NCBI GenBank assembly: GCA_964529905.1
Contig: CAZGXJ010000004.1
Span: forward strand, 1-61,943
Length of the DNA: 61,943 bases
Direction of reading: 5' to 3'
Source: an uncultured Nitrososphaeria archaeon
Lineage (GTDB): Archaea > Thermoproteota > Nitrososphaeria > Geothermarchaeales > JDFR-13
Part shown: piece by piece, positions 1 to 61,943 of the stretch
Position numbering within the stretch: position 1 is the first letter of the stretch
Layout: the number at the start of each line of letters is the position of its first letter
Made by a program: the position numbers and the translations under genes
Notes under the pieces: model-generated
Seen by the model: the letters and a program-made list of their open reading frames with translations, nothing else
The model's database searches: none
Told to the model about the DNA's origin: nothing

Positions 1-317
1 TAACTGTTCTCCATACATTCGTGGTGCATCTCCATCATATGTTGATACATCTCTTGCTGCATCTCACCATGCATCGGGCACTCTCCATACATACCGTGAT
101 TCATCATACCATTCATCATTCCATGTCCCATACCACTACTATGCATCATACCATTATGTCCATATCCCATCATCCCATTCCCATACATAGGCATATTCCA
201 TGTCGGAGCCATCATAGGCCATCCCATCATGTAGGGATATGAAGATGCAAGACCCCATCCAAGTAGTAATGCTAGTATTCCTACACCCACTATCAAGGCT
301 AGATATTTACCCTCCAT
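1..317 (-). CDS. Membrane-anchored Met/Gly/His-rich protein (partial, runs off left edge); putative metal-binding
   Basis: Manual minus-strand translation from ATG at 317 (GGTGA SD-like motif upstream): MEGKYLALIVGVGILALLLGWGLASSYPYMMGWPMM...GMMHSSGMGHGMMNGMMNHGMYGECPMHGEMQQEMYQHMMEMHHECMENS..., open to the window edge; absent from the ORF track. Confidence 0.8.
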   Translation of the reverse strand, partial: MEGKYLALIVGVGILALLLGWGLASSYPYMMGWPMMAPTWNMPMYGNGMMGYGHNGMMHSSGMGHGMMNGMMNHGMYGECPMHGEMQQEMYQHMMEMHHECMENS

Positions 318-406
318 CACATCTCACCAATTAGCCATATATAGTGAAACATTAGATAGGGTTTACCTGAAACAGTTGAAACACATATGTTTCAAAGAGT
401 TCAAAG

Positions 407-946
407 CTATTTAATCTTGTCCATTAGCCAATCTGAAAGCCTTACTTCATTAGTATTACCTACTGGTCTTCTAACAACTATATTCCTCTCCTCAAGCCTC
501 TCCAAAACACGGTGTACCTGTAACCTTGACATGTTTAGCTCCCACCGAATATCCTTCTGGAGTATCTTACCACCCTTATTTATTAAAAGCTCTACAACCC
601 TCCTCTCATCATCCCTGAGAACCTTTAAAATATCTTCTATGCTACCCTCCTCCCTCTCATATTTCTCACTAGACATTTCTTCACGATATATAGATGGGGA
701 ACTCTGTTGGCCTACGACATATACCAATCCAATTAAAGCTATTATAAATCCTAGTAGGAATACCCAGAAAGGTATAAACATTGCGAACATGTGGATACCC
801 ATGTTTGACATCATACCCATACCCATATGGAAACCATTCTGCTGGGAAAAGACCAACATATATAGAATTGGGACAAATGTAAATAGGAGGATTAAAACCA
901 ATAATATAATCAATATGTTTCTAAAGTCGGATTTACTCATATACAA
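407..946 (-). CDS. Membrane-anchored helix-turn-helix protein (two TM segments plus C-terminal winged HTH)
   Basis: Two hydrophobic segments flanking a MGMGMMSNMG linker; C-terminal LRDDERRVVELL...ILQKDIRWELNMSRLQVHRVLERLEERNIV resembles a wHTH. Confidence 0.7.
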   Translation of the reverse strand: MYMSKSDFRNILIILLVLILLFTFVPILYMLVFSQQNGFHMGMGMMSNMGIHMFAMFIPFWVFLLGFIIALIGLVYVVGQQSSPSIYREEMSSEKYEREEGSIEDILKVLRDDERRVVELLINKGGKILQKDIRWELNMSRLQVHRVLERLEERNIVVRRPVGNTNEVRLSDWLMDKIK

Positions 947-1051
947 TCCTTAGATACAATATCCACCTCACTATTTAAATATATCGATATATCTCTCCAA
1001 AAGAGCACAATTTTTAGCTATATACACCTGATTATAATATGTGTATCGAAG

Positions 1052-1651
1052 ATGATTATCAGACCCATCGACACGATATATATTGGGTTGTTATCATTAG
1101 AAATATTTATAACCCTTTTGATAGGGTCTTACGCCTATAGAGGATATAGAGACTTGAGAGATTCAAGATTACTTAACCTACATCTCGGATTTACAGTTAT
1201 TGGAGGTGGATTACTTGTAGAGCTCACAATATTTATCGTTACCCATATTACAAGACCCTTTATATATATGTTGATCGCAAACTATGTATCAGCTATAGCC
1301 CAGGTCCTTGGTTATCTAATCATAGTTATAGGCTACTATAGGGTACCGAAGGATCAGATGCTACTCTCTACATTAGGAGTATCCACCATATTTCCCTTGA
1401 TGACCATATATCTCGGGAGCTCAATACTAATAATATTTATTCTATATAGGGTTCTCGTAAACTACGTAATAAGTAGGGATAGAATGCTGATCTATTCAAT
1501 ATCCGCCTTTACACTGCTCTCCCTCTCATACATATTACTTAGTATAGGTGTAGCTAGGCCGGAAAGCTATCTACGATTCATAGGGAATTTTATCAGGCTA
1601 CTCGGCTTCACACTCCTAACATATTCAATCTATAGATCCTCAAGAGGATAG
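1052..1651 (+). CDS. Multi-pass membrane protein of unknown function
   Basis: About 6-7 hydrophobic segments; 4 nt upstream of a wHTH gene. Confidence 0.7.
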   Translation: MIIRPIDTIYIGLLSLEIFITLLIGSYAYRGYRDLRDSRLLNLHLGFTVIGGGLLVELTIFIVTHITRPFIYMLIANYVSAIAQVLGYLIIVIGYYRVPKDQMLLSTLGVSTIFPLMTIYLGSSILIIFILYRVLVNYVISRDRMLIYSISAFTLLSLSYILLSIGVARPESYLRFIGNFIRLLGFTLLTYSIYRSSRG

Positions 1652-1655
1652 GATC

Positions 1656-1934
1656 ATGGTTAGGGGATATAGATCTAGAGTAAGGATATTATATGACATT
1701 CTAAAACAGGTGGATATATTAGAGAATATCGATGGAGTTGCGCGTCCGACCAAGATTATGTACAAGGCAAACCTATCATATGAAAGATTGAAAACATATA
1801 TCGATGAATTAGAGAGGAGAGGTTTAATATCTAGGGAGGGTGAGGGATATAGATTAACAGAGAATGGAGCTAGATTCCTAATTGAGTTAGAGAGGATAAT
1901 CAACATGTTAAGAGCCTTTGGATTCGAGCCATAG
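1656..1934 (+). CDS. Winged helix-turn-helix transcriptional regulator (archaeal HTH_45-like)
   Basis: RSRVRILYDIL...PTKIMYKANLSYERLKTYIDELERRGLI...YRLTENGARFL is typical of this small archaeal wHTH family. Confidence 0.85.
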   Translation: MVRGYRSRVRILYDILKQVDILENIDGVARPTKIMYKANLSYERLKTYIDELERRGLISREGEGYRLTENGARFLIELERIINMLRAFGFEP

Positions 1935-2002
1935 AAGATTCTTCTATATCAATCATTCATAACCCTTTTAAAGGTTAACATCTGTTGGATACATGATGGG
2001 TT

Positions 2003-2728
2003 ATGAATAGTAGACGATTTTCTTATATAGCTATATGGATGGCTATATTCATAATACTAAGTGGGATATATGGGTTTAGCTATGCCGGATATAACGGATA
2101 CATCGATGGGAGAAAGATACAGTTAATTGAAGGATATATAGTTCATGTAAGTGATTCTGGCATTACTATATACACTAGGGAATTCAATAGAAGCGTATCT
2201 GCAGAGGGGAATTGGATCTACATTGGAGAAGGGGTGGGCAGGGCAAATTGGACAACAATAAAAGATTTTATTCCTAGGGGGAGAGCCAAGATATTAGTAT
2301 TAAATACATTTGGAGAGGAGACTTCAGACGCTATTCTACTAGCATTAAAGACAGAGCACTTAATCTTGGTGAGAATTGGATTAATGAGAAGGGCTGTTAA
2401 GGTTCATAGATATAGTTTCGATTATCAATCCCTCTATGGTAAGATAGTAAAAGTAGGGGAGAACTACATCATTTTAAAAAGAGGGGAGATAAAGATATTA
2501 GTGGTTATACCTGAGGATAGTATATGGTTCAGAGCAGGAAGTGGCAAAGATAGATGGATAAACTATAGGGAAGTATTTAGTGAAGGAGATATATTAAGGA
2601 TTTTCTTCCATGATAGAGTTGTATTCAAAGATAGATTCGCAAAGTTTACAGGTCTAAAGGTTGTAATATGGGGATATAGTGGTGCAATAATAGATCTGAC
2701 CAATGGAGAAACATTGGTTAGAGTGTGA
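2003..2728 (+). CDS. Secreted/anchored hypothetical protein with internal duplication
   Basis: N-terminal hydrophobic signal/TM segment; two related beta-rich repeats. Confidence 0.65.
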   Translation: MNSRRFSYIAIWMAIFIILSGIYGFSYAGYNGYIDGRKIQLIEGYIVHVSDSGITIYTREFNRSVSAEGNWIYIGEGVGRANWTTIKDFIPRGRAKILVLNTFGEETSDAILLALKTEHLILVRIGLMRRAVKVHRYSFDYQSLYGKIVKVGENYIILKRGEIKILVVIPEDSIWFRAGSGKDRWINYREVFSEGDILRIFFHDRVVFKDRFAKFTGLKVVIWGYSGAIIDLTNGETLVRV

Positions 2729-2873
2729 AGATGATGAGAATACCCTTTTTAACTATACTCCATTTTTATATTTTGGTTTTTGGGTTTTGTGATATATACC
2801 ATTATTTATAAATCTTTTGTGAAATATTTTGTTAAGAATTTATTGGACAATGAGGTTGAGAGTTTGCTTATAA

Positions 2874-3284
2874 TTGGGAGAGATGAGGAGAGAGAGGGGA
2901 ATCCATATATTGTTAGATATGGAGGGCGTAGACCCTCAAATCTTAGACGATTCTATATTTCTGATGAATCTCATAGATAAAACTGTTAGAGACTCAGGGC
3001 TTAAATCCTTTGGGACACTATATCATAAATTTTATCCACAGGGTTTTACATCTGTGACTCTTTTATCGGCTAGCCATATATCAATACATACCTGGCCTGA
3101 ATATGGATATATCGCTGCCGATATATTTGCCTGTGATGATATAGAGAAGGCGTTGAAGGCTGCAGAGATCCTTATAAAGGAGCTTAAACCTAAACGGGTT
3201 AAGAGGGTTATAAAGAGGAGAGGATTTATCTTTAAGGGTTATCTGGTGGAGAATGAAGATGGAGTATCACATAGAGAGGGTTAG
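2874..3284 (+). CDS. speD: S-adenosylmethionine decarboxylase proenzyme (class 1B); likely start ATG 2883
   Basis: G.HILLD, KFYPQGFTSVTLLSASHISIHTWPEYGYIAADIFAC motifs; overlaps the aminopropyltransferase gene. Confidence 0.88.
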   Translation: MGEMRRERGIHILLDMEGVDPQILDDSIFLMNLIDKTVRDSGLKSFGTLYHKFYPQGFTSVTLLSASHISIHTWPEYGYIAADIFACDDIEKALKAAEILIKELKPKRVKRVIKRRGFIFKGYLVENEDGVSHREG

Positions 3285-4074
3285 GATTGGAGATGGATAT
3301 ATAGAGATTAGATATCCATTGAGAAAGGTTTTATATAGAGGGAGGAGTGAATATCAGGAGATAGTTATAGCGGAATCCGATCTAGGTAAGATGCTTATAC
3401 TTGACGGCGTCCTCCAATTCACAACATATGATGAGGAGATATACCATGAAACACTTACGTTGACTACATTCAAGGAGGGCTTTAGAAGGGTATTGATATT
3501 GGGAGGTGGAGATGGGGGTGCGGCCAAGGCATTGAAAAATAAATATCCAATGATCTCAATAGATATTGTCGATATCGACCCAGAAGTCACTTATAAGGTC
3601 TTGAAATATATTCCAGAAGTTCCTGGAAAAGTGTTTGAGATGGAGGGTGTGAAACTAATAAATATGGATGCCCATCAATACGTGAGGAGGTGCAAAGTGA
3701 AATATGACTATATAATAGGAGATCTAACTGATATCAGATTTGAAGGTGAAGCTGGGAGTCAGGTAAATAGGTTATACACCTCGGAATACATCTCAGAGTT
3801 AAAGGAAATTCTAACAAATCATGGAGTTATAACCTATCATATTGGTGGGTATAATATCGATAAGAAATTCATACTCGATGTCTACAATATCTTCAAGGAA
3901 GTTTTTAAATATGTCAAGGTGTATGCCGTCTATATACCCAGCTTCATAGACCTATGGACATTCATAAGTGGATCAGATGGAGAATTCATGCTTAGAAGCT
4001 TAAGACATAAAATATATGACTTCACCGATGACATAAAGGATTATGAAACAGGCTCTATATACCATGTAGGATGA
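3253..4074 (+). CDS. speE: Polyamine aminopropyltransferase (spermidine synthase family)
   Basis: GKMLILDGVLQ, DEEIYHE, VLILGGGDG, VDID, DYIIGDLTD motifs. Confidence 0.92.
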   Translation: MKMEYHIERVRIGDGYIEIRYPLRKVLYRGRSEYQEIVIAESDLGKMLILDGVLQFTTYDEEIYHETLTLTTFKEGFRRVLILGGGDGGAAKALKNKYPMISIDIVDIDPEVTYKVLKYIPEVPGKVFEMEGVKLINMDAHQYVRRCKVKYDYIIGDLTDIRFEGEAGSQVNRLYTSEYISELKEILTNHGVITYHIGGYNIDKKFILDVYNIFKEVFKYVKVYAVYIPSFIDLWTFISGSDGEFMLRSLRHKIYDFTDDIKDYETGSIYHVG

Positions 4075-5159
4075 ATCTCACTATAGGAACCATGGTCAGT
4101 ATCAACTACCCATACACCTATAATCCTTATCCTCTCCCCTTTACTAGGTATATATACACTCTCTTGGTCTTCTGGAACTATCTCCACGTGAATATTACCC
4201 TTCCTAATAACCCATGAACCTATTGAAAGCATATATTCATATTGGGGGTCAAGTCTAACATCAAAGAATATATCGCCATCATCCCCCTTCACGATCTCAC
4301 TTACTACTACTCCATATACCTCTACACATTTATCTAATATCCTTAGCCTTTCAGGGTCATAGGTATATCTAAATACATTTCCCTCCCTACAGAAGTCTCC
4401 AGTCTTATCTTGGATCCACTGGATACCAGATAAGGTAGAGGGTTTATAGGGGTATAGAACTACATCTAGGTTATAGTAAATATAAGGCATAGAGAGATAT
4501 CCAAATAAGATTGAGCCGATAATAACTATGGACATTAAAATCTTAATCCTATAAATAGATCTAAATTTATATAGGATTATTAGCATTACAAGACTAAACA
4601 TATTCAATGCGAATCCATAGAAAAACGCAGAAGAGAAGTAATAAGTTAGCATTAGTATAAACGGAGCTAAACTATATATCCTATATCCCTCTCTATACAT
4701 CTTATGCATTAAGTAGATAAAGGGTATATACGATATCGAAAATATGTCAAGCCCAACCTCAATAGCGTCCTTTCCATAATACAGCAATGCTAGGGAATAG
4801 GCTAGAAAAGTATCTAGTGAAACTATTATAAGTAAGAGACTAGGAAGATCCTTTAGATATCCTTTCTCAATCAATATAGCTAGTATAAATAGTACCAACG
4901 ATCTAACAAGTAGGGATAGGAATATTACAAGTGTGAAGGCTGAATGGGTATAAAGGAGAATTAATGAACCTAATATATGTCCGATTAGAAATGTCAATGC
5001 CCCATAGAGAGGTCTTATAAATATCAATGAAAGCATCATGGCGGGGATTACCAATCCATAGCCGATTAAAAGGTTTGGAGCGTTAATCATTGTAGATACG
5101 GCGAATATATTATAAAGGATTAGAAGGAATGGTTTAAAGCCATTTGAAAATCTAAACAT
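4041..5159 (-). CDS. Multi-pass membrane protein fused to a C-terminal soluble (probably external, OB-fold-like) domain
   Basis: About 7-8 TM segments in the first ~225 aa, then a hydrophilic domain with DGD..FDVRLDP, HVEIVP and EIHP motifs. Confidence 0.65.
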   Translation of the reverse strand: MFRFSNGFKPFLLILYNIFAVSTMINAPNLLIGYGLVIPAMMLSLIFIRPLYGALTFLIGHILGSLILLYTHSAFTLVIFLSLLVRSLVLFILAILIEKGYLKDLPSLLLIIVSLDTFLAYSLALLYYGKDAIEVGLDIFSISYIPFIYLMHKMYREGYRIYSLAPFILMLTYYFSSAFFYGFALNMFSLVMLIILYKFRSIYRIKILMSIVIIGSILFGYLSMPYIYYNLDVVLYPYKPSTLSGIQWIQDKTGDFCREGNVFRYTYDPERLRILDKCVEVYGVVVSEIVKGDDGDIFFDVRLDPQYEYMLSIGSWVIRKGNIHVEIVPEDQESVYIPSKGERIRIIGVWVVDTDHGSYSEIHPTWYIEPVS

Positions 5160-5206
5160 AATAAAATAATTACTAAACCAAGTATTTTATACTCATCGAC
5201 ACATAA

Positions 5207-5863
5207 CTATATTTTCCATTTCTCCATGTTATACGCCATATCCCAAAACAGATATTCATATTTACTTCCCAAAAGAAAGATTTTCCTATATTTTTCATAG
5301 TAAGTCCCGTCCCATAGATCGTCAACAGTCTCTCTAAGTCTCTGTACTATATCCCTATATTCTTCTTTTAGATATACCTCTGCCCACTCTCTATAGAGCC
5401 TCACCTTGTTTTGAAGGAGTAGGGATTTATTATTCTCAGCTATCTCGAGATAGCTCCAGAAGCATGGGAGAATCGCTACTAAACCCTCCAATAATGTACC
5501 AGTGGCACATGTCGAGAGTAGGAAGTCCATATATGCCCTATTCGTTGGAGCTGGTTCTCTCCCGATGACATCCTCAATATTTAGGTTTAGAGACTCCAAA
5601 AGCTTTTTATAGTTATCCATCTCTATCGATGCATCTATATAGGCCATCTCCAGAATAAATCTAGCTATATCAGGCTCCGCCTTTGAGGCTAGAAGGCTTA
5701 GGCATTTATACATAGTGACTAGATAGTTATAGTCTTGAACCGCATAAAACTTAAATTTTTCTAGGGGGAGAGACCCGGAGTATAGCTCTAAGACGAATGG
5801 ATGGCTAAAAATCTTATCCCATATATCCGATGCATCCATCCTAAGTCTTTGGGATAGAGTCAC
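5207..5863 (-). CDS. tenA: Thiaminase II / TenA
   Basis: HPFV.EL..GSLP.EKF.FY..QD..YL and LPCFWSY (catalytic Cys), KYEYLFWDMAY. Confidence 0.93.
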   Translation of the reverse strand: MTLSQRLRMDASDIWDKIFSHPFVLELYSGSLPLEKFKFYAVQDYNYLVTMYKCLSLLASKAEPDIARFILEMAYIDASIEMDNYKKLLESLNLNIEDVIGREPAPTNRAYMDFLLSTCATGTLLEGLVAILPCFWSYLEIAENNKSLLLQNKVRLYREWAEVYLKEEYRDIVQRLRETVDDLWDGTYYEKYRKIFLLGSKYEYLFWDMAYNMEKWKI

Positions 5864-5870
5864 TTGATAT

Positions 5871-6443
5871 CTACCTCCTCACATATTCAGCAACTATAGA
5901 TGCTAAACCTCCATATATCGCTCCACTTATCATAGCTGCTAAAAGCCATAGAGCCATAACCTCTACAGTAGCTATATCCTCAAACAGGATAGCGTCTAAG
6001 ACGATTGCTCCCGGTGCAGCCGCTAGACCTGCTAAAGCACCTGTTATATAGTCAAATCTCCTATATCCGAAGACCAGATATATTAATTCAGAGAGGAGGC
6101 CTTGGATAACACCATACATTAGATTAGTTAGTCCACCTACTGTAGGTATTATCGTCTCGATTAATGCCCCTAATGTCTCACCTAGGAAGGCTGAAAAGGG
6201 CTTCTTAATAAGGGTAGCCCCTAGAGGAGCGCCTATAAACCATAAACCATATGAGATTAGCCTAGCAAATATCGGTCCTCCTATAGCTTTTCCAAAGTAA
6301 TATACATACCATGTTCCATAGAATACTACTCCCATTACAACAGCTACTACTCCTAGATATGCATAGTCGATGGTTGTGTATCTAAACCCGCCTCCCCTCA
6401 TAACCCCATAACGAGATATAAATATATTATCTTGAAAACTCAA
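5871..6443 (-). CDS. ECF transporter S component (YkoE-like, thiamine/HMP precursor)
   Basis: Six-TM protein with GLWF, KKPFSAFLGE, QGLLSEL motifs; sits between EcfT and tenA. Confidence 0.85.
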   Translation of the reverse strand: MSFQDNIFISRYGVMRGGGFRYTTIDYAYLGVVAVVMGVVFYGTWYVYYFGKAIGGPIFARLISYGLWFIGAPLGATLIKKPFSAFLGETLGALIETIIPTVGGLTNLMYGVIQGLLSELIYLVFGYRRFDYITGALAGLAAAPGAIVLDAILFEDIATVEVMALWLLAAMISGAIYGGLASIVAEYVRR

Positions 6444-6473
6444 TACATATACTTCTGAGAATCGATATTTACA

Positions 6474-7202
6474 TTATATAGAAATCCTGGGTAGTATACC
6501 GATGGATATGGCGATAGGTATCATTACCTGAATAATCATTATTAGAATCACTATATAATCATAACGTGATAGTTTAATGGGTTCATGGAGCCTCCTCCTA
6601 ATGTTGAAGCCCCTCAACTCAACCGCAATACCTGTCCAGTAAGCCTTATCCAATAAATTAGATAGTAGAGGTAGAAGGAAGGTCGAGAAATCTCTCGGTG
6701 TAATTATATATCCCCTATATCCCCTCTCCCTCCTAATAAACCTAAGATCCCTATATATCCTATCCACCAGTGGGAGAAGTCTTAATGCATAATATATGGA
6801 GAAGGTAGGTCCTTTGGGAAGCCTCAAATCGTTTTCAAGTGTCCTAACAGTCTCTAGAGGATCTGATAGGGATAGAAATATAAGTGTTCCACCAGTAATC
6901 AATCCAAGCCTAAAGAATATGGAGTTAGCTGCCTTCAAGGCCCCCTCCCTAACCACTAAAAACAAGAATTTGAAGACTACAGCACCTTGATTAGCCACCA
7001 GGAGAGAGTTGATGAATAGACCAATGTATCCTAGGATAAAGAGAAAGATAATAATTTTATATCGCCTCCACCCAAGTATAATTCCGATAGCTAGATTTGG
7101 GATTGCGATTATAAATATGGAGGAGGACTCCCTAAATATAAATGCTAGAAGAGTGATAACCAATCCATATATAAAGAGGATTGACGGCCTAATCCTAGGC
7201 AT
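6474..7202 (-). CDS. ECF transporter transmembrane T component (EcfT/CbiQ family)
   Basis: TM N-terminus, ALRLLP, and late ELRGF (X-R-X) motif. Confidence 0.85.
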   Translation of the reverse strand: MPRIRPSILFIYGLVITLLAFIFRESSSIFIIAIPNLAIGIILGWRRYKIIIFLFILGYIGLFINSLLVANQGAVVFKFLFLVVREGALKAANSIFFRLGLITGGTLIFLSLSDPLETVRTLENDLRLPKGPTFSIYYALRLLPLVDRIYRDLRFIRRERGYRGYIITPRDFSTFLLPLLSNLLDKAYWTGIAVELRGFNIRRRLHEPIKLSRYDYIVILIMIIQVMIPIAISIGILPRISI

Positions 7203-8571
7203 TTCTCCATACCTCTAGGTATGACAAGGCATATTCAATATCAACCTCTTTGAAACCCTTATCGAATAGATATACCCTATCACATACATCCAGTAAAATC
7301 CTTGGGTCATGGGTCGCTATCAGAATCCCCCTCCCATCTCTGGCCAACCTATCTATCTGGCTAACTATCCATCTATACATGTTTAGATCGAGCCCTGTAG
7401 TGGGCTCATCCAATAGCAATATATCACTTCCATATATACCCCCGATAAGATTAGCCAACCATCTTCTCTGCCCATGGCTAAGTCTAAATGGGTTATATCC
7501 AAGTGATATCCCGAATTCCTTAAGATATTCTAAATATTTCCCAATATCCCCTCCAACCTTCCTAATCGATTCTACAACCTCCTTCTCAACACTCTTAAAC
7601 ATAAACATCAGGTCTGGCTCCTGGGGAACATAGAATATGGATCCATTAACCTTTAAAGAACCGTCAATTGGTTTGATATATCCAGATAAAGTCTTTAATA
7701 GTGTAGACTTCCCAGATCCATTCCTACCCACTATACATACAACTTCGCCTCTAGCTAGTCTAAAAGATATGTTTTCAATTATTGGTACGCTATAACCGAT
7801 AGATAATCCTTCGACCTCTAAGAGATCTTCACCAACAGCTCTACCACCAAAAAGGAATCTCTTTCTCAGTTCAGTCTCTAAGTCTACCATATCAAAGAAA
7901 TCCTTTGAGGGGGGAGATTCATATATCTTACCATTAAATAAGAAATATGTCTTATCCACTAAATCTATAAAATATCTGGCCTTATGTTCAACCAATATAA
8001 CCGTCTTCCTCCCCTTAAGGCTACCTATAAAATCCCTTACAGTCTTTATACCCCAGGGATCCATAGAGGCGGATGGTTCATCAAGTATAATTATATCTGG
8101 GTCATGTATAATTGCCGAAGCTATTGTAAGTCTCCTCCTCTCACCTATAGATAGATTCTCAACATATTCAAAATACTTCCCCTTTAAACCTATCCAATCA
8201 ATAACCTCCATAGCTCTATCCACATCCCTAACACCATATATATTCTCCAATGTGAATAGAACCTCATCTAATACCCTAGGCATAGCGATCTGCTTCTCAG
8301 GATCTTGTAGAACTATACCAATCTCCTTAGGTATGTTTATATAGTCCACTTGATCCAGGGGATTTAGCCCATTAATATCTATCGATCCATCCACATATCC
8401 ACCGACTAGATTTGGGATCACACCTAATATTGATAATAATAAAGTAGTCTTACCAGACCCAGATGGACCAGTTATTAAGATCGATTCCCCAGCATCTATA
8501 TCTATTGATATATCCATTAAGACAGACCTACCTATTTGATAACCAGCATCCTTAATATCGATATCTATCAT
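7195..8571 (-). CDS. ECF transporter double ABC ATPase (YkoD-like)
   Basis: Two Walker A (GPSGSGKT, GRNGSGKS), signatures LSIGE and LSHGQ, two Walker B (ILDEP, LLDEP). Confidence 0.92.
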   Translation of the reverse strand: MIDIDIKDAGYQIGRSVLMDISIDIDAGESILITGPSGSGKTTLLLSILGVIPNLVGGYVDGSIDINGLNPLDQVDYINIPKEIGIVLQDPEKQIAMPRVLDEVLFTLENIYGVRDVDRAMEVIDWIGLKGKYFEYVENLSIGERRRLTIASAIIHDPDIIILDEPSASMDPWGIKTVRDFIGSLKGRKTVILVEHKARYFIDLVDKTYFLFNGKIYESPPSKDFFDMVDLETELRKRFLFGGRAVGEDLLEVEGLSIGYSVPIIENISFRLARGEVVCIVGRNGSGKSTLLKTLSGYIKPIDGSLKVNGSIFYVPQEPDLMFMFKSVEKEVVESIRKVGGDIGKYLEYLKEFGISLGYNPFRLSHGQRRWLANLIGGIYGSDILLLDEPTTGLDLNMYRWIVSQIDRLARDGRGILIATHDPRILLDVCDRVYLFDKGFKEVDIEYALSYLEVWRNA

Positions 8572-8572
8572 C

Positions 8573-9574
8573 TCAGTTTTTCCCTAATCTATATCCATCC
8601 ATTTCGTATATATACCTAGATGCAAACTCCTCAATAGAAGATATGTAGGGTATTAATTCTTCATATCGATCCCTCCTAACATAAAGCTCGAATGTCTCCC
8701 ATCTAATCTCTAGAAATTTAAACCCATTAACCTTAGCTTCATAATATGTCCCTATCATCACATCAGATAGACCATCTTTTATAGATCTTAGGGCCTCCAC
8801 ATGGCTATAGTATTCCATTCCATATCCATTTATCCTCCCCCTAAGATCATCTAGGTCTAGGCCTGATGTCTCAGCATATCTAATCAACTCTTCCTCCAGA
8901 TATATCCGAGAGCCTGAACCCCAAACCCTATTAGCCAATCTATATCCCCTCTTTATTAAATCCTCTACACCGTTGAAATCTATATCGCCTCTATATATCC
9001 AGCCAATCAATCTGTCATACCTAAATACATCCATCAATAGATTTTTAACTCCAAATAACTCTATTACCTCATTAGCCCCTGATAAATGTATAGATGCTAT
9101 ATCTCCATCGCCGATCAACACCTTAAATAGACCTATTAGACTACCTATAGCCCTATATTCCACATTTATTTTCAACTCACCACCCATGTACCTCGAGACC
9201 TTTCTAAGGAGTGGGTCATCGCTTCCAACAATTCTAAATGTAGGAGGAGATATATTTATGGAATCCAGATCTATATGTGGTTTGAGTGCTCTAATCAACT
9301 CAGATAGAATCCTTCTCCCATCATCCGTTAATGATATACCTCCTCTTCCCCTAACAAATCTAAATAGCTTGACCTGGAGCATCTCCTCAAGCCTCCTTAT
9401 ATATTCCCATGCCCTTGAATAGGGTATCCCCGTTATCTTAGAGGAGGTATATAGGCTATACCCCTCCAACATCCTTGAAATTAGGTATATCCCCCTAATA
9501 TCCAGGGCTCTCCTATCCCCAATATATATGACTGGCTCTAAACGTATATTTACACCATATTTACCTAGGTTCAT
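8573..9574 (-). CDS. ModE-type HTH fused to PBP-like oxyanion-binding domain (molybdate/tungstate-responsive regulator)
   Basis: N-terminal SLYTSSKITGIPYSRAWEYIRRLEE...RGRGG.SLT ModE/LysR HTH; C-terminal GSD.LL, GSL.GL, NR..GSGSR PBP motifs; divergent from tupA. Confidence 0.82.
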   Translation of the reverse strand: MNLGKYGVNIRLEPVIYIGDRRALDIRGIYLISRMLEGYSLYTSSKITGIPYSRAWEYIRRLEEMLQVKLFRFVRGRGGISLTDDGRRILSELIRALKPHIDLDSINISPPTFRIVGSDDPLLRKVSRYMGGELKINVEYRAIGSLIGLFKVLIGDGDIASIHLSGANEVIELFGVKNLLMDVFRYDRLIGWIYRGDIDFNGVEDLIKRGYRLANRVWGSGSRIYLEEELIRYAETSGLDLDDLRGRINGYGMEYYSHVEALRSIKDGLSDVMIGTYYEAKVNGFKFLEIRWETFELYVRRDRYEELIPYISSIEEFASRYIYEMDGYRLGKN

Positions 9575-9577
9575 ATA

Positions 9578-9611
9578 AAGATTAATTATCCGAATTCGGA
9601 TAATTAATCTT
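9578..9611. promoter_or_regulatory. Perfect 34-bp palindrome, candidate operator/bidirectional promoter
   Basis: AAGATTAATTATCCGAA-TTCGGATAATTAATCTT is its own reverse complement; each end lies 3 nt from a divergent start codon. Confidence 0.75.
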
Positions 9612-9614
9612 ATA

Positions 9615-10511
9615 ATGAATAGGTATGCTGGACTCGGGATATATAAATTAATTGTTTTAGCCGTAACGGTAGTGATCTTACTTGGGATATTCTACTACAT
9701 AGGTTATGGGAGGAGAGAGGTTAGGATAGCCACGACCACCTCTCTATATAATACTGGGCTTCTAGACTTTATAGTCGATAGTTTTAGGGAGAGGTATCCA
9801 GAGATAGATGTGAAGATCCTACCCCTAGGAAGTGGAGCCGCTTTGGAGACTGGTAGTAGGGGGGATGCAGACTTGGTTCTTGTACATGCACCTAAGCTTG
9901 AGAAGAGCTATATAGATATGGGTATATTGACGGCTCATAGGATAATAGCATATAATTACTTCATATTAGTAGGTCCTAAGGATGACCCTGCAAACGTAAG
10001 TAATCAAGAGTCTATAATTGACGCTTTTAAAGTGATTTATACGGCTGGGTCAATGGGTAAGGCCTACTTCATAAGTAGAGGAGATAGAAGTGGGACACAT
10101 ATCAAGGAACTCTCTATATGGTCTAAAATAGGGATAAAGCCGTCGGGAGAATGGTATATAGAAAGTGGGAGTGGAATGGCACAGACATTGATCATAGCCA
10201 ATGAGAAGGGGGGCTATACCTTATCAGATATTGGGACATACATAGCTTTAAAGGAGAATGGGAGGATAGATAATCTCGTAATACTATATAGTGGAGATGA
10301 TGAATTAATAAACATATATAGTATCTATCTCGTAAATCCAGAGAAAGTTGCTGGAGTAAATTATGGAGATGCATATATCCTATATAAATTCATAATCGAT
10401 AACATTAGGTATTTTATAGAGGAGTATAATTCTAAATACTCGGTTAAACTGTTCTACCCAGCCGATAATGAAGATATCCTTATGGATAAATGGTGGATGC
10501 TGGCGGGATGA
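9615..10511 (+). CDS. tupA: Tungstate ABC transporter substrate-binding protein
   Basis: N-terminal TM anchor; ATTTSLYNTGLL (TTTS TupA motif), LVHAP, FISRGD.SGTH, YTLSD.GTY. Confidence 0.92.
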   Translation: MNRYAGLGIYKLIVLAVTVVILLGIFYYIGYGRREVRIATTTSLYNTGLLDFIVDSFRERYPEIDVKILPLGSGAALETGSRGDADLVLVHAPKLEKSYIDMGILTAHRIIAYNYFILVGPKDDPANVSNQESIIDAFKVIYTAGSMGKAYFISRGDRSGTHIKELSIWSKIGIKPSGEWYIESGSGMAQTLIIANEKGGYTLSDIGTYIALKENGRIDNLVILYSGDDELINIYSIYLVNPEKVAGVNYGDAYILYKFIIDNIRYFIEEYNSKYSVKLFYPADNEDILMDKWWMLAG

Positions 10512-11154
10512 TACCATGCCATATGAAATATGGGATATAGCTATTAGAAGCATCTTCATCTCAGGATCAGCATCGATATTGGCCACTACATGGTCAATCC
10601 CCCTTGGCATATATCTAGGGATAACCAACAATAATCTATCTAGGATTGTGATATCCATTATAAATATCCTTATAGGTATACCCACGGTATTAATTGGTCT
10701 AATACTATACCTAATATTATCTAGAACCGGTCCACTCGGTTTCCTAAACCTATTATATACTCCATATGCCATGATCATCGGCCAGAGCATACTGGTAACA
10801 CCCCTTGTAATTTCCTTTGTATATGAGGTAGTAGCGGGGAAGTCGATCGACCTGATAGAGATGTTGAGGACATTTAACGCATCTAGAGGAGAGATGATTA
10901 AGATATTATATGAGGAATACGAGGATAGGATGTGGGGATCCGCCGTCATAGGATTCGAGAGAGCGTTAGGTGAGTTGGGTATAGCCCTCATGCTAGGGGG
11001 AAATATTAGAGGAGTGACGCGCGTATTTACAACGACAATAGCGTTAGAGGTTCAAAAAGGTATGTATGAATTAGCTATAGAATTAGGTGTAATACTACTA
11101 ATCCTCGACCTACTATTAGTATCTATAATACGTATACTAGGCTGGAGAAGATGA
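10468..11154 (+). CDS. tupB: Tungstate ABC transporter permease; likely start ATG 10516
   Basis: SRTGPLG.LNLLYTP.AMIIGQ, GF.RA..E.G.A.MLGGNIRG.TRV.TT.IALE motifs. Confidence 0.92.
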   Translation: MKISLWINGGCWRDDTMPYEIWDIAIRSIFISGSASILATTWSIPLGIYLGITNNNLSRIVISIINILIGIPTVLIGLILYLILSRTGPLGFLNLLYTPYAMIIGQSILVTPLVISFVYEVVAGKSIDLIEMLRTFNASRGEMIKILYEEYEDRMWGSAVIGFERALGELGIALMLGGNIRGVTRVFTTTIALEVQKGMYELAIELGVILLILDLLLVSIIRILGWRR

Positions 11155-11765
11155 TAGAGCTTATAAATGTTTCATTTAAATATACGGATAAGCTGGTTAT
11201 AAAAGATGTATCTGTAAAATGGGGCAGTGGATTACACCTGATTAAGGGTCCCAACGGTTCAGGTAAAACGACTATTTGTAAAATAATATCAGGTTTATTA
11301 CCTCCCGACAGGGGGTATGTATATATAGATGGGGTCGATGTATATAGTGGTGAATCGTCTAAAATATTGAAGGATGTAGTATATGTACATGACAAACCCG
11401 TAATTCTCAATAGGTCCGTATATGACAACCTTATCCTTGGTGCTAGACTACTAAAGAGGAATGTAAATAGGCTTAAAAATCTAGTAGAGTTTTTTGGACT
11501 ATATGATATACTAGATATAAATGCTTCTGAGTTATCAGCCGGATATAAACAGTTGATAAGTCTCTCAAGAGCATTTATAGTGAGACCGAGATATCTAATC
11601 CTAGATGAGCCATTCACAAATCTAGATACGAAGTTTAGGGATAAGGTTATTGAATATATTGTCAAGGAGTATAGGGAGAATACGGTTATAGTCGCTACAC
11701 ACACTACATATCTAGATAGATATGCAGATACAATTAGAAAAATTCATAAGGGTAAACTTGTCTAA
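11151..11765 (+). CDS. tupC: Tungstate ABC transporter ATPase
   Basis: GPNGSGKT, LSAG, LILDEP, ATH; operonic with tupAB. Confidence 0.85.
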   Translation: MIELINVSFKYTDKLVIKDVSVKWGSGLHLIKGPNGSGKTTICKIISGLLPPDRGYVYIDGVDVYSGESSKILKDVVYVHDKPVILNRSVYDNLILGARLLKRNVNRLKNLVEFFGLYDILDINASELSAGYKQLISLSRAFIVRPRYLILDEPFTNLDTKFRDKVIEYIVKEYRENTVIVATHTTYLDRYADTIRKIHKGKLV

Positions 11766-11790
11766 ACACCTGTATACCCAGTATTATTTA

Positions 11791-12201
11791 TTAGGATGAT
11801 ATAAATGATAGGAGCCTCCCATCAGGGTCTCTAACCTCTAATTCATAGAGATTTGGAGCGATCTCTCTAGGCCCAATATATTCTACTCCCTTATCATCTA
11901 GAAACCCCTTAAATTCATTTATATCATCAACCCTGAAGACTATCTTGAAGCCAGATGGACTACTAATCTCCTCACTTATATGTAGACCCAATCTTAATCC
12001 ATATCCCTCTATAACCACGAAATCAGCCCTTGAAGCATCAAATATCGTCTTATGAGATTTAAGCTGGAAGCCAAGTAGATTGACATAATATTCCAATGTC
12101 CTACCGATATCACCTGTAAAGAGAATAACCATTTCAAACTCCATATAACACACCATAGAGAAATAGTTACTCCATTGACTTAAAGATATGTATGGACTCA
12201 A
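11791..12201 (-). CDS. VOC/glyoxalase family protein; likely start ATG 12144
   Basis: YY..LLGF, FRVDDI, RDPDG..L motifs. Confidence 0.85.
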   Translation of the reverse strand: MSPYISLSQWSNYFSMVCYMEFEMVILFTGDIGRTLEYYVNLLGFQLKSHKTIFDASRADFVVIEGYGLRLGLHISEEISSPSGFKIVFRVDDINEFKGFLDDKGVEYIGPREIAPNLYELEVRDPDGRLLSFISS

Positions 12202-12203
12202 TC

Positions 12204-12956
12204 CTATTCCCTAATCTTACGCAAATATAATGTTGATGATACGACTAGGAAGACCAGGGAGAATATACTTAGATAAATAACCTTATCTATCGATATATAT
12301 CCACCCTGTAAAATCTCCCTCATTAGATCTGCCCCATGGCTTATGGGATTATATAACGCTATATAATAGATGACCCATGGAAGCCTCTTAAAAACATCTA
12401 TAGGGTAGAAAACGGTACTGTTAAACATTAATAGGAAATATAGGAGACCTCTAACAGTTACATATGCGTCAAAATTCTTTATAACGGTGGCTAGAAATAT
12501 AGCTAATGCACTTACACCTATGGATAATATGAACATGATGGGTGGGATAGCTAATAGTAGATATGGATTTGGATTCGGGCTTAGAATTATTGCCAGTAAT
12601 AGGAGTGGAGTAGAATATATGAGGCCTCTAATACTTCCAGATATAGATCTACCTATGATTAATTCCCAATCCTTAAAGGGAAGGCTTAGATAATAATGGT
12701 GAATTTTACGTCTAACTTCCGCTGAAACCTCCCTACCAATTGTAAAAGCGGATGCAAATAATGCTAGGACTACAATACCGGGTAGAAGGAAGTTAAAATA
12801 TCTAAATCTAATTACTAGATTGTTGAATATCAACGCCAAGATAAATATATCGGCTAGATTCATACTGATTAGTCCAGCCATCCACCATCTATACCTAAAG
12901 AACCTCCTTATATCCTTCTCAATAATGTATATAATCATCGGCATTCTTCCATACAT
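12204..12956 (-). CDS. ABC-2 type transporter permease
   Basis: F..PGI, YLSLP, IIGR.ISG, STVFYP, YNPISH..DL.R pattern. Confidence 0.88.
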   Translation of the reverse strand: MYGRMPMIIYIIEKDIRRFFRYRWWMAGLISMNLADIFILALIFNNLVIRFRYFNFLLPGIVVLALFASAFTIGREVSAEVRRKIHHYYLSLPFKDWELIIGRSISGSIRGLIYSTPLLLLAIILSPNPNPYLLLAIPPIMFILSIGVSALAIFLATVIKNFDAYVTVRGLLYFLLMFNSTVFYPIDVFKRLPWVIYYIALYNPISHGADLMREILQGGYISIDKVIYLSIFSLVFLVVSSTLYLRKIRE

Positions 12957-13073
12957 ATACCATTCAAATATCTCTAAAGCGATATATAACCTTTACATTT
13001 AGACTTTTAAGGGACGGAGACATTATCTTCATATATTCAATGATATATCACTCTAAAATGGGTTCCCCTATAG

Positions 13074-13604
13074 GTGGTAAAATTGGAAATACCAGTGGGG
13101 AAATGGCTACTATTAATAGATCTAGACGGAACATTATGGGATCATCTAGATATATCATCACTCAAGCCCCCCTTCAAAAAAATAGGTGAAGGGAAAATAA
13201 GGGATATAGATGGTGTGGAAGTAACTCTAAATAGGGATATTGTGGATCTGGTTAAATGGGCTAGGAGAAATGGAGCTATAACATCCACCCTATCCTGGAA
13301 CATACCCTGGAAGGCATATAAGGCGATAGAGACTTTCAGCATTATGAGTATTTTCGACTATATCACCGTGATGAATAGTGATAGAAAGGATGAGATGATT
13401 AAAGACCTATTGAATAAACTTAGGGAAATGGGGATATTGATAGACATATGTAGAATAGTCTATATAGATGATAGAGATATCCATATAAAGGAGATCTATA
13501 AGAATATAGGTAAAATATTCTTTCTACAATATGGAAGAGATTTTAGCGGATTCGAAGATGGTAGAGAGAGGATCTTAAAACATTTATCCACATGTAAAAA
13601 ATAG
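13074..13604 (+). CDS. Magnesium-dependent phosphatase-1 family (HAD IIIC)
   Basis: DLDGTLWDH motif I, SWN, YIDDR motif. Confidence 0.88.
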   Translation: MVKLEIPVGKWLLLIDLDGTLWDHLDISSLKPPFKKIGEGKIRDIDGVEVTLNRDIVDLVKWARRNGAITSTLSWNIPWKAYKAIETFSIMSIFDYITVMNSDRKDEMIKDLLNKLREMGILIDICRIVYIDDRDIHIKEIYKNIGKIFFLQYGRDFSGFEDGRERILKHLSTCKK

Positions 13605-13689
13605 GATTTGAACATATGTAGAAATATGGAAGTCAGTTGAATATCAATATACATGATTTATCCATGGAATAGCGAAAAATTATATTTAT

Positions 13690-15108
13690 ATGAAGATTCC
13701 TGAGGATGGACTAGACCGCGATAAAATCTTTGAAGATTTGAAGAAGATGGCTTCAAGAGATTTAGATCCTAAATCAGGTATGTTATTCTCACATATATAT
13801 GAAACTGGTGATGATAAGCTTTATGAGGTGGCAGTTGAAGCATATAAAATGTTTATGGATAAGACCATGTTAAACTTCACAGTATATCCCAGCATCCTAG
13901 ATATGGAGAATAGGATAATATCTATGGTCTCTAAACTCTTCCATGGTGAAAACCCTTCTGGAAATTTTACATATGGAGGTACTGAAAGCATTTTTATAGC
14001 TATGAAAGCCGCTAGAGACTACTATAGGCATATATATGGATATGATGAAAGGGTTAAGATTGTCATCCCCTATACAGGACACCCAGCCTTCATCAAGGCA
14101 GCTAAGTTTCTAGGCATTGAGATATCATATGCGAAAGTGGATGAATCATATGAAGTGGATATCGAGGATGTAAAGGGGTTACTCGACGGAAAAGCTATTA
14201 TATTAGTAGGTTCAGCACCATCCTATCCATATGGAGTAATTGACGATATAAAGGCGTTAAGTGAGATAGCGATGGAGAAAAACTACTGGTTACATGTAGA
14301 TGCGTGTATAGGTGGATTTATACTTCCCTTCTTCAAGATGTTGGGAGAAGATATTGATGATTTCGACTTTATATTAGAGGGAGTAAAATCCCTCTCAGCA
14401 GATCTCCACAAATATGGATATACACCTAAAGGTGCATCTGTCATACTATATAGGGATAGGGAATATAGAAAATACGGATTATATATAAATGCATCATGGC
14501 CTGGATATCCACTGGTAAACACCACTATATTGTCTACCAGGTCAGCTGGTCCCTTGGCCGCATCATATGCAGTATTAAACTATCTAGGTATAAAGGGATA
14601 TTTAAGGTATGCAAAGTCCATTCTAAATGCTAAGAATAAAATAATCAATGGATTGTCAAAAATGGGATTCCAAATAATTGGTAGACCTAAATCAAGTATT
14701 GTAGCATTTACATCTAGGGAGATCGACATATTCAAATTAGCTGATATATTACGTAGGTTGGGTTGGTATGTACAGCTACAACCCGGCTCAAAAAGTTTGG
14801 GTTTCCCTCCGTCAATCCATCTAACTATTTCACCGATACATGAGAGATTAATAGATGGATTCATAGAGGATGTTAAGAAGGGTATAGAGTTGATTGAGGA
14901 GGAGGGCTCCATAGATATTGGGAACATACTTTCTCTATTCGATCTTGAGATAAGCAAAATGTCAGATGCCTCAACATTAATGGATTTACTAGGGTTGAGG
15001 GAGATGGATTTCTCTAATATGGAGGTGATAAATAAATTGATCCATTACCTACCACCAGAGACCGTAGAAAATACGTTTTTAGAGATTATAAATCACCTAT
15101 ATACCTAA
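13690..15108 (+). CDS. Group II PLP-dependent decarboxylase / sphingosine-1-phosphate-lyase-like enzyme
   Basis: TYGGTESI, HPAF.KAA, SAPSYPYGVIDDI, LHVDACIGG, SADLHKYGY (PLP Lys), T..STRS. Confidence 0.88.
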   Translation: MKIPEDGLDRDKIFEDLKKMASRDLDPKSGMLFSHIYETGDDKLYEVAVEAYKMFMDKTMLNFTVYPSILDMENRIISMVSKLFHGENPSGNFTYGGTESIFIAMKAARDYYRHIYGYDERVKIVIPYTGHPAFIKAAKFLGIEISYAKVDESYEVDIEDVKGLLDGKAIILVGSAPSYPYGVIDDIKALSEIAMEKNYWLHVDACIGGFILPFFKMLGEDIDDFDFILEGVKSLSADLHKYGYTPKGASVILYRDREYRKYGLYINASWPGYPLVNTTILSTRSAGPLAASYAVLNYLGIKGYLRYAKSILNAKNKIINGLSKMGFQIIGRPKSSIVAFTSREIDIFKLADILRRLGWYVQLQPGSKSLGFPPSIHLTISPIHERLIDGFIEDVKKGIELIEEEGSIDIGNILSLFDLEISKMSDASTLMDLLGLREMDFSNMEVINKLIHYLPPETVENTFLEIINHLYT

Positions 15109-16637
15109 CCATTTAGACATCTATAGATATCCTTCAACCTATCATACATCCCATTAAATATAGTTTGGAGTTTTTGATATCTCCCCCTCTCACTCCTTTT
15201 AGGTTTGAAGGTCTTATCCATGGGTATATACCTAGCAGCATCCTGGAAACTTTTGTATATATTTAGTCCTACAGATGCTATTATGGCCGAGCCTCGAACT
15301 CCTGCGTTCTCAGGCTCAATGGGCCTCACCAACCTATTATTAAGAATATCTGAAATGATTTGGACCCAAATATCGGATTTTGCTCCTCCACCAACAATAT
15401 ATACTGGGCCGTTCCAAGGGATCTTCCTCTTAAAATATTGGTAGGCCCACCCTATGTTTAGGGCCACCCCCTCTAAAACAGCTCGTAATATATCTTCAAC
15501 TCCATATTCAAACCTCAAATTTAAGAGGCCACCGCCTAGATAGGGATCATCTATAGGAGCCCTCTCACCATACATCCATGGAAGGAATATAAGGTTTGAA
15601 TCCTTTACATCCATATCTTCAAGCATTTTATCGACATTCCTATAATCATCTATATTAAATAAATCCATGAAGTAGTCTAGGGCGGCTCCAGCTACTTCCT
15701 GCTCAGCTATAAATAGATATTTATCTGGTATAGCGCTATATAGAGTCCCCATGTAATGGGATATATCAAGAAGTCTCTTAGGCGTATGTGCAGCTATCCA
15801 GCTGCTCGTCCCAACATATATATGTGGAACACCATCCTCCACTGCTCCTGAGCCCAAAGCGGCGGTAGTTAGATCACCAGCACCTATGAATACTGGCAGG
15901 CCATCCCTAAGCCTAAGAATATCGAGAAGCTCACCATCTACATATCCAGCTATATCAATTGACCTACCTATTAGAGGTAGTTTAGATTCGTCGATTCCAT
16001 ATCTATCTAATAACTTTCTTGACCATTTAACTCTAGACCTAGTATCTGCAAGCCATGTAAGATGGGCTTCATCAGGACTTGTATAGATCCCCCCTGTAGC
16101 CCTATATATTAGGTAACCCTTTACATCTAGGAATTTATAGGTCGACCTATATATATCCGGCTCATTCTCCTTAATCCATAAGATCTTAGATAGAGGGTCC
16201 TTACCAGTCTTACTAGGCGCTCCACCAGTTATCCTTAGGAATTCAATCAACCTAAAGATATTATATCCAGATATTTTTATAACACCGCTAAACAATTCCC
16301 TTGGCAACCCCTTCCCCCTCTCATCAAGCCAGATAATCCCATTTCTAAGGGGATGGCCTTCAACATCTATAGGTATTACCCCAGCCATATGTGCAGTAAA
16401 TACCATCGACCTCAAATCCTTTATTACCTCCCTATCCGCAATACTATATAACTCACTAGCTAAGTATGTTATTTGACCCCATAGCCTATCTACATCTATC
16501 TCAGCATACCCAATTTTTGGATAGACTACCTCAGCCTTAACACTCTTGGTGTATATTGCCCTAAAATCCTTCATAGATACTATAGCCCCTTTAACGTTGG
16601 TGGTGCCCACATCAAAACAGAGAGTATATCCTGTCAT
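15105..16637 (-). CDS. FGGY-family carbohydrate kinase (xylulokinase-like)
   Basis: DVGTTNVKG, IIWLDER, GAGD, GTSSW, GERAP, LEGVA, GGGAKS. Confidence 0.9.
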   Translation of the reverse strand: MTGYTLCFDVGTTNVKGAIVSMKDFRAIYTKSVKAEVVYPKIGYAEIDVDRLWGQITYLASELYSIADREVIKDLRSMVFTAHMAGVIPIDVEGHPLRNGIIWLDERGKGLPRELFSGVIKISGYNIFRLIEFLRITGGAPSKTGKDPLSKILWIKENEPDIYRSTYKFLDVKGYLIYRATGGIYTSPDEAHLTWLADTRSRVKWSRKLLDRYGIDESKLPLIGRSIDIAGYVDGELLDILRLRDGLPVFIGAGDLTTAALGSGAVEDGVPHIYVGTSSWIAAHTPKRLLDISHYMGTLYSAIPDKYLFIAEQEVAGAALDYFMDLFNIDDYRNVDKMLEDMDVKDSNLIFLPWMYGERAPIDDPYLGGGLLNLRFEYGVEDILRAVLEGVALNIGWAYQYFKRKIPWNGPVYIVGGGAKSDIWVQIISDILNNRLVRPIEPENAGVRGSAIIASVGLNIYKSFQDAARYIPMDKTFKPKRSERGRYQKLQTIFNGMYDRLKDIYRCLNG

Positions 16638-16678
16638 ACCACTATAGAGAAAATTGGGGATTCCCTATATAACAGGTC

Positions 16679-18025
16679 TCAATCAAGGGGTTTACCCTTA
16701 GTCTCCGGTAGAAATATGGGTATGGTTACCATTAATATGAAACCTATAAATCCAAATATAAACATTGACCCGGCTAGAGAGAATATGTTGGAAGTAGCCC
16801 CCACTATAAAACCACCTAATGAAAGACCTCTTGCAATACTGAATGTCAAGGATACCGCTGTAGCCCTAACCCTCGTAGGGAATAACTCAGATGCCCATAT
16901 ACCATATAGGGAGTGGGCTGTAAAACCAAAGGGTATGATAAATATAAGGTAGAATGAGGACTCTACATCACCCATAATAAAGAGAATAGCACCAAATATT
17001 ATGGAGCCTAATAGGCCTATAGAGGATGAATATATAAATGCTTTCTTCCTACCAATATAATCACTTATAAAACCTACAATAGGTAGTGATAGACCTACAA
17101 ATAGCGATATTATTAGGATTATGCCACTAGCAATACTTACGTCGTATCCATACAACTCTGAGAGGAGAGTTGGCGCCCAGTCAACCCATGCATGGTAGGC
17201 GAATTCACTTCCCCAGAAGAGGATACTCGCAAGGACGGTTAATCTAAGGATCTTAGGAGATGATAACTCTTTAAAGATATCTCTACTTATCCCCTCTTCA
17301 TCGGACAATTCCAACTCTTGATACTTCCTCCATAGCTTAGATTCAGGTAATAAAATGGATAATATAGCTATAATAGGTATAGGATATAGAGCAATTAAAT
17401 ATGGCACTCTCCACCCATAAATTGGATAAAGTAGATAAACTATTCCTGCGCTGATGGCATATCCAATAATAAATGTGGAGTGTATCAACCCACCAAATAA
17501 ACCCCTATGTTTAGGTGAATAGGCTTCACTCAACAATGCATATCCAATACCCCATGAAACACCCATACCTGATAAGATCCTGAGTAGTGCCAATACAAAG
17601 AAGTTCGGTGAGAAATATGTAATAGCAGTAAGTATTGAATCCCATAGAACGGAATATATCAACGCTTTTTTCCTACCAAATCTATCTGCTAAATATCCAA
17701 ATAATAGGGCTCCAGGGACAGTTGCAATAAACTGTGCAGAAAATACGAAACCCATTAAGAATTTATCGACATTAAATTCCTCCATAATAGGTTCTGCCAA
17801 GAAATTCGTTAGAGTTAGTCCAACTGCATCATGGCTCCAGCCGATCATAGCTGCAACGAATATAAGGATCTTATCTTGTAGTGAATACTCATCTTTAGAT
17901 TCCATAATAGAATAATATTGTATTACAGATAGTAAATGAATCGAGGAAAACCAGGTTGCCTTATATACACCATATACCCTGCAACATATAATCAAGATGT
18001 GATATCCAGATACTGTGAATACCAA
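16679..18025 (-). CDS. Major facilitator superfamily transporter; likely start ATG 17905
   Basis: GYLADRFGRKK and SDYIGRKK motif A copies, SE.YSPKHRG, PES, SELFPTRVRA, PETKG. Confidence 0.9.
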   Translation of the reverse strand: MVFTVSGYHILIICCRVYGVYKATWFSSIHLLSVIQYYSIMESKDEYSLQDKILIFVAAMIGWSHDAVGLTLTNFLAEPIMEEFNVDKFLMGFVFSAQFIATVPGALLFGYLADRFGRKKALIYSVLWDSILTAITYFSPNFFVLALLRILSGMGVSWGIGYALLSEAYSPKHRGLFGGLIHSTFIIGYAISAGIVYLLYPIYGWRVPYLIALYPIPIIAILSILLPESKLWRKYQELELSDEEGISRDIFKELSSPKILRLTVLASILFWGSEFAYHAWVDWAPTLLSELYGYDVSIASGIILIISLFVGLSLPIVGFISDYIGRKKAFIYSSSIGLLGSIIFGAILFIMGDVESSFYLIFIIPFGFTAHSLYGIWASELFPTRVRATAVSLTFSIARGLSLGGFIVGATSNIFSLAGSMFIFGFIGFILMVTIPIFLPETKGKPLD

Positions 18026-18309
18026 ATTATATCCTACTAAATATCGACAATATTTGGATGGATATCCAGAGAAAAGGGGGTATATTCATAGCATATATAG
18101 AAACATTACATTATGCAGATAGTCCCTTTGATTGTAATATATAGTTCTCTTTAACATCACCTATTTAAATTGAAGCATCTTATTCACATAAAATACCAGT
18201 TATCCCAATGATATGTTTGGAATCCCATCCTCATCATATATCATAATATAAAATTATGTAATACTACCCACATTAGACAACTTCACAGTCATAGTTAATT
18301 TTTGGACTC

Positions 18310-18903
18310 TTACTCCGACAAAAATGATTCTATATGTCCGAATACCGCGTTGTATCCAGTAAATATAGCTAATATACCACCGACAAGTAGAAGTATTATG
18401 AATATATATGCCGAAAACTTCTTAGTAGTTTCAAATGCCAATAAGGGCGATAATAAAGCGGTAAAACCTATCGCCAAAAACATTAGACCTGAAAATACTG
18501 GTGACCTCGTTAATCCATATCTGAGTATAGAGACTCCATAGAAAACTATTGGAAGGCCTAAAGCAGATACTCCATAGAGAATACCTCTAAGATTTAAATT
18601 GAATATGTTTTGTAGGCCTAGTAATATAAATGCTAATCCAAATAACGGCCAAGGATCAGATAATATTATATTATATGGACCTGGAAGGGGCCAGGTGAAA
18701 CTAGCCCATAGACCCGTTATAAAGCTATATATTCCAATAGCTAGATAGTAGTAGCCCAAACCCCTATTCAACTCAAACAGCCTATCACCATACTTATCGG
18801 GCCTGATAAAATTAATCACAAGCCAATAAATAGTTATAAATAGTGATGCTCCCATCAACGTAAGCCAGAGATCGAGAAGATTTACAAAAGCCATTACCCC
18901 CAC
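18310..18903 (-). CDS. DUF981-like membrane protein
   Basis: Five to six TM segments with TWPLPGPYNI..SDPW and H near the C-terminus, as in DUF981. Confidence 0.75.
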   Translation of the reverse strand: MGVMAFVNLLDLWLTLMGASLFITIYWLVINFIRPDKYGDRLFELNRGLGYYYLAIGIYSFITGLWASFTWPLPGPYNIILSDPWPLFGLAFILLGLQNIFNLNLRGILYGVSALGLPIVFYGVSILRYGLTRSPVFSGLMFLAIGFTALLSPLLAFETTKKFSAYIFIILLLVGGILAIFTGYNAVFGHIESFLSE

Positions 18904-18990
18904 CTATGTTATATATATCTGAGAATATAAAATACCCTAAATAATATTTAAATGAAAATAAAATTTGTCATTAGGAATTTTAATACATAA

Positions 18991-19743
18991 CTATGTCCAG
19001 CCACCTCCCTCCATCCTCTTCTCATATAGGTATATCCCAAATGTGGTCATGGATACCATGAAGGCTATTAATATCACCATTGAATAGATGGGATCACCTT
19101 CGACCCCTATTCCCAATCCATATCTAAAGAGTTCAGATGCATGGGTTAGTGGATTTATAGCTGCAGCTCCAGAGTAGTATGGAGGCATAAATGCCCTGGG
19201 ATAGAAGACTGTACTTAGCCTAATCATAAAGGCGTCTAAAGCACCTAATAGTATATCGGTCTTATCACCAGATTTGAGGAGAGATACTATCGTTATACCC
19301 AATCCAGCTACTCCAAATGATAGGAGTAGGAGACCTAACAACGCCTCGATAAATACTATGGGATCAGTAACTCCTATAAGTATGAGGGTAAATATGAGCG
19401 GAGGGACGGTAGCCAAAATGCTTCTAAGACCTCCACCTATAGCCCTTCCAATGATTAACAGCCTCCTATTTATAGGGAGGCTCAATAGGTAATCCACAAC
19501 TCCATGTTCAGCTTCTTCAGCTATATCGAAGGCTACGAACATTGCGGTGGAATATAGTGTAGCTACATATATGCCGGCTGCATAATAGAAGTAATAGTTC
19601 TCCACAACCACGAGACTTGAGATCGCCAATCCAAATATTAATACTTGTAGGAAGTACCATAGCCATCTCAATATTAGGAACAATTTATATTGGATGATCA
19701 TCCTCAAATCTCTCTCTATAACGAGGAATAACCCCTCTAGCAT
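18991..19743 (-). CDS. ABC-2 type transporter permease
   Basis: YLLSLP, IIGRAIGG, STVFYP, INPLTH..ELFR pattern; directly after the ATPase. Confidence 0.9.
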   Translation of the reverse strand: MLEGLFLVIERDLRMIIQYKLFLILRWLWYFLQVLIFGLAISSLVVVENYYFYYAAGIYVATLYSTAMFVAFDIAEEAEHGVVDYLLSLPINRRLLIIGRAIGGGLRSILATVPPLIFTLILIGVTDPIVFIEALLGLLLLSFGVAGLGITIVSLLKSGDKTDILLGALDAFMIRLSTVFYPRAFMPPYYSGAAAINPLTHASELFRYGLGIGVEGDPIYSMVILIAFMVSMTTFGIYLYEKRMEGGGWT

Positions 19744-19747
19744 CTCA

Positions 19748-20728
19748 TCACTCCTCCTTTAGACGGGCACCTGTATAGTGCATAAAAACATCGTCAAGTG
19801 TAGGTTCCCTCATATGTACAGATCTAACCCTCACACCCCCTTCGATGAGTAACTCCAATATCTTTGGGAGTAACTCCTCCACTTTATTTAGATATATTTT
19901 AATAGTTGAATCGATGATGTTTACCTTACTTACCTGTTCAAACTCATTTATCCTGTTTAAGATACCATCCTTAAGTCTACCCTCAATAGATATCTCCAAA
20001 ATATCTCCACCTGGAATAGTGTCCTTAAGTTCCTTGGGAGTCCCTACGGCCACGATTCTACCCTTATATATTATCCCAATCCTATCTGAGAGTATATCAG
20101 CTTCATATAATTCGTTGGTGGCTAAAATAATTGTTGAACCTTCATCTCTCAACTCTCTGATCATATCCCAGATCATATGCTTACCAGTTACATCGATTTG
20201 AGCTGTAGGCTCATCAAATATCGCTACTCTAGGCTTCTGGATGAAGACTTTAGATATCTCAACTCTCTTCCTCATACCACCCGAGAGCTCGAAAGCTCTC
20301 TTATTCCTAGCCTCCCACATATTAAACCTTGTTAAGACATCTTTGACAACTTCTCTAGCCTTCTGCCCCCTATAACCACATACCTTAGCATGCCAAATTA
20401 ATATTTCATAGGGGGTATTAATCCAAAAAAGTTTTGGGTCTTGGAAAGCCATACCTATCAATTCCCTAACCCTATCCGGCTCCCTCCTAATGTCATATCC
20501 ATAGACATATGCAGTCCCATCACTGGGCTTTAAAACTGTAGTCAACATCAACAAAGTCGTAGACTTACCAGCACCGTTAGGCCCCAACAAACCGAAGATC
20601 TCCCTATCATAGATATCCAACGTAATATGGTCAACAGCCAAATATTTACCATAATACTTAGTTAAACCATCTATCTTAACAGCTATATCACCAGCCATAA
20701 TTTTTATACACACCTCCAAATCAATCAA
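19748..20728 (-). CDS. DrrA-like ABC exporter ATPase
   Basis: GPNGAGKST, LSGGMRKR, FDEPT, C-terminal REPTLDDVF..YTG. Confidence 0.93.
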   Translation of the reverse strand: MIDLEVCIKIMAGDIAVKIDGLTKYYGKYLAVDHITLDIYDREIFGLLGPNGAGKSTTLLMLTTVLKPSDGTAYVYGYDIRREPDRVRELIGMAFQDPKLFWINTPYEILIWHAKVCGYRGQKAREVVKDVLTRFNMWEARNKRAFELSGGMRKRVEISKVFIQKPRVAIFDEPTAQIDVTGKHMIWDMIRELRDEGSTIILATNELYEADILSDRIGIIYKGRIVAVGTPKELKDTIPGGDILEISIEGRLKDGILNRINEFEQVSKVNIIDSTIKIYLNKVEELLPKILELLIEGGVRVRSVHMREPTLDDVFMHYTGARLKEE

Positions 20729-20801
20729 CTAGGGGCAATAGAATTAAAAACAGTATTCAATATATAACTTTTAATCTAATCCAGAAAACTAAAACAGCGA
20801 T

Positions 20802-21077
20802 TTATATCGATATATTTTGACTAAGTAGGACCGTGACTAATATAATAACTAATATAACTATAGTTGAGACACCTACATAGTCCCTATTCTTATATAGGCT
20901 ATATAGGGAGACAGATATAATCGTCATCGGAGGGAGGTAGATTAGATACATGAGATATATAACTCCCTCCCAAAGCCCTTGAAGGATTGAGATCGATATA
21001 GATGAAAATAGTGCTATTAACAGTGATGATGTAATTATGACCTTTACATGTTTCCTGGATACGCTACCCACATTCAA
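20802..21077 (-). CDS. Small membrane protein (DUF1634-like partner of TauE/SafE)
   Basis: Three hydrophobic segments; 4-nt overlap with the TauE/SafE gene. Confidence 0.55.
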   Translation of the reverse strand: MNVGSVSRKHVKVIITSSLLIALFSSISISILQGLWEGVIYLMYLIYLPPMTIISVSLYSLYKNRDYVGVSTIVILVIILVTVLLSQNISI

Positions 21078-21844
21078 ATAGATACACCTCTGACCAACAT
21101 CATAAACGCAAATATAATAATGACACCTACAAATACCTTCCGGAGGATATCTGCTCCAGCCCTGATACCAGCCCTACTCCCTAGTTGAGCCCCGAATATG
21201 GAGGATATGTATGCTATACCCAATAACCTCAAATCTATTTTCCCTGACATCAAGTATATATAACTACCAGTAAAGGATGTTATAGATATCATATATTCAC
21301 TGGTCCCAATAGCAATCTTCATAGGTAGACCTAGATATAACGTCATTATAGGGACCTTCAATATACCCCCGCCAACACCAAGTAAACCAGATAAAAGCCC
21401 GGCGATAAAGGAGATGGCGGCCCCACTTAAAAGTCTTTTAGGTGATACTTCCCTATAGGTGAATCTCTCTACTACCCCACCACCTTTAAACATCATATAA
21501 CCCACATATAATAAGACGATGCCAAAGAGAATGTAGAGGTATTTCTGATCAGTTATCAAAGCTAAATGAGCACCAAAATATACCCCTAATACAGTGGCTA
21601 ATTCAAGGATAGACCCGATCTTAAAATCTACATCCCCATTTAAAATGTAGTTAAGTGATGCTGATGACGATACACCTACAATTGATATTAAGCTAAGACC
21701 GATAGCCTCATGTATAGGGAGGCCCACCACAATACTTAGAAGGGGGACCATTAAGAATCCACCACCTAGACCTATCAAGGACCCTATGAAGGCGGAGATG
21801 AATATGGTAAACCCAACCATGATAAACTGTACTAGTGACAACAT
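21074..21844 (-). CDS. Sulfite exporter TauE/SafE family protein
   Basis: Duplicated GLGGG...VP and GVGGG...VP motifs, AIGTS. Confidence 0.92.
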   Translation of the reverse strand: MLSLVQFIMVGFTIFISAFIGSLIGLGGGFLMVPLLSIVVGLPIHEAIGLSLISIVGVSSSASLNYILNGDVDFKIGSILELATVLGVYFGAHLALITDQKYLYILFGIVLLYVGYMMFKGGGVVERFTYREVSPKRLLSGAAISFIAGLLSGLLGVGGGILKVPIMTLYLGLPMKIAIGTSEYMISITSFTGSYIYLMSGKIDLRLLGIAYISSIFGAQLGSRAGIRAGADILRKVFVGVIIIFAFMMLVRGVSI

Positions 21845-21921
21845 ATGAAATATATGATATCTACATATAGGTTAAATAAAGGATTTAAAATATTTCCCTT
21901 AGGAGTTATATCGATTTTAAT

Positions 21922-22368
21922 ATGAAGATATTTCTAATGCAACATGGAAAATCACTTCCAGAGGAGGTAGATCCAGAGAAGAGCCTAAGTAGTGAAGGGA
22001 GAATTGAGACTGAGAAGATTGCAGATATTCTTAGGAATATAGGCGTCAAACCTGATAAGATATTGACTAGTGGAAAGAAGAGGGCTATAGAAACCGCTGA
22101 GATAGTCTCTAGATATTTAGATGTTGGATATGAGAGAGTTGAAGGACTAAATCCTTTAGATGATCCAAGCATAATTTATTCTAAGCTTATGGATATGGAG
22201 AGGGATATATTCATAGTGGGTCATCTACCACATCTATCAAGACTATTATCAAAGATACTAGGTGTAGATAGAGAAGTAGTTAAATTCAGATATTCAGGAG
22301 TTGTATGTCTTGAGAAGGAGGAGGTATGGAGGATCCTATGGTATATAAGACCCGATATAATTAGGTAG
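21922..22368 (+). CDS. sixA: Phosphohistidine phosphatase SixA
   Basis: QHG..., SGKKRA.ETA, VGHLPHL motifs of the histidine-phosphatase fold. Confidence 0.88.
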   Translation: MKIFLMQHGKSLPEEVDPEKSLSSEGRIETEKIADILRNIGVKPDKILTSGKKRAIETAEIVSRYLDVGYERVEGLNPLDDPSIIYSKLMDMERDIFIVGHLPHLSRLLSKILGVDREVVKFRYSGVVCLEKEEVWRILWYIRPDIIR

Positions 22369-22406
22369 TATCAAAGGATTAATTATAGTATCAAAAACTA
22401 ATTGAT

Positions 22407-23165
22407 GTGTATATGAAGGAGATATTTAGGAAGGGGAGGACTATAATAGGATTCTCCATATATGATGCCTTCGGTGCATACATCTTAAAAGAAGTTGGGG
22501 ATATAGACTTTATAGTTATAGGTGATAGTGCATCGATGGTTTTAAAGGGATATGAAGATGTTAAACACGTCACAATAATGGAAATGATCGAATATTTTAA
22601 GACTGTGAAGAGGATTATAGATGATAAACCCGTATTCATAGATCTCCCCTATGGAACATATGGAGATATGGTAGACCATAGAGATACATTACATATTTTA
22701 AGGGATTTGGGGGTTGACGGGATCTTAGTAGAAGGGGTATATCCAAAGGTAATTAGAGATTCTCTGGATTTAGGCCTAGAATGTATAGTCCATCTAGGAT
22801 ATATGCCAAAATTCGATGAATATCCTAGGGTAATAGGTGAAGACGACTTTGACGACCTATTGAGACAAGTTAGATATGCCGAGGATCTTGGATGTATAGC
22901 AGTTAAGCTTGAATTAGTTAAGATGGATGTAGCTAGGAGAATAAGGGAGAGTATCTCTATACCAGTATTGGGTACAGGCTCGGGACCCTACGTAGATGGA
23001 CACATACTTGTTCTATATGACTTCCTAGGGATGACCCCAAAATTCAAACCTAGATTCGTTAGGATCTATATAGATATATTTAGGATGGGTGTGGAGGCGA
23101 CAAGGAGACTTGTTAGGGATATATTGGAGGGGAGATACCCAGATATAGATGAGTCATATGTTTAA
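22407..23165 (+). CDS. panB: 3-methyl-2-oxobutanoate hydroxymethyltransferase
   Basis: YD...A, VIGDS..MV..G, DLPYG, HLG..P, GTGSGP..DG..LV.YD.LG. Confidence 0.9.
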   Translation: MYMKEIFRKGRTIIGFSIYDAFGAYILKEVGDIDFIVIGDSASMVLKGYEDVKHVTIMEMIEYFKTVKRIIDDKPVFIDLPYGTYGDMVDHRDTLHILRDLGVDGILVEGVYPKVIRDSLDLGLECIVHLGYMPKFDEYPRVIGEDDFDDLLRQVRYAEDLGCIAVKLELVKMDVARRIRESISIPVLGTGSGPYVDGHILVLYDFLGMTPKFKPRFVRIYIDIFRMGVEATRRLVRDILEGRYPDIDESYV

Positions 23166-23184
23166 AAAAGAGAGGGAAGATTAT

Positions 23185-23409
23185 CTAACAGCAGCAACAG
23201 CCCCCGTCGCCATGGTGCTCATGTTCATGCCCATGATGATGCTCCCCAGGCATCCCTTTAGGGCCGTGTAATAGATAGTGCTCTGGATCCTTCTCAAACT
23301 CGGATTTACACATAGGGCTACAGAAATAATATATCTTACCTTTATAAACCGTCTTAGCCGCCGCTTTACTCGGATCCACCTCCATACCACATACAGGATC
23401 TAACGCCAT
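23185..23409 (-). CDS. YHS/TRASH domain metal-binding protein with His/Cys-rich tail
   Basis: DPVCGM...YYFCS..C..F..DPE.Y; tail HHHGHEHEHHGDGGCCCC; downstream of copA. Confidence 0.9.
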   Translation of the reverse strand: MALDPVCGMEVDPSKAAAKTVYKGKIYYFCSPMCKSEFEKDPEHYLLHGPKGMPGEHHHGHEHEHHGDGGCCCC

Positions 23410-23497
23410 ATGTTGATCACCTCATATAAATAATACACCCAAAATATTTAAACTATTATAGTTTTTTTCGTAGCGGTTAAAAAAATATTGTAGTCTT

Positions 23498-25954
23498 TCA
23501 ATCGACCTCAGGGTTCCACCTCTTTAGGAGGAGTGCATTTCCAGTGACTGAGATCGAGCTCATCGCCATCGCGGCACCTGCATATTCAGGCCTTAAAATA
23601 ATTCCATATATTGATAGTATGCCTGCTGCAACTGGTATTAATATCACGTTATATATGAATGCCCAGAATAGGTTGAATTTTATCTTATCCTTTATCTTCC
23701 TACTTATCTTAATGGATATGGGTATACTGCTTAATCGGCTACCAACTATTATTATATCTCCAGCCTCCTTAGCTATATCCGTGCCTCCACCCATGGCGAA
23801 CCCTATATCTGCCTGGGTTAGACTGGGGGCATCATTTATACCATCCCCAACCATTGCAACAACCTCACCTCTCCTCTGAAGCTCCTTAATCTTCTCAGCC
23901 TTATCTTCAGGCGACACCTCTGCATAAACCTCATCTATACCTAATTTAGATGCTATTGCCTCAGCGGTAACCTTATGATCTCCAGTCAACATCACGATCC
24001 GATATCCCTGCTTCTTAAGAGAGTTAACTGTTTTATAGGCATCCTCTTTAAGCGGGTCTGATATAGCTATTAACCCAGCTAAAGCACCGTCTATAGCGAC
24101 ATAGATAATTGTTTTACCCTCACCTCTAAGTCTTTTAACTATATCGGATACATCATCTATAGATATTTCGAAGCCGCCCATAAGCTTGTCATTCCCCAAT
24201 ACAACTGTTCTCCCCTTAACAACGGCGTAGATCCCCTGGCCAGGGATATATTCAAACTCATCCGGTTCACCCAATCCATCCTCGATAGTTTCGCTTGCTT
24301 TCTCAACGATGGCCAATCCAATTGGATGTTCACTCCCCTTCTCCGCTATACCTGCATATTCTATGATATCCTCACTCGTATATTCATTTGAAGTAGGGAT
24401 TATATCGGTTACAACGGGTTTACCTTCTGTCAACGTCCCTGTCTTATCAAATACAATAGTCGTTAAATCATCTATCTTCTCCAACACCTCGATATTTCTA
24501 ATAATTATACCTTTCTCAGCCGCCTTACCCACACCAACAATTATGGCTGTAGGCGTCGCTAAACCCAATGCACAGGGACATGCAACTAGAAGGACAGATG
24601 CGGTAAAGGTCAATGCTAGATGTAGTGGAGCGTTAAATATGGTGCTCCATATTATAAATGTAGATATCGCTATAGCTATAACTATCCATGTAAAATATCC
24701 TGATATCCTATCCACAAGCCTCTGTATAGGCGGTTTAGCTGACTGTGAATATTTCACAAGTTTAATTATCTGTGACAATACGGTTTCCTTACCGACCCTA
24801 GTAGCTATAACCTTTAAATATCCATTCTTTAATATAGTTCCAGCTACTACGGGGTCCCTCTCCTTCTTATATACAGGTATAGGTTCACCTGTCAACATCG
24901 ACTCATCTATATATCCATCACCCTCAACTATTATACCGTCGACAGGAATCTTCTCACCAGACTTTATAACTACTATATCCTTAACCTTGACATCCTCAAT
25001 ATTCACCTCAACCTCTTCACCATCTCTCAAAACTCTGGCTTTCTTAGATTGTAGCTCCATCATCTTCCTAACAGCCTCACCAGTCTTAAACTTCATCCTC
25101 GCCTCTAGATACCTACCTATCAAGATGAAGGTTATTACAATAGCTGATGCGTCAAAGAAGGACTCACCAGATACTACACCGAATAATGTGGATAAACTAT
25201 ATATATAGGCTGAACCAGTCCCAAGGGCCACCAAGGTATCCATATTCGCCGTACCATTCTTCAACGCTCTATATGCACCTATATAGAAACGTCTACCAGG
25301 AATAAACAATACTGGTGTACTCAATATGAAACCTAGTATATCCTTATATTCAATAAATGGTAGTCCAAGCCCTAAGATGGGTAATGTATAGTAGATCATA
25401 ATAGGGATAGTAAAAACTATACTTATTAACACGTGAGACTTAAGAGTTGATAACTCCTTCTCAGCCACCTTCCTCTCAATATCTTCAAACTCAGCCTTAG
25501 ACTCTATCCTAGATACTTTATACCCAGCTTTATCCAATATTTCTCCTACCTCCTGGAAAGTAATTGTTACTGGATTTATGGTTACATAGAGCGTTTTGGA
25601 GACGTGAGATGCCTTTACATCTACAATACCAGGCCTCTTCAACAACATATTCTCTACAATTGACTCATCATCTACAGTTGCCAGGTTCTCCACTATGAAG
25701 ACTCCCTCCTCTTTATATACGTCATATCCAACCTTTCTAATCTGGTTGACTACCTCCTTTAGAGACAGTTTTAATGGATCATACTCAATTAGAGCCTCTT
25801 CATTGGCAAGACTGACTGAAACGTTTCTGACGCCGTTTAACTTCTTAGAAGCCTTTTCAATAGTTACTGCACATGTTGCACAGTGCATACCGACTATCTT
25901 TAACCTCTCCTTAGCCAATTCCATTCTTTCCTCCTTAGACATGTCCATCACCAT
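23498..25954 (-). CDS. copA: Cu(I)-translocating P1B-1 ATPase
   Basis: GMHCATC HMA, TGE, CPCALGLATP, DKTGT, EHP, TGD, GDGIND, YN and MAMSS. Confidence 0.96.
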   Translation of the reverse strand: MVMDMSKEERMELAKERLKIVGMHCATCAVTIEKASKKLNGVRNVSVSLANEEALIEYDPLKLSLKEVVNQIRKVGYDVYKEEGVFIVENLATVDDESIVENMLLKRPGIVDVKASHVSKTLYVTINPVTITFQEVGEILDKAGYKVSRIESKAEFEDIERKVAEKELSTLKSHVLISIVFTIPIMIYYTLPILGLGLPFIEYKDILGFILSTPVLFIPGRRFYIGAYRALKNGTANMDTLVALGTGSAYIYSLSTLFGVVSGESFFDASAIVITFILIGRYLEARMKFKTGEAVRKMMELQSKKARVLRDGEEVEVNIEDVKVKDIVVIKSGEKIPVDGIIVEGDGYIDESMLTGEPIPVYKKERDPVVAGTILKNGYLKVIATRVGKETVLSQIIKLVKYSQSAKPPIQRLVDRISGYFTWIVIAIAISTFIIWSTIFNAPLHLALTFTASVLLVACPCALGLATPTAIIVGVGKAAEKGIIIRNIEVLEKIDDLTTIVFDKTGTLTEGKPVVTDIIPTSNEYTSEDIIEYAGIAEKGSEHPIGLAIVEKASETIEDGLGEPDEFEYIPGQGIYAVVKGRTVVLGNDKLMGGFEISIDDVSDIVKRLRGEGKTIIYVAIDGALAGLIAISDPLKEDAYKTVNSLKKQGYRIVMLTGDHKVTAEAIASKLGIDEVYAEVSPEDKAEKIKELQRRGEVVAMVGDGINDAPSLTQADIGFAMGGGTDIAKEAGDIIIVGSRLSSIPISIKISRKIKDKIKFNLFWAFIYNVILIPVAAGILSIYGIILRPEYAGAAMAMSSISVTGNALLLKRWNPEVD

Positions 25955-25962
25955 ATTTTTTG

Positions 25963-26014
25963 TACCACTACAATTATATTTATAATGGTATATAAATTCT
26001 TATAGTGGTATATT
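25963..26014. promoter_or_regulatory. Candidate operator array between copA and the ArsR-family gene
   Basis: TACCACTA (25963-25970) is inverted to TAGTGGTA (26003-26010); direct repeats TATAATGGTATAT (25981) and TATAGTGGTATAT (26001) are 20 bp apart. Confidence 0.55.
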
Positions 26015-26023
26015 TATTTTTAG

Positions 26024-26575
26024 GTGGTTATATTGAGTATTCCCCATGTATTCCGGATAGATGAGGTTAAGGCCCTATCAGATGAGATTAGGATAACGAT
26101 TTTGGATATGCTCTCTAAAAAACCGATGAGTGTCCAGGAAATAGTTGAAGAGTTGAAGAAGAGGGGGATAAATAAAAGTATAAATGCAGTTAGATATCAT
26201 GTTAAGGTCTTGAAGGAGAGTGGATTAATAGACCTGGTTAAAGTAGTGGAGGTAAAGGGAGGTGTATTAAAATACTATTCGACATCTAAAGATGTATATC
26301 TATATGAGGAGCCTAAGAACATAGATGAGTTAATAAATCCATTCATCCAATATGTAGAGAAAAGTGTTAAAGGAAGCATTATAAGATTATTGACTAGATA
26401 TGAGGATGAGATAATGGAGGTTGCCAAGAAGCTTAAGCCATGTCCATACTGCTATACCCAGCATTTCGTAGAACATATACTACTTGAGACTTTTAAGGGG
26501 GCTGTTGGAAAGGCTTTAAAGGACGAAGAGGTAAGGAATATTCTATCTAGATTTAGAGAGGAATTTGAGAAATAA
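26024..26575 (+). CDS. ArsR-family transcriptional regulator with C-terminal CPYC/His motif
   Basis: KALSDEIR..ILD.L, YHVKVLKESGLI; C-terminal PCPYC..QHF.EH; divergent from copA. Confidence 0.82.
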   Translation: MVILSIPHVFRIDEVKALSDEIRITILDMLSKKPMSVQEIVEELKKRGINKSINAVRYHVKVLKESGLIDLVKVVEVKGGVLKYYSTSKDVYLYEEPKNIDELINPFIQYVEKSVKGSIIRLLTRYEDEIMEVAKKLKPCPYCYTQHFVEHILLETFKGAVGKALKDEEVRNILSRFREEFEK

Positions 26576-26576
26576 T

Positions 26577-27638
26577 TTAAAATACTATTATCTGCCTCTT
26601 TAAAGCCCTACCTTCTTCAAGTCTCTTAAAAGCCTCATTTATCTCCTCCAACTTTATATGTTCAGTCAGCTTCCAATACTCTATAACTCCTTTTATACCC
26701 AACTGTCCTAGTTCATATAGCTCCATTAAAGAACCATATAACACGGTCTGTATGGATATCTCGTTTATCACCATACGGTGTATAGGTATAGGTGGGCCAT
26801 ACTCATTTCCAAGACCGACTAACACATATACCCCTCCTGGTGCCACCAAGTCTAGATATGTTGATATGGTCTTCTCCAGACCAACGAAATCTATAACGGC
26901 TTTTGGTGACTCACCTCCAAGTATATTAAGCAACTCCCTCTTAGGATCCACTTTAGATGCATCTATCAAGAAATCCATCCCATCTCTAAGATCTATCAAC
27001 TCATTAGCTAACCTGAGCTTATCCGGATTTATATCAACTGCGACAACTGGATTCGGCAAAAGCTTCCTAACGGTTTCCAATCCAAACATACCTGTCCCGC
27101 CCAAACCAATTATAAGTATGTATTCATCGGAAGATAGAAATCTAGATGCCTTTTTAACCGCTCTATACGCTGTTAAACCCGCATCACTTAAGATGGCTGC
27201 CGAAGCAAGATCTCTAATACCATCCACCTTAATTAAATATCTATAATGAGGGACAAGCATATACTCGGCATATCCACCATTATACATTATAATGCCTCCG
27301 GGTGTCCTAAGCCCACATATCTGATGGAGACCTGTCAAAGCATATCTATCATCCTCCATACAGTAAAAACTATATACTAGCACCTCAGTACCTTCGGAGA
27401 TATAGCTTGAGGCTGAGTCACCCACCTCCTCTACAATACCGGATACTTCATGTCCTAGTATAAATGGGAATGTAACAGGCAACTCATCCGAGAACTCTCC
27501 CTTTATTAGATGTAGATCACTATGACATACACCGGATCCCTTAACCCTAACCAAAACCTCATTTCCCACTGGCCTAGGCTTCTCAACATCCTCAATTTTG
27601 AATTCCTGGTTATATCCATATAATACCGCGGCCTTCAA
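26577..27638 (-). CDS. adh: Zn-dependent medium-chain alcohol dehydrogenase
   Basis: GVCHSDLH, LGHE, GGYAEY, DAG.TAY.A, GLGG.G, VD. Confidence 0.92.
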   Translation of the reverse strand: MKAAVLYGYNQEFKIEDVEKPRPVGNEVLVRVKGSGVCHSDLHLIKGEFSDELPVTFPFILGHEVSGIVEEVGDSASSYISEGTEVLVYSFYCMEDDRYALTGLHQICGLRTPGGIIMYNGGYAEYMLVPHYRYLIKVDGIRDLASAAILSDAGLTAYRAVKKASRFLSSDEYILIIGLGGTGMFGLETVRKLLPNPVVAVDINPDKLRLANELIDLRDGMDFLIDASKVDPKRELLNILGGESPKAVIDFVGLEKTISTYLDLVAPGGVYVLVGLGNEYGPPIPIHRMVINEISIQTVLYGSLMELYELGQLGIKGVIEYWKLTEHIKLEEINEAFKRLEEGRALKRQIIVF

Positions 27639-28061
27639 TTAGATCCCCACCTTCTTGGCGATATTCACCAACTCAATAGCTGCTTTTGGATATCTTAAGA
27701 TTGTGGAGAAATTACCCTTAACAAGCCTAATCTTCCTCCTAACTAGGGCATTAACCGGGTTCATACCCTTCTCAATCAACTCCCGCCAATCATCATATTT
27801 ACCAGAAATTATGAAAGGAGCTTCATTACCTGTATATTCACTGAGAAATTTAGCCTCAAGACATCTACCATTCTCAAGTTTAACTAGTATAGCTGGTCTA
27901 TCCCCATACTTAGCCTTTAGGTCTGGTGGGAGATCCTCGACTGTGAAGAGGATTGGCCAGACCCAACCCTGTGCACTCCTCCTATATTCCTCAGATTCAT
28001 TTATATATTTACAGAATATATCCGCCCATTCTTGGGAAGGGAAGTCAGGCATCATATACAC
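27639..28061 (-). CDS. SCP2 sterol/lipid-binding domain protein
   Basis: FPSQEW...F...IN....Y...A..W; ISG.Y..W..L......P..AL....I.L.KG; coupled to adh. Confidence 0.85.
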   Translation of the reverse strand: MYMMPDFPSQEWADIFCKYINESEEYRRSAQGWVWPILFTVEDLPPDLKAKYGDRPAILVKLENGRCLEAKFLSEYTGNEAPFIISGKYDDWRELIEKGMNPVNALVRRKIRLVKGNFSTILRYPKAAIELVNIAKKVGI

Positions 28062-28213
28062 CCCATAGCATCCTATAGATATTATAGCAGTATATTGATA
28101 AAAACGGTTTTACAAATATTATACCTCAGCTATTATTATAGGTATTCATATTATTAATCTATGGAATATATAGATATCCATTTATATAACTCGTAGTTCT
28201 AGATGTTTTTTAG

Positions 28214-28537
<324 letters not shown>

Positions 28538-28574
28538 TTAAGTCCATAAAATATTCACTATACCTCTCACATCC

Positions 28575-29540
28575 TTATTTTTTACCTCCCAACTTTTCCA
28601 TTAGTCTCTCTACAACGGTATTATCAACTGAATCTCTAGATCCCTCTACCCATTTATCTATGAGTTCTTGGGGTGGCTCAGCATCTGCTAATATCCATAC
28701 CATAACTATATTACCTATATCACCCCTTCTACCATCTACGGGTGTCTCCAGAATTAATGGCTTCCTCCTAATGTCTTCATGGGATAATAAGTATTGGAAA
28801 CCCTTCTCCCCAATATATCCTAATCCTATATGTTCGTGATGATCCCTACCACTCCCAACCTCATGTTTAGAGTCGTTTAAATGTATCACATATACGTTAT
28901 CCCATCCTATGAGACTATGGAACTCGTCATATGTCTCCTCAACACCCCTCCTAGTTTTTAGGTCATATCCAGCTGAGAAGGCATGGGCGGTATCGAAGCA
29001 TATCCCTATCCTATCATGGTATCCAGATAAAGAGTCATATAGCCTCTTCAAATCCTCAAATCTACTACCCATATTATTTTTCTGTCCAGCCATATTTTCT
29101 AGTAGGATCCTCACATTGTTATCAACCGTATCTAATGCTTTAGATATGGCTGATGTCAGACGCTTCAAACCATTTTCAAAGCCAGAACCCATGTGACTAC
29201 CTAGATGTATAACTAGATAGGGTATCTCCAATTCTCCACATCTCCTCAACTCATTAATTAATGTCTCTAGACTCTTCTCATATATATCGTCCTTTGGAGA
29301 TGATAGGTTTGGTAGATATGGCATATGGGCCACATTATATCCCTTAAACCCGTATCTCTCCACCTTAACTTTATACATTAATTTCTCCTCGTCCTTCAAA
29401 GGTGGATACTTCCATCCCCTTGGATTCCTAGTAAATATTTGGAAGGCTGTACATCCCATCTCATAAGCCCTATCAACACTCTTATCTATCCCACCAGATA
29501 TCGATGTATGTAGACCTACATGTAGAGACATATGGCCCAC
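28575..29540 (-). CDS. nfo: Endonuclease IV (AP endonuclease)
   Basis: H.SI.GG, H.PYL.NL.S, H.GS, LENMAG, CFDT.H.F, HLNDSK, DHHEHIG, ETP. Confidence 0.94.
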   Translation of the reverse strand: MGHMSLHVGLHTSISGGIDKSVDRAYEMGCTAFQIFTRNPRGWKYPPLKDEEKLMYKVKVERYGFKGYNVAHMPYLPNLSSPKDDIYEKSLETLINELRRCGELEIPYLVIHLGSHMGSGFENGLKRLTSAISKALDTVDNNVRILLENMAGQKNNMGSRFEDLKRLYDSLSGYHDRIGICFDTAHAFSAGYDLKTRRGVEETYDEFHSLIGWDNVYVIHLNDSKHEVGSGRDHHEHIGLGYIGEKGFQYLLSHEDIRRKPLILETPVDGRRGDIGNIVMVWILADAEPPQELIDKWVEGSRDSVDNTVVERLMEKLGGKK

Positions 29541-30299
29541 CTATGAAATATATCCGAATCCCTTCTCCCTTTTCTTAGTCGCCTCAGATAGGCTTTTCAT
29601 ATATTCCTTATGGAATATATTCGCTCTCTCCTCCAACTCAGATAGATCAATATCTATCTTCAATATCTTAGACATAAGTCTAGCCAAGACTAGTGGGGCT
29701 ACATAGTCATGCCCAGTCTTTAGATATGTCTCCGCTAATAGAGATGCTCCTTTAATCCCATATAGCTTTGCATATCCAATTATCAATCCATTCATACCTG
29801 AGATCATACCTTCACCCATCATCGGTTCTACTCCATAGGCCATCAACTCATTCAAAAATTCTCTAGATGTAGCCACTCCATATACCTTCACATCCGTCTT
29901 ATAATACTCAATTGGGGTTGCTCCAAGGGTAAATATAGCCTCAATATCATAATCCTTTAAGGCCTCCACAGTAAGTTTACTCATTATATGCTGCCACTCC
30001 CCACTTAGTGGCTGGACAGCTCCAGTGAATAGAACTATGTTTCTACCATTTATATTCCCATAGTAAAATGTGAATATCTCCCTAACAATCTCATCCGCCA
30101 CACCATTAACACTTGATATCACTGGTGGATTCAGAAACTCAGATTTAATTGAGCTTATCTTCTCCACATCTAAAACCTTTATGAGATAGTCTACAGCCTG
30201 CTTCCCACTTAGACCCATTCCAGGTAACCCTGCTATAACATAAATATCTTTAACATTGGGGTCTAGATCTAGTTTTATATCTAGCCACATAACCACCAC
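29541..30299 (-). CDS. PAC2 family proteasome assembly chaperone
   Basis: GLPGMGLSGK..VDYL, TLG, G.I.G..GLI...A...GI.G..LL.ET. Confidence 0.9.
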   Translation of the reverse strand: MVVMWLDIKLDLDPNVKDIYVIAGLPGMGLSGKQAVDYLIKVLDVEKISSIKSEFLNPPVISSVNGVADEIVREIFTFYYGNINGRNIVLFTGAVQPLSGEWQHIMSKLTVEALKDYDIEAIFTLGATPIEYYKTDVKVYGVATSREFLNELMAYGVEPMMGEGMISGMNGLIIGYAKLYGIKGASLLAETYLKTGHDYVAPLVLARLMSKILKIDIDLSELEERANIFHKEYMKSLSEATKKREKGFGYIS

Positions 30300-30373
30300 T
30301 CCAATATAATTAGTATTGGAGAGATAAATCTACTTTTACACATTTTATATTTCTAAAGACCATCACCAAATAG

Positions 30374-31915
30374 TTAAAATGCTCCACTTAATAGGTTGGA
30401 TAGGTATTTAGCTGCCCTGAATGCTGGCTCATATATTAGGTTTGGAAAGAGGCCGAATGCTATTAAGAAGATTGTAATTATTAGTAGCGCACTGCCTAGG
30501 AAGGGTGGTATATCTACATCCCTCTTAATATCTTCTGATGGCTGTGAGAGGAATAATCTCTGGAAGAGCCATAGATAGTAGAGTATAGCCAATACACTAT
30601 TGAAGACACCTAGAAAAGCTAATAGCCATTCACCCGCATCTACAGCCGACAATATCAATAACCATTTACTCCAGAAGCCTGGTAATGGAGGTAGGCCTCC
30701 CAGGCTAAATAGGGCTAACATTAATACCATGCTTAGACCTGGATATACCCTTCCAAGACCCTCCAACTTCTTAATACTTCTAGTATGTGTAACATATAAT
30801 ATTCCACCTACTGCTAGGAAAGCTGCCCCCTTCCCCAAGGCATGGGTAAGGATATGGGAGAAGGCAGATGCAAGACCGATGTCTACTGAACCCTTCACAG
30901 CAATACTAAATCCAATAAGTATAAAACCTATATTTACTATACTACTGAAGGCGAGAAGCCTCTTAATATCGTCTTGTAGTAAGGCCATCATATTAGCTAT
31001 TAATAGTGTGGATATAGTTATCACTAGATAAATTGGATAATATATGTTTGAAAGTTCTAGGAAGAAGGGTAGAGCGAACTTTGCAAGACCCAATATACCT
31101 GCCTTTATAACTATACCTGATAATAGGGCGCTTATGGGGCTGGGTGCAGCTGGATGTGCGTCTGGTAACCAGGTCCATAGAGGGAAATACGCAGCCTTAA
31201 CTCCAAAGCCTATTAGGAATAGGCTTGATATTAGAAGTATAGGATAGATTACATTCCCGGGATTCACAGTAGCTAAAAAGCTTAATACTTCATCTAGTGT
31301 CAATACTCCGACCAATCCATAAGTATAGCTTATACCTAGGAGTAGGAGTAGGCTCCCAACTCCGCTTATGACGAGGTATTTAACCGCCGCCTCAACAGGC
31401 TCATCTAAATGGTATCTAAACCCTACTAATACATAGCTACTTATAGCCATTGCCTCCCAGAAGACGAAGAAAGTAAACAAGTCATCTGAGAAGGTTAGAC
31501 CTATTAAGCCGAACATCATAGTACCTATTAATGTATAGTAGCTAGTTAGATTACTATCCTCCTCCATATAATCAATAGATTCTAGATAGGCTGGCAATGC
31601 GAGTAGTGCGAATACTATTATAAAGAATTTTGTGAAGGATGTTATGGATAGCCTAGAACTGCCTATGAAGGGGGATAGTGGTATCGATAAATCTATTGAC
31701 CATACATCTGGCTGGAAGAGATAGAATAGTATGGTTACATATCCTATGAAACCTATTAGGCCTAGATATTTCTCATATCGCCTACCTAGAAGTAGGCCCA
31801 ATAGAGCTGTTATGATAGGTATTAACCCGGAGAATATCAGTATATCATATATTGGATTTATGAATATCATCCATCTATACACCTCCAAATAGGTTAAAGT
31901 ATTCAGACAGACCAC
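30374..31915 (-). CDS. nuoN: Complex I-like antiporter subunit N; likely start ATG 31870
   Basis: FWE.M, EAAVKY, G.GVK, WLPDAHPAAPSPISA.LSG, DDIKRLLAFSS; last gene after L and M. Confidence 0.8.
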   Translation of the reverse strand: MVCLNTLTYLEVYRWMIFINPIYDILIFSGLIPIITALLGLLLGRRYEKYLGLIGFIGYVTILFYLFQPDVWSIDLSIPLSPFIGSSRLSITSFTKFFIIVFALLALPAYLESIDYMEEDSNLTSYYTLIGTMMFGLIGLTFSDDLFTFFVFWEAMAISSYVLVGFRYHLDEPVEAAVKYLVISGVGSLLLLLGISYTYGLVGVLTLDEVLSFLATVNPGNVIYPILLISSLFLIGFGVKAAYFPLWTWLPDAHPAAPSPISALLSGIVIKAGILGLAKFALPFFLELSNIYYPIYLVITISTLLIANMMALLQDDIKRLLAFSSIVNIGFILIGFSIAVKGSVDIGLASAFSHILTHALGKGAAFLAVGGILYVTHTRSIKKLEGLGRVYPGLSMVLMLALFSLGGLPPLPGFWSKWLLILSAVDAGEWLLAFLGVFNSVLAILYYLWLFQRLFLSQPSEDIKRDVDIPPFLGSALLIITIFLIAFGLFPNLIYEPAFRAAKYLSNLLSGAF

Positions 31916-33371
31916 TTAATATAGGGTTTAGGATTGGAGTGGGATATATACCTATCAATATTGCAAGGATTGCTAGTGCAACCATAGGTGCTAACATCGA
32001 TGTAGGGACTTCATGTATCTCCCCGATATTTTCAGGGAGCCTACCGAAGAATATCTTCCTGATAAAAATGGTCATATATGCGGCTGATATAGCGGTTCCG
32101 AGGACAGCGATAACTGTAAACAATATCTTATTTGTAAGTGATATGTTATATACACCGCCAAATATTAGGAATTCACTTATAAAAGCTGCTATACCCGGTA
32201 AACCCGCTATACCCATAGCTCCTACAACTGCTGTAACAGCAGTAATAGGCATTCTAGAAGCTAACCCACCTAACTGGTCAAGATTCCTAATACCTATCAC
32301 ATGTATTAATACACCTGCCACCATGAATAGGAGGGCTTTTAATAGTCCATGGCTATATACATGCATTATACTACCCTCTAAGGAGATAACGTTCGCCGCT
32401 GCTAATCCTAGGAACATATATCCCATCTGACTTATACTACTATATGCAAGTAGCCTCTTAACATCCTTCTGAACAAGAGCCATTAATCCACCATAGAAGA
32501 GGGTTATCAATGCTAGGATCAATAGGAGAGTTATCGATCCTTCAGAAGACCATATGCTGTATGTAAATGGTAGGGTATACCTAATTAAACCATATAACCC
32601 TATCTCTATCATAACACCGCTCAATATAACGCTTATAGGTGTAGGGGCCTCTGCATGGGCCTCAGGTAGCCATCCATGGAGGGGTACTATGGCCATCTTA
32701 ACCCCAAAGCCGAAGAGCATCAGAATCAATAGAAGTCTCTGTATATTTAGGGGTAACTCACCTATAAATGTATATAATATGTTTACATCGAAACTTATTG
32801 AACCATATCTATTTAGAGTATATAGACCTAATATTCCTATGGCAACTATAAGTAGGATACTTCCAAGCTGGGTATATAGGAAATATTTAAATGCAACCCT
32901 CCTACGATCTCCATATCCCCACTCAGCTATCATGAAGTAGCTGGGGATTAGCATAGCCTCCCAGAAGAAGAAGAATTGGAGTAGGTTATAGCTTGCAACT
33001 GCACCTATCATAGCCGCTGTATATAACATGTATGCTAGGAAGTATACCTTCACATTCTCAGCATGATCCATATATCCTACACTATATATGGCAGAAAATA
33101 GCGTTACAATGAGTATTATTGATATAAAGGCATAGGCTATTCCATCAATCCTAAATAATAGGTTTAGAGTTATTAGTCCTGGGACATTTGCCCATGTCAA
33201 GCTCTCAATATAGTTTCCACCTGATGCTAAATACATCTGGTTTAACAATATGTATACTATGAATATCGTTCCCGCGGATACATATCCAGCTTTACTCCCA
33301 TATCTTGCTCCGATTACATATGATAGGAAGCCCCCTATTATTAAGGTATATAGGGATAGTAGGATTATCAC
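31875..33371 (-). CDS. nuoM: Complex I-like antiporter subunit M
   Basis: FFFWE..LIP.Y, F.VK....PLHGWLPEAHAEAPTP.S, KRL.AYSSISQMG, F.SEF. Confidence 0.9.
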   Translation of the reverse strand: MIILLSLYTLIIGGFLSYVIGARYGSKAGYVSAGTIFIVYILLNQMYLASGGNYIESLTWANVPGLITLNLLFRIDGIAYAFISIILIVTLFSAIYSVGYMDHAENVKVYFLAYMLYTAAMIGAVASYNLLQFFFFWEAMLIPSYFMIAEWGYGDRRRVAFKYFLYTQLGSILLIVAIGILGLYTLNRYGSISFDVNILYTFIGELPLNIQRLLLILMLFGFGVKMAIVPLHGWLPEAHAEAPTPISVILSGVMIEIGLYGLIRYTLPFTYSIWSSEGSITLLLILALITLFYGGLMALVQKDVKRLLAYSSISQMGYMFLGLAAANVISLEGSIMHVYSHGLLKALLFMVAGVLIHVIGIRNLDQLGGLASRMPITAVTAVVGAMGIAGLPGIAAFISEFLIFGGVYNISLTNKILFTVIAVLGTAISAAYMTIFIRKIFFGRLPENIGEIHEVPTSMLAPMVALAILAILIGIYPTPILNPILSGLSEYFNLFGGV

Positions 33372-33372
33372 T

Positions 33373-35436
33373 TTAGACCACCACCATATAGGTAAGAGTA
33401 AGTATTATGAAGGTTAGTAGTAAGTATGACATGTTAACCCTAAGCAACCCAGTCTGAATCCTCCTCACAATATCGGTTAATTCACTATAGATAAATTTAA
33501 TGGCTTCTCCACCTCCATTAGACTCAATATATGTAAAGATTTTCTCTGATACAGTTCTGACACCGTCTACAAAGACTAGATAATATAGTGAATTTATGTA
33601 CCATCTATTATATAGGAAGTTCCATATAGGCTTTAGATATCCCTTAACAAGCTCCTCTGGTTCATATCTCCCTACTATATAGGTATAATATGAAGGCATT
33701 AATCCCAATACGACTGCTCCAATAGCTACCAAGAATAATGGGCTTGCTAATGTCCCTATTAGGAATTTGGATATATTTAATAGAGATATCTCCTCCAATA
33801 TATTAACCTCTATATTGAGGCTGTGGAATAGGGGTTTAAAGAATCCACCTAGATATGGTAGTAAGAAGCCTGAAACAATAGAGCCAATAGCCAGTATAAA
33901 TAATGGTGCCTTCATTAGGATGCCTGGGTCATGAGGTGGATGCCCATGTTCGACTAGATGCCTAACGTTTTCACTCTCCTCTCCATAGAATGCTAAGCCG
34001 ATCATTCTAAATGTATAGAATGTAGTCAGGACAGCTGATATCAGCAAGACTATATATGCTATATAATGCCCCTCTACATATGCAGCATGGAGGATAGCAT
34101 CCTTACTCCAGAACCCATTAAACGGTGGAACACCAGCCAAGGATAAGCCTCCAATAGTCATGAGGGTGAATGTCGTGGGCATGTATCTTCTTAAACCGCC
34201 CATATCCCTAAATAGATAGCTATCCACCGCATGCCCTATTGCACCTGCACTTAGGAATAGTAATGCCTTGAAGATCGCATGGCTACTTAGGTGGAATATA
34301 CCTGTTAGATATGAATCTATAAAGGCCTCAGGATGTTCAATCATCAACCCTGCAAGTCCAAAGGCTGCAAACATGTATCCCAACTGACTTACAGTTGAGT
34401 ATGCCAAAACCTTTTTAATCTGGTCTGAGACCATACCTTGTGAAGCAGCTAAAAATGCTGTAAATATACCTATAGATAATACGGCTAAATAGAATGTTTC
34501 TAGGTCACCCCAGATATTTATGCCTAGCTCCTCTAAGGACCAATATACGTTGTAGAGTATGGTTGTAAACCTACCTAGGAAATATACTCCAGCCTTAACC
34601 ATCGTAGCTGCATGTATCAATGCACTAACAGTTGTAGGCCCGGCCATAGCCTCTGGAAGCCATTCATGTAGTGGAAACTGGGCGGATTTACCTATGGGAC
34701 CTAGTAAGGCTAGGAGAAGTGTTATAGATAGGAAACCCATCCTAGATAACTGGTAAGCCCAATCTGGGTTACTCGATAGATCCATGAAATTAGTGGTTCC
34801 AGCTGTTAGAAGTATTATAATGGTTGCGGTTAGAAGCCCTACATCACCTATCCTCGTAGTTATAAAGGCTTTCATACCCGCATGTGTAGGTGGATATGGA
34901 CCTATCCAATACTTCTCCTCATCCTTATAATAATATCCAATCAATGCATAGCTGGCGAATCCTACACCCTCCCATCCGAAAAACATGGTAACCAAACTAT
35001 CTCCAAGTACAAGGAGTTGCATAGAGCCAATAAATATATTCATAAGGACCCAATATCTAACTATCGATTCATCACCATGCATATACTCAATCGAATATAT
35101 CAGTATTAGACTGCCTATAAGGGAGACTACGTTAGCCATAAATATGCTTAGAGGGTCTAGGAGAAGACCAAATGTAACGTTTAAACCATCTACTGGAAAC
35201 CACCTAGTCAATATTAGATCATAGGGGATATCTTTCTCGACCCCACCTATACTTAGTATACCGTCCATAGCATCTAGACCTATTGTTAATGAAGCTCCAG
35301 CAGATATTAGACCTCCTAAAACAGCTATAAAATCCCTAAATCTATGGCTAATTCTATCAGCTAAGGGTATAATGAAAATGATTATAAATGGGGATAGCCA
35401 GATCAGATTAGCCAGGATATTTAACATATTTACCAC
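33373..35436 (-). CDS. nuoL: Complex I-like antiporter subunit L
   Basis: WEGVG..SY.LI, GKSAQFPLH.WLP.AMAGPT.VSALIHAATMV.AG, FWSKD.I. Confidence 0.93.
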   Translation of the reverse strand: MVNMLNILANLIWLSPFIIIFIIPLADRISHRFRDFIAVLGGLISAGASLTIGLDAMDGILSIGGVEKDIPYDLILTRWFPVDGLNVTFGLLLDPLSIFMANVVSLIGSLILIYSIEYMHGDESIVRYWVLMNIFIGSMQLLVLGDSLVTMFFGWEGVGFASYALIGYYYKDEEKYWIGPYPPTHAGMKAFITTRIGDVGLLTATIIILLTAGTTNFMDLSSNPDWAYQLSRMGFLSITLLLALLGPIGKSAQFPLHEWLPEAMAGPTTVSALIHAATMVKAGVYFLGRFTTILYNVYWSLEELGINIWGDLETFYLAVLSIGIFTAFLAASQGMVSDQIKKVLAYSTVSQLGYMFAAFGLAGLMIEHPEAFIDSYLTGIFHLSSHAIFKALLFLSAGAIGHAVDSYLFRDMGGLRRYMPTTFTLMTIGGLSLAGVPPFNGFWSKDAILHAAYVEGHYIAYIVLLISAVLTTFYTFRMIGLAFYGEESENVRHLVEHGHPPHDPGILMKAPLFILAIGSIVSGFLLPYLGGFFKPLFHSLNIEVNILEEISLLNISKFLIGTLASPLFLVAIGAVVLGLMPSYYTYIVGRYEPEELVKGYLKPIWNFLYNRWYINSLYYLVFVDGVRTVSEKIFTYIESNGGGEAIKFIYSELTDIVRRIQTGLLRVNMSYLLLTFIILTLTYMVVV

Positions 35437-35741
35437 CTTAACCTACGGAGCTCATCGACATTTAAGGTATTATACTTCCTAAAAACTATAAGGGTTAGGG
35501 CTAGTCCCACCCCAACCAATACGCCATCTAAGACGATGGATGTTATAACTATTGCATTTGTCAATGCATCCGTCAACCCCCCAGTCTTTATATAGGATAG
35601 ACCTATAAAGTTTAGATTAACACCAGTAGCCAATATCTCAATACCTATAAAGATCTTCATCAAGTTCTTCTTAGTGGATGCCATATATATACCTATACCT
35701 ACTAGAAGTAGGGATGTTGCCATTAAGGAATATTCGATCAC
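35430..35741 (-). CDS. nuoK: Complex I-like subunit K
   Basis: Three TM; GIE, VGL, LRW C-terminus. Confidence 0.88.
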   Translation of the reverse strand: MIEYSLMATSLLLVGIGIYMASTKKNLMKIFIGIEILATGVNLNFIGLSYIKTGGLTDALTNAIVITSIVLDGVLVGVGLALTLIVFRKYNTLNVDELRRLRW

Positions 35742-36004
35742 TCCCTCTCACCTCTCAACACATATATTAAGACACCCAATAAACCAGCTAACACGACTAT
35801 ACCCTGTACAACGGTATCTATCACTCTAGATCTCCAGAGGAAATACGAGGTAAGATTTAAACCCTGGTCGGGTGTATTAACGTTACCCAAAAAAGTCTTA
35901 AATATTTCAGGGGAGATCTCGACTAGCCATACAATCAGGAGGATGACGGCTATTAAACCTATAATCCTATATATAGTTTCAGTAAGTGGCATCCCTTGGA
36001 ACAC
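35738..36004 (-). CDS. Complex I-like subunit J, C-terminal half (split gene)
   Basis: FLW..R..D..V..IV.LAG..G resembles the NuoJ C-terminal helix; position between J and K. Confidence 0.7.
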   Translation of the reverse strand: MFQGMPLTETIYRIIGLIAVILLIVWLVEISPEIFKTFLGNVNTPDQGLNLTSYFLWRSRVIDTVVQGIVVLAGLLGVLIYVLRGERE

Positions 36005-36242
36005 CTCCCCTAGTCATTATGAATACGAATATGAACATTATTATAACAGCTCCAGAGAATACCGCTATCTGGACTATTCCAGGGAAGACCGCTCCCAACA
36101 TGAAGAATATCAAAGCTGCTAATACGCTTATGATCAACAAGCTTAGGATCGCGTAAGCCAAATTTCTAGTCTCCGATGCATATATAGATAATAAAACCAT
36201 TAAGATCTGGATAGATAATATCGTTATCTCGAAGGGGGTCAT
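35979..36242 (-). CDS. nuoJ: Complex I-like subunit J, N-terminal half
   Basis: Three TM with LGA.F.GIVQI.V..GA. Confidence 0.8.
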   Translation of the reverse strand: MTPFEITILSIQILMVLLSIYASETRNLAYAILSLLIISVLAALIFFMLGAVFPGIVQIAVFSGAVIIMFIFVFIMTRGGVPRDATY

Positions 36243-36715
36243 TCCAACCTCCTCTTAATATACTTCATACCTTCCTTAGTAGTAACTGGCTTCAATACAT
36301 ATTTAAGCTGTGGCAACAACTCCTTAATATTTTCTGGTTTAGTCATCCTCTCAGGATAATATGTCAAATCTCTATATTCACTACTACTCAACTCAACTAC
36401 ATCTTGCATATATAGGGCATCCCTAGGACATATCTCAACACACAGACCACAGAAGCTACATTTAAGGAAATCTATAGCTGGGTAGGTAAGCTTCTTCCCT
36501 TCCACAGGCTTCATCATAATAGCTTCATCTGGACATATATATCCACATGCCCCACAGCCGATACATTCCTCCATCCTCAGGACTATCCTACCCCTAGTCC
36601 TCTCATATCCTTCCAACCGTTCGTAGGGATACTTATGTGTAACAGGTTTATAAGCTACATGTTTCAATACAGTCGCGAACGGGACAATAATTCTACTTAT
36701 AAAGTTTCTCTTCAC
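36239..36715 (-). CDS. nuoI: Complex I-like subunit I (2x[4Fe-4S])
   Basis: T..YP.E, RGR, CIGCGACGYICP, CSFCGLCVEICP. Confidence 0.93.
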   Translation of the reverse strand: MKRNFISRIIVPFATVLKHVAYKPVTHKYPYERLEGYERTRGRIVLRMEECIGCGACGYICPDEAIMMKPVEGKKLTYPAIDFLKCSFCGLCVEICPRDALYMQDVVELSSSEYRDLTYYPERMTKPENIKELLPQLKYVLKPVTTKEGMKYIKRRLE

Positions 36716-36718
36716 CCT

Positions 36719-37738
36719 CTACACCCCCAACACATATTTAATTATTAATGTTATGATGATGTTTAATATGGAGAGCGGGATTAAATAATACCATCCAAGC
36801 CTAATGGCTTGGTCTATCCTAAGTCTAGCATATGAGATTACAACTGTAAAAGTTATAGTTAATACAATTAATAATTTTAATAGCATCCAGAAGGCCCCAT
36901 TTAAGACAGGGTCCTGGAAAATTGTTGGGCCATTATATCCACCAAGATATAGAGTAATCATTAGGAGTGCCCATGCCAAGACGTTTATGTAGTCACCCAG
37001 CATAGTATCCAGGAATAGTGCACCTGTATATTCCGTCCTATAGCCGAATACAAGCTCCGTCTCAGCTTCTGGTATATCCATTGGGGCCTTCTCGATCATG
37101 GCGAAATAACTTATGAAGAAGACTATAAATCCTATAAATTGGGGAATTATATTCCACATCATGGCCTGCTTCTCCACTATAGTCTGGAGATCATATGATT
37201 CGGCCCATATAATAACTCCTAAAACCGATAGGAACATCGGTATCTCTCCAGCTACATCTAAATAAATCGTCCTAAAGGCACCAACAAGAGTAAATTTATT
37301 GTTTGATGCCCAACCCATCAAGATAATGAATATTGGATATAGACTCATAATACCTATAAATAGTATCGCTGAATAGCCCCTAACATCGAATATCGCATAT
37401 CCAGGGGCGAAAGGTATAAGAGCTATCGCTGCAGCGGGGATGACTGGTAGGGTAATCGCTGATAATAGGAATAGCTTCTTATAGGCATATTTAGGAAGTA
37501 TAATTTCCTTAGTTAGTAGTTTAAAGGCATCGGCTATTAACTGTAGCCAACCTAAAACCCTTCCAGCATGTACAGGCCCCATCCTCATCATGAGCCTAGC
37601 TAGATACTTCCTCTGATACCATACAGCGAATATGGTGAATAGAAATAGGAAGGTTAGACCTGGGAAGAAGGTTATCTTAAATAGGGTTGGGAAATTCTCA
37701 TTTATAAATTGGAATATCTGATCCAACATGGCAATCAC
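36719..37738 (-). CDS. nuoH: Complex I-like subunit H
   Basis: R.GP...G...G.LQ.IADA.KLL.KE, P.D.PEAE.ELV.G...EY.G. Confidence 0.94.
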   Translation of the reverse strand: MIAMLDQIFQFINENFPTLFKITFFPGLTFLFLFTIFAVWYQRKYLARLMMRMGPVHAGRVLGWLQLIADAFKLLTKEIILPKYAYKKLFLLSAITLPVIPAAAIALIPFAPGYAIFDVRGYSAILFIGIMSLYPIFIILMGWASNNKFTLVGAFRTIYLDVAGEIPMFLSVLGVIIWAESYDLQTIVEKQAMMWNIIPQFIGFIVFFISYFAMIEKAPMDIPEAETELVFGYRTEYTGALFLDTMLGDYINVLAWALLMITLYLGGYNGPTIFQDPVLNGAFWMLLKLLIVLTITFTVVISYARLRIDQAIRLGWYYLIPLSILNIIITLIIKYVLGV

Positions 37739-38883
37739 CTATCCGCATCTAGAAACCATGGATCGAAGCTATATATAAGGGGTGGAACATCCGCCAATCT
37801 GATCTCCTGAATCTTGGGCAGCTGCTCAATTACGTAAAAGTTCCTAAAGCTTGCTGGACTTATCTTCACCCTATATGGCTTATCCCTACCCTCAGTATAG
37901 ATGTAGAAGTTTATCTCACCCCTACCAGTCTCAGCCCTGGCTAATGTCTCCTGTTTAACGGGCCTAGGTGGGAGAGCCTTCTTAACAGGCCCATCTGGGA
38001 TATTCTCTATAGCTTGTCTAATGATATCCACGCTAACCTTCATCTCCTCAAACCTTACCCAACCCCTAGCATATGAGTCTCCTGCCGTATGGGTGACGAT
38101 CTTAAAATCTAATTCAGGATAGGCTGAATAAGGCTCATTTTTACGGGTATCATATGGGACGCCAGAGGCTCTAAGGCTGGGGCCCGCTGCTCCCCACTCA
38201 ATAGCCTTATCCCTAGGAAGTACACCTACACCCTCTGTCCTCATCCTAAAAGTCTCATTATATATCCATGCATCTTCATATACCTGGAACCTCTTCTCGA
38301 GATAATCCATTGTATTTAGGATCCTCTCCTTAATCCCATTAGGTAGATCAGCCCTAACACCACCAGGTATAAAGAAGGAGTGGCTCCACCTAGCCCCCGT
38401 AATCATCTCTAATAGGTCAAGTATAGGCTCACGATCAGCTGTAGTCCATATAAATACAGCAGGGTTCCACCCTGCAGACTCGGCGAAAAGACCTAATGCA
38501 TATAGATGGCTCGATATCCTATTCAACTCATTAATAATAGTCCTAATATATTTAGCCCTTGGAGGGGGTTCAACACCATATAGATCCTCTACAGCCCTAA
38601 CAAACCCCATCAAGATATTTGAGGTGTCTAACATAACCATTCTCTCCAATGGGACTACGGCCTGTATATAGTTTTTAAACTCCAATATCTTCTCTATACC
38701 TCTATGGCTATATCCAATATCAACCTCGATATCATATACAATCTCTCCATCCGTTAATATTAGGAACCTGCCTTGACCACTTATTGGATGTTGGGGACCA
38801 ATATTTAATCTAAATAATCCCTCCCTAACAACCTCTATATCTTGGAATGGATCAGATAAATATCTATGCATGTCATAACTCAC
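37735..38883 (-). CDS. nuoD: Complex I-like subunit D (no NiFe-binding CxxC motifs)
   Basis: NIGPQHP, GY.HRG.EK, EL.RI.SHL, TG.R, GG V..D, E..RGE, C-terminal DP...D.DR. Confidence 0.9.
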   Translation of the reverse strand: MSYDMHRYLSDPFQDIEVVREGLFRLNIGPQHPISGQGRFLILTDGEIVYDIEVDIGYSHRGIEKILEFKNYIQAVVPLERMVMLDTSNILMGFVRAVEDLYGVEPPPRAKYIRTIINELNRISSHLYALGLFAESAGWNPAVFIWTTADREPILDLLEMITGARWSHSFFIPGGVRADLPNGIKERILNTMDYLEKRFQVYEDAWIYNETFRMRTEGVGVLPRDKAIEWGAAGPSLRASGVPYDTRKNEPYSAYPELDFKIVTHTAGDSYARGWVRFEEMKVSVDIIRQAIENIPDGPVKKALPPRPVKQETLARAETGRGEINFYIYTEGRDKPYRVKISPASFRNFYVIEQLPKIQEIRLADVPPLIYSFDPWFLDADR

Positions 38884-39362
38884 TTCTCATCACCCCATGG
38901 AACCTTATATCTAGCTGGGTTGAAGTCCTTCCTAAGGGGGTAACCCTCCTTCTCAAAATCCCAGTCATCTGGTAGTAGTAGGAGTTTAAGCCTAGGATGT
39001 CCCTCGATCTTAACTCCTAGTAGCTCCCACGTCTCCCTCTCATAGTTATGTACCGATGGCCATATATCTATAAAGGTCTTGAAGCTAGGATCCTCCCTAG
39101 ATATATCAAATTTCATAAATGCAACGAAATCATGTTTAGACGACCACACACCATAAAATATCTCTATTACATTCTTCTTAGGGAAATCTGTTCCACCCAT
39201 AGTAATAGCCATATCGAAGCCAAGATCCTTTAAAAATTTAGCTACTTCATGGGCTACATCATATTTAACCTTGAAGTATAGCCTCTTATCTTCAGGCTTG
39301 GCCGATATGATGTTTTCGCCGAATCTCTCCTTAAGCCTATTTAGAAGCTCCGTTGGATTCAT
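38880..39362 (-). CDS. nuoC: Complex I-like subunit C
   Basis: ERE.WELLGV...GHP.LK.LLLP.DW....YPLRKDF. Confidence 0.92.
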   Translation of the reverse strand: MNPTELLNRLKERFGENIISAKPEDKRLYFKVKYDVAHEVAKFLKDLGFDMAITMGGTDFPKKNVIEIFYGVWSSKHDFVAFMKFDISREDPSFKTFIDIWPSVHNYERETWELLGVKIEGHPRLKLLLLPDDWDFEKEGYPLRKDFNPARYKVPWGDEK

Positions 39363-39834
39363 CTCCTCCTACCTCACGTAAAACCTTCTCCCTAAGCTTC
39401 AGTATTCCATAGTGTATCGACTCTGGCTTAGGTGGACACCCAGCTGAGAACATATCAACCTTCATATAGTCCTTAACCCTAACTAAGCTATAACTCTCGG
39501 GGAAAGGCCCCTTACTAGATGCACATGCACCAACAACATATACCCATTTAGGTTCAGGCATCTGTTCATATAGCCTTAAAGCCCTAATCATCATCTTCCT
39601 AGCCACATTGCCTACAAATATCATCACGTCGCTCTGCCTAGTAGAAGCCATTGGGAGGACACCCCACCTCTCTAAATCGTATCTAGGCCCGAATAACTGC
39701 ATATACTCTGGGCTACAGCATCCAGTGACTAGGTGTACAGGCCATAGACTGAAGGATCTTCCCCAGTTAAATATCTTTTTAATCGTCTTAGGGAACCTTT
39801 CGAGTAGACCCCTCTTATACTCAACCTCACTCAT
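39337..39834 (-). CDS. nuoB: Complex I-like subunit B (N2 cluster)
   Basis: TGCC..E, RYD.ER.G, RQ.D, QMPEPK.V...GACA, GCPP.PE. Confidence 0.93.
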   Translation of the reverse strand: MSEVEYKRGLLERFPKTIKKIFNWGRSFSLWPVHLVTGCCSPEYMQLFGPRYDLERWGVLPMASTRQSDVMIFVGNVARKMMIRALRLYEQMPEPKWVYVVGACASSKGPFPESYSLVRVKDYMKVDMFSAGCPPKPESIHYGILKLREKVLREVGGDESNGASK

Positions 39835-40202
39835 CCCTTAAACACCTCCAATATCTTAGATAGGTAAAACCATAGGGCGGTCAAGATTGTAACTAAATAA
39901 ATAAGTAGATATATAATTCCAATACCTCCAATAACACTTAATGCAAATGAACTACTTATAAGAATCCAGACGAAAGCGTCTAAAACGAAGAAGGCCATTG
40001 CATATGCAAAATATCTTATAGATCCGAATAGGCCTACCTCATTGGGGATTACATCCATCTTCTGTCCAGCCTCGAAAACATCATATTTATATGGCTCCCT
40101 CTTCCTACTAGCCAGTATCCATGCAATAACTATTGTAGCTGCAGATGATACGAAGAATAAGATAATGTATATCCAGAAAGCTTCATATGGTGATAGAGGC
40201 AT
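39831..40202 (-). CDS. nuoA: Complex I-like subunit A
   Basis: Three TM; K...FEAG, Y...A..F.V.D. Confidence 0.85.
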   Translation of the reverse strand: MPLSPYEAFWIYIILFFVSSAATIVIAWILASRKREPYKYDVFEAGQKMDVIPNEVGLFGSIRYFAYAMAFFVLDAFVWILISSSFALSVIGGIGIIYLLIYLVTILTALWFYLSKILEVFKG

Positions 40203-40204
40203 CT

Positions 40205-41329
40205 CTATCCACCTCCATATAACTTGTTTAACATATTTATAATTTCATCCTCACCATATTCCAGCTTCTCCAATAAACCCTCGCTTAACATCCTATTCAC
40301 GATCTCCTCAGCCTTTTCACTCCTAATAATTAGTATAACTCCATCTATTCCGTCAACCAGCCCAGCTGAAATATCTGAATACTCCCCAGTCACGTCGTTT
40401 ACCTCCTCAATAGCAGGGTTCACCGCGTCTTTAACATCTTCAAATTTAAATTCGATCCATTTACCATTTGCTTTAAGCCTAATAGATTCGGGGGTATACT
40501 CTACATCCTCTATACTACCCCAATTCACACCATTTTTAACTAGATACTGTGTAAATTTAGATGGTAGGAAGAATTTCCTATGGAAGTATGAGGCCAGAAA
40601 GACAACGGTCCTAAGCAGTTTTGTATGTCCAGCCCATGAAAACCTCCCCCTCCAGATACTCCTAATATGTTCAGGAGGCCCAAGAATAGCTACCTTAGGG
40701 ACCTCAACCCCCTGGAAGAATCCACCCTTCAACTCATCAATTACTCCTCTTAAACCTAGTATGGTGGGTGGCTGGCTAAATACCTTCAACTTCATGTTAT
40801 CAACTTCCTCAGGCTTCAATGCATAGGAAGGTCTAGATTTCCAGCCGATAACCTGGTAGCTTAACAACCCCTCGGTAACGGGTTCATCCCTACCCGCATA
40901 GGCTACAGCACCCCAATACCCATTTTCAAGCCCATACCTAAGTATCTTCTTTAAGACAGCCTCATCTGGAAACGCGTTAACATCGTCCACCTTCTTAACA
41001 GCTATAACCTTTCTATATACACCAAATGGATATCTCCTCTCTACACCAAAGACAAGCTTATCTATCTTAATTTTATCTCCAAACCCATCGAAATCTTCTT
41101 CTGTAGTTCCTGGACATGCATAGTAACAATATCCACATTTTATGCATACCCCCAGAAGTCTTGGGACATCATCCAACATCTGTATAGCATATGTAGGGCA
41201 TACAGAGGCACATGCACTACAATATACACATTTACCCGTCCTAATTATATCCTTCAATAGATTAGCAAATATCTTCCTCTGTGTGATTGGCCCATATGGA
41301 GTTGGCCATAGTTTCAACTCTCCACTCAT
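40205..41329 (-). CDS. FrhB/FpoF(FqoF)-like protein: N-terminal 2x[4Fe-4S] ferredoxin plus degenerate F420-dehydrogenase beta domain
   Basis: CVYCSACASVCP and CIKCGYCYYACP; C-terminal D..GE.SDISAG and IIRSEK.EE pattern of FrhB; first gene of the nuo operon. Confidence 0.78.
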   Translation of the reverse strand: MSGELKLWPTPYGPITQRKIFANLLKDIIRTGKCVYCSACASVCPTYAIQMLDDVPRLLGVCIKCGYCYYACPGTTEEDFDGFGDKIKIDKLVFGVERRYPFGVYRKVIAVKKVDDVNAFPDEAVLKKILRYGLENGYWGAVAYAGRDEPVTEGLLSYQVIGWKSRPSYALKPEEVDNMKLKVFSQPPTILGLRGVIDELKGGFFQGVEVPKVAILGPPEHIRSIWRGRFSWAGHTKLLRTVVFLASYFHRKFFLPSKFTQYLVKNGVNWGSIEDVEYTPESIRLKANGKWIEFKFEDVKDAVNPAIEEVNDVTGEYSDISAGLVDGIDGVILIIRSEKAEEIVNRMLSEGLLEKLEYGEDEIINMLNKLYGGG

Positions 41330-41443
41330 CTTATTCTATACCTCCGCCAATACATCTAATGAGTCTAAAGTCTTTATAGATGTAGTATAGCATAATATAT
41401 ATGTGTATTAGATTTTTAACCTAACGTAAATACATTAAAAGAT

Positions 41444-42040
41444 ATGGATTTTAAAATAGCTATAGAACATCTCGAACCAGTATATAGTCTATGGCTTATC
41501 TATGAATATATCAATGCAAGCAGGTTTCAAAGAGGTGGGATAGCCTATACCAATATAGGTAATCCAAGGGTTAGGAGGATATTAAGTAGGTATGGTTATG
41601 TATATAAGGAGAGAATTGGGGATATCGTAGATAAGGAGCGACTTATAATCCTGGATCCCAATGCGGAGAAAGATATTGAATATAATGAGATAGGTGATAA
41701 GATACTTGTTATTGGTGGAATACTTGGAGATAACCCTCCAAGGGGGAGGACTGAGAAGCTTCTATGGAGTAGATATAGGGGAGCTATAAGGAGAAGGATG
41801 GGGATAGGACAGATGAGTATAGATTCATCCGTATATGTAGCGTCAAAGATCTTAGAAGGTTATAGCCTTAATGATATAGATTTTATTGAGGGATTAACTA
41901 TTGAGACGGATCTAGATGTTATAATACTCCCCTATAGATACCCCCTTGAAAATGGAGAACCTATTATATCACCAGTAATAAGGAAGATAATCCAATTTAT
42001 AGGTCTTTTCCATGAATACTGGCTTAGGACAATTGAATAG
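41444..42040 (+). CDS. SPOUT-family SAM-dependent methyltransferase (Sfm1/DUF431-like)
   Basis: IEHLE, LIILDP.A, VIGGILGD.PPRGRT, QMSID, LPYRYP. Confidence 0.85.
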   Translation: MDFKIAIEHLEPVYSLWLIYEYINASRFQRGGIAYTNIGNPRVRRILSRYGYVYKERIGDIVDKERLIILDPNAEKDIEYNEIGDKILVIGGILGDNPPRGRTEKLLWSRYRGAIRRRMGIGQMSIDSSVYVASKILEGYSLNDIDFIEGLTIETDLDVIILPYRYPLENGEPIISPVIRKIIQFIGLFHEYWLRTIE

Positions 42041-42123
42041 GGAATATAGATATTATTTAAACTGTAAAGACTATTATATATTTAAATTACCTGGGTGAGG
42101 CTTTATTTATTGAGGGGAGTATA

Positions 42124-42312
42124 ATGATAGAAGATCTCGTCTTGATTTTGGGTAATCAGGAATTAATCATACTAGTTATAATATTTGTGATACTCCTTAT
42201 ATGGGGTCCGAGCCAATTACCTAAACTCGCTAGAGCCTTAGGACAGGCAAAGAAGGAGTTTGAAGCAGCCCAGAAGGAGAGTGAAGAGAAGGAGAAAAAA
42301 TCTGAGGAGTAA
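42124..42312 (+). CDS. tatA: Twin-arginine translocase subunit TatA
   Basis: G..EL.I......L.WGP..LP.LARALG.A..EF. Confidence 0.92.
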   Translation: MIEDLVLILGNQELIILVIIFVILLIWGPSQLPKLARALGQAKKEFEAAQKESEEKEKKSEE

Positions 42313-42356
42313 AAAAAATATTAACAGGAATTTAGAGTTGTTTATAAAGAGGGTAT

Positions 42357-44012
42357 TTAATCCTCTCCGCCGAACTCCTCCGTCCCTGAAGGTCCTTTAC
42401 CCTTCTCCTCTTCCTTGAGTCTGCTAGCGGCTATTACGTCGTCTATCCTTAGTATCATTGATGCTACCTCAGTGGCAGCCTTAATCATCTGCTCTTTAAC
42501 TAGTGCTGGCTCGATAACCTCCTTCTCCATCATATCAGCTATCTTACCTGAGGACACGTCTACACCATGCCATGTCTTACCCCTACTATGGGCACTCTTA
42601 AGCTTAACCTCAATATCAATTGTATCCAAGCCAGAGTTCTCCGCTAGAGTCAATGGGATTACTTCAAGGGCATCTGCGAAGGCCTCAGCGGCTAACTGCT
42701 CCCTACCATGTAGCTTCTGAGCCCATTTCCTAACCTCTAGAGCTAATTCAGCCTCTGTTGCACCTCCTCCTGCGACGATCTCAGGCCTTAAAATTATATC
42801 TCTAACCACGTTTAATGCATCTACAAGGCTTCTCTCAGCTTCATCCACTACCCTCTCACTACCACCTCTAACCAGTATGGTGACAGCCCTAGGATTCTTA
42901 CATCCCTCTATAAAGACGAATTTGTCATCCTCGATCTTCCTCTCCTCTACAACATCTGCATATCCAAGGTCATCAGGAGTTAGATCATCTATATTATTTA
43001 CAATCCTAGCACCTGTAGCTTTTGCAAGCTTCTCCATATCACTTTGCTTAACCCTCCTAACAGCCAGTACTCCAGCCTTAGCTAAGTAGTGCTGGGCAAC
43101 ATCGTCTATACCCTTCTGACATATAACTACATTTGCACCCGTAGATGTAATCTTATCAACCATCTCCTTAAGCATCCTCCTCTCTTCCTCTAGGAACATT
43201 CTAATCTGATCAGGAGATGTGATGTTTATCCTTGCGTCGAACTCCGTCTTCTCAATCTCCAATGGAGCATTTATCAATGCAATCTTAGCTTTCTCTATCC
43301 TTCTAGGCATACCACTATGGACAACCTCTTTATCTAATACTACACCATTTACGAAGACCGTATCCTTGATACTCCCACCCGGCTTCTTCTCAATCTTTAC
43401 ATCGTCAAGATCAATCTTTACACCGCTGTCAGTCTTCTGGATAATATGTCTAACAGCCTTGACAGCGATCTCTGCTAGGTAATCCTTATAACCAGCGACA
43501 AGTTTACTGTTCATAGCCGTCTTAGCAGCCTTCTTAAGCGTCTCATCATCATTGGGATCTACCTTGACCGCGATCTTCCTTAAAACCTCTACAGCCTTAT
43601 CAGCAGCCCTCTTATATCCATCGATAATCACTGTTGGATGTACCTCCCTCTCAATCAACTTCTCAGCGTTAGATAGTAACTCCCCAGCTAAGACGACGAC
43701 GGAGGTTGTCCCATCACCCACCTCAGCATCCTGTGCCTTAGCAACTTCTACCATCATCTTGGCTGCAGGATGCTCTATCTCCATCTCCTTAAGCATTGTC
43801 GCACCATCATTTGTTATTACCACATCACCTAGGCTATCTACAAGCATCTTATCCATTCCCTTAGGCCCTAGGCTCGATTTAACTATCTCAGCTACAGTCT
43901 TAGCAGCTAGGATATTCTTCTTCATAGCTTCACGTCCCTTACTCCTAGAAGTACCCTCCTTCAAGATTATTATCGGCTGACCAGCCGCCACCGGATATGC
44001 AGGAGCACTCAT
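42357..44012 (-). CDS. ths: Thermosome (group II chaperonin) subunit
   Basis: [27 protein letters not shown] motifs. Confidence 0.98.
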
Positions 44013-44152
44013 GTTCTCAACCCCTAAATCATATTTTTCACCATATAAAAAGTTGGAAATCCTTTATAAATCTTTCCTTTCAGATGATGAAAAGTATGAA
44101 AAGAAGGAATATTCTTAAATATCTATTAATCGGTTATACTTAGTGATAGTTT

Positions 44153-44395
44153 ATGCTAAACATGATAAAATATCTCCAGTCATTGATAGGTAGAGAGATA
44201 TATGTTAAAACAAAATTCGGTCTGGTGAAGGGAATATTGAGGGAGGTAGGCCACAACGGGGCACTACTCCTAGAGAATTATGAGACTATAGAGGGGAAGA
44301 TAGAGAGTGACTTCCAGGGAAAAACGATATTGATTCGGGGAGATAATATCGTTGCAGTTATGTTGGATATGGAGGAGATTAAGGAGGGTGATTGA
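44153..44395 (+). CDS. Sm-like (LSm) protein
   Basis: L..L.G..I.V......V.G.L.....G.L.LE, IL IRGDNI Sm2 motif. Confidence 0.8.
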   Translation: MLNMIKYLQSLIGREIYVKTKFGLVKGILREVGHNGALLLENYETIEGKIESDFQGKTILIRGDNIVAVMLDMEEIKEGD

Positions 44396-45596
44396 GACAT
44401 TTATACATATAATCTTCCTACTAACCATTCTATCCTCGATATATTACGCATTTAGAGGGGCTAAGGATAGTGGGGAAGAGCCTGAGATAATAGAGACCCC
44501 CCATGTAGCTATAATACTCCCAGTAAAAGACCCTCCTAACCTTGATCCATTAATAGAGGGGATAGATAAAGAAGAACTTGATATAGACCTTCACATAGTA
44601 TATCAGGGGGATAGGCCCCAGATAGGATATCGGGCTGGGAATATCAACGTATATATACATGAGGGGGGTGAAGAGCCCGGATATATAGGAAAAATCGGAA
44701 ATCTGATAAAGCTATTGACTAAATTGGATCTTGAGGGATATGACTATATAGTATTCATAGATGATGATATTATACCCCATAGGGGATGGCTTAGAGAGTT
44801 AATAGGTTTGGCTGAGAAGTATTGTATAGCATCTGGGTATAGGCTATATCTCCCAAAACCACTAAATATAGGTAACATATTTTTATCGGTATGGAATCTA
44901 TACAGCCTAGAGACGATGTATGGAGGAGATAGGATCGTCTGGGGAGGCTCAGCAGCATTTAAAAAATCGGTGTTTAGGAGGGATATATTGAGGAGGCTAT
45001 GGAGAAAAGCGGTATCCGATGACGTTGCATATACACATATAGCAAGATGTAATGGCATAAAGATAGGGTTCAATGAGAAAGTCTTATTGATAAGTAGGCC
45101 ATTTAAGAATCTATGGGAGGCACTTAACTTTATAATTAGGCAACAGAGGATCGTCTATACATATAGCTATAGGCTATGGCTAAAAGGATTGTTGATACAT
45201 CTATATCTAAACCTTTTAACAATAATCCTTCTTCTAAACATCTACCTAACCGTCTTCTTAGGAATAATCAACCCATTCACCATATTAGAAATTATATCGA
45301 TCATCATGCTATACCTATCATATATCCTAAAGGGACATCTAAGAATAGATAGGTTCTCAAAGCTCTTCGGAGAAGAACATATGCGAGAGTTTAGGATATT
45401 TAAATTGGTAAATCTGCTATTTATGCCGATACTTCTGAATATCCAGTCAATACTACTACTAATTTCAAGGGGGGAGACGATATATTGGAGGGGGAGATAC
45501 TATATATTACCTAGACCTGAAGATCTAGGATATAATGAATGTAGATATAGCGTCATAGAGGAACATCCCTGCAAAAAAGAGGAGTATAAAGCCTAG
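44352..45596 (+). CDS. Membrane GT-A glycosyltransferase (GT2/GT21, ceramide-glucosyltransferase/HpnI-like); likely start GTG 44388
   Basis: ILPVK, KI.NL, FIDDD, WGGS, SDD, RQQR motif; N- and C-terminal TM segments. Confidence 0.78.
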   Translation: MQLCWIWRRLRRVIETFIHIIFLLTILSSIYYAFRGAKDSGEEPEIIETPHVAIILPVKDPPNLDPLIEGIDKEELDIDLHIVYQGDRPQIGYRAGNINVYIHEGGEEPGYIGKIGNLIKLLTKLDLEGYDYIVFIDDDIIPHRGWLRELIGLAEKYCIASGYRLYLPKPLNIGNIFLSVWNLYSLETMYGGDRIVWGGSAAFKKSVFRRDILRRLWRKAVSDDVAYTHIARCNGIKIGFNEKVLLISRPFKNLWEALNFIIRQQRIVYTYSYRLWLKGLLIHLYLNLLTIILLLNIYLTVFLGIINPFTILEIISIIMLYLSYILKGHLRIDRFSKLFGEEHMREFRIFKLVNLLFMPILLNIQSILLLISRGETIYWRGRYYILPRPEDLGYNECRYSVIEEHPCKKEEYKA

Positions 45597-46163
45597 AACG
45601 ATGTTTACGATCCTGACTATCCTCCCACCAAATCTTTTAACCCCATATCCAGCCAATATAGATAGAAATGTAAGCCAGAAATAATCCATCCATACATGAG
45701 TTAAGTATATCAGAGGGAGGAAGCCGAATCCTAGAAGCTTCAAAGTATCATATATAAATATCGACCCGATCATCACCCACCATAATATAAAATATGGATT
45801 GAATAGACTGAAGATAAAGCCTATAAGTAGGGGATGCCGAGAATCTCCTCTAGCCTCGAACCATTCAACATCTATCCTAATATGTTGGATAGCTAGATAT
45901 ATCAGGAATAGACCTCCAACTATTAGGAGGAGCCACCTGACCTCCAATACCGACTCTACTGTTAAAAGACCCAAAGCGATTAGATAGAATATCGGTAGCT
46001 CAGCAATCAAATGTCCAGTGGCTGAAAATATACCGGCCTTCCACCCCTCCTTCAGCCCTGCTCCAAAAGTAGCCATAGAAAGTGGACCAGGGGCAAGGGC
46101 TCCTGAGACCGTAAATATCTGTATCTCAAGTATTAATAGCAATACCTCATTTAATGACGCCAT
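45525..46163 (-). CDS. LysE family translocator
   Basis: SGALAPGP, G...G..GH, FNPY..LWW. Confidence 0.9.
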   Translation of the reverse strand: MASLNEVLLLILEIQIFTVSGALAPGPLSMATFGAGLKEGWKAGIFSATGHLIAELPIFYLIALGLLTVESVLEVRWLLLIVGGLFLIYLAIQHIRIDVEWFEARGDSRHPLLIGFIFSLFNPYFILWWVMIGSIFIYDTLKLLGFGFLPLIYLTHVWMDYFWLTFLSILAGYGVKRFGGRIVRIVNIVLGFILLFFAGMFLYDAISTFIIS

Positions 46164-46172
46164 TATATATAT

Positions 46173-46658
46173 TTAAAAATAGTAGCTCATTATATATGCA
46201 TCTTCACCATCCCTATAGTATCCAACAACCCTCTTAGTAATCTTAAAGCCTAATTTCTCGTAAAACTTGATAGCCGGAATATTTGATACCCTCACCTCTA
46301 AATATACATATTCTACGTTGTAGACATCTCGGAGGCTCTTCATAGCACTATTCATCAAAGCTGTACCTATACCCATCCTCCTATAGTTAGGCTTAACAGC
46401 TATAGATACTATATGTCCAACCCTCCTAATTCTAAGGGGGATATCCAATTTAAACTCTTTCTCCACTCTACACATTATATATCCAACTATCTCCTCCCCA
46501 ACCTTAGCAACATAGAATGCATCTCCATAGTCCCTAAATAATGACTCATAGAAATACATTGGATAGTTCTCAGGTAATATAGACTCATTAATAGATTTAA
46601 CTATACCTAACTCCTCATACCTAACCTTCTCTATCCTATACTCTACGATACGGCTCAT
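46173..46658 (-). CDS. GNAT N-terminal protein acetyltransferase (Ard1/RimI-like)
   Basis: LPENYP, GHIVSIAV...YRR.GIG, LEVRVSN..AI.FY, YYRDGEDAY.M. Confidence 0.93.
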   Translation of the reverse strand: MSRIVEYRIEKVRYEELGIVKSINESILPENYPMYFYESLFRDYGDAFYVAKVGEEIVGYIMCRVEKEFKLDIPLRIRRVGHIVSIAVKPNYRRMGIGTALMNSAMKSLRDVYNVEYVYLEVRVSNIPAIKFYEKLGFKITKRVVGYYRDGEDAYIMSYYF

Positions 46659-46760
46659 CCCACAATATTATGTATATCAAAACTTATCTATATTCAAGGA
46701 GCTAATTCATTTTAATATAACCAAGTCATTTCATTTAAGTATTGAAGGGGATAGCTTGAT

Positions 46761-47864
46761 ATGGAGGAGGAGAGATTTTACGATATAGCCCTTTTAGATA
46801 AGATAACAAGTAAATATTTTATCCTGGTAGACAGCTATCTTGAGAATAGGTTATATAGATACATAGTAGAGTATACAGATGACTTTAAAGACAAGTTCTT
46901 CAGATATAATGAGGAGTTAAAGGAGAATGGATATATAGCATTATCGGATAAAGATCCCTATGGAAGGATAAAACTTACTATAACTAGGTACCCCTTCGTA
47001 GCATCCAAACCAAGTAGGAAGCCATTAATACTCTTCATATTAACAATGATATTCATATCTATAGATGCATATTATAGAAGTTTTAACACCATTTTAATAG
47101 ATATCATCCCAGGGTATAACCCAATATTGACCGCTGTATTGTATGGATTAGGCTTGATATCTATAATAGGTATTCATGAGCTAGGCCATCTCCTAATGAT
47201 TAGGAAATACGGTGTGGATGCATCCCTACCATACTTCATACCAGGGATACCAGTATTCGGACTACCTACATTTGGAGCAGTTATATCGCAGAGGGAGCCT
47301 CCAAATAATAGAGACGCCCTATTTGACATAGGTTTGGCTGGACCATTAGCAGGTCTTATACCTACATTCCTAATAATGTTCTATTCCATACCATCTACAC
47401 CAGTTCTCTCAAGAGCTGAGCTAACACAGCTTATAAATAAGTATCAAGTTTCATTAACCCCTATGCCGACTCCATGGCTATATCTAAAGATATTAAGCCT
47501 ATTCAAGACCATAGGTCCAAACGACACCGTATTACTTCCCCCATTAGCCTTCGTAGCACTACTGGGATTCCTAATAACGGGCCTAAACTTGATCCCTGCA
47601 TGGCAATTGGATGGTGGACACTTAGCTAGGGCAATATTTGGTGAGGAAAACCATAGAATAATTACTTTGATAGCTATAGGTCTACTATTCTTCATAGGTT
47701 TTATCCCATTCGCCCTATTAATCCTCTTCTTCTACTTCCTAACTGGTGGAAGGAGTGTAAGGCCTTTAAACGATATTACACCATTATCTACGGGGAGGAA
47801 GATATTGTATGTAATATCCCTTATACTTGGCATACTCATGCTTCCCCTTCCACTTCCTCTCTAA
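46761..47864 (+). CDS. Site-2 protease (M50 family zinc metalloprotease)
   Basis: HELGH, GTFGA.I, IG.AGP, NLIPAWQLDGGH. Confidence 0.94.
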   Translation: MEEERFYDIALLDKITSKYFILVDSYLENRLYRYIVEYTDDFKDKFFRYNEELKENGYIALSDKDPYGRIKLTITRYPFVASKPSRKPLILFILTMIFISIDAYYRSFNTILIDIIPGYNPILTAVLYGLGLISIIGIHELGHLLMIRKYGVDASLPYFIPGIPVFGLPTFGAVISQREPPNNRDALFDIGLAGPLAGLIPTFLIMFYSIPSTPVLSRAELTQLINKYQVSLTPMPTPWLYLKILSLFKTIGPNDTVLLPPLAFVALLGFLITGLNLIPAWQLDGGHLARAIFGEENHRIITLIAIGLLFFIGFIPFALLILFFYFLTGGRSVRPLNDITPLSTGRKILYVISLILGILMLPLPLPL

Positions 47865-48804
47865 CACATATACTTGGATATAGCAGATACAGATCCTCTA
47901 TCACCAATATATCCCTCTTTTTAGACATAGGGATCCTGGCAAGAAACCTCTCAGGATTATTCGTCTTGGAAAAACCAATTAGAGACAATATCGTTTTAGG
48001 TATTGATCCATAATGTATAATATTTATGTTTCTCAATGACTCTATAGAATATGCTAGATATAGCTGATCAACATTTTCGGCTTTATCAATGGATAGATCC
48101 TTCAAAATAGTTGGGTCTAAATTATGGAGGTTAACACCAGCGACAGTTAATACACCTACCTCTGGATCCGCTATGATTGGTATCTTACTAAGTGAAGCTA
48201 GATATAATATGAGGCTTCTATCCCATGGGAATCCACCCATACTGGCTATAATCAATGGTGACGGCTCACTTCTTAAACACCATCCACTAGAATACACATT
48301 TAATATATCCTTATAATGGCTTCCATCCCTGGATGCATATATGTCATATATCCTGGCTCCTCCGTCCAATAGCAAATCTATATATAGCTTATCACCCGTA
48401 ATCCTATTGGGGATCTTCTCCTCTTTGACCATATAACCTTTAAGCTTTCCGAGTGGATCATCATGGAGTTCATCAACCCAAATAGAGGATCTAAATCCAA
48501 TTAATGGGTCGAACCTAAAAATATCTATTGCTATATCAGCCTTACCGGGTTCATCCACCTCTATATATCTTATCCCACGCCTAGTCAAAACACCCCTAAT
48601 AAAATCCCTCTCAACGTTGTCCGCATAGATGGGAATATATATTTTAGGTTCTTTAAATCTTGAGAGTATTAGATCTAGCTTCTCCAATGCATACTTCTCA
48701 ATCCTTGATGGATAAATAGTCTTAGGCATTATCTTAAGGTTTATTGGGTCTGGAAGCATTATAGGTATCTCGGTATCTCTATATGGTAGCCAAACCTCAA
48801 CCAT
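47836..48804 (-). CDS. Highly divergent lactate racemase (LarA/DUF2088)-like protein
   Basis: N-terminal V.LPY..TE, central DP..GF.SS and S.GG.P.D..L resemble LarA segments. Confidence 0.45.
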   Translation of the reverse strand: MVEVWLPYRDTEIPIMLPDPINLKIMPKTIYPSRIEKYALEKLDLILSRFKEPKIYIPIYADNVERDFIRGVLTRRGIRYIEVDEPGKADIAIDIFRFDPLIGFRSSIWVDELHDDPLGKLKGYMVKEEKIPNRITGDKLYIDLLLDGGARIYDIYASRDGSHYKDILNVYSSGWCLRSEPSPLIIASMGGFPWDRSLILYLASLSKIPIIADPEVGVLTVAGVNLHNLDPTILKDLSIDKAENVDQLYLAYSIESLRNINIIHYGSIPKTILSLIGFSKTNNPERFLARIPMSKKRDILVIEDLYLLYPSICVREEVEGEA

Positions 48805-48843
48805 ATAAACACCTTAACAAATACCTCAACATATTTATTTTAT

Positions 48844-49410
48844 GTGGTCAAGATTATAAAGAAGGGTTCAAGGATATTCTCAGTTACTGAGAGCTTTAAG
48901 AGGGGAAGGAGATACTCTGTATTATCAGGTATAGTATATAGGATAGACGGATTGATAGATGGCGTCTATCTAATCTATAATACTATAGGAGGTATGGATT
49001 CAACGGATAACATACTTAAAATGATTAATGGAAGTGGTAGGGAGGATATAAATTACATCTTAATATCTGGAGCAGTTATTAGCTGGTTCAACATAGTTGA
49101 TCTTGAGAGGATATATATTGAGACCGGAATACCAGTTATATCCATAACATATGAGGAGAGTGAGGGGATCTTTCCATATCTACAGAAATACTTTAATGAC
49201 TGGGAAGATAGACTCCTAATGTATATAAGGTTGGGGGATAGATATCCATATAGATTGAAGACGGGCTATACAATATATCTAAGGACCTTTGGGATAGATG
49301 TAGATATAGCAGGTAAAATACTTGACGAGATAACAGTTGAGGGTAGATACCCCGAACCCGTTAGGATAGGCCGTATGGTTGCATCTGCTGTAAACAAGTT
49401 ATGTCTCTAG
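48844..49410 (+). CDS. DUF99 family protein (endonuclease dU/EndoV-like fold)
   Basis: R....ESF, GG.D.T, WFNIVD...I...T..PVI, PEP.R.....A. Confidence 0.85.
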   Translation: MVKIIKKGSRIFSVTESFKRGRRYSVLSGIVYRIDGLIDGVYLIYNTIGGMDSTDNILKMINGSGREDINYILISGAVISWFNIVDLERIYIETGIPVISITYEESEGIFPYLQKYFNDWEDRLLMYIRLGDRYPYRLKTGYTIYLRTFGIDVDIAGKILDEITVEGRYPEPVRIGRMVASAVNKLCL

Positions 49411-49485
49411 ATCAACGTTAGATTTATATAGTTATGAATACCCGAATCTATATGGAGACAACTGTTCTTTTGAGGGCTATGTATT

Positions 49486-49782
49486 ATGAGGGGTAGAATG
49501 ATAGAGCCGGGCGAAGTTGAATTCTGTACACCCTTCTGTAGATTCTTTAGGTGCACTAATAGATCTCTTTTAATACTTAGGGATAAGAGGATATGTAAAC
49601 TTGTGAATGACGACTGCGATCCCCTACCATGTAAATTCCCAGCATGTTCAATAAATAAGCTTCTCCCAGATGGGAGATGTGGACTATATGTCGAGAGGAG
49701 GATGAGAAGTAGGAAGAGGATAAGCAGCTTAGAGAGAATACAGATAAGTGATATAGAGGACTATGATAAATATATCCGTTAG
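49486..49782 (+). CDS. Small Cys-rich hypothetical protein
   Basis: Eight Cys in C.P.C.FF.C...C....D.C....C.F..C...LLPDG.C pattern. Confidence 0.7.
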   Translation: MRGRMIEPGEVEFCTPFCRFFRCTNRSLLILRDKRICKLVNDDCDPLPCKFPACSINKLLPDGRCGLYVERRMRSRKRISSLERIQISDIEDYDKYIR

Positions 49783-49784
49783 TT

Positions 49785-51530
49785 CTATGCCTCAACCCTC
49801 TCCAATGCTAGAGATGAAGCTACTTCTTGGAAAGGCATACCTTGGATGAGCCTCTCAACGAAGTCAACCACCGACTCTATTTTTATTCTATACTGTATCC
49901 AAGTATCCCTATCCCTAACGGTTACAGTATCATCTTTTAGAGACCTGATATCCACGGTAAATGCCACTGGAATACCGATCTCATCACCCCTTGCATATAG
50001 CCGCCCAATACTATCACCATAATCATAGAAGACCCTAAAACCTGCGGATTCTAAATCCCTAACTATGGATTCAGCTATGGCCTTTAAATCATCCCTATCT
50101 AATAGGGGGTATACAGCAGCCTCTATAGGCGCTATGTATGGTGGTAGTGAGAGTATTATTCTATCACCCCTCTCCACATATGCATATTCCAAAACGGCAT
50201 ATGATATTCTATCCAAGCCGAATGAAGGTTCCACAACATGTGGGATGAACTTCTCTACCTGTACCACCTTCTTCTCTACAGATAAATCGAAATATTCCTT
50301 ACCAAGTCTAACACCCCCTACTTCTATGTATCCATCCCTCGATAACCTATTATATATCTCAACAGGGTCTATACTAGATAATTCCTTCATTATAGAACCT
50401 ATCTGGTCAGGATAATCCTCTTTAATCCTCCTAGGCTTAGGCCTAGCATATCTACTTTCAATCTCCTTAGGTTGTGGAAGCCTCCTCTCAACATAGATCT
50501 CTTCACCACTAAATTCCCTATGCCTAGAAAGGTCATAGTTAGTCCTATCTGCATGTCCGGATACCTCGACCCACCCCCATCTATCCAGGAGTACCTCCTG
50601 ATCAAAAACCTTCCTTGCATAATGTGCCCTCTCCCCCTCCAGCTTCTCCCTAAATCTCTGCCTATTCCTAGGGATACCTAATGCCTCTAAAAATCTCTGG
50701 GCTAAGATCATGAAGTATAGCATAGACTTATGCTCCACTATACCCTTCTCAAGGATCTCCCTAACTGTTAAAGTCTCATATTCCCCTCCACCTTCCCTTA
50801 TCAACTCTTCATGTAATATGTTTAGGGTCTCATCCATATACTCATCTAAGTTAAATTCATCATCTTTCTCTGGATCAAAGAAATATTCTATCTCCATCAT
50901 GTCAAATTCTCTAAGCCTTATAACACCCTGTCTAGGGGAGATCTCATTCCTATATCCCCTACCTATCTGCGCAATGCCAACTGGGAAACGCTTCCTGAAG
51001 ATCTCATATATACGTTTAAATTCTACAAACATTCCCTGAGCAGTTTCAGGCCTCAAGAAGCCGGTTGCATCACTATATGGACCTATCGTAGTCTTAAACA
51101 TCGTTATGAAATATCCAGGTTCCCCTAACTCACCTCCACAGGAAGGACATCTAACCCCATTCCTCTGGACAAGGTCCATATATTCCTCCGGCTTTAGGCC
51201 TTCAGGAGCTTCTATACCCCTCTCCTGTAGTAGATTATCTACTCTAAACTTCTTTCCACATTTTAAGCATGTAACCATTACATCTTTAAAACCTTCAACA
51301 TGTCCGGAGGCCTTGAAGACTATATATGGGGCTATGGTGGGGGAATCGATCTCATAGAACCCATGGCTATATACAAACATCTCTCTCCATAGATCCATAA
51401 TCTTCTTCTTCAATAGAACCCCATATGGACCCCATGTATAGAAGCCAGCTACACCACCATATATCTCATATGCAGGCCAGAAGAATCCTCTTCTCTTCGC
51501 TAGGCTAAATACCTTCTCCACCTTAGACAT
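49785..51530 (-). CDS. glyS: Glycine--tRNA ligase (archaeal/eukaryotic alpha2 type)
   Basis: KRRGF, EIYGG, LRPETAQG, RNEISPRQG..R.REF, R.HYA, EPSFG.DR, Y.R.DEIG.P. Confidence 0.97.
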   Translation of the reverse strand: MSKVEKVFSLAKRRGFFWPAYEIYGGVAGFYTWGPYGVLLKKKIMDLWREMFVYSHGFYEIDSPTIAPYIVFKASGHVEGFKDVMVTCLKCGKKFRVDNLLQERGIEAPEGLKPEEYMDLVQRNGVRCPSCGGELGEPGYFITMFKTTIGPYSDATGFLRPETAQGMFVEFKRIYEIFRKRFPVGIAQIGRGYRNEISPRQGVIRLREFDMMEIEYFFDPEKDDEFNLDEYMDETLNILHEELIREGGGEYETLTVREILEKGIVEHKSMLYFMILAQRFLEALGIPRNRQRFREKLEGERAHYARKVFDQEVLLDRWGWVEVSGHADRTNYDLSRHREFSGEEIYVERRLPQPKEIESRYARPKPRRIKEDYPDQIGSIMKELSSIDPVEIYNRLSRDGYIEVGGVRLGKEYFDLSVEKKVVQVEKFIPHVVEPSFGLDRISYAVLEYAYVERGDRIILSLPPYIAPIEAAVYPLLDRDDLKAIAESIVRDLESAGFRVFYDYGDSIGRLYARGDEIGIPVAFTVDIRSLKDDTVTVRDRDTWIQYRIKIESVVDFVERLIQGMPFQEVASSLALERVEA

Positions 51531-51563
51531 GTCTTTACACCGGCCCCTTATCTATATTCAATA

Positions 51564-51962
51564 CTATTCCAATATAATATATTCTACCTCAATAACCTTA
51601 TCCCGATATATCCATACCCTATATTCACCACTTCTTGAATCCATTATTACCCATGGGATATTCCATATAGCCATATTCCTCAAATCAATTGGACTAGGCC
51701 TTGGAGAGGCTGGATGGCTATGAATAGTGCCTATAACGTCTAAACCATATTTATCTGCATAGCTATAGGCAGATAGAATCGTGTATGGATCCATTTTAAA
51801 ACTGATTGGGCTGTTATCAAGATTCTTAGCTATAAAAAGGGCCTTAACATAATATTTATCATCTTTAATTCTGCCTACAAGTAATCCACATTCCTCAACA
51901 ACGCTATTCAAAGCCTTAACCCTAAAAAAATCGATGGTAGATTTCGGAATGACAAGCTTCAT
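51564..51962 (-). CDS. JAMM/MPN+ metalloprotease (desampylase-like)
   Basis: EECGLL.G and HSHP...PS..D JAMM motif. Confidence 0.92.
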   Translation of the reverse strand: MKLVIPKSTIDFFRVKALNSVVEECGLLVGRIKDDKYYVKALFIAKNLDNSPISFKMDPYTILSAYSYADKYGLDVIGTIHSHPASPRPSPIDLRNMAIWNIPWVIMDSRSGEYRVWIYRDKVIEVEYIILE

Positions 51963-52028
51963 AGATATGGATCCCTATAACATTTTTAAACCATATAATT
52001 GGATATAAAACTGTGATTCTATATTACT

Positions 52029-52391
52029 TTGAAAAATAATTTAAATTATGTTAAGATGGTGAATAGGAGATATCGTAAGGGATATAGATTTGAACATAGG
52101 GTCAAGAAGTATCTAGAGAGATTTGGATATAAGGTTTTTAGGTTAGCCGGTTCAAAGCCCATAGATCTAATAGCGATTAAGGTTGGAGGCGAAGCAATAT
52201 ATTATATAGAATGTAAATCTACAAACTACGTTAAAAGGGCTGGTAAGAAGCTATTAAGGGTAACCAGCGGACTACCTGGGAGAGCTATCGTGGCCTATAG
52301 GGATATCAGAAATAGGATAAGATTCTATGATCCAGTAATGGAGAGGGAGGTCTCAATACCTCCATCCAAGGAATTAGATAAATATCAATGA
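52029..52391 (+). CDS. hjc: Holliday junction resolvase Hjc-like nuclease; likely start ATG 52056
   Basis: KG.RFE..V...L...G..V.R.AGS.P.DLIA......IECK PD-(D/E)xK motif. Confidence 0.82.
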   Translation: MKNNLNYVKMVNRRYRKGYRFEHRVKKYLERFGYKVFRLAGSKPIDLIAIKVGGEAIYYIECKSTNYVKRAGKKLLRVTSGLPGRAIVAYRDIRNRIRFYDPVMEREVSIPPSKELDKYQ

Positions 52392-52424
52392 AGATGTATA
52401 TTTACAATTGAAATATTGTTTAAT

Positions 52425-52496
52425 GCCCCGGTAGCTCAGCGGTAGAGCGGCGGCCTCGTAAGCCGCAGGTCGGGGGTTCAAATCCCCCCCGGGGCT
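52425..52496 (+). tRNA. tRNA-Thr(CGT), intron-less, CCA not encoded
   Basis: Acceptor GCCCCGG/CCGGGGC, D arm GCTC/GAGC, anticodon arm GCGGC-CTCGTAA-GCCGC, T arm GGGGG-TTCAAAT-CCCCC, discriminator T. Confidence 0.97.
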
Positions 52497-52612
52497 TTAA
52501 AACAGTAAAGAAATATCTATTCCCTCTTGTATATCTTAGATACTTCATAAATTACCTTCCTAATAGAGACGCTCCTAATCTAAATTGCATATAATCCTCC
52601 TTGAATTTTTAT

Positions 52613-53848
52613 TTATAGGACTACCATCTTCACCGTCGATTCATCAGACCCCTTGGTGGATATAGTGTATAGAATAATATAGGTTCTTCCATACAGCTTT
52701 ATCGGTTGTAATGCCTTATAGTTCCCCTTTAGACTTACATAATCTACCAAGTTCTTTCCATTGGGATCATAGAATATGATATAGCTTTTATTATAATAGT
52801 ATGCAAGGATAACCAGATAATTATCTACCTTACTTGAATATATAATGGTCGGATTAATACCTTCAACCGATAGATCCAGGATATCATAGCTTAGTGTCCC
52901 GTCCTCAAACTTAATCATAATAGTCTTACTAGACCCATTCCTAAGTATGATTGTTAAGATTAGCCTATTATCATGGCTACCTGTATAGACAACATTAACA
53001 ACATCTCTATATGGTAGTACTATATATCCTATCTCCTCCCCACTATTAGGATTAATAAATGTGATATTTAGGCCAGTATCACCTTTGTATCCTATATATA
53101 TACCTGACTCACTCAAATCGGCAATAACTATGTTCGAGGGGTCTATCTCCTCAAAGATTAACTTCTTTCCAGAATCATCTAATCTATAAATATAGAGATT
53201 CGTAAGAGTCTTTACAAAAGATATATATCCATCTCCAAATCTGAGTATCTTAATTCCTCCATGTGGGAAGCTGAAGGACTTCTTTATAGCCAACTTGCCA
53301 TCAGTATTCACTCCGATGATATATGCCTCGTTATCAACAGCAACTAAGAAATCTTTTACCCCTTTAACCATATAGGCCCATGTTCCCCTACTAATCTCTA
53401 TGTAGTTGAGTAGTTTACCCTCTAAATCATATATATTTACTCTCAGCATCGCCTCCAGGGTATCCGTCTCACTACCCACTAGTAAGACCATATACCTCTC
53501 TATTAGTAGAGGCTTATCCACTGGATATCCATTAGATACATTTATAGTGAACTCCCGCTTAACCTCATCACCCTCCAAGTCAAGGATCTTTGGCAATATC
53601 TTTCCATCATTTACTTTAGCTAATCCAGTTATATATATTAGTCCATTATACTCTAGGTGATCCGTTAAGAGTATATATCCAGTTGAAAGATTCACCAAAC
53701 TGAAACTTAGTGTATCATTATTATATGGTGCTTTATTTATACCAGGAAATGGAAAATTTCCTATATAGACCAACTGAAATACTAATAGTAGGATCATTAA
53801 ACCTACAATCATTATTAAGTATTTAAATCTAAAACTAATTTCAGTCAA
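52613..53848 (-). CDS. Secreted/membrane-anchored hypothetical protein, beta-rich (possible beta-propeller)
   Basis: Single N-terminal TM, then repeated short beta-strand-like segments (YD..GK, D..G). Confidence 0.6.
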   Translation of the reverse strand: MTEISFRFKYLIMIVGLMILLLVFQLVYIGNFPFPGINKAPYNNDTLSFSLVNLSTGYILLTDHLEYNGLIYITGLAKVNDGKILPKILDLEGDEVKREFTINVSNGYPVDKPLLIERYMVLLVGSETDTLEAMLRVNIYDLEGKLLNYIEISRGTWAYMVKGVKDFLVAVDNEAYIIGVNTDGKLAIKKSFSFPHGGIKILRFGDGYISFVKTLTNLYIYRLDDSGKKLIFEEIDPSNIVIADLSESGIYIGYKGDTGLNITFINPNSGEEIGYIVLPYRDVVNVVYTGSHDNRLILTIILRNGSSKTIMIKFEDGTLSYDILDLSVEGINPTIIYSSKVDNYLVILAYYYNKSYIIFYDPNGKNLVDYVSLKGNYKALQPIKLYGRTYIILYTISTKGSDESTVKMVVL

Positions 53849-54077
53849 ATAATAACATCCCCTCTGATTTAGTGTATACTTAATCCAACCTCACTTAATA
53901 TAATATGATTAGGTGAATTAAAAATTGTATTTATATATCATTCAACTTAATAAGATATATGCTATTTAATCCGTATTGAATATTCCTTAAATAATATCAT
54001 ACAAAGATATCTCAAATATAAAATAGTAATAAGTCGTTTGGACACATCTAGTACACTTTCTCATTCTTTACTTTGAT

Positions 54078-54184
54078 ATGAAAGTAATCGTCATGTCTGA
54101 TACTCATATCATTAATAATTTTTTGGATAGGTAGGGTAGATAGCCCCAAATAAGGTTGATGTAGCTATCCTTACTGGAGATATA
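54078..54184 (+). pseudogene. Metallophosphoesterase pseudogene fragment
   Basis: MKVIVMSDTHIINNFLDR* (TAG 54132), then frameshifted VDVAILTGDI (54155-54184); parallels MRVIVISDTH...HAGD of the intact gene at 55133. Confidence 0.65.
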
Positions 54185-55132
54185 TAGCTACCTTTACCTT
54201 AGAGTAGGCTGATAAATTGAGGATATAATGAAGTTTTAATTATGACGATGGAAATGTTAAACCAATCATGACTGCAACCTTTAAGGATAACGATGTTCTC
54301 AATAGTAACAAAACATCAAAAACCTACTTCCCAATATCTTAATATTACTTAAAGTTCCCGTTACCTCAAATGGATTATACCGATAAACATAGTTTATATT
54401 CTAAGCTTTCCACAGCATATATACCTTGTGACCATATGGGGTTGGAGTGATGTAACCCAGTAACGTAAAAACATTAACTATAATATATATTAAAATTTGA
54501 CCTTGGTATAGCCCCTAAACTAAGGAAAGTCGTATATGTTAATCCGTATTTCCCGAAAGATCTGCAGGCAGAAATAAAATTAACAAATTTCTCCATACTA
54601 TAGGTCTCTTAAGCCACTTTTATCTTATATCTTATTTTGATGTGGGGGTTGGCCGTTATGGAATAGACATGAACCAATGCCTCCTATATGGATGCCAAGA
54701 GTGCTTAAGCCAGTATCTGTATGATATAAAAATCCTTTCATAGCTTTAGTGCATATAACCTGAGGCCTGTTGATACATATGGAGATACATTAGTTGGCAT
54801 AAAGATATCATTTATACCTACATTAGTAACTAGAGATATGATCCTATCAGTTATCGATTCTTTAAAATCCAGTGGATTTAATGTAACAGCTCTAAATATT
54901 ATCGAATTAATAGTTTTGGTAGAGTGTTATTCTAGTTGTTATAATGTAATAACAATATATAATTTGGAGAGTTGAATCAAACATGTTATTCGGGATTAAT
55001 ACGGATTTAAATATAAGTTTAAACGATGTCACTAGAATCGAACCCAATAGAGATTCCCCGTAATAACTAATATAGAATGTTTCTTCGAATTGGCTTAGAC
55101 TTAAAAATTTTTTATCCTGGTGTAGGTGAATT

Positions 55133-55639
55133 ATGATATATATGAGAGTTATTGTAATCTCTGATACCCATGATAATAAAGTCTTCTTTGATAGACTTAA
55201 GAAATGGATAGAGTCTAATGAGGTATATACAGCGCTACATGCGGGCGACCATGTAGCACCATTCACTATTGAGTGGGCTGAGGAAGCCGGTATAAAGAAG
55301 ATGTATGGAGTACTTGGGAATAATGATGGTGAATATAGATTGCTACATCATAGATACCAGGAAAGAGATTGGGTGTTAAAAGATTATTTAAATGTCTTTG
55401 AGTTGGAAGGTATAAAGATTGCATTGACCCATGGGACTGATATGGATATGCCATTTATATTAGCTGAATCTGGGAGATATGATATAGTTATATTTGGGCA
55501 TACCCATAGGATATACCAAGACTATATCGGGGAGACCCTACTACTCAATCCCGGTGAGGCATGTGGCTATCTAACTGGAAAGATGTCATTCGCCCTATTA
55601 GATATAGTGAAGAGGGAGGCTGAGATCATCTTCCTATAG
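55133..55639 (+). CDS. YfcE/MJ0936-family metallophosphoesterase; likely start ATG 55142
   Basis: SDTH, HAGD, GNND, THG, GHTH, NPGE. Confidence 0.93.
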   Translation: MIYMRVIVISDTHDNKVFFDRLKKWIESNEVYTALHAGDHVAPFTIEWAEEAGIKKMYGVLGNNDGEYRLLHHRYQERDWVLKDYLNVFELEGIKIALTHGTDMDMPFILAESGRYDIVIFGHTHRIYQDYIGETLLLNPGEACGYLTGKMSFALLDIVKREAEIIFL

Positions 55640-55653
55640 CTAATCCGTTATAT

Positions 55654-56853
55654 TTAGCTCTTCACAATATCTAATGCCATTTTCAATAGATCTATGTTTG
55701 TTGGGGCCTTGGTATATACCAAATCAGTCAACCTATCCCTACCAACCTTCTCCATAAATAGATCTGTATATCTATCATCCCTAGTGATTAGATCTATAAC
55801 AAGTCTCAAACGATATCCATCCTCTAATGCCCTATATAATAGTCTCCTCCAGAGTTTCTCATAATACTCCAAATCCTCAACACCCTCTAAATATTTTGAG
55901 ACCGCCTCCCCAGCAGCTATACCTCCAATAGATGATGTAACTATACCTGCCCCAAGAGATGCTATATTATGGTTAGCCGCATCACCTACCGATATAAATA
56001 TACCCGACACAGTCTTATCGGGGGGAGGTCCTACAGGGACTAATCCACCTACATATGATAATGGCTGGGCCCTAGAAAGCTTTTTACTGGCTACTGGATG
56101 GGCTCTCCAGAACCTCTCCATATAAATGTTTATATCCCTATCCCCGTCTACATATGGATATCTAATACCTAATCCGACATTTGCCAAACCATCACCCTTA
56201 GGTATTATCCAGGCATATGCACCGGGGGAGTACTCCTTACCAGTATACATTTCGACTACCCTAGGATCACTATCTACGCCAGCCATTTGATAATTAATTA
56301 CATGTCCAAGATTCATCTCATCCCTCTCCCTATATAGGCCTACCTGGTCTAGAAGAGTGGAAGAAGTTCCAGCTGCTATAACCACAGTCCTAGCTCTGAA
56401 TATGAGATCCTTTGAACCATATCTAGCCCTAACTATGCCGTCTCTCTCGAGTTTATATACAGATGTATTGATCATCACCTCTGCACCATTGTTTACAGCC
56501 TCTTTAACGATCCATTTATCGAAGGCCTCCCTATCTATTACATGGCCATCGAACTTAACCCTATACTCCCTACCCGAAGGCGTTATAACAGCTACTGAAT
56601 CGGTATTATTGGTAACTATCCTTCTAGGGAATCTCTGGAATATCACTAGATATTCATCTTCTACTTCGGGTAAGATCTTCTTATATTCATGATATTGGGG
56701 GATGAACTCTCCACATTGTATAGGTACACCTATCTCCCTTCTCCTATCAATACCTAGAACTTTGAAGCCTTCCATAGAGAGTTTATATAGTGCTGAGGCC
56801 CCACCTGGACCCAATCCTATTACTATAGCGTCATATTTATCCATGTAATCCAC
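55654..56853 (-). CDS. Geranylgeranyl reductase family flavoprotein (DGGGPL reductase-like)
   Basis: IG.GP.G, P.QCGE, DR..FD, GAYAWIIPKG, VGDAA, G.G. Confidence 0.88.
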   Translation of the reverse strand: MDYMDKYDAIVIGLGPGGASALYKLSMEGFKVLGIDRRREIGVPIQCGEFIPQYHEYKKILPEVEDEYLVIFQRFPRRIVTNNTDSVAVITPSGREYRVKFDGHVIDREAFDKWIVKEAVNNGAEVMINTSVYKLERDGIVRARYGSKDLIFRARTVVIAAGTSSTLLDQVGLYRERDEMNLGHVINYQMAGVDSDPRVVEMYTGKEYSPGAYAWIIPKGDGLANVGLGIRYPYVDGDRDINIYMERFWRAHPVASKKLSRAQPLSYVGGLVPVGPPPDKTVSGIFISVGDAANHNIASLGAGIVTSSIGGIAAGEAVSKYLEGVEDLEYYEKLWRRLLYRALEDGYRLRLVIDLITRDDRYTDLFMEKVGRDRLTDLVYTKAPTNIDLLKMALDIVKS

Positions 56854-56941
56854 CCATTCAAAAAGAATTTTATTTAGTGAGTTCTATAAATCAATGGATA
56901 TTATAGATATGTGAAGATATATTCAAATTATATTTATAGAT

Positions 56942-57760
56942 CTATTGAAGGATCTCCCTAATATTATCATTTAAATATTCAACCATTCTGTTTACCCTTT
57001 CCAAACCCCTATATTCAGAGAGGCTCGACAGGGATATGGGGGTAATACTTATATTATTTCTTTGTAAAACCTCATATCCATCAGTGCCAACAGCGAAACT
57101 CTTAAACTTCTCACCCCATAACCAGTAATATTCCCTACCCCTAGGATCATATCTTATATATACCTTAGTATTCAGTGATAGCCTAGCCAATCTAGTTGCT
57201 ACTATCCTAGTGGAGCCATCAATATATTTAGGGAAGTTTACGTTGAGCATATCCACATTTTCAGGCATACCCTCCTCCAATACATATTTAGTGATCTCAC
57301 CAGCTATCTTAGATGCAGTCCTAAATCCACCTTTAACTACTTCACCACCTATTACATCCGCCCTAGGTATTGACTTGGAGAAGGATATACTTGGTATGTT
57401 ATGTACAGCTGCGAATAAGGCGCCTGCAACTGTTCCACTCATGAAGAATTCAAGTAGACTTACATTCTCACCTATATTTATACCAGATATTACCATATCA
57501 GGTAATTTATTCATTATATGGAATAGGCCCAAGCTTACGCAGTCACCAGTCGTCCCATTAACCAGGTAGCATAACTGCTCCCTATAATATGCCTTCTTAA
57601 CCCTTAGAGGTTTATGTAGGGTAACGCTTAGACCAGCCGCACTCCTCTGCTGCTCAGGACATATAACCGTCAACTCACTAAATCTCCTCAAGACATCTAT
57701 CATACGTCTAATTCCTGGTGATCTAAATCCATCGTCATTGGTTAACAATATCCTATACAT
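56942..57760 (-). CDS. surE: 5'/3'-nucleotidase SurE
   Basis: ILLTNDDG, P...RSA.G, GT..DC, SGIN.G.N, SGTVA.A, LNVNFP. Confidence 0.95.
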   Translation of the reverse strand: MYRILLTNDDGFRSPGIRRMIDVLRRFSELTVICPEQQRSAAGLSVTLHKPLRVKKAYYREQLCYLVNGTTGDCVSLGLFHIMNKLPDMVISGINIGENVSLLEFFMSGTVAGALFAAVHNIPSISFSKSIPRADVIGGEVVKGGFRTASKIAGEITKYVLEEGMPENVDMLNVNFPKYIDGSTRIVATRLARLSLNTKVYIRYDPRGREYYWLWGEKFKSFAVGTDGYEVLQRNNISITPISLSSLSEYRGLERVNRMVEYLNDNIREILQ

Positions 57761-57769
57761 TTCGGTGAT

Positions 57770-58918
57770 TCACCTTGTAATACCCATCTCACTCAACTCC
57801 TCAAGATACCTCCTTCCATAACCCCTATTCAGATATTCTGATATGGGCTTCAAAATCCTCCATAGATATTCTGCGAGGGCATTCTTAAGGTCTAATGGAT
57901 GTAGATTCCCTGAGATATATGCATCAGCAACCTCATCAAAATCTTTAAATATATATTCTTCATCCTTCTTAGGGTTGTATACCTTGAAATATTCTTTCCT
58001 CCTAGTTATATAGGGGAAGACTACGTTCTCAAGCATTGAAATAATGGGGTTCACTTTAACATCTCTAGGTGGGCAGTAGGCCCTCAATATCTTCCTCCTT
58101 ATAGCCTCCTCATCGTCATGGAGAAATATAGCGGTTTCAGGCAGGGATTTAGACATTTTAATGTTAAGGACAGCATCTACAAAGGCATCTTTACTACCAC
58201 TCTCCCTAGCCTCTCGAATCCTCTCTGCATCACCCTCTGTAATACCTATTCCCAATACCAATTCATGGTGAAGTGCTATAGGCTTATATCCAAAACGATC
58301 TCCAAGGTCTATTGCAATTACATGGGCCTTCCTCTGGTCAATACCTCCATGGGCGACATTAACCTCCAAACTGAAGATATCGGCTACCTGCATAGGTACA
58401 TAGACCAACTGGCCAAAGTTTACGCTCTCCCCCTGCTTCCTACCCAATATAGATATGCTTCTCCTAATCCTTGAAAGGGTATTATTCATACTTACCTTAA
58501 GGAAATTCTCGAAATATTTCACACCTAAATCCTCATAGAATTCAGATGCCATCACAAACCTAGTTTTACTATGGTCCCCACCAAGTATATCTATCATCCT
58601 CTCAAAGACATCTCTATAATATCCACCTGCGAACTTCTTTATCTTATCCAAATCTCCCCCCAACTTTTTATTTATCCAACTATGGTAGTCACCAAGGAAG
58701 ATCATAGTCTCTACGCCGGCCCTCTGTAAATCCACTATTTTATGGATAGGGACTAAACCAGTTCCCAGATGCATATATCCAGATATCTCAAACCCAATAT
58801 AGTGCCTAAGCTTTACACCAGTCTCAAGATATTCACGCAGCCTATCAATGGTTAATATCTCGTTGGTAGGCCTTCTCTTAAACAACGCAATTTTTTCATC
58901 AATATCCATTCCATCCAC
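57770..58918 (-). CDS. tyrS: Tyrosine--tRNA ligase (archaeal)
   Basis: YIGFEISG..HLGT, D.H...N, Y..MQVADI, GG.DQRK.H, KMSKS. Confidence 0.96.
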   Translation of the reverse strand: MDGMDIDEKIALFKRRPTNEILTIDRLREYLETGVKLRHYIGFEISGYMHLGTGLVPIHKIVDLQRAGVETMIFLGDYHSWINKKLGGDLDKIKKFAGGYYRDVFERMIDILGGDHSKTRFVMASEFYEDLGVKYFENFLKVSMNNTLSRIRRSISILGRKQGESVNFGQLVYVPMQVADIFSLEVNVAHGGIDQRKAHVIAIDLGDRFGYKPIALHHELVLGIGITEGDAERIREARESGSKDAFVDAVLNIKMSKSLPETAIFLHDDEEAIRRKILRAYCPPRDVKVNPIISMLENVVFPYITRRKEYFKVYNPKKDEEYIFKDFDEVADAYISGNLHPLDLKNALAEYLWRILKPISEYLNRGYGRRYLEELSEMGITR

Positions 58919-58982
58919 CTATACAAATGGCATATATATTTAGTATTGGATATACACATCTAAATATTACATCTATATAAAT

Positions 58983-60146
58983 GTGGTAACTATGAGGATA
59001 GATGTAAAACTATATAAAGAAGTTTCAGACTTAATAAATGAGGCTAGACTCCCTTATAGGTCATTGATAGATAATCTGAATAGATATATTTCAACTAGAT
59101 ATATTGAGTTTACAAAGCTATATCACATCCTATCCCTACTTAGGAGCCTAGATAAAATCAATTATCTAAACATAGCCTCTGAAGCTGTTAAGACCGTTAT
59201 AAACAGTCAGATATCAGAAGGAGACACCGTCATCCATAAAGACGATTTCTATGGAGTTAAGGTTAAGGGAGAAGCATCTACATTTATTGAAGGGGGTTTA
59301 CCAGATCTCCTAGAGAAGGGGGAAAAGATCATTAGAGGCGAGACTCCATCAATCATATCGACATGTGCATCCCTAGAGATATTGATCGAATATTCGATAG
59401 AGACACAATACTGGGACGATGATATAGACAATACACTGAGGAATGGATATAAATATCTCCTTTTAAGGGATTTAAATAGAGATGGATTACTGGAGCAAGA
59501 TCCTAAGGAGGATTGGATATATCTACTTAGGAGGGGAGGGGCAACCTTATCATCCAACTCAATCTTCCTTAAGTTCTTGGAGGATATGTATTATCTATAT
59601 ATAGACAAGGATAGGGAATTCGGTGAGGAGATTAAGAGGAGATATCTAAGGCTATATAGGGATATAGAGGGGTATTTCTGGTTGGATGGCTTCTATGCCG
59701 ACTATATAAGTGAAGCCTTTAATATTTTCTATAGATCTACTATAGACACGTCTCTAATCGGTAGACCGATAATTTCAAGGGAGGGAGATAAGCTATATAA
59801 CCACTTTAGGAATACATTGGATAAGCTTATAGTGAATGGAGTAATCCTCGCTACTGAGGATAGGGTAAGGATATCTCCCGAATATAGACTTAGGGGATAT
59901 ATAGCCTCCACATATCACTCCACCATATATGTCTATGACATTCTCCAGAACGGATTCTTAGATCTAGCATTAAGGGCGTTAAAATACATTATTCCAAATC
60001 ATAGGTATAGCTACATAATATTCCGTGAAGATGGCATGGTTAAACGGTTAAAATCTCGGGATAGTAACCAGGAGCTACTCCTCCTATTAACATATAAGAA
60101 ATTCGAGGATATGGTTAGAGGGGGTGGGGAGCATCAGCTGGCTTGA
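58983..60146 (+). CDS. Divergent (alpha/alpha)6-barrel glycoside hydrolase-like protein (amylo-alpha-1,6-glucosidase-like)
   Basis: D.NRDGLLEQ...EDW...RRG...SN..F and FW..G.YAD pattern; C-terminus overlaps the structured element. Confidence 0.5.
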   Translation: MVTMRIDVKLYKEVSDLINEARLPYRSLIDNLNRYISTRYIEFTKLYHILSLLRSLDKINYLNIASEAVKTVINSQISEGDTVIHKDDFYGVKVKGEASTFIEGGLPDLLEKGEKIIRGETPSIISTCASLEILIEYSIETQYWDDDIDNTLRNGYKYLLLRDLNRDGLLEQDPKEDWIYLLRRGGATLSSNSIFLKFLEDMYYLYIDKDREFGEEIKRRYLRLYRDIEGYFWLDGFYADYISEAFNIFYRSTIDTSLIGRPIISREGDKLYNHFRNTLDKLIVNGVILATEDRVRISPEYRLRGYIASTYHSTIYVYDILQNGFLDLALRALKYIIPNHRYSYIIFREDGMVKRLKSRDSNQELLLLLTYKKFEDMVRGGGEHQLA

Positions 60147-60555
60147 TAGCCAGCTGTATCAGTCTCCATAGCCTCTCGGGCCCGGTGGAGATTTAGATAG
60201 TCGGGGGCTTGCCCGGTGAGATGGTGGCCAGCCATCCCCCGTGCCCCCTTCTATCTAAATCTCCAGAGGCTTATGGAGATGCTCCCTCCTTTTTTAATGG
60301 GCTCCCCCCACCACTTCAGAGGTTTCAGTTGATCTGACAGGTTTATCACCTAACCCTCCTAAGACCCTTGGGGATAGGCCCGTTTAGAGATACCCCTTGG
60401 AGACCGGGGTGTTCCCCCTAGTCTCCTTGGGGTCCATTACCCCCAAGGGTCTTGGGAGTTAGGTGATAAACCTGCCTTGGACCAACTGAAACCTCCTTAT
60501 AGGTGGGTTGGCCCAAGGCGGGAGCTTACAGCTGGCTATCAAGCCAGCTGATGCC
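60127..60555 (-). ncRNA. Unclassified ~430-nt highly structured GC-rich element (candidate large ncRNA; alternatively a non-autonomous mobile element)
   Basis: About 56% GC by hand count; 28-bp perfect terminal inverted repeats and nested perfect helices of 15, 13, 17 and 13 bp; G.U wobbles mostly favour the minus strand; TATA box at the expected distance. Confidence 0.6.
60131..60554. repeat. 28-bp perfect inverted repeats (60131-60158 / 60527-60554), each itself a hairpin
   Basis: GCATCAGCTGGCTTGATAGCCAGCTGTA and TACAGCTGGCTATCAAGCCAGCTGATGC; internal 9-bp stem CAGCTGGCT/AGCCAGCTG with a 4-nt loop. Confidence 0.95.
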
Positions 60556-60577
60556 ACTTATATGGGATTAATTAGAA

Positions 60578-60585
60578 GTTTTATA
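60578..60585 (-). promoter_or_regulatory. Candidate TATA box for the structured element
   Basis: Minus-strand TATAAAAC ending ~23 nt upstream of 60555, the edge of the terminal repeat; no clear BRE. Confidence 0.45.
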
Positions 60586-60616
60586 GATAATGTATATCTC
60601 CATAGCTTTTAGAGAG

Positions 60617-61943
60617 TCACACCCTACCCTTCTTCATAAACTGTTTATTATACATCTCCCTTAGCTCTCTAAGGGTTGCAACCTCTTCAGGTGATTTATC
60701 TTCCCTAATTCTTTTAATCCTAGCCAGTCTAAGGGCATATCCAGATTTATATTTAGGGCTTGCCTGGATCTCGTTAAAATCCACTTCAACAACTATCTGG
60801 GGTTTTACCCATACCCTATACCCCTCATCCCTAACTACGATTGATAGAAGCCTCTTAGTCATATACTGAAACTCCTCATCAGTTAAACCTTTAAAAGTCT
60901 TGCCTACAACTGTATATTCACCGTTCTCCTCGTCATATACTGCTAGGTAGTAGTCGCTTAGCCACCCTCTCCTACGTCCATGTCCCCACTCAGCTCCGAC
61001 AATGACTAGATCTAATGTCTCCTTATCCTTAACCTTTACCCAGAACCTCCCCCTACTCCCAAGTATATATGGTGAGTCGTCCCTCTTCAACATTATACCT
61101 TCATGCCCAGCATCAACAGCCTCCCTGAAGAGCTTCTCCGCCTCACTAGGAGAAGCTGAATATATCGTTTTTGATATATATTCCTTAGGAACCGTCTTCT
61201 CCAGATATTCCCTCCTACTTAAGTAATCCATGTCTATCAAGAGCTTCCCATCGATATATATCACGTCAAAGAGCTTCAAAGTTACCGGAATCCTCTCCAT
61301 ATACATCGAGATATCCTCAATCCTCCTAAACCTCTTCATCAAGTCCTGAAAGGGGAGAGGCCTTCCAGACTCCCTCTCATATGCAATAATCTCACCATCA
61401 TATATACCCTCCCTAACATCAAATTCTTTTGCTATAGATACTATCTCTGGGAAGCTAGATGTGGCCTCCGTTAGGCGGCGGCTAAATATCTTAACATCAC
61501 CATCTTTGATATGGATCTGGGCCCTAAATCCGTCATACTTATATTCCGCTGAAGCCGTGTTTACACCTAATATGTTATACCCCTCGAGGACGGAGGATGC
61601 TGGCTGTCCAAGCATCGGTCTCAAGGGTGTAAAGATCCTAGGTTTAATATCCTCAAATTTCACCCCTTCACTTATCAACTTAACCGTCTCATATAGGCTT
61701 CCTCTCAAGAGATATATTCTTCTAACATTATCCTCAGAAGTCTTCAATGCATACGCTATTGCTGATAATAAATGTCCATCTACAACACCTATTCTCATCT
61801 CCCCCATGATTATGTTCGAAAGCCAGATCCTCTCCTCATTATTTAATCTACCCATTAATGCAGCCAACATGTTAAACTTCTTCTTCTGACTATCCTTCCC
61901 CTTAGCCTCAGCAATCTTTAGAAATGTATGATAGATATCTAGG
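60617..61943 (-). CDS. lig: ATP-dependent DNA ligase (partial, N-terminus beyond right edge)
   Basis: PML, EYKYDGFRAQIH (motif I), YDGEI, FDVIY, EGIMLK, WVKVK, LR.ARI..IREDK; frame stays open to the window edge. Confidence 0.97.
   Translation of the reverse strand, partial: LDIYHTFLKIAEAKGKDSQKKKFNMLAALMGRLNNEERIWLSNIIMGEMRIGVVDGHLLSAIAYALKTSEDNVRRIYLLRGSLYETVKLISEGVKFEDIKPRIFTPLRPMLGQPASSVLEGYNILGVNTASAEYKYDGFRAQIHIKDGDVKIFSRRLTEATSSFPEIVSIAKEFDVREGIYDGEIIAYERESGRPLPFQDLMKRFRRIEDISMYMERIPVTLKLFDVIYIDGKLLIDMDYLSRREYLEKTVPKEYISKTIYSASPSEAEKLFREAVDAGHEGIMLKRDDSPYILGSRGRFWVKVKDKETLDLVIVGAEWGHGRRRGWLSDYYLAVYDEENGEYTVVGKTFKGLTDEEFQYMTKRLLSIVVRDEGYRVWVKPQIVVEVDFNEIQASPKYKSGYALRLARIKRIREDKSPEEVATLRELREMYNKQFMKKGRV

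Follow-up and report, generated by a model that had tools for sequence, protein, structure and literature searches.

A conserved 20-bp core within a perfect palindrome as the probable operator of divergent tupA and ModE-type regulator genes in a Nitrososphaeria archaeon

How two divergent genes might be controlled from an intergenic spacer of 40 nt is the question raised by a locus in the window, by which we mean the whole 61,943-nt stretch of archaeal DNA that was analysed (its genome is denoted G000, other G-labels denote relatives, and L039 and L040 are metagenomic relatives). The spacer, 9575-9614, lies between a regulator gene on the minus strand (8573..9574) and tupA on the plus strand (9615..10511), and with its flanks it reads CAT (9572-9574) ATA-AAGATTAATTATCCGAATTCGGATAATTAATCTT-ATA ATG (9615-9617). 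An earlier, sequence-only reading had claimed that it contains a 34-bp palindrome without mismatch or loop, and re-reading of the sequence proved this to be real: AAGATTAATTATCCGAATTCGGATAATTAATCTT (9578..9611) is composed of 17+17 bases with 0 mismatches, and a repeat search extends it to a near-palindrome with 25-nt arms at 88% (9570-9594 / 9595-9619) that embraces the two start codons as well as the first bases of the Asn codon following each. The palindrome is present as a single copy in the 719,222-bp, 41-contig assembly and exceeds every other loop-free palindrome in it, the next longest having 22 bp (11-nt arms). From base composition, palindromes with arms of at least 17 are expected at 1.3e-4 per assembly, and 20 local shuffles of the genome gave maximum arms of 8-11.

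Symmetry of this perfection calls for scrutiny of its origin. Chimeric reads can produce perfect palindromes, the depth is only ~5-7x, and Logan contigs end at the palindrome, all of which might be taken to indicate that the palindrome arose during assembly or amplification, or that it is a structural feature such as a cruciform or recombination site, without regulatory role. The Logan contigs of a hydrothermal vent metagenome run (X1), however, match 9300-9607 and 9582-9900 with 0 differences and are interrupted only at palindromic k-mers, which is the expected behaviour of a de Bruijn assembler. All sampled words of the stretch are present in one DNA run, a vent metagenome. X1 probably derives from the very sample that was assembled, so that this comparison, made between contigs, checks the assembler and not the biology. 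Besides the identical junctions obtained by the second assembler, the flanks of the palindrome are two different genes with no fold-back. A homologous compact spacer of 42 nt with the same left arm is found in L039, from a different sample, and argues against an artefact; retention of a 20-bp core across families speaks against artefact and structural role alike. Extrusion of a cruciform, as the sequence-only reading had envisaged, found nothing in its favour, the stem being 80% A+T and without evident link to supercoiling. Reverse gyrase gave no match above cut-off in the assembly, which is incomplete. An artefactual or purely structural palindrome is considered very unlikely on this evidence.

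The regulator is a protein of 333 amino acids for which Pfam, profile and AlphaFold analyses give a ModE-type winged helix-turn-helix (HTH) followed by a PF12727 (PBP_like) sensor domain. The start codon is fixed by homology, there being no other start before the conserved RLEP motif. PF12727 is recognized at E 5.6e-22 (residues 135-306); for the single sequence the HTH_1 match is weak (25.3 vs cut-off 26.6) and the TIGR00637 score is 23.3 vs cut-off 98.5. Exhaustive search gave 409 cluster representatives of homologues at E <=1e-3 and 110 at E <=1e-10, the best mostly 330-370 aa long; among 53 aligned homologues, PF12727 is found in all 53 and HTH_1 in 52. The profile made from these 53 matches the ModE DNA-binding domains 2ijl, 1b9m and 1o7l at 4.8e-19 to 4.3e-18 (profile positions 8-109), LysR regulators only at ~1e-6. 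Judged by profile comparison, the N-terminal DNA-binding domain of the regulator is thus of ModE type, and the combination of ModE head and PBP sensor represents a widespread, putative type of archaeal regulator. The AlphaFold model (pLDDT 93) comprises a winged HTH, a linker helix and a two-lobed binding-protein fold, whose C-terminal part resembles the molybdate-binding protein 4kd5.

Three known types of regulator offer themselves for comparison. The ModE proteins of E. coli and Methanosarcina acetivorans possess an N-terminal winged-helix DNA-binding/dimerisation domain homologous to that of the regulator, and responsiveness to an oxyanion and a palindromic operator at transporter promoters, both proposed here for the regulator, would be further features in common. 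Unlike ModE, the regulator is without the Mop/TOBE molybdate-binding domain, which is absent also from each of the 53 homologues, and has the PBP-like PF12727 domain in its place. A PF12727 PBP-like sensor domain is found as well in TunR, which together with TaoR controls tungstate/molybdate transport genes in sulfate-reducing bacteria. In the tungstate regulator TaoR, likewise bacterial, PF12727 is the sensor domain and the HTH is HTH_17 (PMC11980592). The regulator described here is archaeal, and instead of the HTH_17 (excisionase/MerR type) domain of TaoR/TunR it has one of the HTH_1/ModE type, PF12728 (HTH_17) giving no match in it; the HTH_17 + PF12727 protein P0005 is only 28% identical to it over 60% of the query. 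The likeness to LysR-type regulators is moderate. They exhibit the same overall fold (winged HTH, linker helix, two-lobed PBP-type effector domain), and full-length members are the best Foldseek matches to the regulator model (E ~1e-12), but with a TM of only 0.36-0.47; PF03466 (LysR_substrate) has no match above threshold in the regulator and is weak in 7 of the 53 homologues. LysR-type (LTTR) tetramers bind a long T-N11-A array, to be set against the compact 20-bp dyad considered here.

The divergent partner appears to be the first gene of a tungstate transporter. By homology, tupA (9615..10511) encodes the tungstate-binding protein, with N-terminal membrane anchor and TTTS motif, tupB (10468..11154) the permease and tupC (11151..11765) the ATPase, all on the plus strand and in the A-B-C order of the TupABC tungstate transporter. 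The TupA protein matches PBP_like_2 at 4e-32, and the TTTS motif is invariant in an alignment of 6 orthologues. Its best NCBIfam match is TupA, with a score below the equivalog cut-off (177 vs 400), so that its specificity for tungstate over molybdate is presumptive. The N-terminus, MNR..., aligns with those of orthologues; a start at the next in-frame candidate, the GTG at codon 20, was rejected since it would delete the conserved membrane anchor. Responsiveness of the regulator to tungstate is suggested by its PF12727 domain and by the TupA context.

Comparison with relatives delimits the part of the palindrome that is conserved to the inner 20 bp only, ATTATCCG-N4-CGGATAAT, which in G000 is ATTATCCG-AATT-CGGATAAT at 9585..9604 with half-sites at 9585-9592 and 9597-9604. 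A search for this core as TTATCCG-N4-CGGATAA with at most 1 mismatch gave a single hit in each of G000 and five Geothermarchaeota-type MAGs related at family level (G007, G008, G011, G012, G013), always 10-42 nt upstream of tupA, and the sole match in the other eight family genomes is one 1-mismatch hit in G003. The core takes the form ATTATCCG-ATAA-CGGATAAT at 34-40 nt from the tupA ATG in G007, G011 and G013, and the same ATTATCCG-N4-CGGATAAT is placed at 41-42 nt in G008 and G012. In the latter two, the divergent neighbour of tupA is not the regulator (it is hisD in G008, where the regulator lies 5.7 kb from tupA); because the core stays at tupA even when the regulator is elsewhere, the site is understood to follow tupA and not the regulator gene. 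The same-genus genomes G001-G004, and G005, present the converse case: tupA is there (51-55% identity), facing a ykoD-like ATPase directly in G001 and G004, the regulator orthologue is absent, with only a 650-aa MoeA-PBP fusion found, and no operator site is present upstream of tupA. Presence and absence of regulator and site agree in 11/11 family genomes that have tupA. The comparison of orthologous spacers, which had been proposed as a check, thus came out positive, with the 20-bp core recurring upstream of tupA in family relatives, and it lends strong support to the suggested operator, the core being kept before tupA and missing where the regulator is missing; the outer 7+7 bp are not part of it.

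Two closer metagenomic regulators, 53% and 44% identical to that of G000, provide insight into how the symmetry may have arisen. The spacer of L039, the closest relative, is 42 nt long, CAT-ATTAAGATTAATTATCTAGATCCGGATAATTAAGTTGATATA-ATG, and its left arm equals that of G000 through AAGATTAATTATC. Its left half-site is degenerate (ATTATCTA; CG -> TA) and just 12/17 arm positions are symmetric, from which it follows that strict dyad symmetry is not required. In L040, whose spacer is 49 nt long, ATTATCCG-GAAA-CGGATAAT stands 8 nt upstream of the tupA ATG. Given that the L039 spacer is also compact and yet asymmetric, compaction predates G000 and perfect symmetry is G000's own. The right flank TAATCTTA of G000 is, base for base, the reverse complement of the left flank that G000 and L039 have in common. 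The right flank of L039 departs from that of G000 in several substitutions and is 2 bases longer. One template-switch event, correcting a quasi-palindrome, may have made the symmetry perfect. By this comparison of spacers, the outer arms (7+7 bp) are specific to the G000 lineage and lie outside the conserved operator. Their symmetry probably reflects a double duty, each arm serving as promoter of the far gene and as 5' end of the near gene.

The core can be followed well beyond the family. A search for related loci seeded with the single regulator sequence found nothing, and the TupA alignment was used instead; its scan gave 80 loci, from MAGs whose labels include Desulfurococcales, Pyrodictiaceae, Acidilobaceae, Thermofilaceae and Nitrososphaeria. 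The 200 nt preceding tupA contain GTTATC-N8-GATAAC in 34/80 loci at <=1 mismatch of 12 and in 48/80 at <=2 mismatches, the chance expectation being estimated at ~4e-4 per locus. Loci with this motif come from MAGs carrying the labels Desulfurococcales, Pyrodictiaceae, Acidilobaceae or Nitrososphaeria and from one labelled Asgard. The G000 core is the ATTATC...GATAAT variant of the motif. In G023 and G035, which are related at class level, tupA is preceded by a third form, CGTTATGA-N7-TCATAGCG (21 bp between outer G and C), and the regulator is found downstream of tupABC. In every form (R)TTAT stands ~9-10 bp from the dyad, a shared spacing that marks the G000 site as probably a diverged ModE-type box rather than an unrelated element. 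In M. acetivorans, ModE binds RTTATGT-N8-RCATAAY (22 bp) and represses (PMC12327845); the outer RTTAT...ATAAY is common to that site and the one in G000, the differences being the length (20 bp here) and the inner bases (CCG/CGG here vs GT/AC). The former statement that the palindrome is unlike the E. coli ModE box (TATAT-N7-TAYAT) was correct only in part: as a form of GTTATC-N8-GATAAC, the site retains the outer part of the Methanosarcina ModE motif, and the DNA-binding domain of the regulator is of ModE type.

Adjacency of site and regulator gene could in principle be coincidental, with the site belonging to another transcription factor. Many motif-bearing tupA loci are without a regulator gene within 2.5 kb, and the 5.7-kb separation in G008 points the same way; set against this are the strict co-occurrence and co-absence within the family, the ModE-type DNA-binding domain of the regulator and the resemblance of the motif to a proven ModE site, which together make a different factor very unlikely. 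Within the genome the site appears to be solitary. No second core site was found in G000 at <=2 mismatches, and at <=4 mismatches there was one real site among noise; RTTATC-N8-GATAAY was no commoner in the 14 family genomes than a reversed-pattern control. A search for half-sites near genes of tungsten enzymes had been proposed; the incomplete assembly yielded no second site at <=2 mismatches and neither an AOR-family tungstoenzyme nor MoeA (one PF00384 protein was detected). At 719 kb, compared with 1.1-1.3 Mb for same-genus genomes, the assembly is likely to be missing genes. As a side observation, no client enzyme for the imported tungstate is visible in it.

The position of the operator relative to the promoters is the next element of the argument. 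The two ATGs are 41 bp apart and the operator spans -30..-11 of both. In a leaderless register, the candidate TATA box of tupA is TTAATTAT at 9582..9589 on the plus strand (-33..-26 from the ATG), overlapping the left half-site, and its mirror TTAATTAT at 9600..9607 on the minus strand, overlapping the right half-site, would by symmetry be that of the regulator. TTAAATAA occupies the same -33..-26 position in G011, and TATA-like hexamers peak at -27..-30 from the ATGs in 424 G000 upstream regions delimited by crude ORF calls. Alternatively, ATATAAAG at 9573..9580 (plus), which overlaps the regulator start codon, could be the tupA box and ATTATAAG at 9609..9616 (minus), which overlaps the tupA start codon, by symmetry that of the regulator. 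The gap from the end of ATATAAAG to the operator is 4 nt, in keeping with the relatives of class I layout described below, and this register would give a leader of ~11 nt; a CAT-ATAAA junction is seen again in one further compact G000 spacer. Neither gene has an alternative start, so each promoter must use the arm distal to its gene. A bidirectional near-leaderless promoter, close to the leaderless one originally put forward, is plausible by geometry, with the qualification that the second register, ATATAAAG, also fits the layout of relatives. A single shared central TATA box was rejected on geometry: the centre is CCGAATTCGG, and with the ATGs at their distance of 41 bp, starts placed 26 bp to either side of it would lie within both coding regions. 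A sigma-70 promoter and terminator scan was uninformative for an archaeon.

Among divergent pairs in G000, ~16/102 by crude ORF calls have spacers of 35-51 nt, and those inspected are 57-86% A+T and without dyad symmetry (3-11 of ~20 positions, 17/20 in the spacer studied here). Spacers of this length being common, compact interleaved promoters appear ordinary in this streamlined genome and symmetry is what the operator adds. Of the 80 loci, 26 have the regulator gene and tupA in divergent orientation, with spacers of 40 nt (G000, the shortest), 42 nt (L039) and then 59-197 nt.

Based on the combined evidence, we consider it likely, at a probability of roughly 0.7, that the core of the palindrome is the operator of the regulator, overlaid on two near-leaderless divergent promoters, and that a regulator dimer represses both. 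The regulator would function as a homodimeric ModE-type winged-helix protein with a cytoplasmic PF12727 oxyanion-binding sensor, its dimer binding the inner 20 bp (9585-9604). Compaction of the control region to 40 nt would have superimposed the two divergent promoters on the one operator, with TATA/BRE placed in the distal arm (9573-9589 for tupA, 9600-9616 for the regulator) and each transcript starting at the ATG or within ~12 nt upstream. The bound dimer would then cover the region from TATA to start of both promoters and so block TBP/TFB or RNA polymerase. When tungstate is plentiful, tupABC would be repressed and the regulator operon autorepressed, together with ykoDCE/tenA, which may be co-repressed with the regulator; the putative ligand is tungstate rather than molybdate.

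Two layouts among the motif-bearing loci bear on the sign of regulation. In class I (20 loci, G000 included), 2-9 nt (mostly 3-6) separate the end of the TATA box from the operator and the start codon comes 1-16 nt after the operator, often with a GGTG/GGGG Shine-Dalgarno-like run in between; in class II (28 loci), the TATA box immediately follows the operator (GATAAC-GATAAATA) and the start codon is 30-67 nt from the operator in all but one locus. As read from these arrangements, a bound protein would sit between TATA and start in class I, or over the BRE in class II, both being positions used by archaeal repressors (MDR1, LrpA, Phr). Activation through the same operator and regulator, in which the apo- or tungstate-bound dimer recruits TFB/TBP, deserves consideration in view of the 28 class II loci, where the site adjoins the TATA box on its upstream side, and some archaeal regulators (TrmBL1/Tgr, Ptr2) activate from upstream of TATA. 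With the class II operator upstream of TATA and over the BRE, from where some archaeal factors activate, the sign of regulation is not secure. In class I, however, in G000 as in 19 further loci, the site is located between TATA and start codon, where a bound protein blocks the polymerase; the class II site covers the BRE itself and does not leave it free; and the logic of ModE and of metal-importer uptake control is repressive. Activation is unlikely from these considerations, and repression is retained as the preferred reading.

An RNA-level role was also weighed, in which the palindrome forms a hairpin in both 5' leaders to control translation or stability, each transcript starting inside the opposite gene. 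TATA-like TATATTTA (~9545-9552) and TTTATATA (minus strand, ~9640-9647) are indeed situated inside the two coding regions, and the single strand of the palindrome folds to -14.4 kcal/mol at 37 C (z -6). Conservation, however, tracks DNA half-sites with a free central N4 and not a stem, the class II site is upstream of TATA and would not be transcribed, no Rfam family was matched (Moco riboswitch included), and TATA positions genome-wide point to leaderless mRNAs. The hairpin is thus highly improbable. A more elaborate version of the switch can be drawn, tentatively and with a good deal less confidence than the operator itself, in which the interleaved promoters would be mutually exclusive and one tungstate-sensing dimer would gate both. 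Each gene's TATA would reach the start codon of the other, opposite pre-initiation complexes would exclude one another, and a template-switch mutation would have copied one promoter onto the other in one step, creating the mirror symmetry; we regard this as rather doubtful.

There exist parallels to known archaeal bidirectional promoters, in which two divergent transcripts likewise emerge from one short symmetric A+T-rich region. In Pyrococcus furiosus and Thermococcus kodakarensis, the main class has one central BRE-TATA-BRE and starts 49-52 bp apart, and in a minor class reported for T. kodakarensis the starts are separated by 36 bp. Unlike the shared-TATA class, the G000 spacer would hold two interleaved TATA boxes around its CCGAATTCGG centre in a unit that would double as operator, and in arrangement it comes nearer to the 36-bp minor class. 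In the halobacterial gvp system, the opposite promoters PA and PD are 35 nt apart and have overlapping binding sequences for GvpE (PMC2241852). GvpE is an activator that binds upstream of both BREs, in back-to-back arrangement, whereas the site in G000 overlaps the core promoters.

The type of circuit, a metal importer with divergent autoregulated repressor and palindromic operator, is otherwise the expected one. What appears new is the proposed fusion of the operator with two promoters in the shortest spacer of the 26 gene pairs. The searched literature contained no description of this archaeal regulator family or its operator, and nothing was found in searchable literature on the sensing of tungsten by archaea, among which are hyperthermophiles dependent on tungstoenzymes. 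The locus and ~50 related loci offer a testable pair, the regulator with ModE head and PBP sensor and the 20-bp operator, for which both promoter layouts predict repression. G000 represents the most compact case, 40 bases holding two promoters and one operator, and its spacer lends itself, as a natural template, to in vitro studies of promoter occlusion and of how opposing pre-initiation complexes compete. If correct, the switch together with the GTTATC-N8-GATAAC regulon would constitute the first defined sensor and cis-element of tungsten homeostasis in Archaea.

On the regulator side, the leftward promoter probably serves further genes. The regulator is followed on the minus strand by a ykoD-like double ATPase (7195-8571), a CbiQ-type T component (6474-7202), a PF09819 S component (5871-6443) and tenA (5207-5863), and its stop is 1 nt from the ATG of the ATPase gene directly downstream. 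L039 has the same gene order downstream of the regulator. These ykoDCE/tenA genes probably share the leftward promoter with the regulator; a TATA-like GTATATATAC inside the 3' end of the regulator gene (~8604-8613) is a possible internal promoter for them.

The operator seems to differ in length from one lineage to another, with forms of 20, 21 and 22 bp. In two class-level relatives, the form CGTTATGA-N7-TCATAGCG abuts the tupA ATG (L048:1325-1352 in genome G023; L047:1329-1356 in G035) and bears a greater likeness to classical ModE boxes; the gene for the ModE-HTH/PBP regulator is there located 3' of tupABC on the same strand. Several Desulfurococcales loci (L077, L101, L078, L087) have half-sites overlapping or in tandem upstream of tupA, as in GTTATCCGTTATCGGTTATCCGATAAC, an arrangement suggesting that some tup promoters may bind more than one dimer or offer a choice of register. 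An exact Geothermarchaeota-type site, ATTATCCGATAACGGATAAT, is placed 6 nt upstream of tupA (L114:1631-1650) in a MAG labelled Promethearchaeati (Asgard), which means that the locus was transferred horizontally or that the contig was binned wrongly.

On the other side of the operator, the regulator gene is followed, with 1 nt between its stop and the next start, by a ykoD-like double ATPase, a CbiQ-type T component, a PF09819 S component and tenA (5207-9574, minus strand, regulator included; counterpart L039:2270-6637 in the closest relative). The four genes constitute a thiamine-precursor salvage/import set, which may be co-transcribed from the putative tungstate-regulated promoter. Two same-genus genomes (G001, G004) are devoid of the regulator and have tupA directly opposite ykoD, with spacers of 46 nt and 86 nt, respectively. 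Compact divergent spacers of 35-51 nt form a cluster in the own genome (16 of 102 divergent pairs, by crude ORF calls), exemplified by C4:48805-48843, C22:6893-6933, C24:6076-6117 and C13:3486-3523. Those inspected are A+T-rich without exception, and TATA-like boxes often abut the opposite start codon (CAT-ATAAA). Interleaving of minimal divergent promoters seems to be a general trait of the genome, which is small.

Searches of the whole assembly returned no AOR-family tungstoenzyme (PF01314), MoeA_N (PF03453) or reverse gyrase above cut-off, and a single molybdopterin-oxidoreductase-type frame (PF00384; C7:27399-27695). Since the assembly comprises 719 kb compared to 1.1-1.3 Mb in same-genus genomes, its completeness estimate of 84% may be too generous.

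The second-longest perfect palindrome of the assembly has 22 bp (C13:959-980, ATGGAAGACATATGTCTTCCAT), followed by 20-bp ones at C1:54621-54640 (TTTACCGTTATAACGGTAAA), C2:68071-68090 (AGAGATATTTAAATATCTCT) and C11:7013-7032 (TTTGCAAAAATTTTTGCAAA), all candidate operators of other regulators. The regulator coding region itself harbors a perfect 13-nt inverted repeat (ATATACCTCCTCT at 9334-9346, AGAGGAGGTATAT at 9440-9452) with 93 nt between its arms, and three TATCCCC-type direct repeats occur at 9425-9527.

Follow-up and report, generated by a model that had tools for sequence, protein, structure and literature searches.

A conserved FGGY kinase–lyase pair of heat-loving archaea that probably phosphorylates and cleaves scavenged sphingosine-like amino-alcohols

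Eukaryotes degrade long-chain bases by the successive action of sphingosine kinase (or Lcb4/5), sphingosine-1-phosphate (S1P) lyase, a phosphatase and aldehyde dehydrogenase. S1P lyases, represented in our comparisons by StSPL of Symbiobacterium thermophilum (PDB 3MAD, 3MAU), human SGPL1 (4Q6R, 8AYF), yeast Dpl1 (3MC6) and Burkholderia pseudomallei S1PL2021 (5K1R), require a phosphate on the substrate (PMC6148460). The natural role of the prokaryotic members of this family is unknown (PMC3148216), and our search of a literature collection with few subscription papers found no report of a kinase supplying them and no paper on a kinase–lyase pairing or on the archaeal enzymes; gene context is not discussed in the paper on the B. 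pseudomallei lyase. Many archaea make no sphingolipids (PMC6973233). Two further groups of characterized enzymes are relevant to the locus described here, namely, group II decarboxylases, such as the L-tyrosine/L-aspartate decarboxylase MfnA (PDB 3F9T, 6JY1) and GadA/GadB, and FGGY kinases, such as XylB, GntK and others (PDB 2ITM, 3GBT, 3HZ6), which normally act on C3–C7 polyols and ketoses (PMC3245297). We describe an FGGY kinase and a PLP enzyme that together form a conserved unit in archaea and that probably enable many heat-loving species, including the model organism Sulfolobus acidocaldarius, to phosphorylate and cut scavenged sphingosine-like amino-alcohols.

The window, a DNA stretch of 61,943 nucleotides from an incomplete Ca. 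Geothermarchaeota MAG, contains the four ORFs that an initial annotation had singled out as an FGGY kinase, an S1P-lyase-like PLP enzyme, an MFS transporter and a phosphatase, and all four identities held up. The core consists of the PLP enzyme (positions 13690–15108, plus strand; 472 aa; PF00282) and the kinase (15105–16637, minus strand; 510 aa; Pfam FGGY_N and FGGY_C), and in this incomplete genome no second gene of either Pfam family was found. The two genes are convergent and, as had been noted, overlap by 4 nt, with the shared bases 15105–15108 holding the TAA of the lyase and the TAG of the kinase. Ahead of the PLP enzyme lies an MDP-1-type HAD-IIIC phosphatase (13074–13604, plus strand; 176 aa) with DLDGT and DD motifs; like the MDP-1 magnesium-dependent phosphatase (TIGR01685), it carries the HAD-IIIC motifs and scores above the curated cut-off (127 vs 53.75 bits). 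The MFS_1 gene is located upstream of the kinase, in the same direction and across a gap of 41 nt; its start is probably ATG 17905 rather than the TTG at 18025 chosen previously, giving a protein of 408 aa (16679–17905, minus strand), compared with 407 aa for the orthologue in the congener G003.

Compared in sequence, the PLP enzyme reaches 249.6 bits with human S1P lyase, as opposed to 135 with MfnA and 87 with GAD. Its AlphaFold model (pLDDT 92.8) aligns structurally with StSPL over residues 1–472 (431 residues aligned, Z 52.9, rmsd 1.9), whereas the alignment with MfnA, with which it has the group II decarboxylase fold in common, covers only residues 1–400 (Z 44.4). The window enzyme resembles S1P lyases over the full length of the fold, including the C-terminal extension that MfnA and GadA/GadB lack (Z 50–53 across the structures compared), as well as in all PLP-binding residues, the pocket Tyr and Lys/Arg, the Trp-Pro-Gly loop and the His at position 377, and it is soluble, like StSPL; it differs in being only ~31–36% identical to these lyases in structural alignments and in belonging to an archaeal branch of its own. 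At four sites, C206, K247, W270-P-G and H377, it has SPL-type residues where MfnA/GAD carry Ala, Ile, Tyr-Leu and Arg, respectively; W270-P-G-Y replaces the Tyr-Leu loop of the decarboxylases, and H377, present in 120 of the 120 homologues, occupies the site of MfnA R371 (mapped with the help of 6M4Y, the R371A entry) and of the corresponding GAD arginine. We take R371 of MfnA to bind the carboxylate. Among NCBIfam models, the best match is MfnA (TIGR03812), at 262 bits below the cut-off of 299.4, and the GAD model (TIGR01788) yields 110 bits against a cut-off of 380.4. The best trees, which are quick trees with one GAD as the outgroup and do not include StSPL itself, place the window branch, as an archaeal sister, beside canonical SPL-type proteins (SH-aLRT 93 and 95), although by the AU test an MfnA grouping is not rejected (p 0.055). 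By fold and score the enzyme is closer to S1P lyases than to MfnA/GAD, and its grouping with them in trees is probable, with a borderline AU test.

Conservation of the active site differs between the cofactor and the substrate side. The PLP site of StSPL comprises G168, T169, H201, D274, C276, H310, K311 and S353 (PMC6148460, Table 3); the equivalents of the first seven (G97, T98, H131, D204, C206, H240 and K241) are present in 25 of the 25 kinase-linked loci, and the S353 equivalent is Thr or Ser. Only two of the five StSPL residues that contact the substrate phosphate (A103, Y105, N126, H129 and K317) are kept in the window enzyme, as Y37 and K247 (K/R across the linked loci), so that the substrate may differ from S1P. 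H35, T59 and N62 stand for A103, N126 and H129, and N448 takes the place of the entry residue Y482, so that the terminal Leu-Tyr is not its equivalent. There is also a QPGS insertion near residues 362–372. Known S1P lyases vary at these sites too, with Gln at the H129 site in B. pseudomallei and Thr at A103. The H129 site is D or N in the archaeal branch; Asp, the MfnA/GAD state, occurs in 0 of 17 canonical sequences. Y273, invariant across the branch of the window enzyme, could be a decarboxylase-type proton donor.

The kinase matches FGGY_N and FGGY_C with 106 and 80 bits, retains the catalytic aspartates D9 and D255, and shares the fold of XylB, GntK and other FGGY kinases (TM ~0.8–0.85), with at most 24% identity to any solved structure in the fold search. 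It falls below every NCBIfam equivalog cut-off (XylB 234.5/380, GntK 152/649 and GlpK 120/590 bits) and has a Met84-Ala85 signature in place of the Met-His of xylulokinase or the Arg-Glu of glycerol kinase. Lyase-linked kinases form a single clade (support 99) marked by ~9 extra basic and hydrophobic residues within positions 108–139, modeled in the window kinase as a short hairpin and a helix (127–137), and by G145-K146-D147, D189, E312-Q313-E314 and W354; this insertion and the GKD and EQE motifs set the window kinase apart from characterized FGGY kinases. The helix 127–137 is only moderately amphipathic (rank 112 of 500 windows). The absence of a putative ammonium-binding acid (E312, E314) from aminotransferase-linked kinases was set aside as evidence because these proteins gain E85. 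Pfam and fold searches returned FGGY only and no DAGK catalytic domain. The protein may work like a sphingosine kinase without belonging to that family.

Kinase and PLP enzyme are adjacent in 25 archaeal loci spanning Geothermarchaeota, Archaeoglobi, Acidilobaceae, S. acidocaldarius and Pyrobaculum aerophilum, whereas such a PLP enzyme accompanies none of 66 more distant FGGY kinase loci, a contrast that goes beyond chance. Within Archaeoglobi, the kinase adjoins the orthologous lyase in 14 of the 15 genomes that have this lyase, and two congeners of the source archaeon (G002 and G004) have the flanking genes but neither member of the pair. Moreover, the two halves of the kinase clade mirror the canonical and archaeal lyase clades (Spearman 0.87 between kinase and lyase distances over 39 pairs), one of which includes proteins closely related to the Symbiobacterium enzyme, a proven S1P lyase. 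This division does not follow taxonomy, with a canonical pair found in a genome of the window's own class (G017) and the window's type in Archaeoglobus. Sister kinases reside in operons with enzymes that score 497 bits against StSPL and have all phosphate residues intact. Related lyases also occur without the kinase: in a sample of 300 Thermoproteota genomes, 22 of the 30 that encode one lack a kinase of this type, and no FGGY kinase lies within 8 kb of the SPL-like plasmid genes of Nonomuraea, Embleya, B. gladioli and Rhizobium. The initial annotation had stated that its reading would fail if the enzyme were a plain Asp/Tyr/Glu decarboxylase that did not co-occur with the kinase; this refutation failed, since the enzyme sides with S1P lyases and accompanies the kinase, and the core of the reading is supported.

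The remaining genes are less tightly associated with the pair. MDP-1 lies next to it or a few genes away in seven genomes (G001, G003, G008, G012, G017, G101 and G168) and in four Thermoplasmatota-type loci (L189, L190, L212 and L213), with adjacency in several distant lineages, and is encoded at a separate site in S. acidocaldarius, G005 and G011. Congeners without the pair keep it at its usual position, and of 301 Thermoproteota genomes 43 have it, most of them lacking the kinase; it is a recurrent rather than dedicated neighbor, linked by recurring position only. The MFS gene is 65% identical to the one at the same place in G003, the only congener with an orthologue beside the pair, and is absent from this place in G001. 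Its score with the MFS types adjoining the pair in other lineages does not exceed 31 bits, and its best NCBIfam match, an aromatic acid/H+ symporter, is far under the cut-off; the window transporter is genus-local and unrelated to the MFS types found beside the pair elsewhere. Accordingly, of the four-gene route of import, phosphorylation and cleavage that had been suggested for this locus, the kinase-then-PLP-lyase core is supported by linkage and SPL grouping, and the inclusion of the transporter and the phosphatase less well. Genes for SCP2, aldehyde dehydrogenase, aldehyde:ferredoxin oxidoreductase and acyl-CoA ligase occur near several loci, and an Mpo1-like gene adjoins one sister-kinase operon; the strongest lipid-related neighbors accompany the canonical branch, not that of the window, and a search of this incomplete genome recovered neither acyl-CoA ligase nor aldehyde:ferredoxin oxidoreductase. 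A neutral ceramidase search was uninformative, with zero matches in any genome, controls included, and a sigma-70 promoter scan, a model ill-suited to archaea, gave fewer sites than chance.

On balance, we consider it probable that the pair is a two-enzyme catabolic module in which a 2-amino-1,3-diol, a long-chain base, is phosphorylated with ATP and then split by PLP-dependent retro-aldol cleavage. Gene identities, folds, linkage, co-divergence and residue states are observed; the order of these reactions, the substrate and the roles of MDP-1 and the MFS protein are inferred as follows. The kinase would phosphorylate the C1 hydroxyl of the diol, most likely a scavenged, sphingosine-like long-chain base; the PLP enzyme would form an aldimine with the C2 amine and break the C2–C3 bond, releasing phosphoethanolamine and an aldehyde, which would be oxidized and activated to acyl-CoA. 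MDP-1 may strip phosphate from the product or from surplus intermediate, and the MFS protein may bring in the base or expel a product. The logic would be that of the eukaryotic route, with a kinase of the FGGY (actin-like) rather than the diacylglycerol-kinase fold and a soluble HAD protein as the phosphatase, such that the long-chain-base kinase would be unrelated in fold to eukaryotic sphingosine kinases. This proposal assumes that sphingoid bases are available in hot habitats. Points against it are the altered phosphate pocket and entry residue, the decarboxylase-type Asp at the H129 site and Y273, the borderline AU test and the related lyases that lack a kinase partner. Hints of a lipid come from the kinase insertion, the lipid-related neighbors, the Mpo1-like gene and the joint up-regulation of Saci_1058 and Saci_1054. 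A broader interpretation is possible and is offered tentatively: an archaeal breakdown route for foreign amino-diol lipid backbones, combining a long-chain-base kinase of the sugar-kinase fold with an S1P-lyase branch that has a rebuilt phosphate pocket and perhaps a substrate new to the family, with the kinase-free paralogues being further new PLP aldolases.

The same two-step chemistry might instead serve a short soluble amino-polyol taken up by the MFS protein, for instance an aminopentanetetrol from a lipid head group, serinol or a 2-amino-2-deoxy-alditol; this version, close to that of the initial annotation, we regard as unlikely. The usual C3–C7 substrates of FGGY kinases and the remodeled lyase pocket agree with it, and aminopentanetetrol lipids are common in hot-spring Aquificota. 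MFS genes recur next to the pair across many lineages, but they are of non-orthologous types; some sister kinases accompany a class III aminotransferase and a class II aldolase, or RuBisCO-like and saccharopine-dehydrogenase-like genes, both compatible with sugar-phosphate chemistry, yet a transaminase plus aldolase route could serve phytosphingosine too. The kinase has Met-Ala rather than the Met-His of xylulokinase or the Arg-Glu of glycerol kinase, and its hydrophobic insertion is common to kinases linked with canonical S1P lyases. Between the two, the evidence leans slightly toward a sphingoid, lipid-like substrate over a free short polyol.

Two further alternatives cast the PLP enzyme as a decarboxylase. 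An improbable reading has the kinase phosphorylate serine, threonine or a similar hydroxy-amino acid and the PLP enzyme decarboxylate the phospho-amino acid to phosphoethanolamine or aminopropanol phosphate, in the manner of PduX/CobD. The bond broken when CO2 leaves is the one that the lyase reaction cleaves, Y37, K247, K58 and H35 might yet bind a phosphate, and the Asp/Asn at the H129 site, together with the invariant Y273, is decarboxylase-like; against this, H377 replaces the MfnA R371/GAD arginine, the Tyr-Leu loop is absent, sister kinases serve canonical lyases, and no recurring cobamide or lipid-synthesis genes were noticed in the annotated neighborhoods. Still less probable is a plain amino-acid decarboxylase, acting on Asp to provide β-alanine for CoA or on Glu/Tyr, that merely sits beside an ordinary xylulokinase. 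This would accord with the single PF00282 gene found in the genome, a panB-like gene 7 kb away, the MfnA model as best NCBIfam match and the borderline AU test. However, all 15 Archaeoglobi genomes with an orthologue hold a separate MfnA-tier gene, and G002 and G004 (89–91% complete) have PanB and phosphopantothenate synthetase without any PF00282 match, so a β-alanine role is not favored. In addition, kinase and lyase co-diverge and are gained or lost together, and the kinase misses both the cut-off and the signature of XylB.

The proposed two-enzyme module names a candidate kinase for prokaryotic S1P lyases and would extend the route to archaea. If correct, it would bring lipid scavenging into the carbon cycling of hot springs and vents, give long-chain-base kinases a new fold, and correct the widespread annotation of these proteins as "xylulokinase" and "decarboxylase" in S. 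acidocaldarius, Archaeoglobus, Geoglobus and Pyrobaculum. S. acidocaldarius is genetically tractable and has its own copy of the pair, probably Saci_1058 and Saci_1057, with 51% and 48% identity to the window proteins, which opens the module claim to experiment. In this species, Saci_1058, which the one paper found to list it gives as a sugar kinase in an expression table, and the acyl-CoA synthetase Saci_1054 are both up-regulated under nutrient excess (PMC11486757).

The four open reading frames described in the initial annotation are all present in the window at the positions given: an MDP-1-type phosphatase gene (13074-13604, + strand; 127 bits against a cut-off of 53.75), a gene for a group II PLP enzyme resembling sphingosine-1-phosphate (S1P) lyase (13690-15108, +), an FGGY kinase gene (15105-16637, − strand) whose product scores under every named equivalog cut-off, and an MFS transporter gene (16679-17905, −). 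The claimed 4-nt convergent overlap of the lyase and kinase genes was found in the sequence; the MFS identity of the last gene also held, but the gene probably begins at ATG 17905, not at TTG 18025, and encodes 408 aa. The assembly of the window genome, a Ca. Geothermarchaeota MAG, measures 719 kb, with 84% marker completeness, compared with 1.1-1.3 Mb in its congeners, so that much accessory DNA is probably missing and gene absences from it mean little.

Of three reference proteins, human S1P lyase gives the window enzyme its highest score (249.6 bits), ahead of the amino-acid decarboxylases MfnA (135) and plant GAD (87). A model of the window enzyme (pLDDT 92.8) can be superposed on the Symbiobacterium thermophilum S1P lyase (StSPL) from residue 1 to residue 472 (431 residues aligned, Z 52.9, rmsd 1.9), whereas the alignment to MfnA ends at residue 400 (Z 44.4). 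In phylogenetic trees, the archaeal lyase branch is sister to canonical, StSPL-type proteins (SH-aLRT 93 and 95), but the AU test did not reject its grouping with MfnA (p 0.055). In a residue comparison based on the table in PMC6148460, all PLP residues are retained in the window enzyme, including the SPL-type Cys; His377 occupies the place of Arg371 of MfnA, and Trp-Pro-Gly that of Tyr-Leu in MfnA/GAD. Among the five StSPL residues contacting the substrate phosphate, Y105 and K317 are kept in the archaeal type (Y37; K or R247), whereas H35, T59 and D/N62 take the places of A103, N126 and H129; the StSPL residue Y482 has N448 as its counterpart. The window lyase thus departs from S1P lyases in one defining feature, with three of the five substrate-phosphate residues changed, plus Y482. 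Lys58 is almost invariant, and H35 and K58 may stand in for the lost phosphate contact. Overall, the window enzyme probably acts like an S1P lyase.

The kinase and the lyase form a real conserved module. The kinase adjoins an archaeal-type lyase in 25 archaeal loci from Geothermarchaeota, Archaeoglobi, Thermoprotei, Acidilobaceae, Sulfolobus acidocaldarius and Pyrobaculum aerophilum, with the genes convergent at some loci and co-directional at others (L137, L149 and L157), whereas none of 66 loci with more distant FGGY kinases (23-33% identity; flanks of at most 7 kb, some ended by contig edges) contains a lyase homolog; the proposed neighborhood comparison thus favored the link. Since related genomes are not independent, neither these counts nor those that follow amount to a statistical test. 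Among 61 Archaeoglobi genomes, 15 encode the orthologous lyase, with the kinase beside it in 14, and 6 of the 20 genomes with the kinase lack an adjacent lyase. Among 300 Thermoproteota genomes, the kinase clade occurs in 10 (7 with the lyase alongside) and a related lyase in 30 (22 without the kinase). Both genes are absent from two congeners (G002 and G004) that retain the flanking genes.

The lyase-linked kinases constitute a single clade (FastTree support 99), one half of which adjoins the archaeal lyase type and the other canonical lyases. This split ignores taxonomy: G017, a genome of the same class as the window, has a canonical pair, and Archaeoglobus has the window's type. The G017 lyase scores 497 bits against StSPL, with every pocket residue present, and canonical pairs were also found in Thermoplasmatota, Desulfobacteraceae and Chloroflexota. 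In these groups, the kinase is adjacent to seven of the nine closest lyases, the remaining two being on fragmented contigs. Across 39 pairs, the distances among the kinases track those among the lyases (Spearman 0.87, a figure inflated by shared descent). The clade is marked by ~9 extra residues within 108-139, a region with 13 hydrophobic residues and net charge +3 versus 7 and 0 in the outgroup, by GKD, D189, EQE and W354, and by Met-Ala at specificity positions one and two (positions per PMC3245297). Some sister kinases (L201-L205; L217:8992-16067) belong to operons without a lyase, which instead encode a class II aldolase together with a class III aminotransferase and, in most cases, an MFS protein. 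One operon of this kind, on a plasmid of Burkholderia ambifaria, continues with an SDR gene and closes with an aldehyde dehydrogenase gene, beside which lies a fragment of the Mpo1-like family, the name of which refers to 2-hydroxypalmitate oxidation. Other related kinases lie by RuBisCO-like, saccharopine-dehydrogenase-like or class III aminotransferase genes (L108, L162, L200, L207-L209 and L223).

The partners of the lyase-linked and the aminotransferase-linked kinases all act on an amine, by removing or using it, as would suit an amino-diol phosphate substrate. Most likely, the FGGY kinase would phosphorylate C1 at the expense of ATP, the PLP enzyme would form an aldimine at C2 and cleave C2-C3 by retro-aldol reaction to phosphoethanolamine and an aldehyde, and the aldehyde would then be oxidized. 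For the substrate of the pair, we lean slightly toward a long-chain base. The clearest lipid clues are in the canonical branch rather than the window's own, and near the canonical loci genes for SCP2, aldehyde dehydrogenase, aldehyde:ferredoxin oxidoreductase, acyl-CoA ligase and phosphoesterase were found. The partner enzymes give no indication of chain length, and a short amino-polyol undergoing the same two-step chemistry is an unlikely, although not negligible, candidate. In S. acidocaldarius, an acyl-CoA ligase gene is located three genes past the lyase; gene order suggests that Saci_1058 and Saci_1054 belong to this locus. Both genes are up-regulated under nutrient excess (PMC11486757).

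A kinase paired with a phospho-amino-acid decarboxylase appears improbable. Even less probable is a decarboxylase unlinked to the kinase, the outcome that the initial annotation had set against its own proposal: this explanation is weakened by the presence of an additional gene of the MfnA tier in all 15 Archaeoglobi with the orthologous lyase, and by G002 and G004, in which CoA-pathway genes occur but PF00282 has no match. Of the amino-alcohol route initially envisaged, the kinase-lyase core is supported, the four-gene version less so. An MDP-1 gene sits directly beside or close to the pair across several distant lineages (Geothermarchaeota, G017, G101, G168 and four more loci), and at L189 and L212 the phosphatase, MFS, lyase and kinase genes all run in one direction; but most of the 43 Thermoproteota genomes (of 301) that encode MDP-1 lack the kinase, and in S. 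acidocaldarius a long distance separates MDP-1 from the pair. MDP-1 is plausibly a partner of the pair, not a dedicated one. The window MFS protein is 65% identical to its same-position counterpart in the congener G003 and unrelated (at most 31 bits) to the MFS types that Archaeoglobus, Sulfolobus, Pyrobaculum and Thermoplasmatota carry alongside the pair, so that an MFS neighbor recurs as a theme, whereas the window's own gene is local. No literature on the kinase-lyase pairing or the archaeal enzymes was found within our limited coverage, and the natural function of StSPL itself has been described as unknown (PMC3148216). S. acidocaldarius offers a direct test system for the module.

Two types of lyase paralog without the kinase were noted. 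In a ~500-aa Thermoproteota sub-branch (L143-L146, L148, L151-L153, L155, L156, L167, L168 and L170), all 13 sequences, a single clade and hence one event, have exchanged Y105 for Phe and K317 for Ile; this joint loss fits a role of both residues with a phosphorylated substrate, and the sub-branch probably comprises PLP enzymes for an unphosphorylated one. Members of the second type (L131, L147, L150, L154, L158, L159, L164, L169 and L228-L231) are co-transcribed with an MFS gene, with no kinase close by, and retain Y105, N126 and K317 where tabulated; they could take up a substrate that is already charged. On Burkholderia gladioli plasmids (L140:6771-17236), an altered-pocket SPL-like gene follows a serC-like gene in a polyketide synthase cluster.

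At L177:7557-8993 (genome G184), a canonical lyase gene by the kinase is interrupted by an in-gene TAG, and its MFS neighbor is split too. The pair of one Archaeoglobus genome (L215:2207-3490) has a Piwi-domain (Argonaute) gene at a distance of ~4.5 kb, with no link implied. A tungstate-type ABC transporter and a divergent ModE-like regulator were recognized by inspection at 8573-11765 of the window; no AFOR_C gene was found in the incomplete window genome. A divergent PanB-like gene (157 bits) occupies 22407-23165 (+), and the congeners G001 and G003 encode, at another place in the genome, a further PanB of canonical type (370-380 bits). A DUF981 membrane protein is encoded near the pair in both the window (18310-18903, −) and P. 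aerophilum (L137:4954-5586). Finally, at 26577-28061 (−), ~10 kb from the kinase, a zinc alcohol dehydrogenase gene follows a 140-aa ORF with 35% identity to the SCP2-domain gene that lies close to the L190 pair.

Follow-up and report, generated by a model that had tools for sequence, protein, structure and literature searches.

An FpoF/FqoF-like subunit with degenerate FrhB-domain cofactor sites heads the complex I operon in a family of Geothermarchaeales archaea

We report that the complex I (nuo) operon of an uncultured Geothermarchaeales archaeon starts with the gene for an FpoF/FqoF-like protein (here the F-like protein) in which the ferredoxin domain is intact and the FrhB domain is degenerate. 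Specifically, the FrhB domain of the family's ancestor has lost its [4Fe-4S] ligands, the FAD pyrophosphate site and most of the F420 site; its fold was kept while these sites went, and the lineage has acquired a conserved tail at the N-terminus, an aromatic/basic helix and two insertions, which are likewise conserved. We give a rough probability of 0.55 to the reading that the protein is a pseudo-enzyme subunit of FpoF/FqoF descent, serving as a ferredoxin-fed wire into NuoI on a dead FrhB domain that provides a scaffold or docking surface.

The donor and the input device of the 11-subunit complex I, which is widespread in archaea and many bacteria, are a long-standing question, and no designated partner protein of this complex was recognised by Moparthi and Hagerhall (PMC3144371). 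The Geothermarchaeales (Ca. Geothermarchaeota, class Nitrososphaeria; names after PMC9635834) are uncultivated archaea of hydrothermal and crustal fluids. In the literature on Geothermarchaeota or Geothermarchaeales combined with complex I or FpoF we found no published description of their F-like subunit.

Gene position and operon structure

The window, i.e. the whole stretch of DNA analysed, comprises 61,943 nucleotides (contig CAZGXJ010000004.1). It belongs to a 719 kb assembly in 41 contigs (GCA_964529905.1), which is probably incomplete, with congeners at 1.1-1.3 Mb. The F-like gene and the operon that it heads are listed below in the direction of transcription.

41340-41378, minus strand: putative upstream signals of the F-like gene, a TATAAA-like box (41373-41378) and a GGAGGT Shine-Dalgarno sequence (41340-41345)
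40205-41329, minus strand: cofactor-less FpoF/FqoF-like subunit gene (P0001), 374 aa, stop codon at 40205-40207
39831-40202, minus strand: nuoA, ATG 2 nt past the stop codon of the F-like gene
39337-39834, minus strand: nuoB, four N2 Cys present (39, 40, 104 and 133)
38880-39362, minus strand: nuoC
37735-38883, minus strand: nuoD, no Cys
36719-37738, minus strand: nuoH
36239-36715, minus strand: nuoI, all eight Cys present
35738-36242, minus strand: nuoJ, two overlapping open reading frames in different frames (approximately 35979-36242 and 35738-35992)
35430-35741, minus strand: nuoK
33373-35436, minus strand: nuoL
31875-33371, minus strand: nuoM
30374-31915, minus strand: nuoN

A first-pass annotation, made from the sequence alone, had placed the F-like gene at 40205-41329 and at the head of a nuoA-N operon. 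The span is correct, to which we add the minus strand, and the gene is indeed the first cistron, ending 2 nt before nuoA. The ribosome-binding site of nuoA is formed by the final codons of the F-like gene (GGAGGTGGA), and the two genes are translationally coupled. As read from the sequence, 10 nt separate the GGAGGT element from the ATG of the F-like gene, and together with the TATAAA-like box it would constitute the expression signals of this gene. The same-strand order after the F-like gene is nuoA, B, C, D, H, I, J (split), K, L, M and N. NuoD is devoid of Cys, which identifies the operon as one for complex I rather than for a hydrogenase. The split of nuoJ into two reading frames was common to all eight relatives examined.

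Domain architecture and fold

The F-like protein is divided into three regions:

41246-41329, minus strand: residues 1-28, clade-specific N-terminal tail with W8, P9, Y12, G13, I15 and R18 invariant
41090-41245, minus strand: residues 29-80, 2x[4Fe-4S] ferredoxin domain with C34, C37, C40 and C44, and C62, C65, C68 and C72
40208-41089, minus strand: residues 81-374, degenerate FrhB-like domain, cluster Cys absent and D-x-TGEY-x-D-I-S-x-G loop kept

The N-terminal tail is missing from canonical relatives and is probably a contact to other subunits. Both ferredoxin motifs noted in the first-pass annotation are complete CxxCxxCxxxCP motifs, CVYCSACASVCP (C34/37/40/44, residues 34-45) and CIKCGYCYYACP (C62/65/68/72, residues 62-73); each Cys run ends in Pro, and 8/8 Cys are invariant across 26 homologues. 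The last Cys is C72, and no Cys was found beyond it in the 374-aa product, as had also been read at first pass.

With the Pfam models, FrhB_FdhB_C (PF04432) matched residues 212-354 at 37.5 bits (cut-off 23.3), Fer4 and Fer4_7 were both above their cut-offs, and FrhB_FdhB_N (PF04422) gave no match in the F-like protein. The score was 41.3 bits for NF006807 (cut-off 269; canonical neighbours 258-295) and 31.6 bits for TIGR03289, which is below the cut-off of 331.5. The FpoF models (NF040616 and NF006808) were absent among the best 25 of 77 NCBIfam matches at E≤1; on the canonical neighbours they scored 165-191 bits.

An AlphaFold2 model generated from 26 homologues had a mean pLDDT of 87.6 and a pTM of 0.89, and was disordered at residues 1-18 only (pLDDT <50). 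The best Foldseek matches were 8RIU_B (TM 0.75 over 356 aligned columns) and 8RJA_E (TM 0.70), the FrhB-like F420-reductase subunits of the Ca. Ethanoperedens CODH and Fwd, followed by the N-terminal half of Fsr, FrhB and HCAR; over the FrhB-like structures the values ranged from E 5e-20 to 4e-15 and from TM 0.57 to 0.75. With hhalign, residues 18-360 aligned to 25 canonical relatives at a probability of 100% (E 3e-66). Because of the Foldseek matches and the hhalign result, we conclude that the F-like protein is a homologue, over its full length, of the ferredoxin domain plus FrhB architecture, in line with its earlier assignment to the FrhB/FpoF family. This architecture is common to FpoF, FqoF and the N-terminal half of Fsr (PMC3591093, PMC10229431). 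No solved structure of an FpoF-complex I assembly was found in the PDB.

Loss and retention of cofactor sites

The cofactor sites were compared in an alignment of 30 clade members and the 66 nearest canonical proteins, obtained by an exhaustive profile search. In FrhB the [4Fe-4S] ligands C104, C134, C192 and C195 are fully conserved within the family (PMC3591093). None of the 30 clade members has a Cys in any of the four ligand columns. The corresponding positions 220, 250, 307 and 310 are Cys in 66, 66, 64 and 66 of the 66 outgroup proteins, respectively, and E, H, I and V in the F-like protein. The FAD pyrophosphate motif QDGG has become P(D/E)EA in the clade (PDEA in the F-like protein), where positions 123 and 124, Gly in 63 and 65 of the 66 outgroup proteins, are E/A. 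The motif readings of the first-pass annotation (GPPEH at 217-221, ASYFH at 246-250, IEEVND at 307-312 and DEAV at 122-125) are exact. Its claim that the FrhB Cys and the flavin GG are lost stands, and can be widened to the K-Y and lysine loops. Specifically, the flavin-side loop GTKY reads LKVF in the F-like protein and is LKVF-like across the clade, with the Tyr present in 62/66 outgroup proteins versus none in the clade. The lysine turn (IGKGK or IKKG(R/K)F), thought to hold the F420 phosphate, is gone and acidic or aromatic residues take its place; the Lys of IKKG (K275 column) is K in 53/66 outgroup proteins and D in 26/30 clade members.

The F420-site loop D-x3-E-x-ADIS-x-G...R ([AS]D[ILV]SxG) is kept and invariant in the clade. 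Conservation of this former active-site loop (D312-x-T-G-E-Y-x-D319-x-S321-x-G323) is at least as high as in active enzymes, which hints at a kept or new putative binding site and not at pure scaffold.

In Frh and Fsr, electrons pass from FAD via the FrhB cluster to the clusters of the ferredoxin domain (PMC3591093, PMC10229431). With the FrhB cluster lost, the flavin site of the F-like protein is therefore cut off from the ferredoxin-domain wire, even if a ligand is bound there.

Conservation and selection in the clade

A global profile search gave six clusters at 50% identity with at least 362 bits, after which the next protein scored 184 bits. The Cys-less proteins are monophyletic (SH-aLRT 100%) and sit on a long stem; the Cys losses are far beyond chance because they are common to this clade. 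A Cys-less homologue is present in 14/14 genomes of the Geothermarchaeales family, representing seven genera, and no full-length Cys-less copy was found in a sample of 27 further genomes of the order and class. Moreover, in 13/13 related loci the homologue immediately precedes nuoA-B-C-D-H-I-(J)-K-L. The reading frame is intact in 13 of the 14 genomes, and in the remaining one (MAG G006) it is split in two.

Two close pairs with unsaturated dS gave dN/dS values of 0.056 and 0.055 for the F-like gene versus 0.007-0.008 for NuoD. By region, dN/dS was 0 in the N-terminal tail, 0-0.05 in the ferredoxin domain and 0.04-0.15 in the FrhB-like domain. The first-pass annotation had raised strain-specific pseudogenisation as a way in which the Cys loss could be trivial; this is ruled out by conservation (14/14), synteny (13/13) and dN/dS (≈0.055), i.e. 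the loss is clade-wide and linked to the operon.

We identified 37 clade-specific positions, defined by a conservation of 90% or more among clade members and by residues that canonical proteins seldom or never have. They include W8, P9, Y12, G13, I15 and R18 in the tail, F80-G82-F83 in the linker, P150, L156 and F205 in two insertions, P218, H221, I225, W226, R229 and W232 in a basic/aromatic helix, and further R251, G315 and Y317.

A canonical sister still joined to nuo was sought to date the loss and none was established; the tree did not resolve the sister group of the clade. The canonical homologues of G015 and G016, which belong to the same order, and of Ca. Hecatella do not adjoin nuo. 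Among the four top outgroup proteins complex-I-like genes lie near P0031 only, P0032 lies beside Mtd and CofE, and P0033 and P0034 are uninformative.

F420 and ferredoxin gene content

The cof/fbi genes, suggested as a check at first pass, were surveyed in the 14 family genomes. FO synthase (CofH/CofG) was found in none of them and CofC and CofD in two, both deep genera (G007 and G009). A CofE-family ligase is present in 13/14, though the rest of the F420 pathway is missing; it does not sit easily with the other findings and may reflect some deazaflavin-related chemistry. The F-like subunit is kept with or without F420-pathway genes and this therefore speaks against an F420-dependent role. The motif loss and the F420-pathway profiles, taken together, argue strongly against a canonical F420H2 dehydrogenase. 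It is thus well supported that the F-like protein is not one, and the first-pass view that canonical F420H2 oxidation is unlikely gains support from both sides.

NuoF was found in 0/14 family genomes, and no second FrhB-family gene in the 719 kb source assembly. The alpha subunit of 2-oxoacid:ferredoxin oxidoreductase (POR_N) is encoded in 13/14 family genomes, in 1-8 copies each; no POR gene was found in the source assembly, which is probably incomplete. Judged from gene content, ferredoxin is evidently a major reduced carrier in the family. One ferredoxin gene lies 1.8 kb beyond nuoN:

28214-28537, plus strand: Zn-7Fe ferredoxin gene, 107 aa, acidic product (pI 4.6)

It matches 2VKR/1XER (E 4.5e-46), is single-copy in the source assembly and is a candidate soluble donor. 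The same neighbourhood after nuoN occurs in G004 (91% identity) and the deep-branching G007 (82%), and not in G008. Ferredoxins of this type accept electrons from 2-oxoacid oxidoreductases in Sulfolobales.

Proposed role and alternatives

According to the reading we prefer, a complex I that lacks NuoEFG and otherwise has 11 subunits would have the F-like protein as its twelfth, located in the peripheral arm. The protein descends from the F420H2-oxidising head FpoF/FqoF, in which a 2x[4Fe-4S] ferredoxin domain at the N-terminus is followed by an FrhB flavoprotein domain, and its seat on the Q-module is predicted to be that of FpoF/FqoF. Hydride-derived electrons from F420H2 could presumably no longer pass via a flavin, and the two ferredoxin-domain clusters, as the sole redox centres, would lengthen the chain from NuoI (N6a/N6b) to NuoB (N2) outward. 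These clusters would be reduced, one electron at a time, by a one-electron donor of low potential. The donor is most likely reduced ferredoxin, with the Zn-7Fe ferredoxin, reduced by the many 2-oxoacid:ferredoxin oxidoreductases, as the prime candidate, and the complex as a whole would act as a ferredoxin:quinone oxidoreductase. Anchoring of the module to the Q-module, a docking surface for the donor, or both may be provided by the dead FrhB domain together with the new tail. Against such a port, the ferredoxin domain of canonical relatives is placed with the FrhB domain on one side and the partner on the other, so that access of the donor to the distal cluster is putative. The suggestion of a repurposed adaptor or ferredoxin-docking module made at first pass is also the best reading here, its part on the donor being conjectural. 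The further idea of a possible new type of complex I input module is a fair hypothesis as long as it is taken to mean a variant of FpoF/FqoF and not a categorically new module.

More tentatively, the protein might be a dedicated input module in which the cofactor-free FrhB shell, together with the clade-specific tail, the insertions and the basic/aromatic helix, is a receptor for a specific donor that the two clusters wire to NuoI. Candidates for this donor would be the Zn-7Fe ferredoxin, a 2-oxoacid oxidoreductase that docks on the shell, or a new ligand of small size bound at the kept active-site loop.

Similarly doubtful is that the FrhB domain has acquired a new specific ligand (another nucleotide or a cofactor resembling deazaflavin) or a donor enzyme of its own that docks on it, and has so become a new input device. 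The 37 clade-specific residues (H221, W226, R229, W232, R251, G315 and Y317 among them), the two conserved insertions, the invariant former active-site loop, the purifying selection on the FrhB-like domain and the CofE-family gene in 13/14 genomes are all consistent with this. However, the conserved residues are equally explicable as inter-subunit contacts, the operon holds no conserved partner gene, and, now that the intermediate cluster is gone, no redox-competent path connects the former flavin pocket with the clusters of the ferredoxin domain.

We regard it as unlikely that the subunit caps the peripheral arm in a structural, protective or assembly role; it would then shield or stabilise NuoI, with its own clusters off-pathway and electrons entering NuoI straight. 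Direct electron entry into NuoI has been proposed for FpoF-less Fpo and cyanobacterial NDH-1. In sister lineages, among them the ammonia oxidisers, 11-subunit complexes function in the absence of any such subunit, full-length homologues were not found outside the family in the genomes sampled, and the FrhB domain is catalytically dead, all of which would suit a cap. It would be odd, though, if the clusters were dispensable in a protein whose ferredoxin domain is the most constrained (8/8 Cys invariant, dN/dS 0-0.05).

The kept ADISxG-type loop beside the F420 site, together with the conserved CofE-family gene and CofC and CofD in two deep genera, could be taken as a sign of a dehydrogenase that uses F420H2 or a flavin via a non-canonical cofactor site and a scavenged deazaflavin. 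We consider this very improbable: every member has lost the K-Y and lysine loops as well as the GG site and all four cluster ligands, the FrhB_N HMM does not match, and the subunit is present in 14/14 genomes, yet FO synthase is in 0/14 and CofC and CofD are absent from 12/14. Finally, a functionless remnant, i.e. a pseudogene in progress, for which one may cite evolution approximately 7x faster than NuoD and the split gene in one MAG, is effectively refuted by the intact reading frame in 13/14 genomes and seven genera, dN/dS of ≈0.055, the new invariant residues and the translational coupling to nuoA.

The family thus gives a whole group of TACK archaea with an operon-encoded twelfth subunit of clear ancestry, in which a two-cluster wire sits on a conserved shell, and a clean case of a redox enzyme that became a pseudo-enzyme subunit. 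As a natural "minimal head" it bears on what an FpoF-type subunit needs for attachment to, and use by, complex I, and it is a concrete, expressible protein for testing ferredoxin-driven complex I. Should it be a dedicated module, the archaeal 11-subunit complex I would have in it a first genetically defined "partner protein" beyond the F420-dependent systems; as a structural cap only, its interest would be modest.

Comparison with known systems

Like FqoF of Archaeoglobus fulgidus and FpoF of Methanosarcina, the F-like protein combines an N-terminal 2x[4Fe-4S] ferredoxin domain with an FrhB fold and is, by genetic linkage, the twelfth subunit of a complex I without NuoEFG. Unlike them, it is devoid of the FrhB [4Fe-4S] Cys, the FAD GG and both the K-Y and lysine loops, carries insertions and an additional tail at the N-terminus, and occurs in a TACK host (Nitrososphaeria) without FO synthase. 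In the 2011 genome survey by Moparthi and Hagerhall, FpoF-type complexes were present in Euryarchaeota only (PMC3144371). With FrhB (4OMF/4CI0), the N-terminal half of Fsr (7NP8/7NPA) and 8RIU_B/8RJA_E it shares the fold and the D..E.ADISxG...R core motif, but each of those proteins binds F420 and FAD as well as a single [4Fe-4S] cluster, and the residues for each of the three are replaced here. Judged by its sequence, the F-like protein is a degenerate derivative; we do not class it as an FpoF or FrhB enzyme because the defining cofactor residues are missing and the scores are below the thresholds of the corresponding HMMs.

The HCAR/BciB-type proteins (5DQR) likewise belong to the FrhB family and use ferredoxin, not F420; they differ in having kept their Fe-S clusters and FAD and in being soluble pigment reductases.

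FpoF-less Fpo (Methanothrix/Methanosaeta), the Fpo-like complex of Methanomassiliicoccales and the cyanobacterial and chloroplast NDH-1 with NdhS/V/O are ferredoxin-fed, as proposed or shown. The likeness to these complexes would be functional, i.e. an 11-subunit core that accepts reduced ferredoxin instead of NADH or F420H2. They either have no additional Fe-S head or carry small docking subunits devoid of clusters, whereas the operon described here encodes a dedicated head in which a 2x[4Fe-4S] domain is joined to a dead flavoprotein as scaffold. By analogy, the complex with the F-like subunit probably works like these ferredoxin-accepting 11-subunit complexes.

Gene organisation around the F gene and nuoA-N

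The nuoJ and nuoA regions of the window, both on the minus strand, comprise the following features:

35738-36242 (-), nuoJ as two overlapping ORFs in different frames, about 85 aa each
40200-40225 (-), nuoA Shine-Dalgarno inside the 3' end of the F gene (its final codons)

A frameshift error as the cause of the nuoJ split was ruled out, since the identical two-ORF split is present in all eight relatives examined; NuoJ here is a conserved two-gene form. The nuoA Shine-Dalgarno coincides with the final F-gene codons GGA GGT GGA (Gly-Gly-Gly), and nuoA starts 2 nt past the F stop; this dual use may partly account for the conserved C-terminal LYGG(G) of the F protein.

Upstream of the F gene (41444-44012), two genes described as divergent were found, and in most family loci both stay beside it:

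41444-42040 (+), SFM1-like protein arginine methyltransferase
42357-44012 (-), thermosome subunit

In one MAG (G006, 280 contigs), the F homologue is present as two ORFs of 242 and 145 aa (L029 1454-2571, G006:C8), because of a frameshift or assembly error, or because the gene is genuinely disrupted in this lineage.

Ferredoxin, F420 genes and assembly completeness

28214-28537 (+), zinc-containing 7Fe ferredoxin of the Sulfolobus type, matching 2VKR/1XER at E 4.5e-46
C38:1-576 and C32:1-78 (contigs of the window's assembly, G000), CofE-family (F420-0:gamma-glutamyl ligase, PF01996) gene; also in relatives G001-G012

The ferredoxin is 82-91% identical between genera, and its position after nuoN-PAC2-AP endonuclease is common to the window, G004 and G007; the G008 ferredoxin lacks this placement. 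The CofE-family gene is kept in 13 of the 14 family genomes, among which none has FO synthase and only G007 and G009 have CofC and CofD.

The G000 assembly comprises 719 kb vs 1.1-1.3 Mb in congeners, and no POR_N gene (2-oxoacid:ferredoxin oxidoreductase alpha subunit) was found in the whole of it, although every relative has at least one. The completeness of 84% estimated for it is probably an overestimate.

Surroundings of the nearest canonical relative

The nearest canonical (Cys-containing) relative, P0031, is encoded within L038 1-7023 (GCA_037917675.1 contig), where the neighbours of its gene are a fused NuoC-NuoD, a NuoB-like/Fer4 fusion of 165 aa and a divergent set of nuoA-B-C. The locus is a complex-I-like mini-cluster of unusual make-up, and its FpoF-like gene is intact.

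What the first reader, a model, noticed from the sequence alone, without database searches (positions are those of the whole stretch)
60127..60555. Candidate novel ~430-nt large structured ncRNA between the GH-like gene and DNA ligase
This is a non-coding island of ~56% GC (hand count 235/420 over 60121-60540) in AT-rich DNA; GC-rich islands are an established signature of structural RNAs in AT-rich hyperthermophile genomes. Nearly all of it pairs. A 28-bp closing helix (60131-60158/60527-60554) encloses two arms separated by an A6/T6 linker. Arm A: 60163-60176/60265-60279, a perfect 15-bp helix 60186-60200/60251-60265, and a GC-rich tip. Arm B: 13 bp 60319-60331/60483-60495, 17 bp 60338-60354/60458-60474, 13 bp 60361-60373/60441-60453, and an apical ACCCC/GGGGT-GGAGAC/GTCTCC-GGGG/CCCC stack. 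Three of four wobble positions I checked are G.U on the minus strand, and a minus-strand TATAAAAC sits ~23 nt upstream of the repeat edge. I could not find RNase P (GAGGAA.GUCC / ACAGAA), SRP helix 8, tRNA, C/D box or hammerhead cores, so it matches no archaeal RNA class I recognise.
Basis: partly seen in the sequence, partly recalled or inferred. Interest (0 to 1): 0.92.

Follow-up and report, generated by a model that had tools for sequence, protein, structure and literature searches.

The report
New large structured RNA gene, Geothermarchaeales
The GC-rich island is a real, single-copy gene for a roughly 430-nucleotide, almost fully base-paired non-coding RNA on the minus strand; it has its own promoter, is conserved with many compensatory changes across a family of uncultivated heat-loving archaea, and matches no known RNA family.

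Summary

- **Fold.** Window 60119-60558 folds far better than shuffled sequence, with z -16 on the plus strand and -21 on the minus strand.
- **Not a known RNA.** It has no Rfam match. RNase P RNA and SRP RNA lie elsewhere in the same genomes.
- **Distribution.** It is single-copy. A covariance model of one arm finds it in 13 of 14 genomes (7 genera) of the family that includes 'Ca. Geothermarchaeum rappei'. A divergent syntenic copy exists in a second family of the order. Nothing was found in about 700 other Nitrososphaeria/Thermoproteota genomes.
- **Covariation.** 37 of 44 arm-A pairs show double changes. 90.8% of cells are paired, against 35-52% in slid controls. The end-closing helix P1 is perfect for 17 bp in 13 of 15 sequences, although its sequence differs between genera.
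- **Strand.** G·U pairs outnumber A·C 41 to 10, and a TATA box sits at a fixed 21-22 nt upstream of 5'-AGUGGCAU. Both put the RNA on the minus strand.
- **Invariant features.** There is a 1x5 internal loop (A / GGCAA) and a bulged GGGCCC. The apical loop always holds a 6-nt palindrome: GCCGGC, or UGGCCA in this genus.

The function is unknown. My best inference is a stable trans-acting scaffold RNA that may dimerise by loop-loop kissing.

The parts
60580..60594 (-). Promoter. The TATA box reads TCTATAAA on the minus strand (60580-60587). A conserved BRE-like ACAKYAT lies just upstream of it (60588-60594).
   Evidence: Upstream sequences of 15 homologs were anchored on GGCAU. They show an A/T-rich box at one fixed place, 21-22 nt before AGUGGCAU, and a second A/T-rich patch at about -8 to -2. 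The spacing is exactly 21 nt in all five genomes of the genus.
60119..60558 (-). The RNA gene. The 5' end is inferred at about 60558 (5'-AGUGGCAUC). The 3' end is not mapped; the last paired base is about 60130, followed by a C-rich tail.
   Evidence: The minus strand folds 10-39 kcal/mol better than the plus strand in all five genus members and in 7 of the 8 other family members. The genus consensus has 135 pairs, 49 of them with double changes.
60527..60555 (-). P1, 5' strand (RNA nt 4-32).
   Evidence: A 28-29 bp perfect helix. P1 is present in all 15 homologs (12-34 bp). Only GGCAUC/GAUGC is conserved; the rest covaries.
60130..60158 (-). P1, 3' strand (RNA nt 401-429).
   Evidence: A metagenome variant 96% identical to G003 carries a compensatory A-U to U-A swap in P1.
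60281..60525 (-). Arm B (RNA nt 34-278). It is a long, nearly unbranched hairpin whose length varies between genera. It holds a conserved internal loop, UAUAA / UGAAGU (60492-60503 with 60311-60322). Its apex (60360-60454) holds a GGGG-GAACA-CCCC hairpin, tandem AA/AA internal loops, and an unpaired GGGGUAUC..GGGCC..CCCC strand (60370-60396). The arm ends with the A-rich linker (60288-60297).
   Evidence: (10 of 32 apex pairs have double changes).
60158..60281 (-). Arm A (RNA nt 278-401), the conserved core of the family.
   Evidence: Model R1 scores 138.6 bits here and 47-66 bits in the six other genera.
60203..60248 (-). Invariant 1x5 internal loop, GGC-A-CGG (60236-60248) opposite CCG-GGCAA-GCC (60203-60216). 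It encloses the apical hairpin.
   Evidence: Identical in 11 of the 13 family sequences; G004 and G002 have lost the pair next to the loop (GGCA-GGGG, CCCCGGCAAGCC). G016 has GGC-A-CGCC / GGGCG-GGCAG-GCC.
60225..60231 (-). Apical loop CUGGCCA, which holds the palindromic hexamer UGGCCA.
   Evidence: Every family member has a 6-nt palindrome in this loop. It is GCCGGC in six genera and UGGCCA in this genus, so all three mirror pairs differ yet the palindrome is kept.
60172..60188 (-). Bulge on the 3' side of arm A, ACCGGGCCCGA, with an invariant GGGCCC (60178-60183).
   Evidence: GGGCCC is present at this place in all 13 family sequences.
58983..60146 (+). Neighbour gene, not part of the RNA. 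It is a convergent 387-aa ORF whose last 16-28 nt run into the RNA's 3' tail and P1.
   Evidence: It has no Pfam or NCBIfam hit itself. Relatives match six-hairpin glycosidase families GH116, GDE_C and MGH1-like. In G001 and G004 the stop codon lies before the RNA.
60617..61942 (-). Neighbour gene. It is an ATP-dependent DNA ligase on the same strand, and its stop codon lies 30 nt upstream of the RNA's TATA box.
   Evidence: Pfam DNA_ligase_A_M, _C and _N. The order ligase then RNA is kept in 6 of 7 genera and in G016.

Best explanation
This is an independent gene for a stable, heat-resistant, trans-acting structured non-coding RNA of a previously undescribed family. The family is a core, single-copy gene of the Geothermarchaeales lineage. 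Transcription starts from its own BRE/TATA promoter at about 60558 on the minus strand (5'-AGUGGCAU). The two ends are locked together in a long perfect helix, P1, which should protect the RNA from exonucleases and heat. Two long arms leave the P1 junction. Arm B is variable. Arm A is conserved and displays three invariant unpaired elements: the A/GGCAA internal loop, the bulged GGGCCC, and a palindromic apical hexamer. The inferred mechanism is that the invariant loop and bulge are docking sites for a protein partner or for tertiary contacts, and that the palindromic apical loop pairs with the same loop of a second molecule in a kissing-loop homodimer. The RNA would then act as a dimeric or oligomeric scaffold or particle rather than as a base-pairing regulator of its neighbours. 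Shown here: the structure, its conservation, the strand, the promoter geometry, the copy number and the phyletic range. Inferred only: transcription itself, the 3' end, the protein partner, dimerisation and the cellular role.
For: Structure is far beyond chance. The element is single-copy in its own genome. Homologs are found in 13 of 14 family genomes at E 1e-9 to 1e-34, one per genome. On arm A, 90.8% of cells are paired against 35-52% in slid controls, 37 of 44 pairs have double changes, the covariation score is 0.677 against 0.09-0.16, and 0 of 500 shuffles reach it. An ungapped comparison of P1, anchored on the ends and not fitted to any model, shows 17 of 17 pairs in 13 of 15 sequences although the sequences differ from position 5 onward. 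The genus-wide consensus has 135 pairs, 49 with double changes. For the strand, G.U outnumbers A.C 41 to 10, and the minus strand is more stable in 12 of 13 genomes. The promoter is a TATA-like box at fixed spacing in all 15 homologs. It is not a known RNA: there are no Rfam hits, RNase P and SRP RNA lie elsewhere, and ARAGORN finds no tRNA or tmRNA. The gene is independent of its neighbours, because ligase/p387 synteny is lost in G009 and G007 while the RNA and its promoter stay. The palindromic loop is kept through a complete sequence change, GCCGGC to UGGCCA. Natural large RNAs that self-assemble through such contacts are documented (ROOL, GOLLD, OLE; PMC12286853).
Against: All genomes are MAGs of uncultivated organisms. 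Only about 8 independent lineages exist, and the arm-A alignment was fitted to the model, which inflates the pairing counts. The P1 and MFE comparisons are not fitted. No clear oligo-U terminator follows P1 in this genus. The loop palindrome is absent from the one homolog outside the family, G016, and rests on only two independent states. Palindromic GC-rich hexamers are not rare in GC-rich loops. No partner protein was identified: the adjacent p387 looks like a glycosidase, not an RNA-binding protein.
Confidence: 0.72

Rival explanations
1. It is a cis-acting RNA element of a neighbour gene. It could be a structured 3' UTR or terminator/stabiliser of the DNA-ligase mRNA, or an antisense or convergent-transcription brake on the 387-aa gene whose 3' end it overlaps.
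For: It lies 30 nt after the ligase stop codon on the same strand. The order p387, then the RNA, then ligase is kept in most genera and in G016. The RNA tail overlaps the p387 stop region in G000 and G003.
Against: A conserved TATA box at fixed spacing sits between the ligase stop and the RNA. In G009 and G007 neither ligase nor p387 is adjacent, yet the RNA and its promoter are intact. The overlap with p387 is absent in G001, G004 and G002. A 350-500-nt element with invariant internal loops is far more than a terminator needs.
Confidence: 0.08
2. It is a long-hairpin precursor. The near-perfect duplex arms are cut into small RNAs, such as guides for an Argonaute-like or other nuclease, and the full-length molecule is only an intermediate.
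For: P1 and arm B have unusually long, nearly perfect duplexes of 17-34 bp. The arm sequences evolve freely as long as pairing is kept.
Against: The invariant parts are unpaired loops and bulges, not duplex sequence, which fits a folded functional particle. No target complementarity or associated nuclease gene was seen. Ends locked in P1 are typical of stable mature RNAs.
Confidence: 0.07
3. It is a very divergent member of a known RNA class that Rfam models fail to recognise, for example a second SRP-like or RNase P-like RNA, or an H/ACA- or C/D-type guide.
For: The lineage is poorly sampled, so covariance models can miss fast-evolving RNAs. My own family model barely detects the G016 homolog (21.3 bits).
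Against: Canonical RNase P RNA and SRP RNA are found elsewhere in these genomes at 61-178 bits. Ten loci searched at E thresholds of 0.5-10 (window at 10, nine homologous loci at 0.5) give no hit to any structured-RNA family. The topology of P1 plus two long arms differs from both RNase P and SRP RNA. By inspection of the sequences I saw no ACA box after the hairpins, no correctly placed C/D boxes and no K-turn geometry in the invariant loop.
Confidence: 0.05
4. It is a DNA-level palindromic element, such as a MITE/REPIN-like mobile element or a cruciform protein-binding site, and not an RNA gene. This is the reading in the other first-stage note on this stretch.
For: It has perfect 28-bp terminal inverted repeats. 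Each repeat is itself a hairpin in G000, G003 and G010.
Against: There is one copy per genome. It sits at the same syntenic place across an order. There are no hits in phage, plasmid or viral collections. The G.U excess is strand-asymmetric, and DNA hairpins would not produce that. A promoter sits at fixed spacing. Unpaired loops are conserved. The self-hairpin of the P1 strands is missing in G001 (5' arm), G006, G013, G009 and G007.
Confidence: 0.03

Closest known systems
Large 'ornate' bacterial ncRNAs of unknown function (OLE, ROOL, GOLLD; also raiA, HEARO)
   Same: It is a non-coding RNA several hundred nucleotides long with extensive covarying structure. It has invariant unpaired motifs, is restricted to particular lineages, and is found by comparative genomics without a known function. 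ROOL, GOLLD and OLE form homo-oligomers through intermolecular contacts, including kissing loops (PMC12286853). The conserved palindromic loop here suggests similar behaviour.
   Different: There is no sequence or model similarity. This RNA is archaeal, smaller than GOLLD and ROOL, and much more rod-like: two long, nearly perfect arms rather than multi-junction folds. It is chromosomal, single-copy and core to its order, not phage- or mobile-element-associated. Oligomerisation is untested.
GC-rich ncRNA genes of AT-rich hyperthermophiles (HgcA-G type, found by GC-content screens; from my own knowledge of Klein, Misulovin & Eddy 2002)
   Same: It is a GC-rich island in lower-GC DNA that marks a structural RNA gene with its own archaeal promoter.
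   Different: Those RNAs are shorter and come from Methanococcales and Thermococcales. The one that I recall being in Rfam (HgcC) does not match here.
Archaeal SRP RNA and RNase P RNA
   Same: They are stable, GC-rich RNAs of 250-450 nt. They are single-copy, and in archaeal SRP RNA the 5' and 3' ends pair in a terminal helix.
   Different: Both are present elsewhere in these genomes. The topology and conserved motifs differ, and there is no model match.
Retroviral dimerisation initiation site and phi29 pRNA (loop-loop kissing through self-complementary or matched loops; from my own knowledge)
   Same: A 6-nt palindrome is displayed in a hairpin loop. It varies between lineages but stays self-complementary (GCCGGC / UGGCCA), like the GCGCGC / GUGCAC variants of the HIV-1 DIS.
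   Different: The context is unrelated. This is an analogy of mechanism only and is untested here.

Membership tests
Archaeal RNase P RNA (RF00373 / type T RF02357) | Match to the covariance model (P4 pseudoknot core, GGAAAGUCC / ACAGAA-type conserved regions). | tested here: not met
   Rfam gives no hit at E <= 10 in 59900-60800 or at E <= 0.5 in 9 homologous loci.
Archaeal RNase P RNA (RF00373 / type T RF02357) | It is the genome's only RNase P RNA candidate. | tested here: not met
   RF00373 matches elsewhere: G000:C37 (61.6 bits, cut by the contig end), and G001, G003, G004, G007 and G008 at 132-178 bits.
Archaeal SRP RNA (RF01857) | Match to the model (helices 2-6 and 8, GNAR loops, asymmetric loop of helix 8). 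| tested here: not met
   No hit here. Canonical SRP RNA is found at G000:C1:109892-110204 (177.9 bits) and in all six other genomes tested.
MITE / REPIN-type mobile palindromic element | Multiple dispersed copies in a genome, with presence/absence polymorphism between relatives. | tested here: not met
   There is one copy per genome in 13 genomes, and it sits at a syntenic site.
MITE / REPIN-type mobile palindromic element | Terminal inverted repeats. | tested here: met
   A 28-nt perfect inverted repeat is present. However, its sequence covaries between genera like an RNA helix, and it carries G.U pairs on one strand only.
tRNA / tmRNA | Cloverleaf or tmRNA fold detected by ARAGORN or Rfam. 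| tested here: not met
   ARAGORN finds 0 genes in 59900-60800, and Rfam finds no tRNA there.
Box H/ACA or C/D guide sRNA | ACA box 3' of a hairpin with a pseudouridylation pocket and K-turn, or C (RUGAUGA) and D (CUGA) boxes near the 5' and 3' ends forming a K-turn. | tested here: not met
   This was checked by inspecting 15 sequences. No ACA follows either arm. The UGAUGC at the 3' end is simply the complement of GCAUCA in P1 and is replaced by UAAUGC in genus g2. Rfam gives no snoRNA hits below E 1.
BHB-flanked circular or permuted archaeal RNA | A bulge-helix-bulge motif (3-nt bulge, 4-bp helix, 3-nt bulge) in the helix formed by the flanks. | tested here: not met
   P1 is uninterrupted for 12-34 bp in all homologs, and no 3-4-3 motif is seen. 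Circular junction reads could not be checked.
Self-assembling ornate RNAs (ROOL / GOLLD / OLE) | Sequence or structure homology to those families. | tested here: not met
   All are in Rfam, and there is no match.
Self-assembling ornate RNAs (ROOL / GOLLD / OLE) | Homo-oligomer formation. | not testable with these tools
   Only indirect evidence exists: a self-complementary hexamer in the apical loop of arm A in all 13 family sequences, and an invariant GGGCCC bulge.

The most novel reading that the evidence does not exclude
The RNA is the first archaeal example of a naturally self-assembling RNA. The palindromic apical loop (GCCGGC / UGGCCA) and the palindromic GGGCCC bulge give each molecule two self-complementary contact points. 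Molecules would then form kissing dimers or larger closed assemblies at high temperature, an RNA-only or RNA-scaffolded particle that is a core component of Geothermarchaeales cells.
Probability: 0.2. Interest if true: 0.9.

Novelty: categorically new. Interest (0 to 1): 0.8.

Why it matters
New large structured RNA classes are rare, and almost all recent ones are bacterial. In archaea, the recognised large stable RNAs other than rRNA are essentially RNase P RNA and SRP RNA. A 350-500-nt, single-copy RNA with strong covariation that is core to a whole order of subsurface and hydrothermal archaea points to an unknown RNP or RNA machine in that lineage.

Its simple two-arm, rod-like design has three invariant unpaired motifs and a loop palindrome that is kept through a complete change of sequence. 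That makes a concrete hypothesis directly testable with in-vitro transcripts, namely dimerisation or oligomerisation like ROOL, GOLLD and OLE, even though the organisms are uncultivated. It also gives a ready-made covariance-model seed for annotating these genomes, where the locus is currently blank intergenic DNA.

Tried and rejected
- **RNase P RNA and SRP RNA.** Both are found elsewhere in these genomes.
- **Any Rfam family.** There is no match at gathering score in the window. There is none at E thresholds of 0.5-10 in the locus and nine homologous loci, apart from chance miRNA and DUF-type hairpin hits.
- **tRNA or tmRNA.** None is found.
- **MITE/REPIN or other mobile DNA.** The element is single-copy and syntenic. 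It has no phage, plasmid or viral matches; three viral pattern hits were not confirmed by the model.
- **A conserved conformational switch from self-hairpins in the P1 strands.** These are present in G000, G003 and G010 but absent in G001 (5' arm), G006, G013, G009 and G007, so they are not a family feature.
- **p387 as an RNA-binding partner.** Its relatives match six-hairpin glycosidase families. It occurs throughout the order, but not next to the RNA in G009 and G007.
- **K-turn reading of the invariant A/GGCAA loop.** The geometry does not fit: there are no tandem G.A pairs, and the loop is 1 nt opposite 5 nt.
- **Intramolecular pairing of the apical loop with the GGGCCC bulge.** It is possible in genus g1 (GGCC, 4 bp) and in G016 (UGCCC/GGGCA), but not for the GCCGGC loops, so it is not general.
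- **Wider homologs.** The family model R3 found nothing in 400 phylum genomes or in 8 chosen genomes of neighbouring families. Model R1 found nothing in 300 class genomes outside the family. There is no GC-rich island downstream of ligase in other orders. There is no P1-type helix in the p387 or ligase contigs of G005, G014 and G015, which are truncated.
- **Wasted effort.** Two genome contigs pattern scans were too loose and returned only chance hits in GC-rich bacteria. The search for homologous proteins found only one relative of p387.
Full report
**1. The observation**

The stretch 60121-60560 is a GC-rich island. GC is 0.54-0.55 there, against about 0.37-0.42 on either side. It lies between a 387-aa ORF (58983-60146, plus strand) and an ATP-dependent DNA ligase (60617-61942, minus strand).

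They include a 28-nt perfect closing repeat at 60131-60158/60527-60554 and a 17-nt perfect repeat at 60338-60354/60458-60474.

As RNA, the plus strand folds to -278.9 kcal/mol (z -15.8). The minus strand folds to -295.6 kcal/mol (z -21.0). No shuffle came close.

**2. Not a known RNA and not a repeat**

Rfam 15 finds only one tRNA (52425-52496) in the whole window at gathering score. At E <= 10 the locus gives only meaningless miRNA-type hairpin hits. ARAGORN finds nothing.

The element is single-copy in its own 719-kb assembly. It has no similarity in the phage or plasmid collections.

RNase P RNA (RF00373) and SRP RNA (RF01857) are both found elsewhere in this genome and its relatives. The element is therefore not a disguised copy of either.

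**3. Homologs and range**

BLAST-level search finds full or partial homologs only in the four other species of the same genus. All lie next to the ligase gene. The record titles place the genus in 'Candidatus Geothermarchaeota' / Nitrososphaeria MAGs from hydrothermal settings.

I built a covariance model of the conserved 3' arm (R1, from five sequences). It finds exactly one strong hit in 13 of 14 genomes of the family, covering all 7 genera (E 1e-9 to 1e-34). It finds nothing in about 290 other genomes of the class. The one family genome without a hit is only 74% complete.

One member is the closed 1.58-Mb MAG 'Ca. Geothermarchaeum rappei' JdFR-14.

A family-wide model (R3) finds nothing in 400 genomes sampled across the phylum, or in eight chosen genomes of neighbouring families.

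Synteny reaches further than the model. In G016, from a different family of the same order, the gap between the p387 homolog and ligase holds a 385-nt element on the same strand. It has a 13-bp end-closing helix and an A-rich linker. Its arm-A core reads GGC-A-CGCC.../...GGGCG-GGCAG-GCC, and its fold z-score is -7.7. In a small search R3 scores it at 21.3 bits, E 0.003.

One metagenome contig (Ga0256839_1013244) carries a copy 96% identical to G003, with a compensatory A-U to U-A exchange in P1. None of nine homologous loci matches any Rfam family.

**4. Structure is conserved by compensatory change**

- **Within the genus.** RNAalifold predicts 135 pairs over the full length, and 49 of them show double changes. 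Arm A has 16 of 44 such pairs and the arm-B apex has 10 of 32.
- **Across the family, arm A (14 rows).** 90.8% of cells form standard pairs, against 35-52% when partners are slid by 1-3 columns. 37 of 44 pairs show double changes. The covariation score is 0.677 against 0.09-0.16. No shuffle out of 500 reaches any observed measure. That alignment is fitted to the model, which favours pairing.
- **An unfitted check on P1.** I took the 17 nt after GCAU at the 5' end and the 17 nt before AUGC at the 3' end, with no gaps. They pair at 17 of 17 positions in 13 of 15 sequences, although from position 5 onward the sequences differ between genera.
- **Independent folds.** Separate MFE folds of all homologs give the same plan: P1 (12-34 bp), a long 5' arm B of variable length, a short A-rich linker or small hairpin, and the 3' arm A.

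**5. Strand and promoter**

The minus strand of the window folds better than the plus strand in all five genus members, by 10-39 kcal/mol. The equivalent strand folds better in 7 of the 8 other family members.

In the arm-A pairs, G.U/U.G occurs 41 times and A.C/C.A 10 times. A DNA palindrome, or an RNA from the other strand, would not give that asymmetry.

I anchored the upstream sequences of 15 homologs on GGCAU. Every one has an A/T-rich TATA-like box at the same place: TCTATAAA, ACAATAAAT, GTATTAAAT, ATATTAAAT and similar. The box ends 21-22 nt before AGUGGCAU. A conserved purine-rich stretch precedes it, and a second A/T-rich patch lies at about -8 to -2. Within the genus the spacing is exactly 21 nt. 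From general knowledge of archaeal promoters, this is the standard geometry: BRE-TATA centred near -26, a proximal element, and a purine start.

The RNA therefore starts at about 60558 and runs toward lower coordinates. The 3' end is not defined. P1 ends at about 60130 and is followed by a C-rich tail. Oligo-U runs follow directly in some genera (G009, G007, G012), but only 30 nt further on in this genus.

**6. Conserved unpaired features**

(a) A 1x5 internal loop, GGC-A-CGG opposite CCG-GGCAA-GCC, is identical in 11 of the 13 family sequences. G004 and G002 have lost the pair next to it. G016 has GGCAG in place of GGCAA.

(b) A 9-11-nt bulge on the 3' side of arm A always contains GGGCCC.

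(c) The apical loop of arm A always contains a 6-nt palindrome. It is GCCGGC in six genera and UGGCCA in this genus. All three mirror pairs differ between the two forms, yet self-complementarity is kept.

(d) Within the genus and in G010, the arm-B apex carries a GGGG-GARCA-CCCC hairpin, tandem AA internal loops, and an unpaired GGGGUAUC...GGGCC strand. Within the genus only, arm B also keeps the internal loop UAUAA / UGAAGU.

Invariant loops set in freely covarying helices are the signature of a folded functional RNA with specific partners.

**7. Context**

The order p387 (plus strand), then the RNA, then ligase (both minus strand) is kept in most genera and in G016. In G009 and G007 neither neighbour is adjacent, while the RNA and its promoter are intact. 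This argues for an autonomous gene.

p387 has no Pfam or NCBIfam hit itself. It has only 19 relatives among 1.84 billion representatives. Several of those match six-hairpin glycosidase families, namely GH116, GDE_C and MGH1-like.

The ORF runs 16-28 nt into the RNA gene in G000 and G003, but stops before it in G001, G004 and G002. The overlap is therefore incidental.

**8. Mechanism**

What is shown is a promoter-equipped, single-copy, order-restricted gene for a highly structured RNA. The mechanism itself is inferred.

- The terminal helix P1 seals both ends, which suits a long-lived RNA in a thermophile.
- The invariant A/GGCAA loop and the GGGCCC bulge are the most likely docking sites for a protein or for tertiary contacts.
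- The palindromic apical loop is best explained by pairing with itself in a second molecule, giving a kissing-loop dimer. With the palindromic bulge as a second contact, larger assemblies are conceivable. ROOL, GOLLD and OLE are now known to form such assemblies (PMC12286853).

I put about 0.9 on 'expressed structured ncRNA gene of a new family', about 0.3 on dimerisation, and about 0.2 on higher-order self-assembly.

**9. Rivals**

| Rival | Confidence | Main reason it is disfavoured |
|---|---|---|
| Cis-element of ligase or p387 | 0.08 | Own promoter, and synteny is broken in two genera |
| Long-hairpin precursor of small RNAs | 0.07 | Conservation sits in loops, not in duplex sequence |
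| Unrecognised member of a known class | 0.05 | No model hit; RNase P and SRP RNA are elsewhere; topology differs |
| MITE/REPIN-like DNA element (the other first-stage note, e1-5239264) | 0.03 | Contradicted by copy number, synteny, G.U asymmetry, the promoter, and loss of the self-hairpins in most genera |

**10. Limits**

Independent assemblies of 14 species and one metagenome contig carry the same architecture, so an assembly artefact is very unlikely.
- All genomes are MAGs, and there are only about 8 independent lineages.
- The 3' end, the partners and the function are unknown.
- I found no paper describing this RNA. The searchable library is incomplete.

Noticed in passing
window 58983-60146 (+): This is a 387-aa ORF with no Pfam or NCBIfam hit. 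It has only 19 relatives (E <= 0.001) among 1.84 billion protein representatives. It is restricted to this archaeal order among about 60 relatives searched. Its relatives match six-hairpin glycosidase families (GH116, GDE_C, MGH1-like), and the alignment shows invariant Q/E/D/W/R residues (consensus LLEQ..NEDW). It looks like a very divergent small (alpha/alpha)6 glycosidase.
   Followed up: partly
L158:1699-1824 (-) (G011 arm B); also G013:C54:26120-26246: In genus g2, arm B of the same RNA matches the arm-A model at 35.6 bits (E 4e-7), including a GGGCAAG motif. This hints that the two arms arose by internal duplication of one hairpin module.
   Followed up: no
3' tails of the RNA in G013/G011 (GCCGGGCCCC), G012/G008 (GCGGGCCC), G010 (GCAGGCCCC): In three genera the single-stranded tail after P1 carries GGGCC(C), which is complementary to the invariant GGGCCC bulge of arm A. 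That could form a pseudoknot. Genus g1 has a CCCC-rich tail instead.
   Followed up: no
G000:C37:3-133; G002: The RNase P RNA of the window's own genome lies at the very end of a 2.4-kb contig and is cut there (61.6 bits, model positions 61-187). No RNase P RNA hit was found in G002, which is 89% complete.
   Followed up: no
G014:C78 and G015:C118 (L294, L295): In both genomes of the neighbouring families the contig ends inside the 3' part of the ligase gene, at about residue 375. That is just before the place where the RNA gene would lie. It may be an assembly break at a long hairpin, and it prevents testing for the RNA there.
   Followed up: no
window 60135-60156 and 60529-60550: Each strand of P1 is itself a 9-bp hairpin built around CAGCUGG (a PvuII-like palindrome) in G000, G003 and G010, but not in most other genera. 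This gives a possible co-transcriptional folding intermediate, but it is not a conserved feature.
   Followed up: yes
L013:2525-2615 (-): There is a weak sub-threshold Rfam hit to DUF1874 RNA (27.9 bits against a gathering score of 42, E 0.11) on the strand opposite to arm A in G004. It is most likely a chance hairpin match.
   Followed up: no
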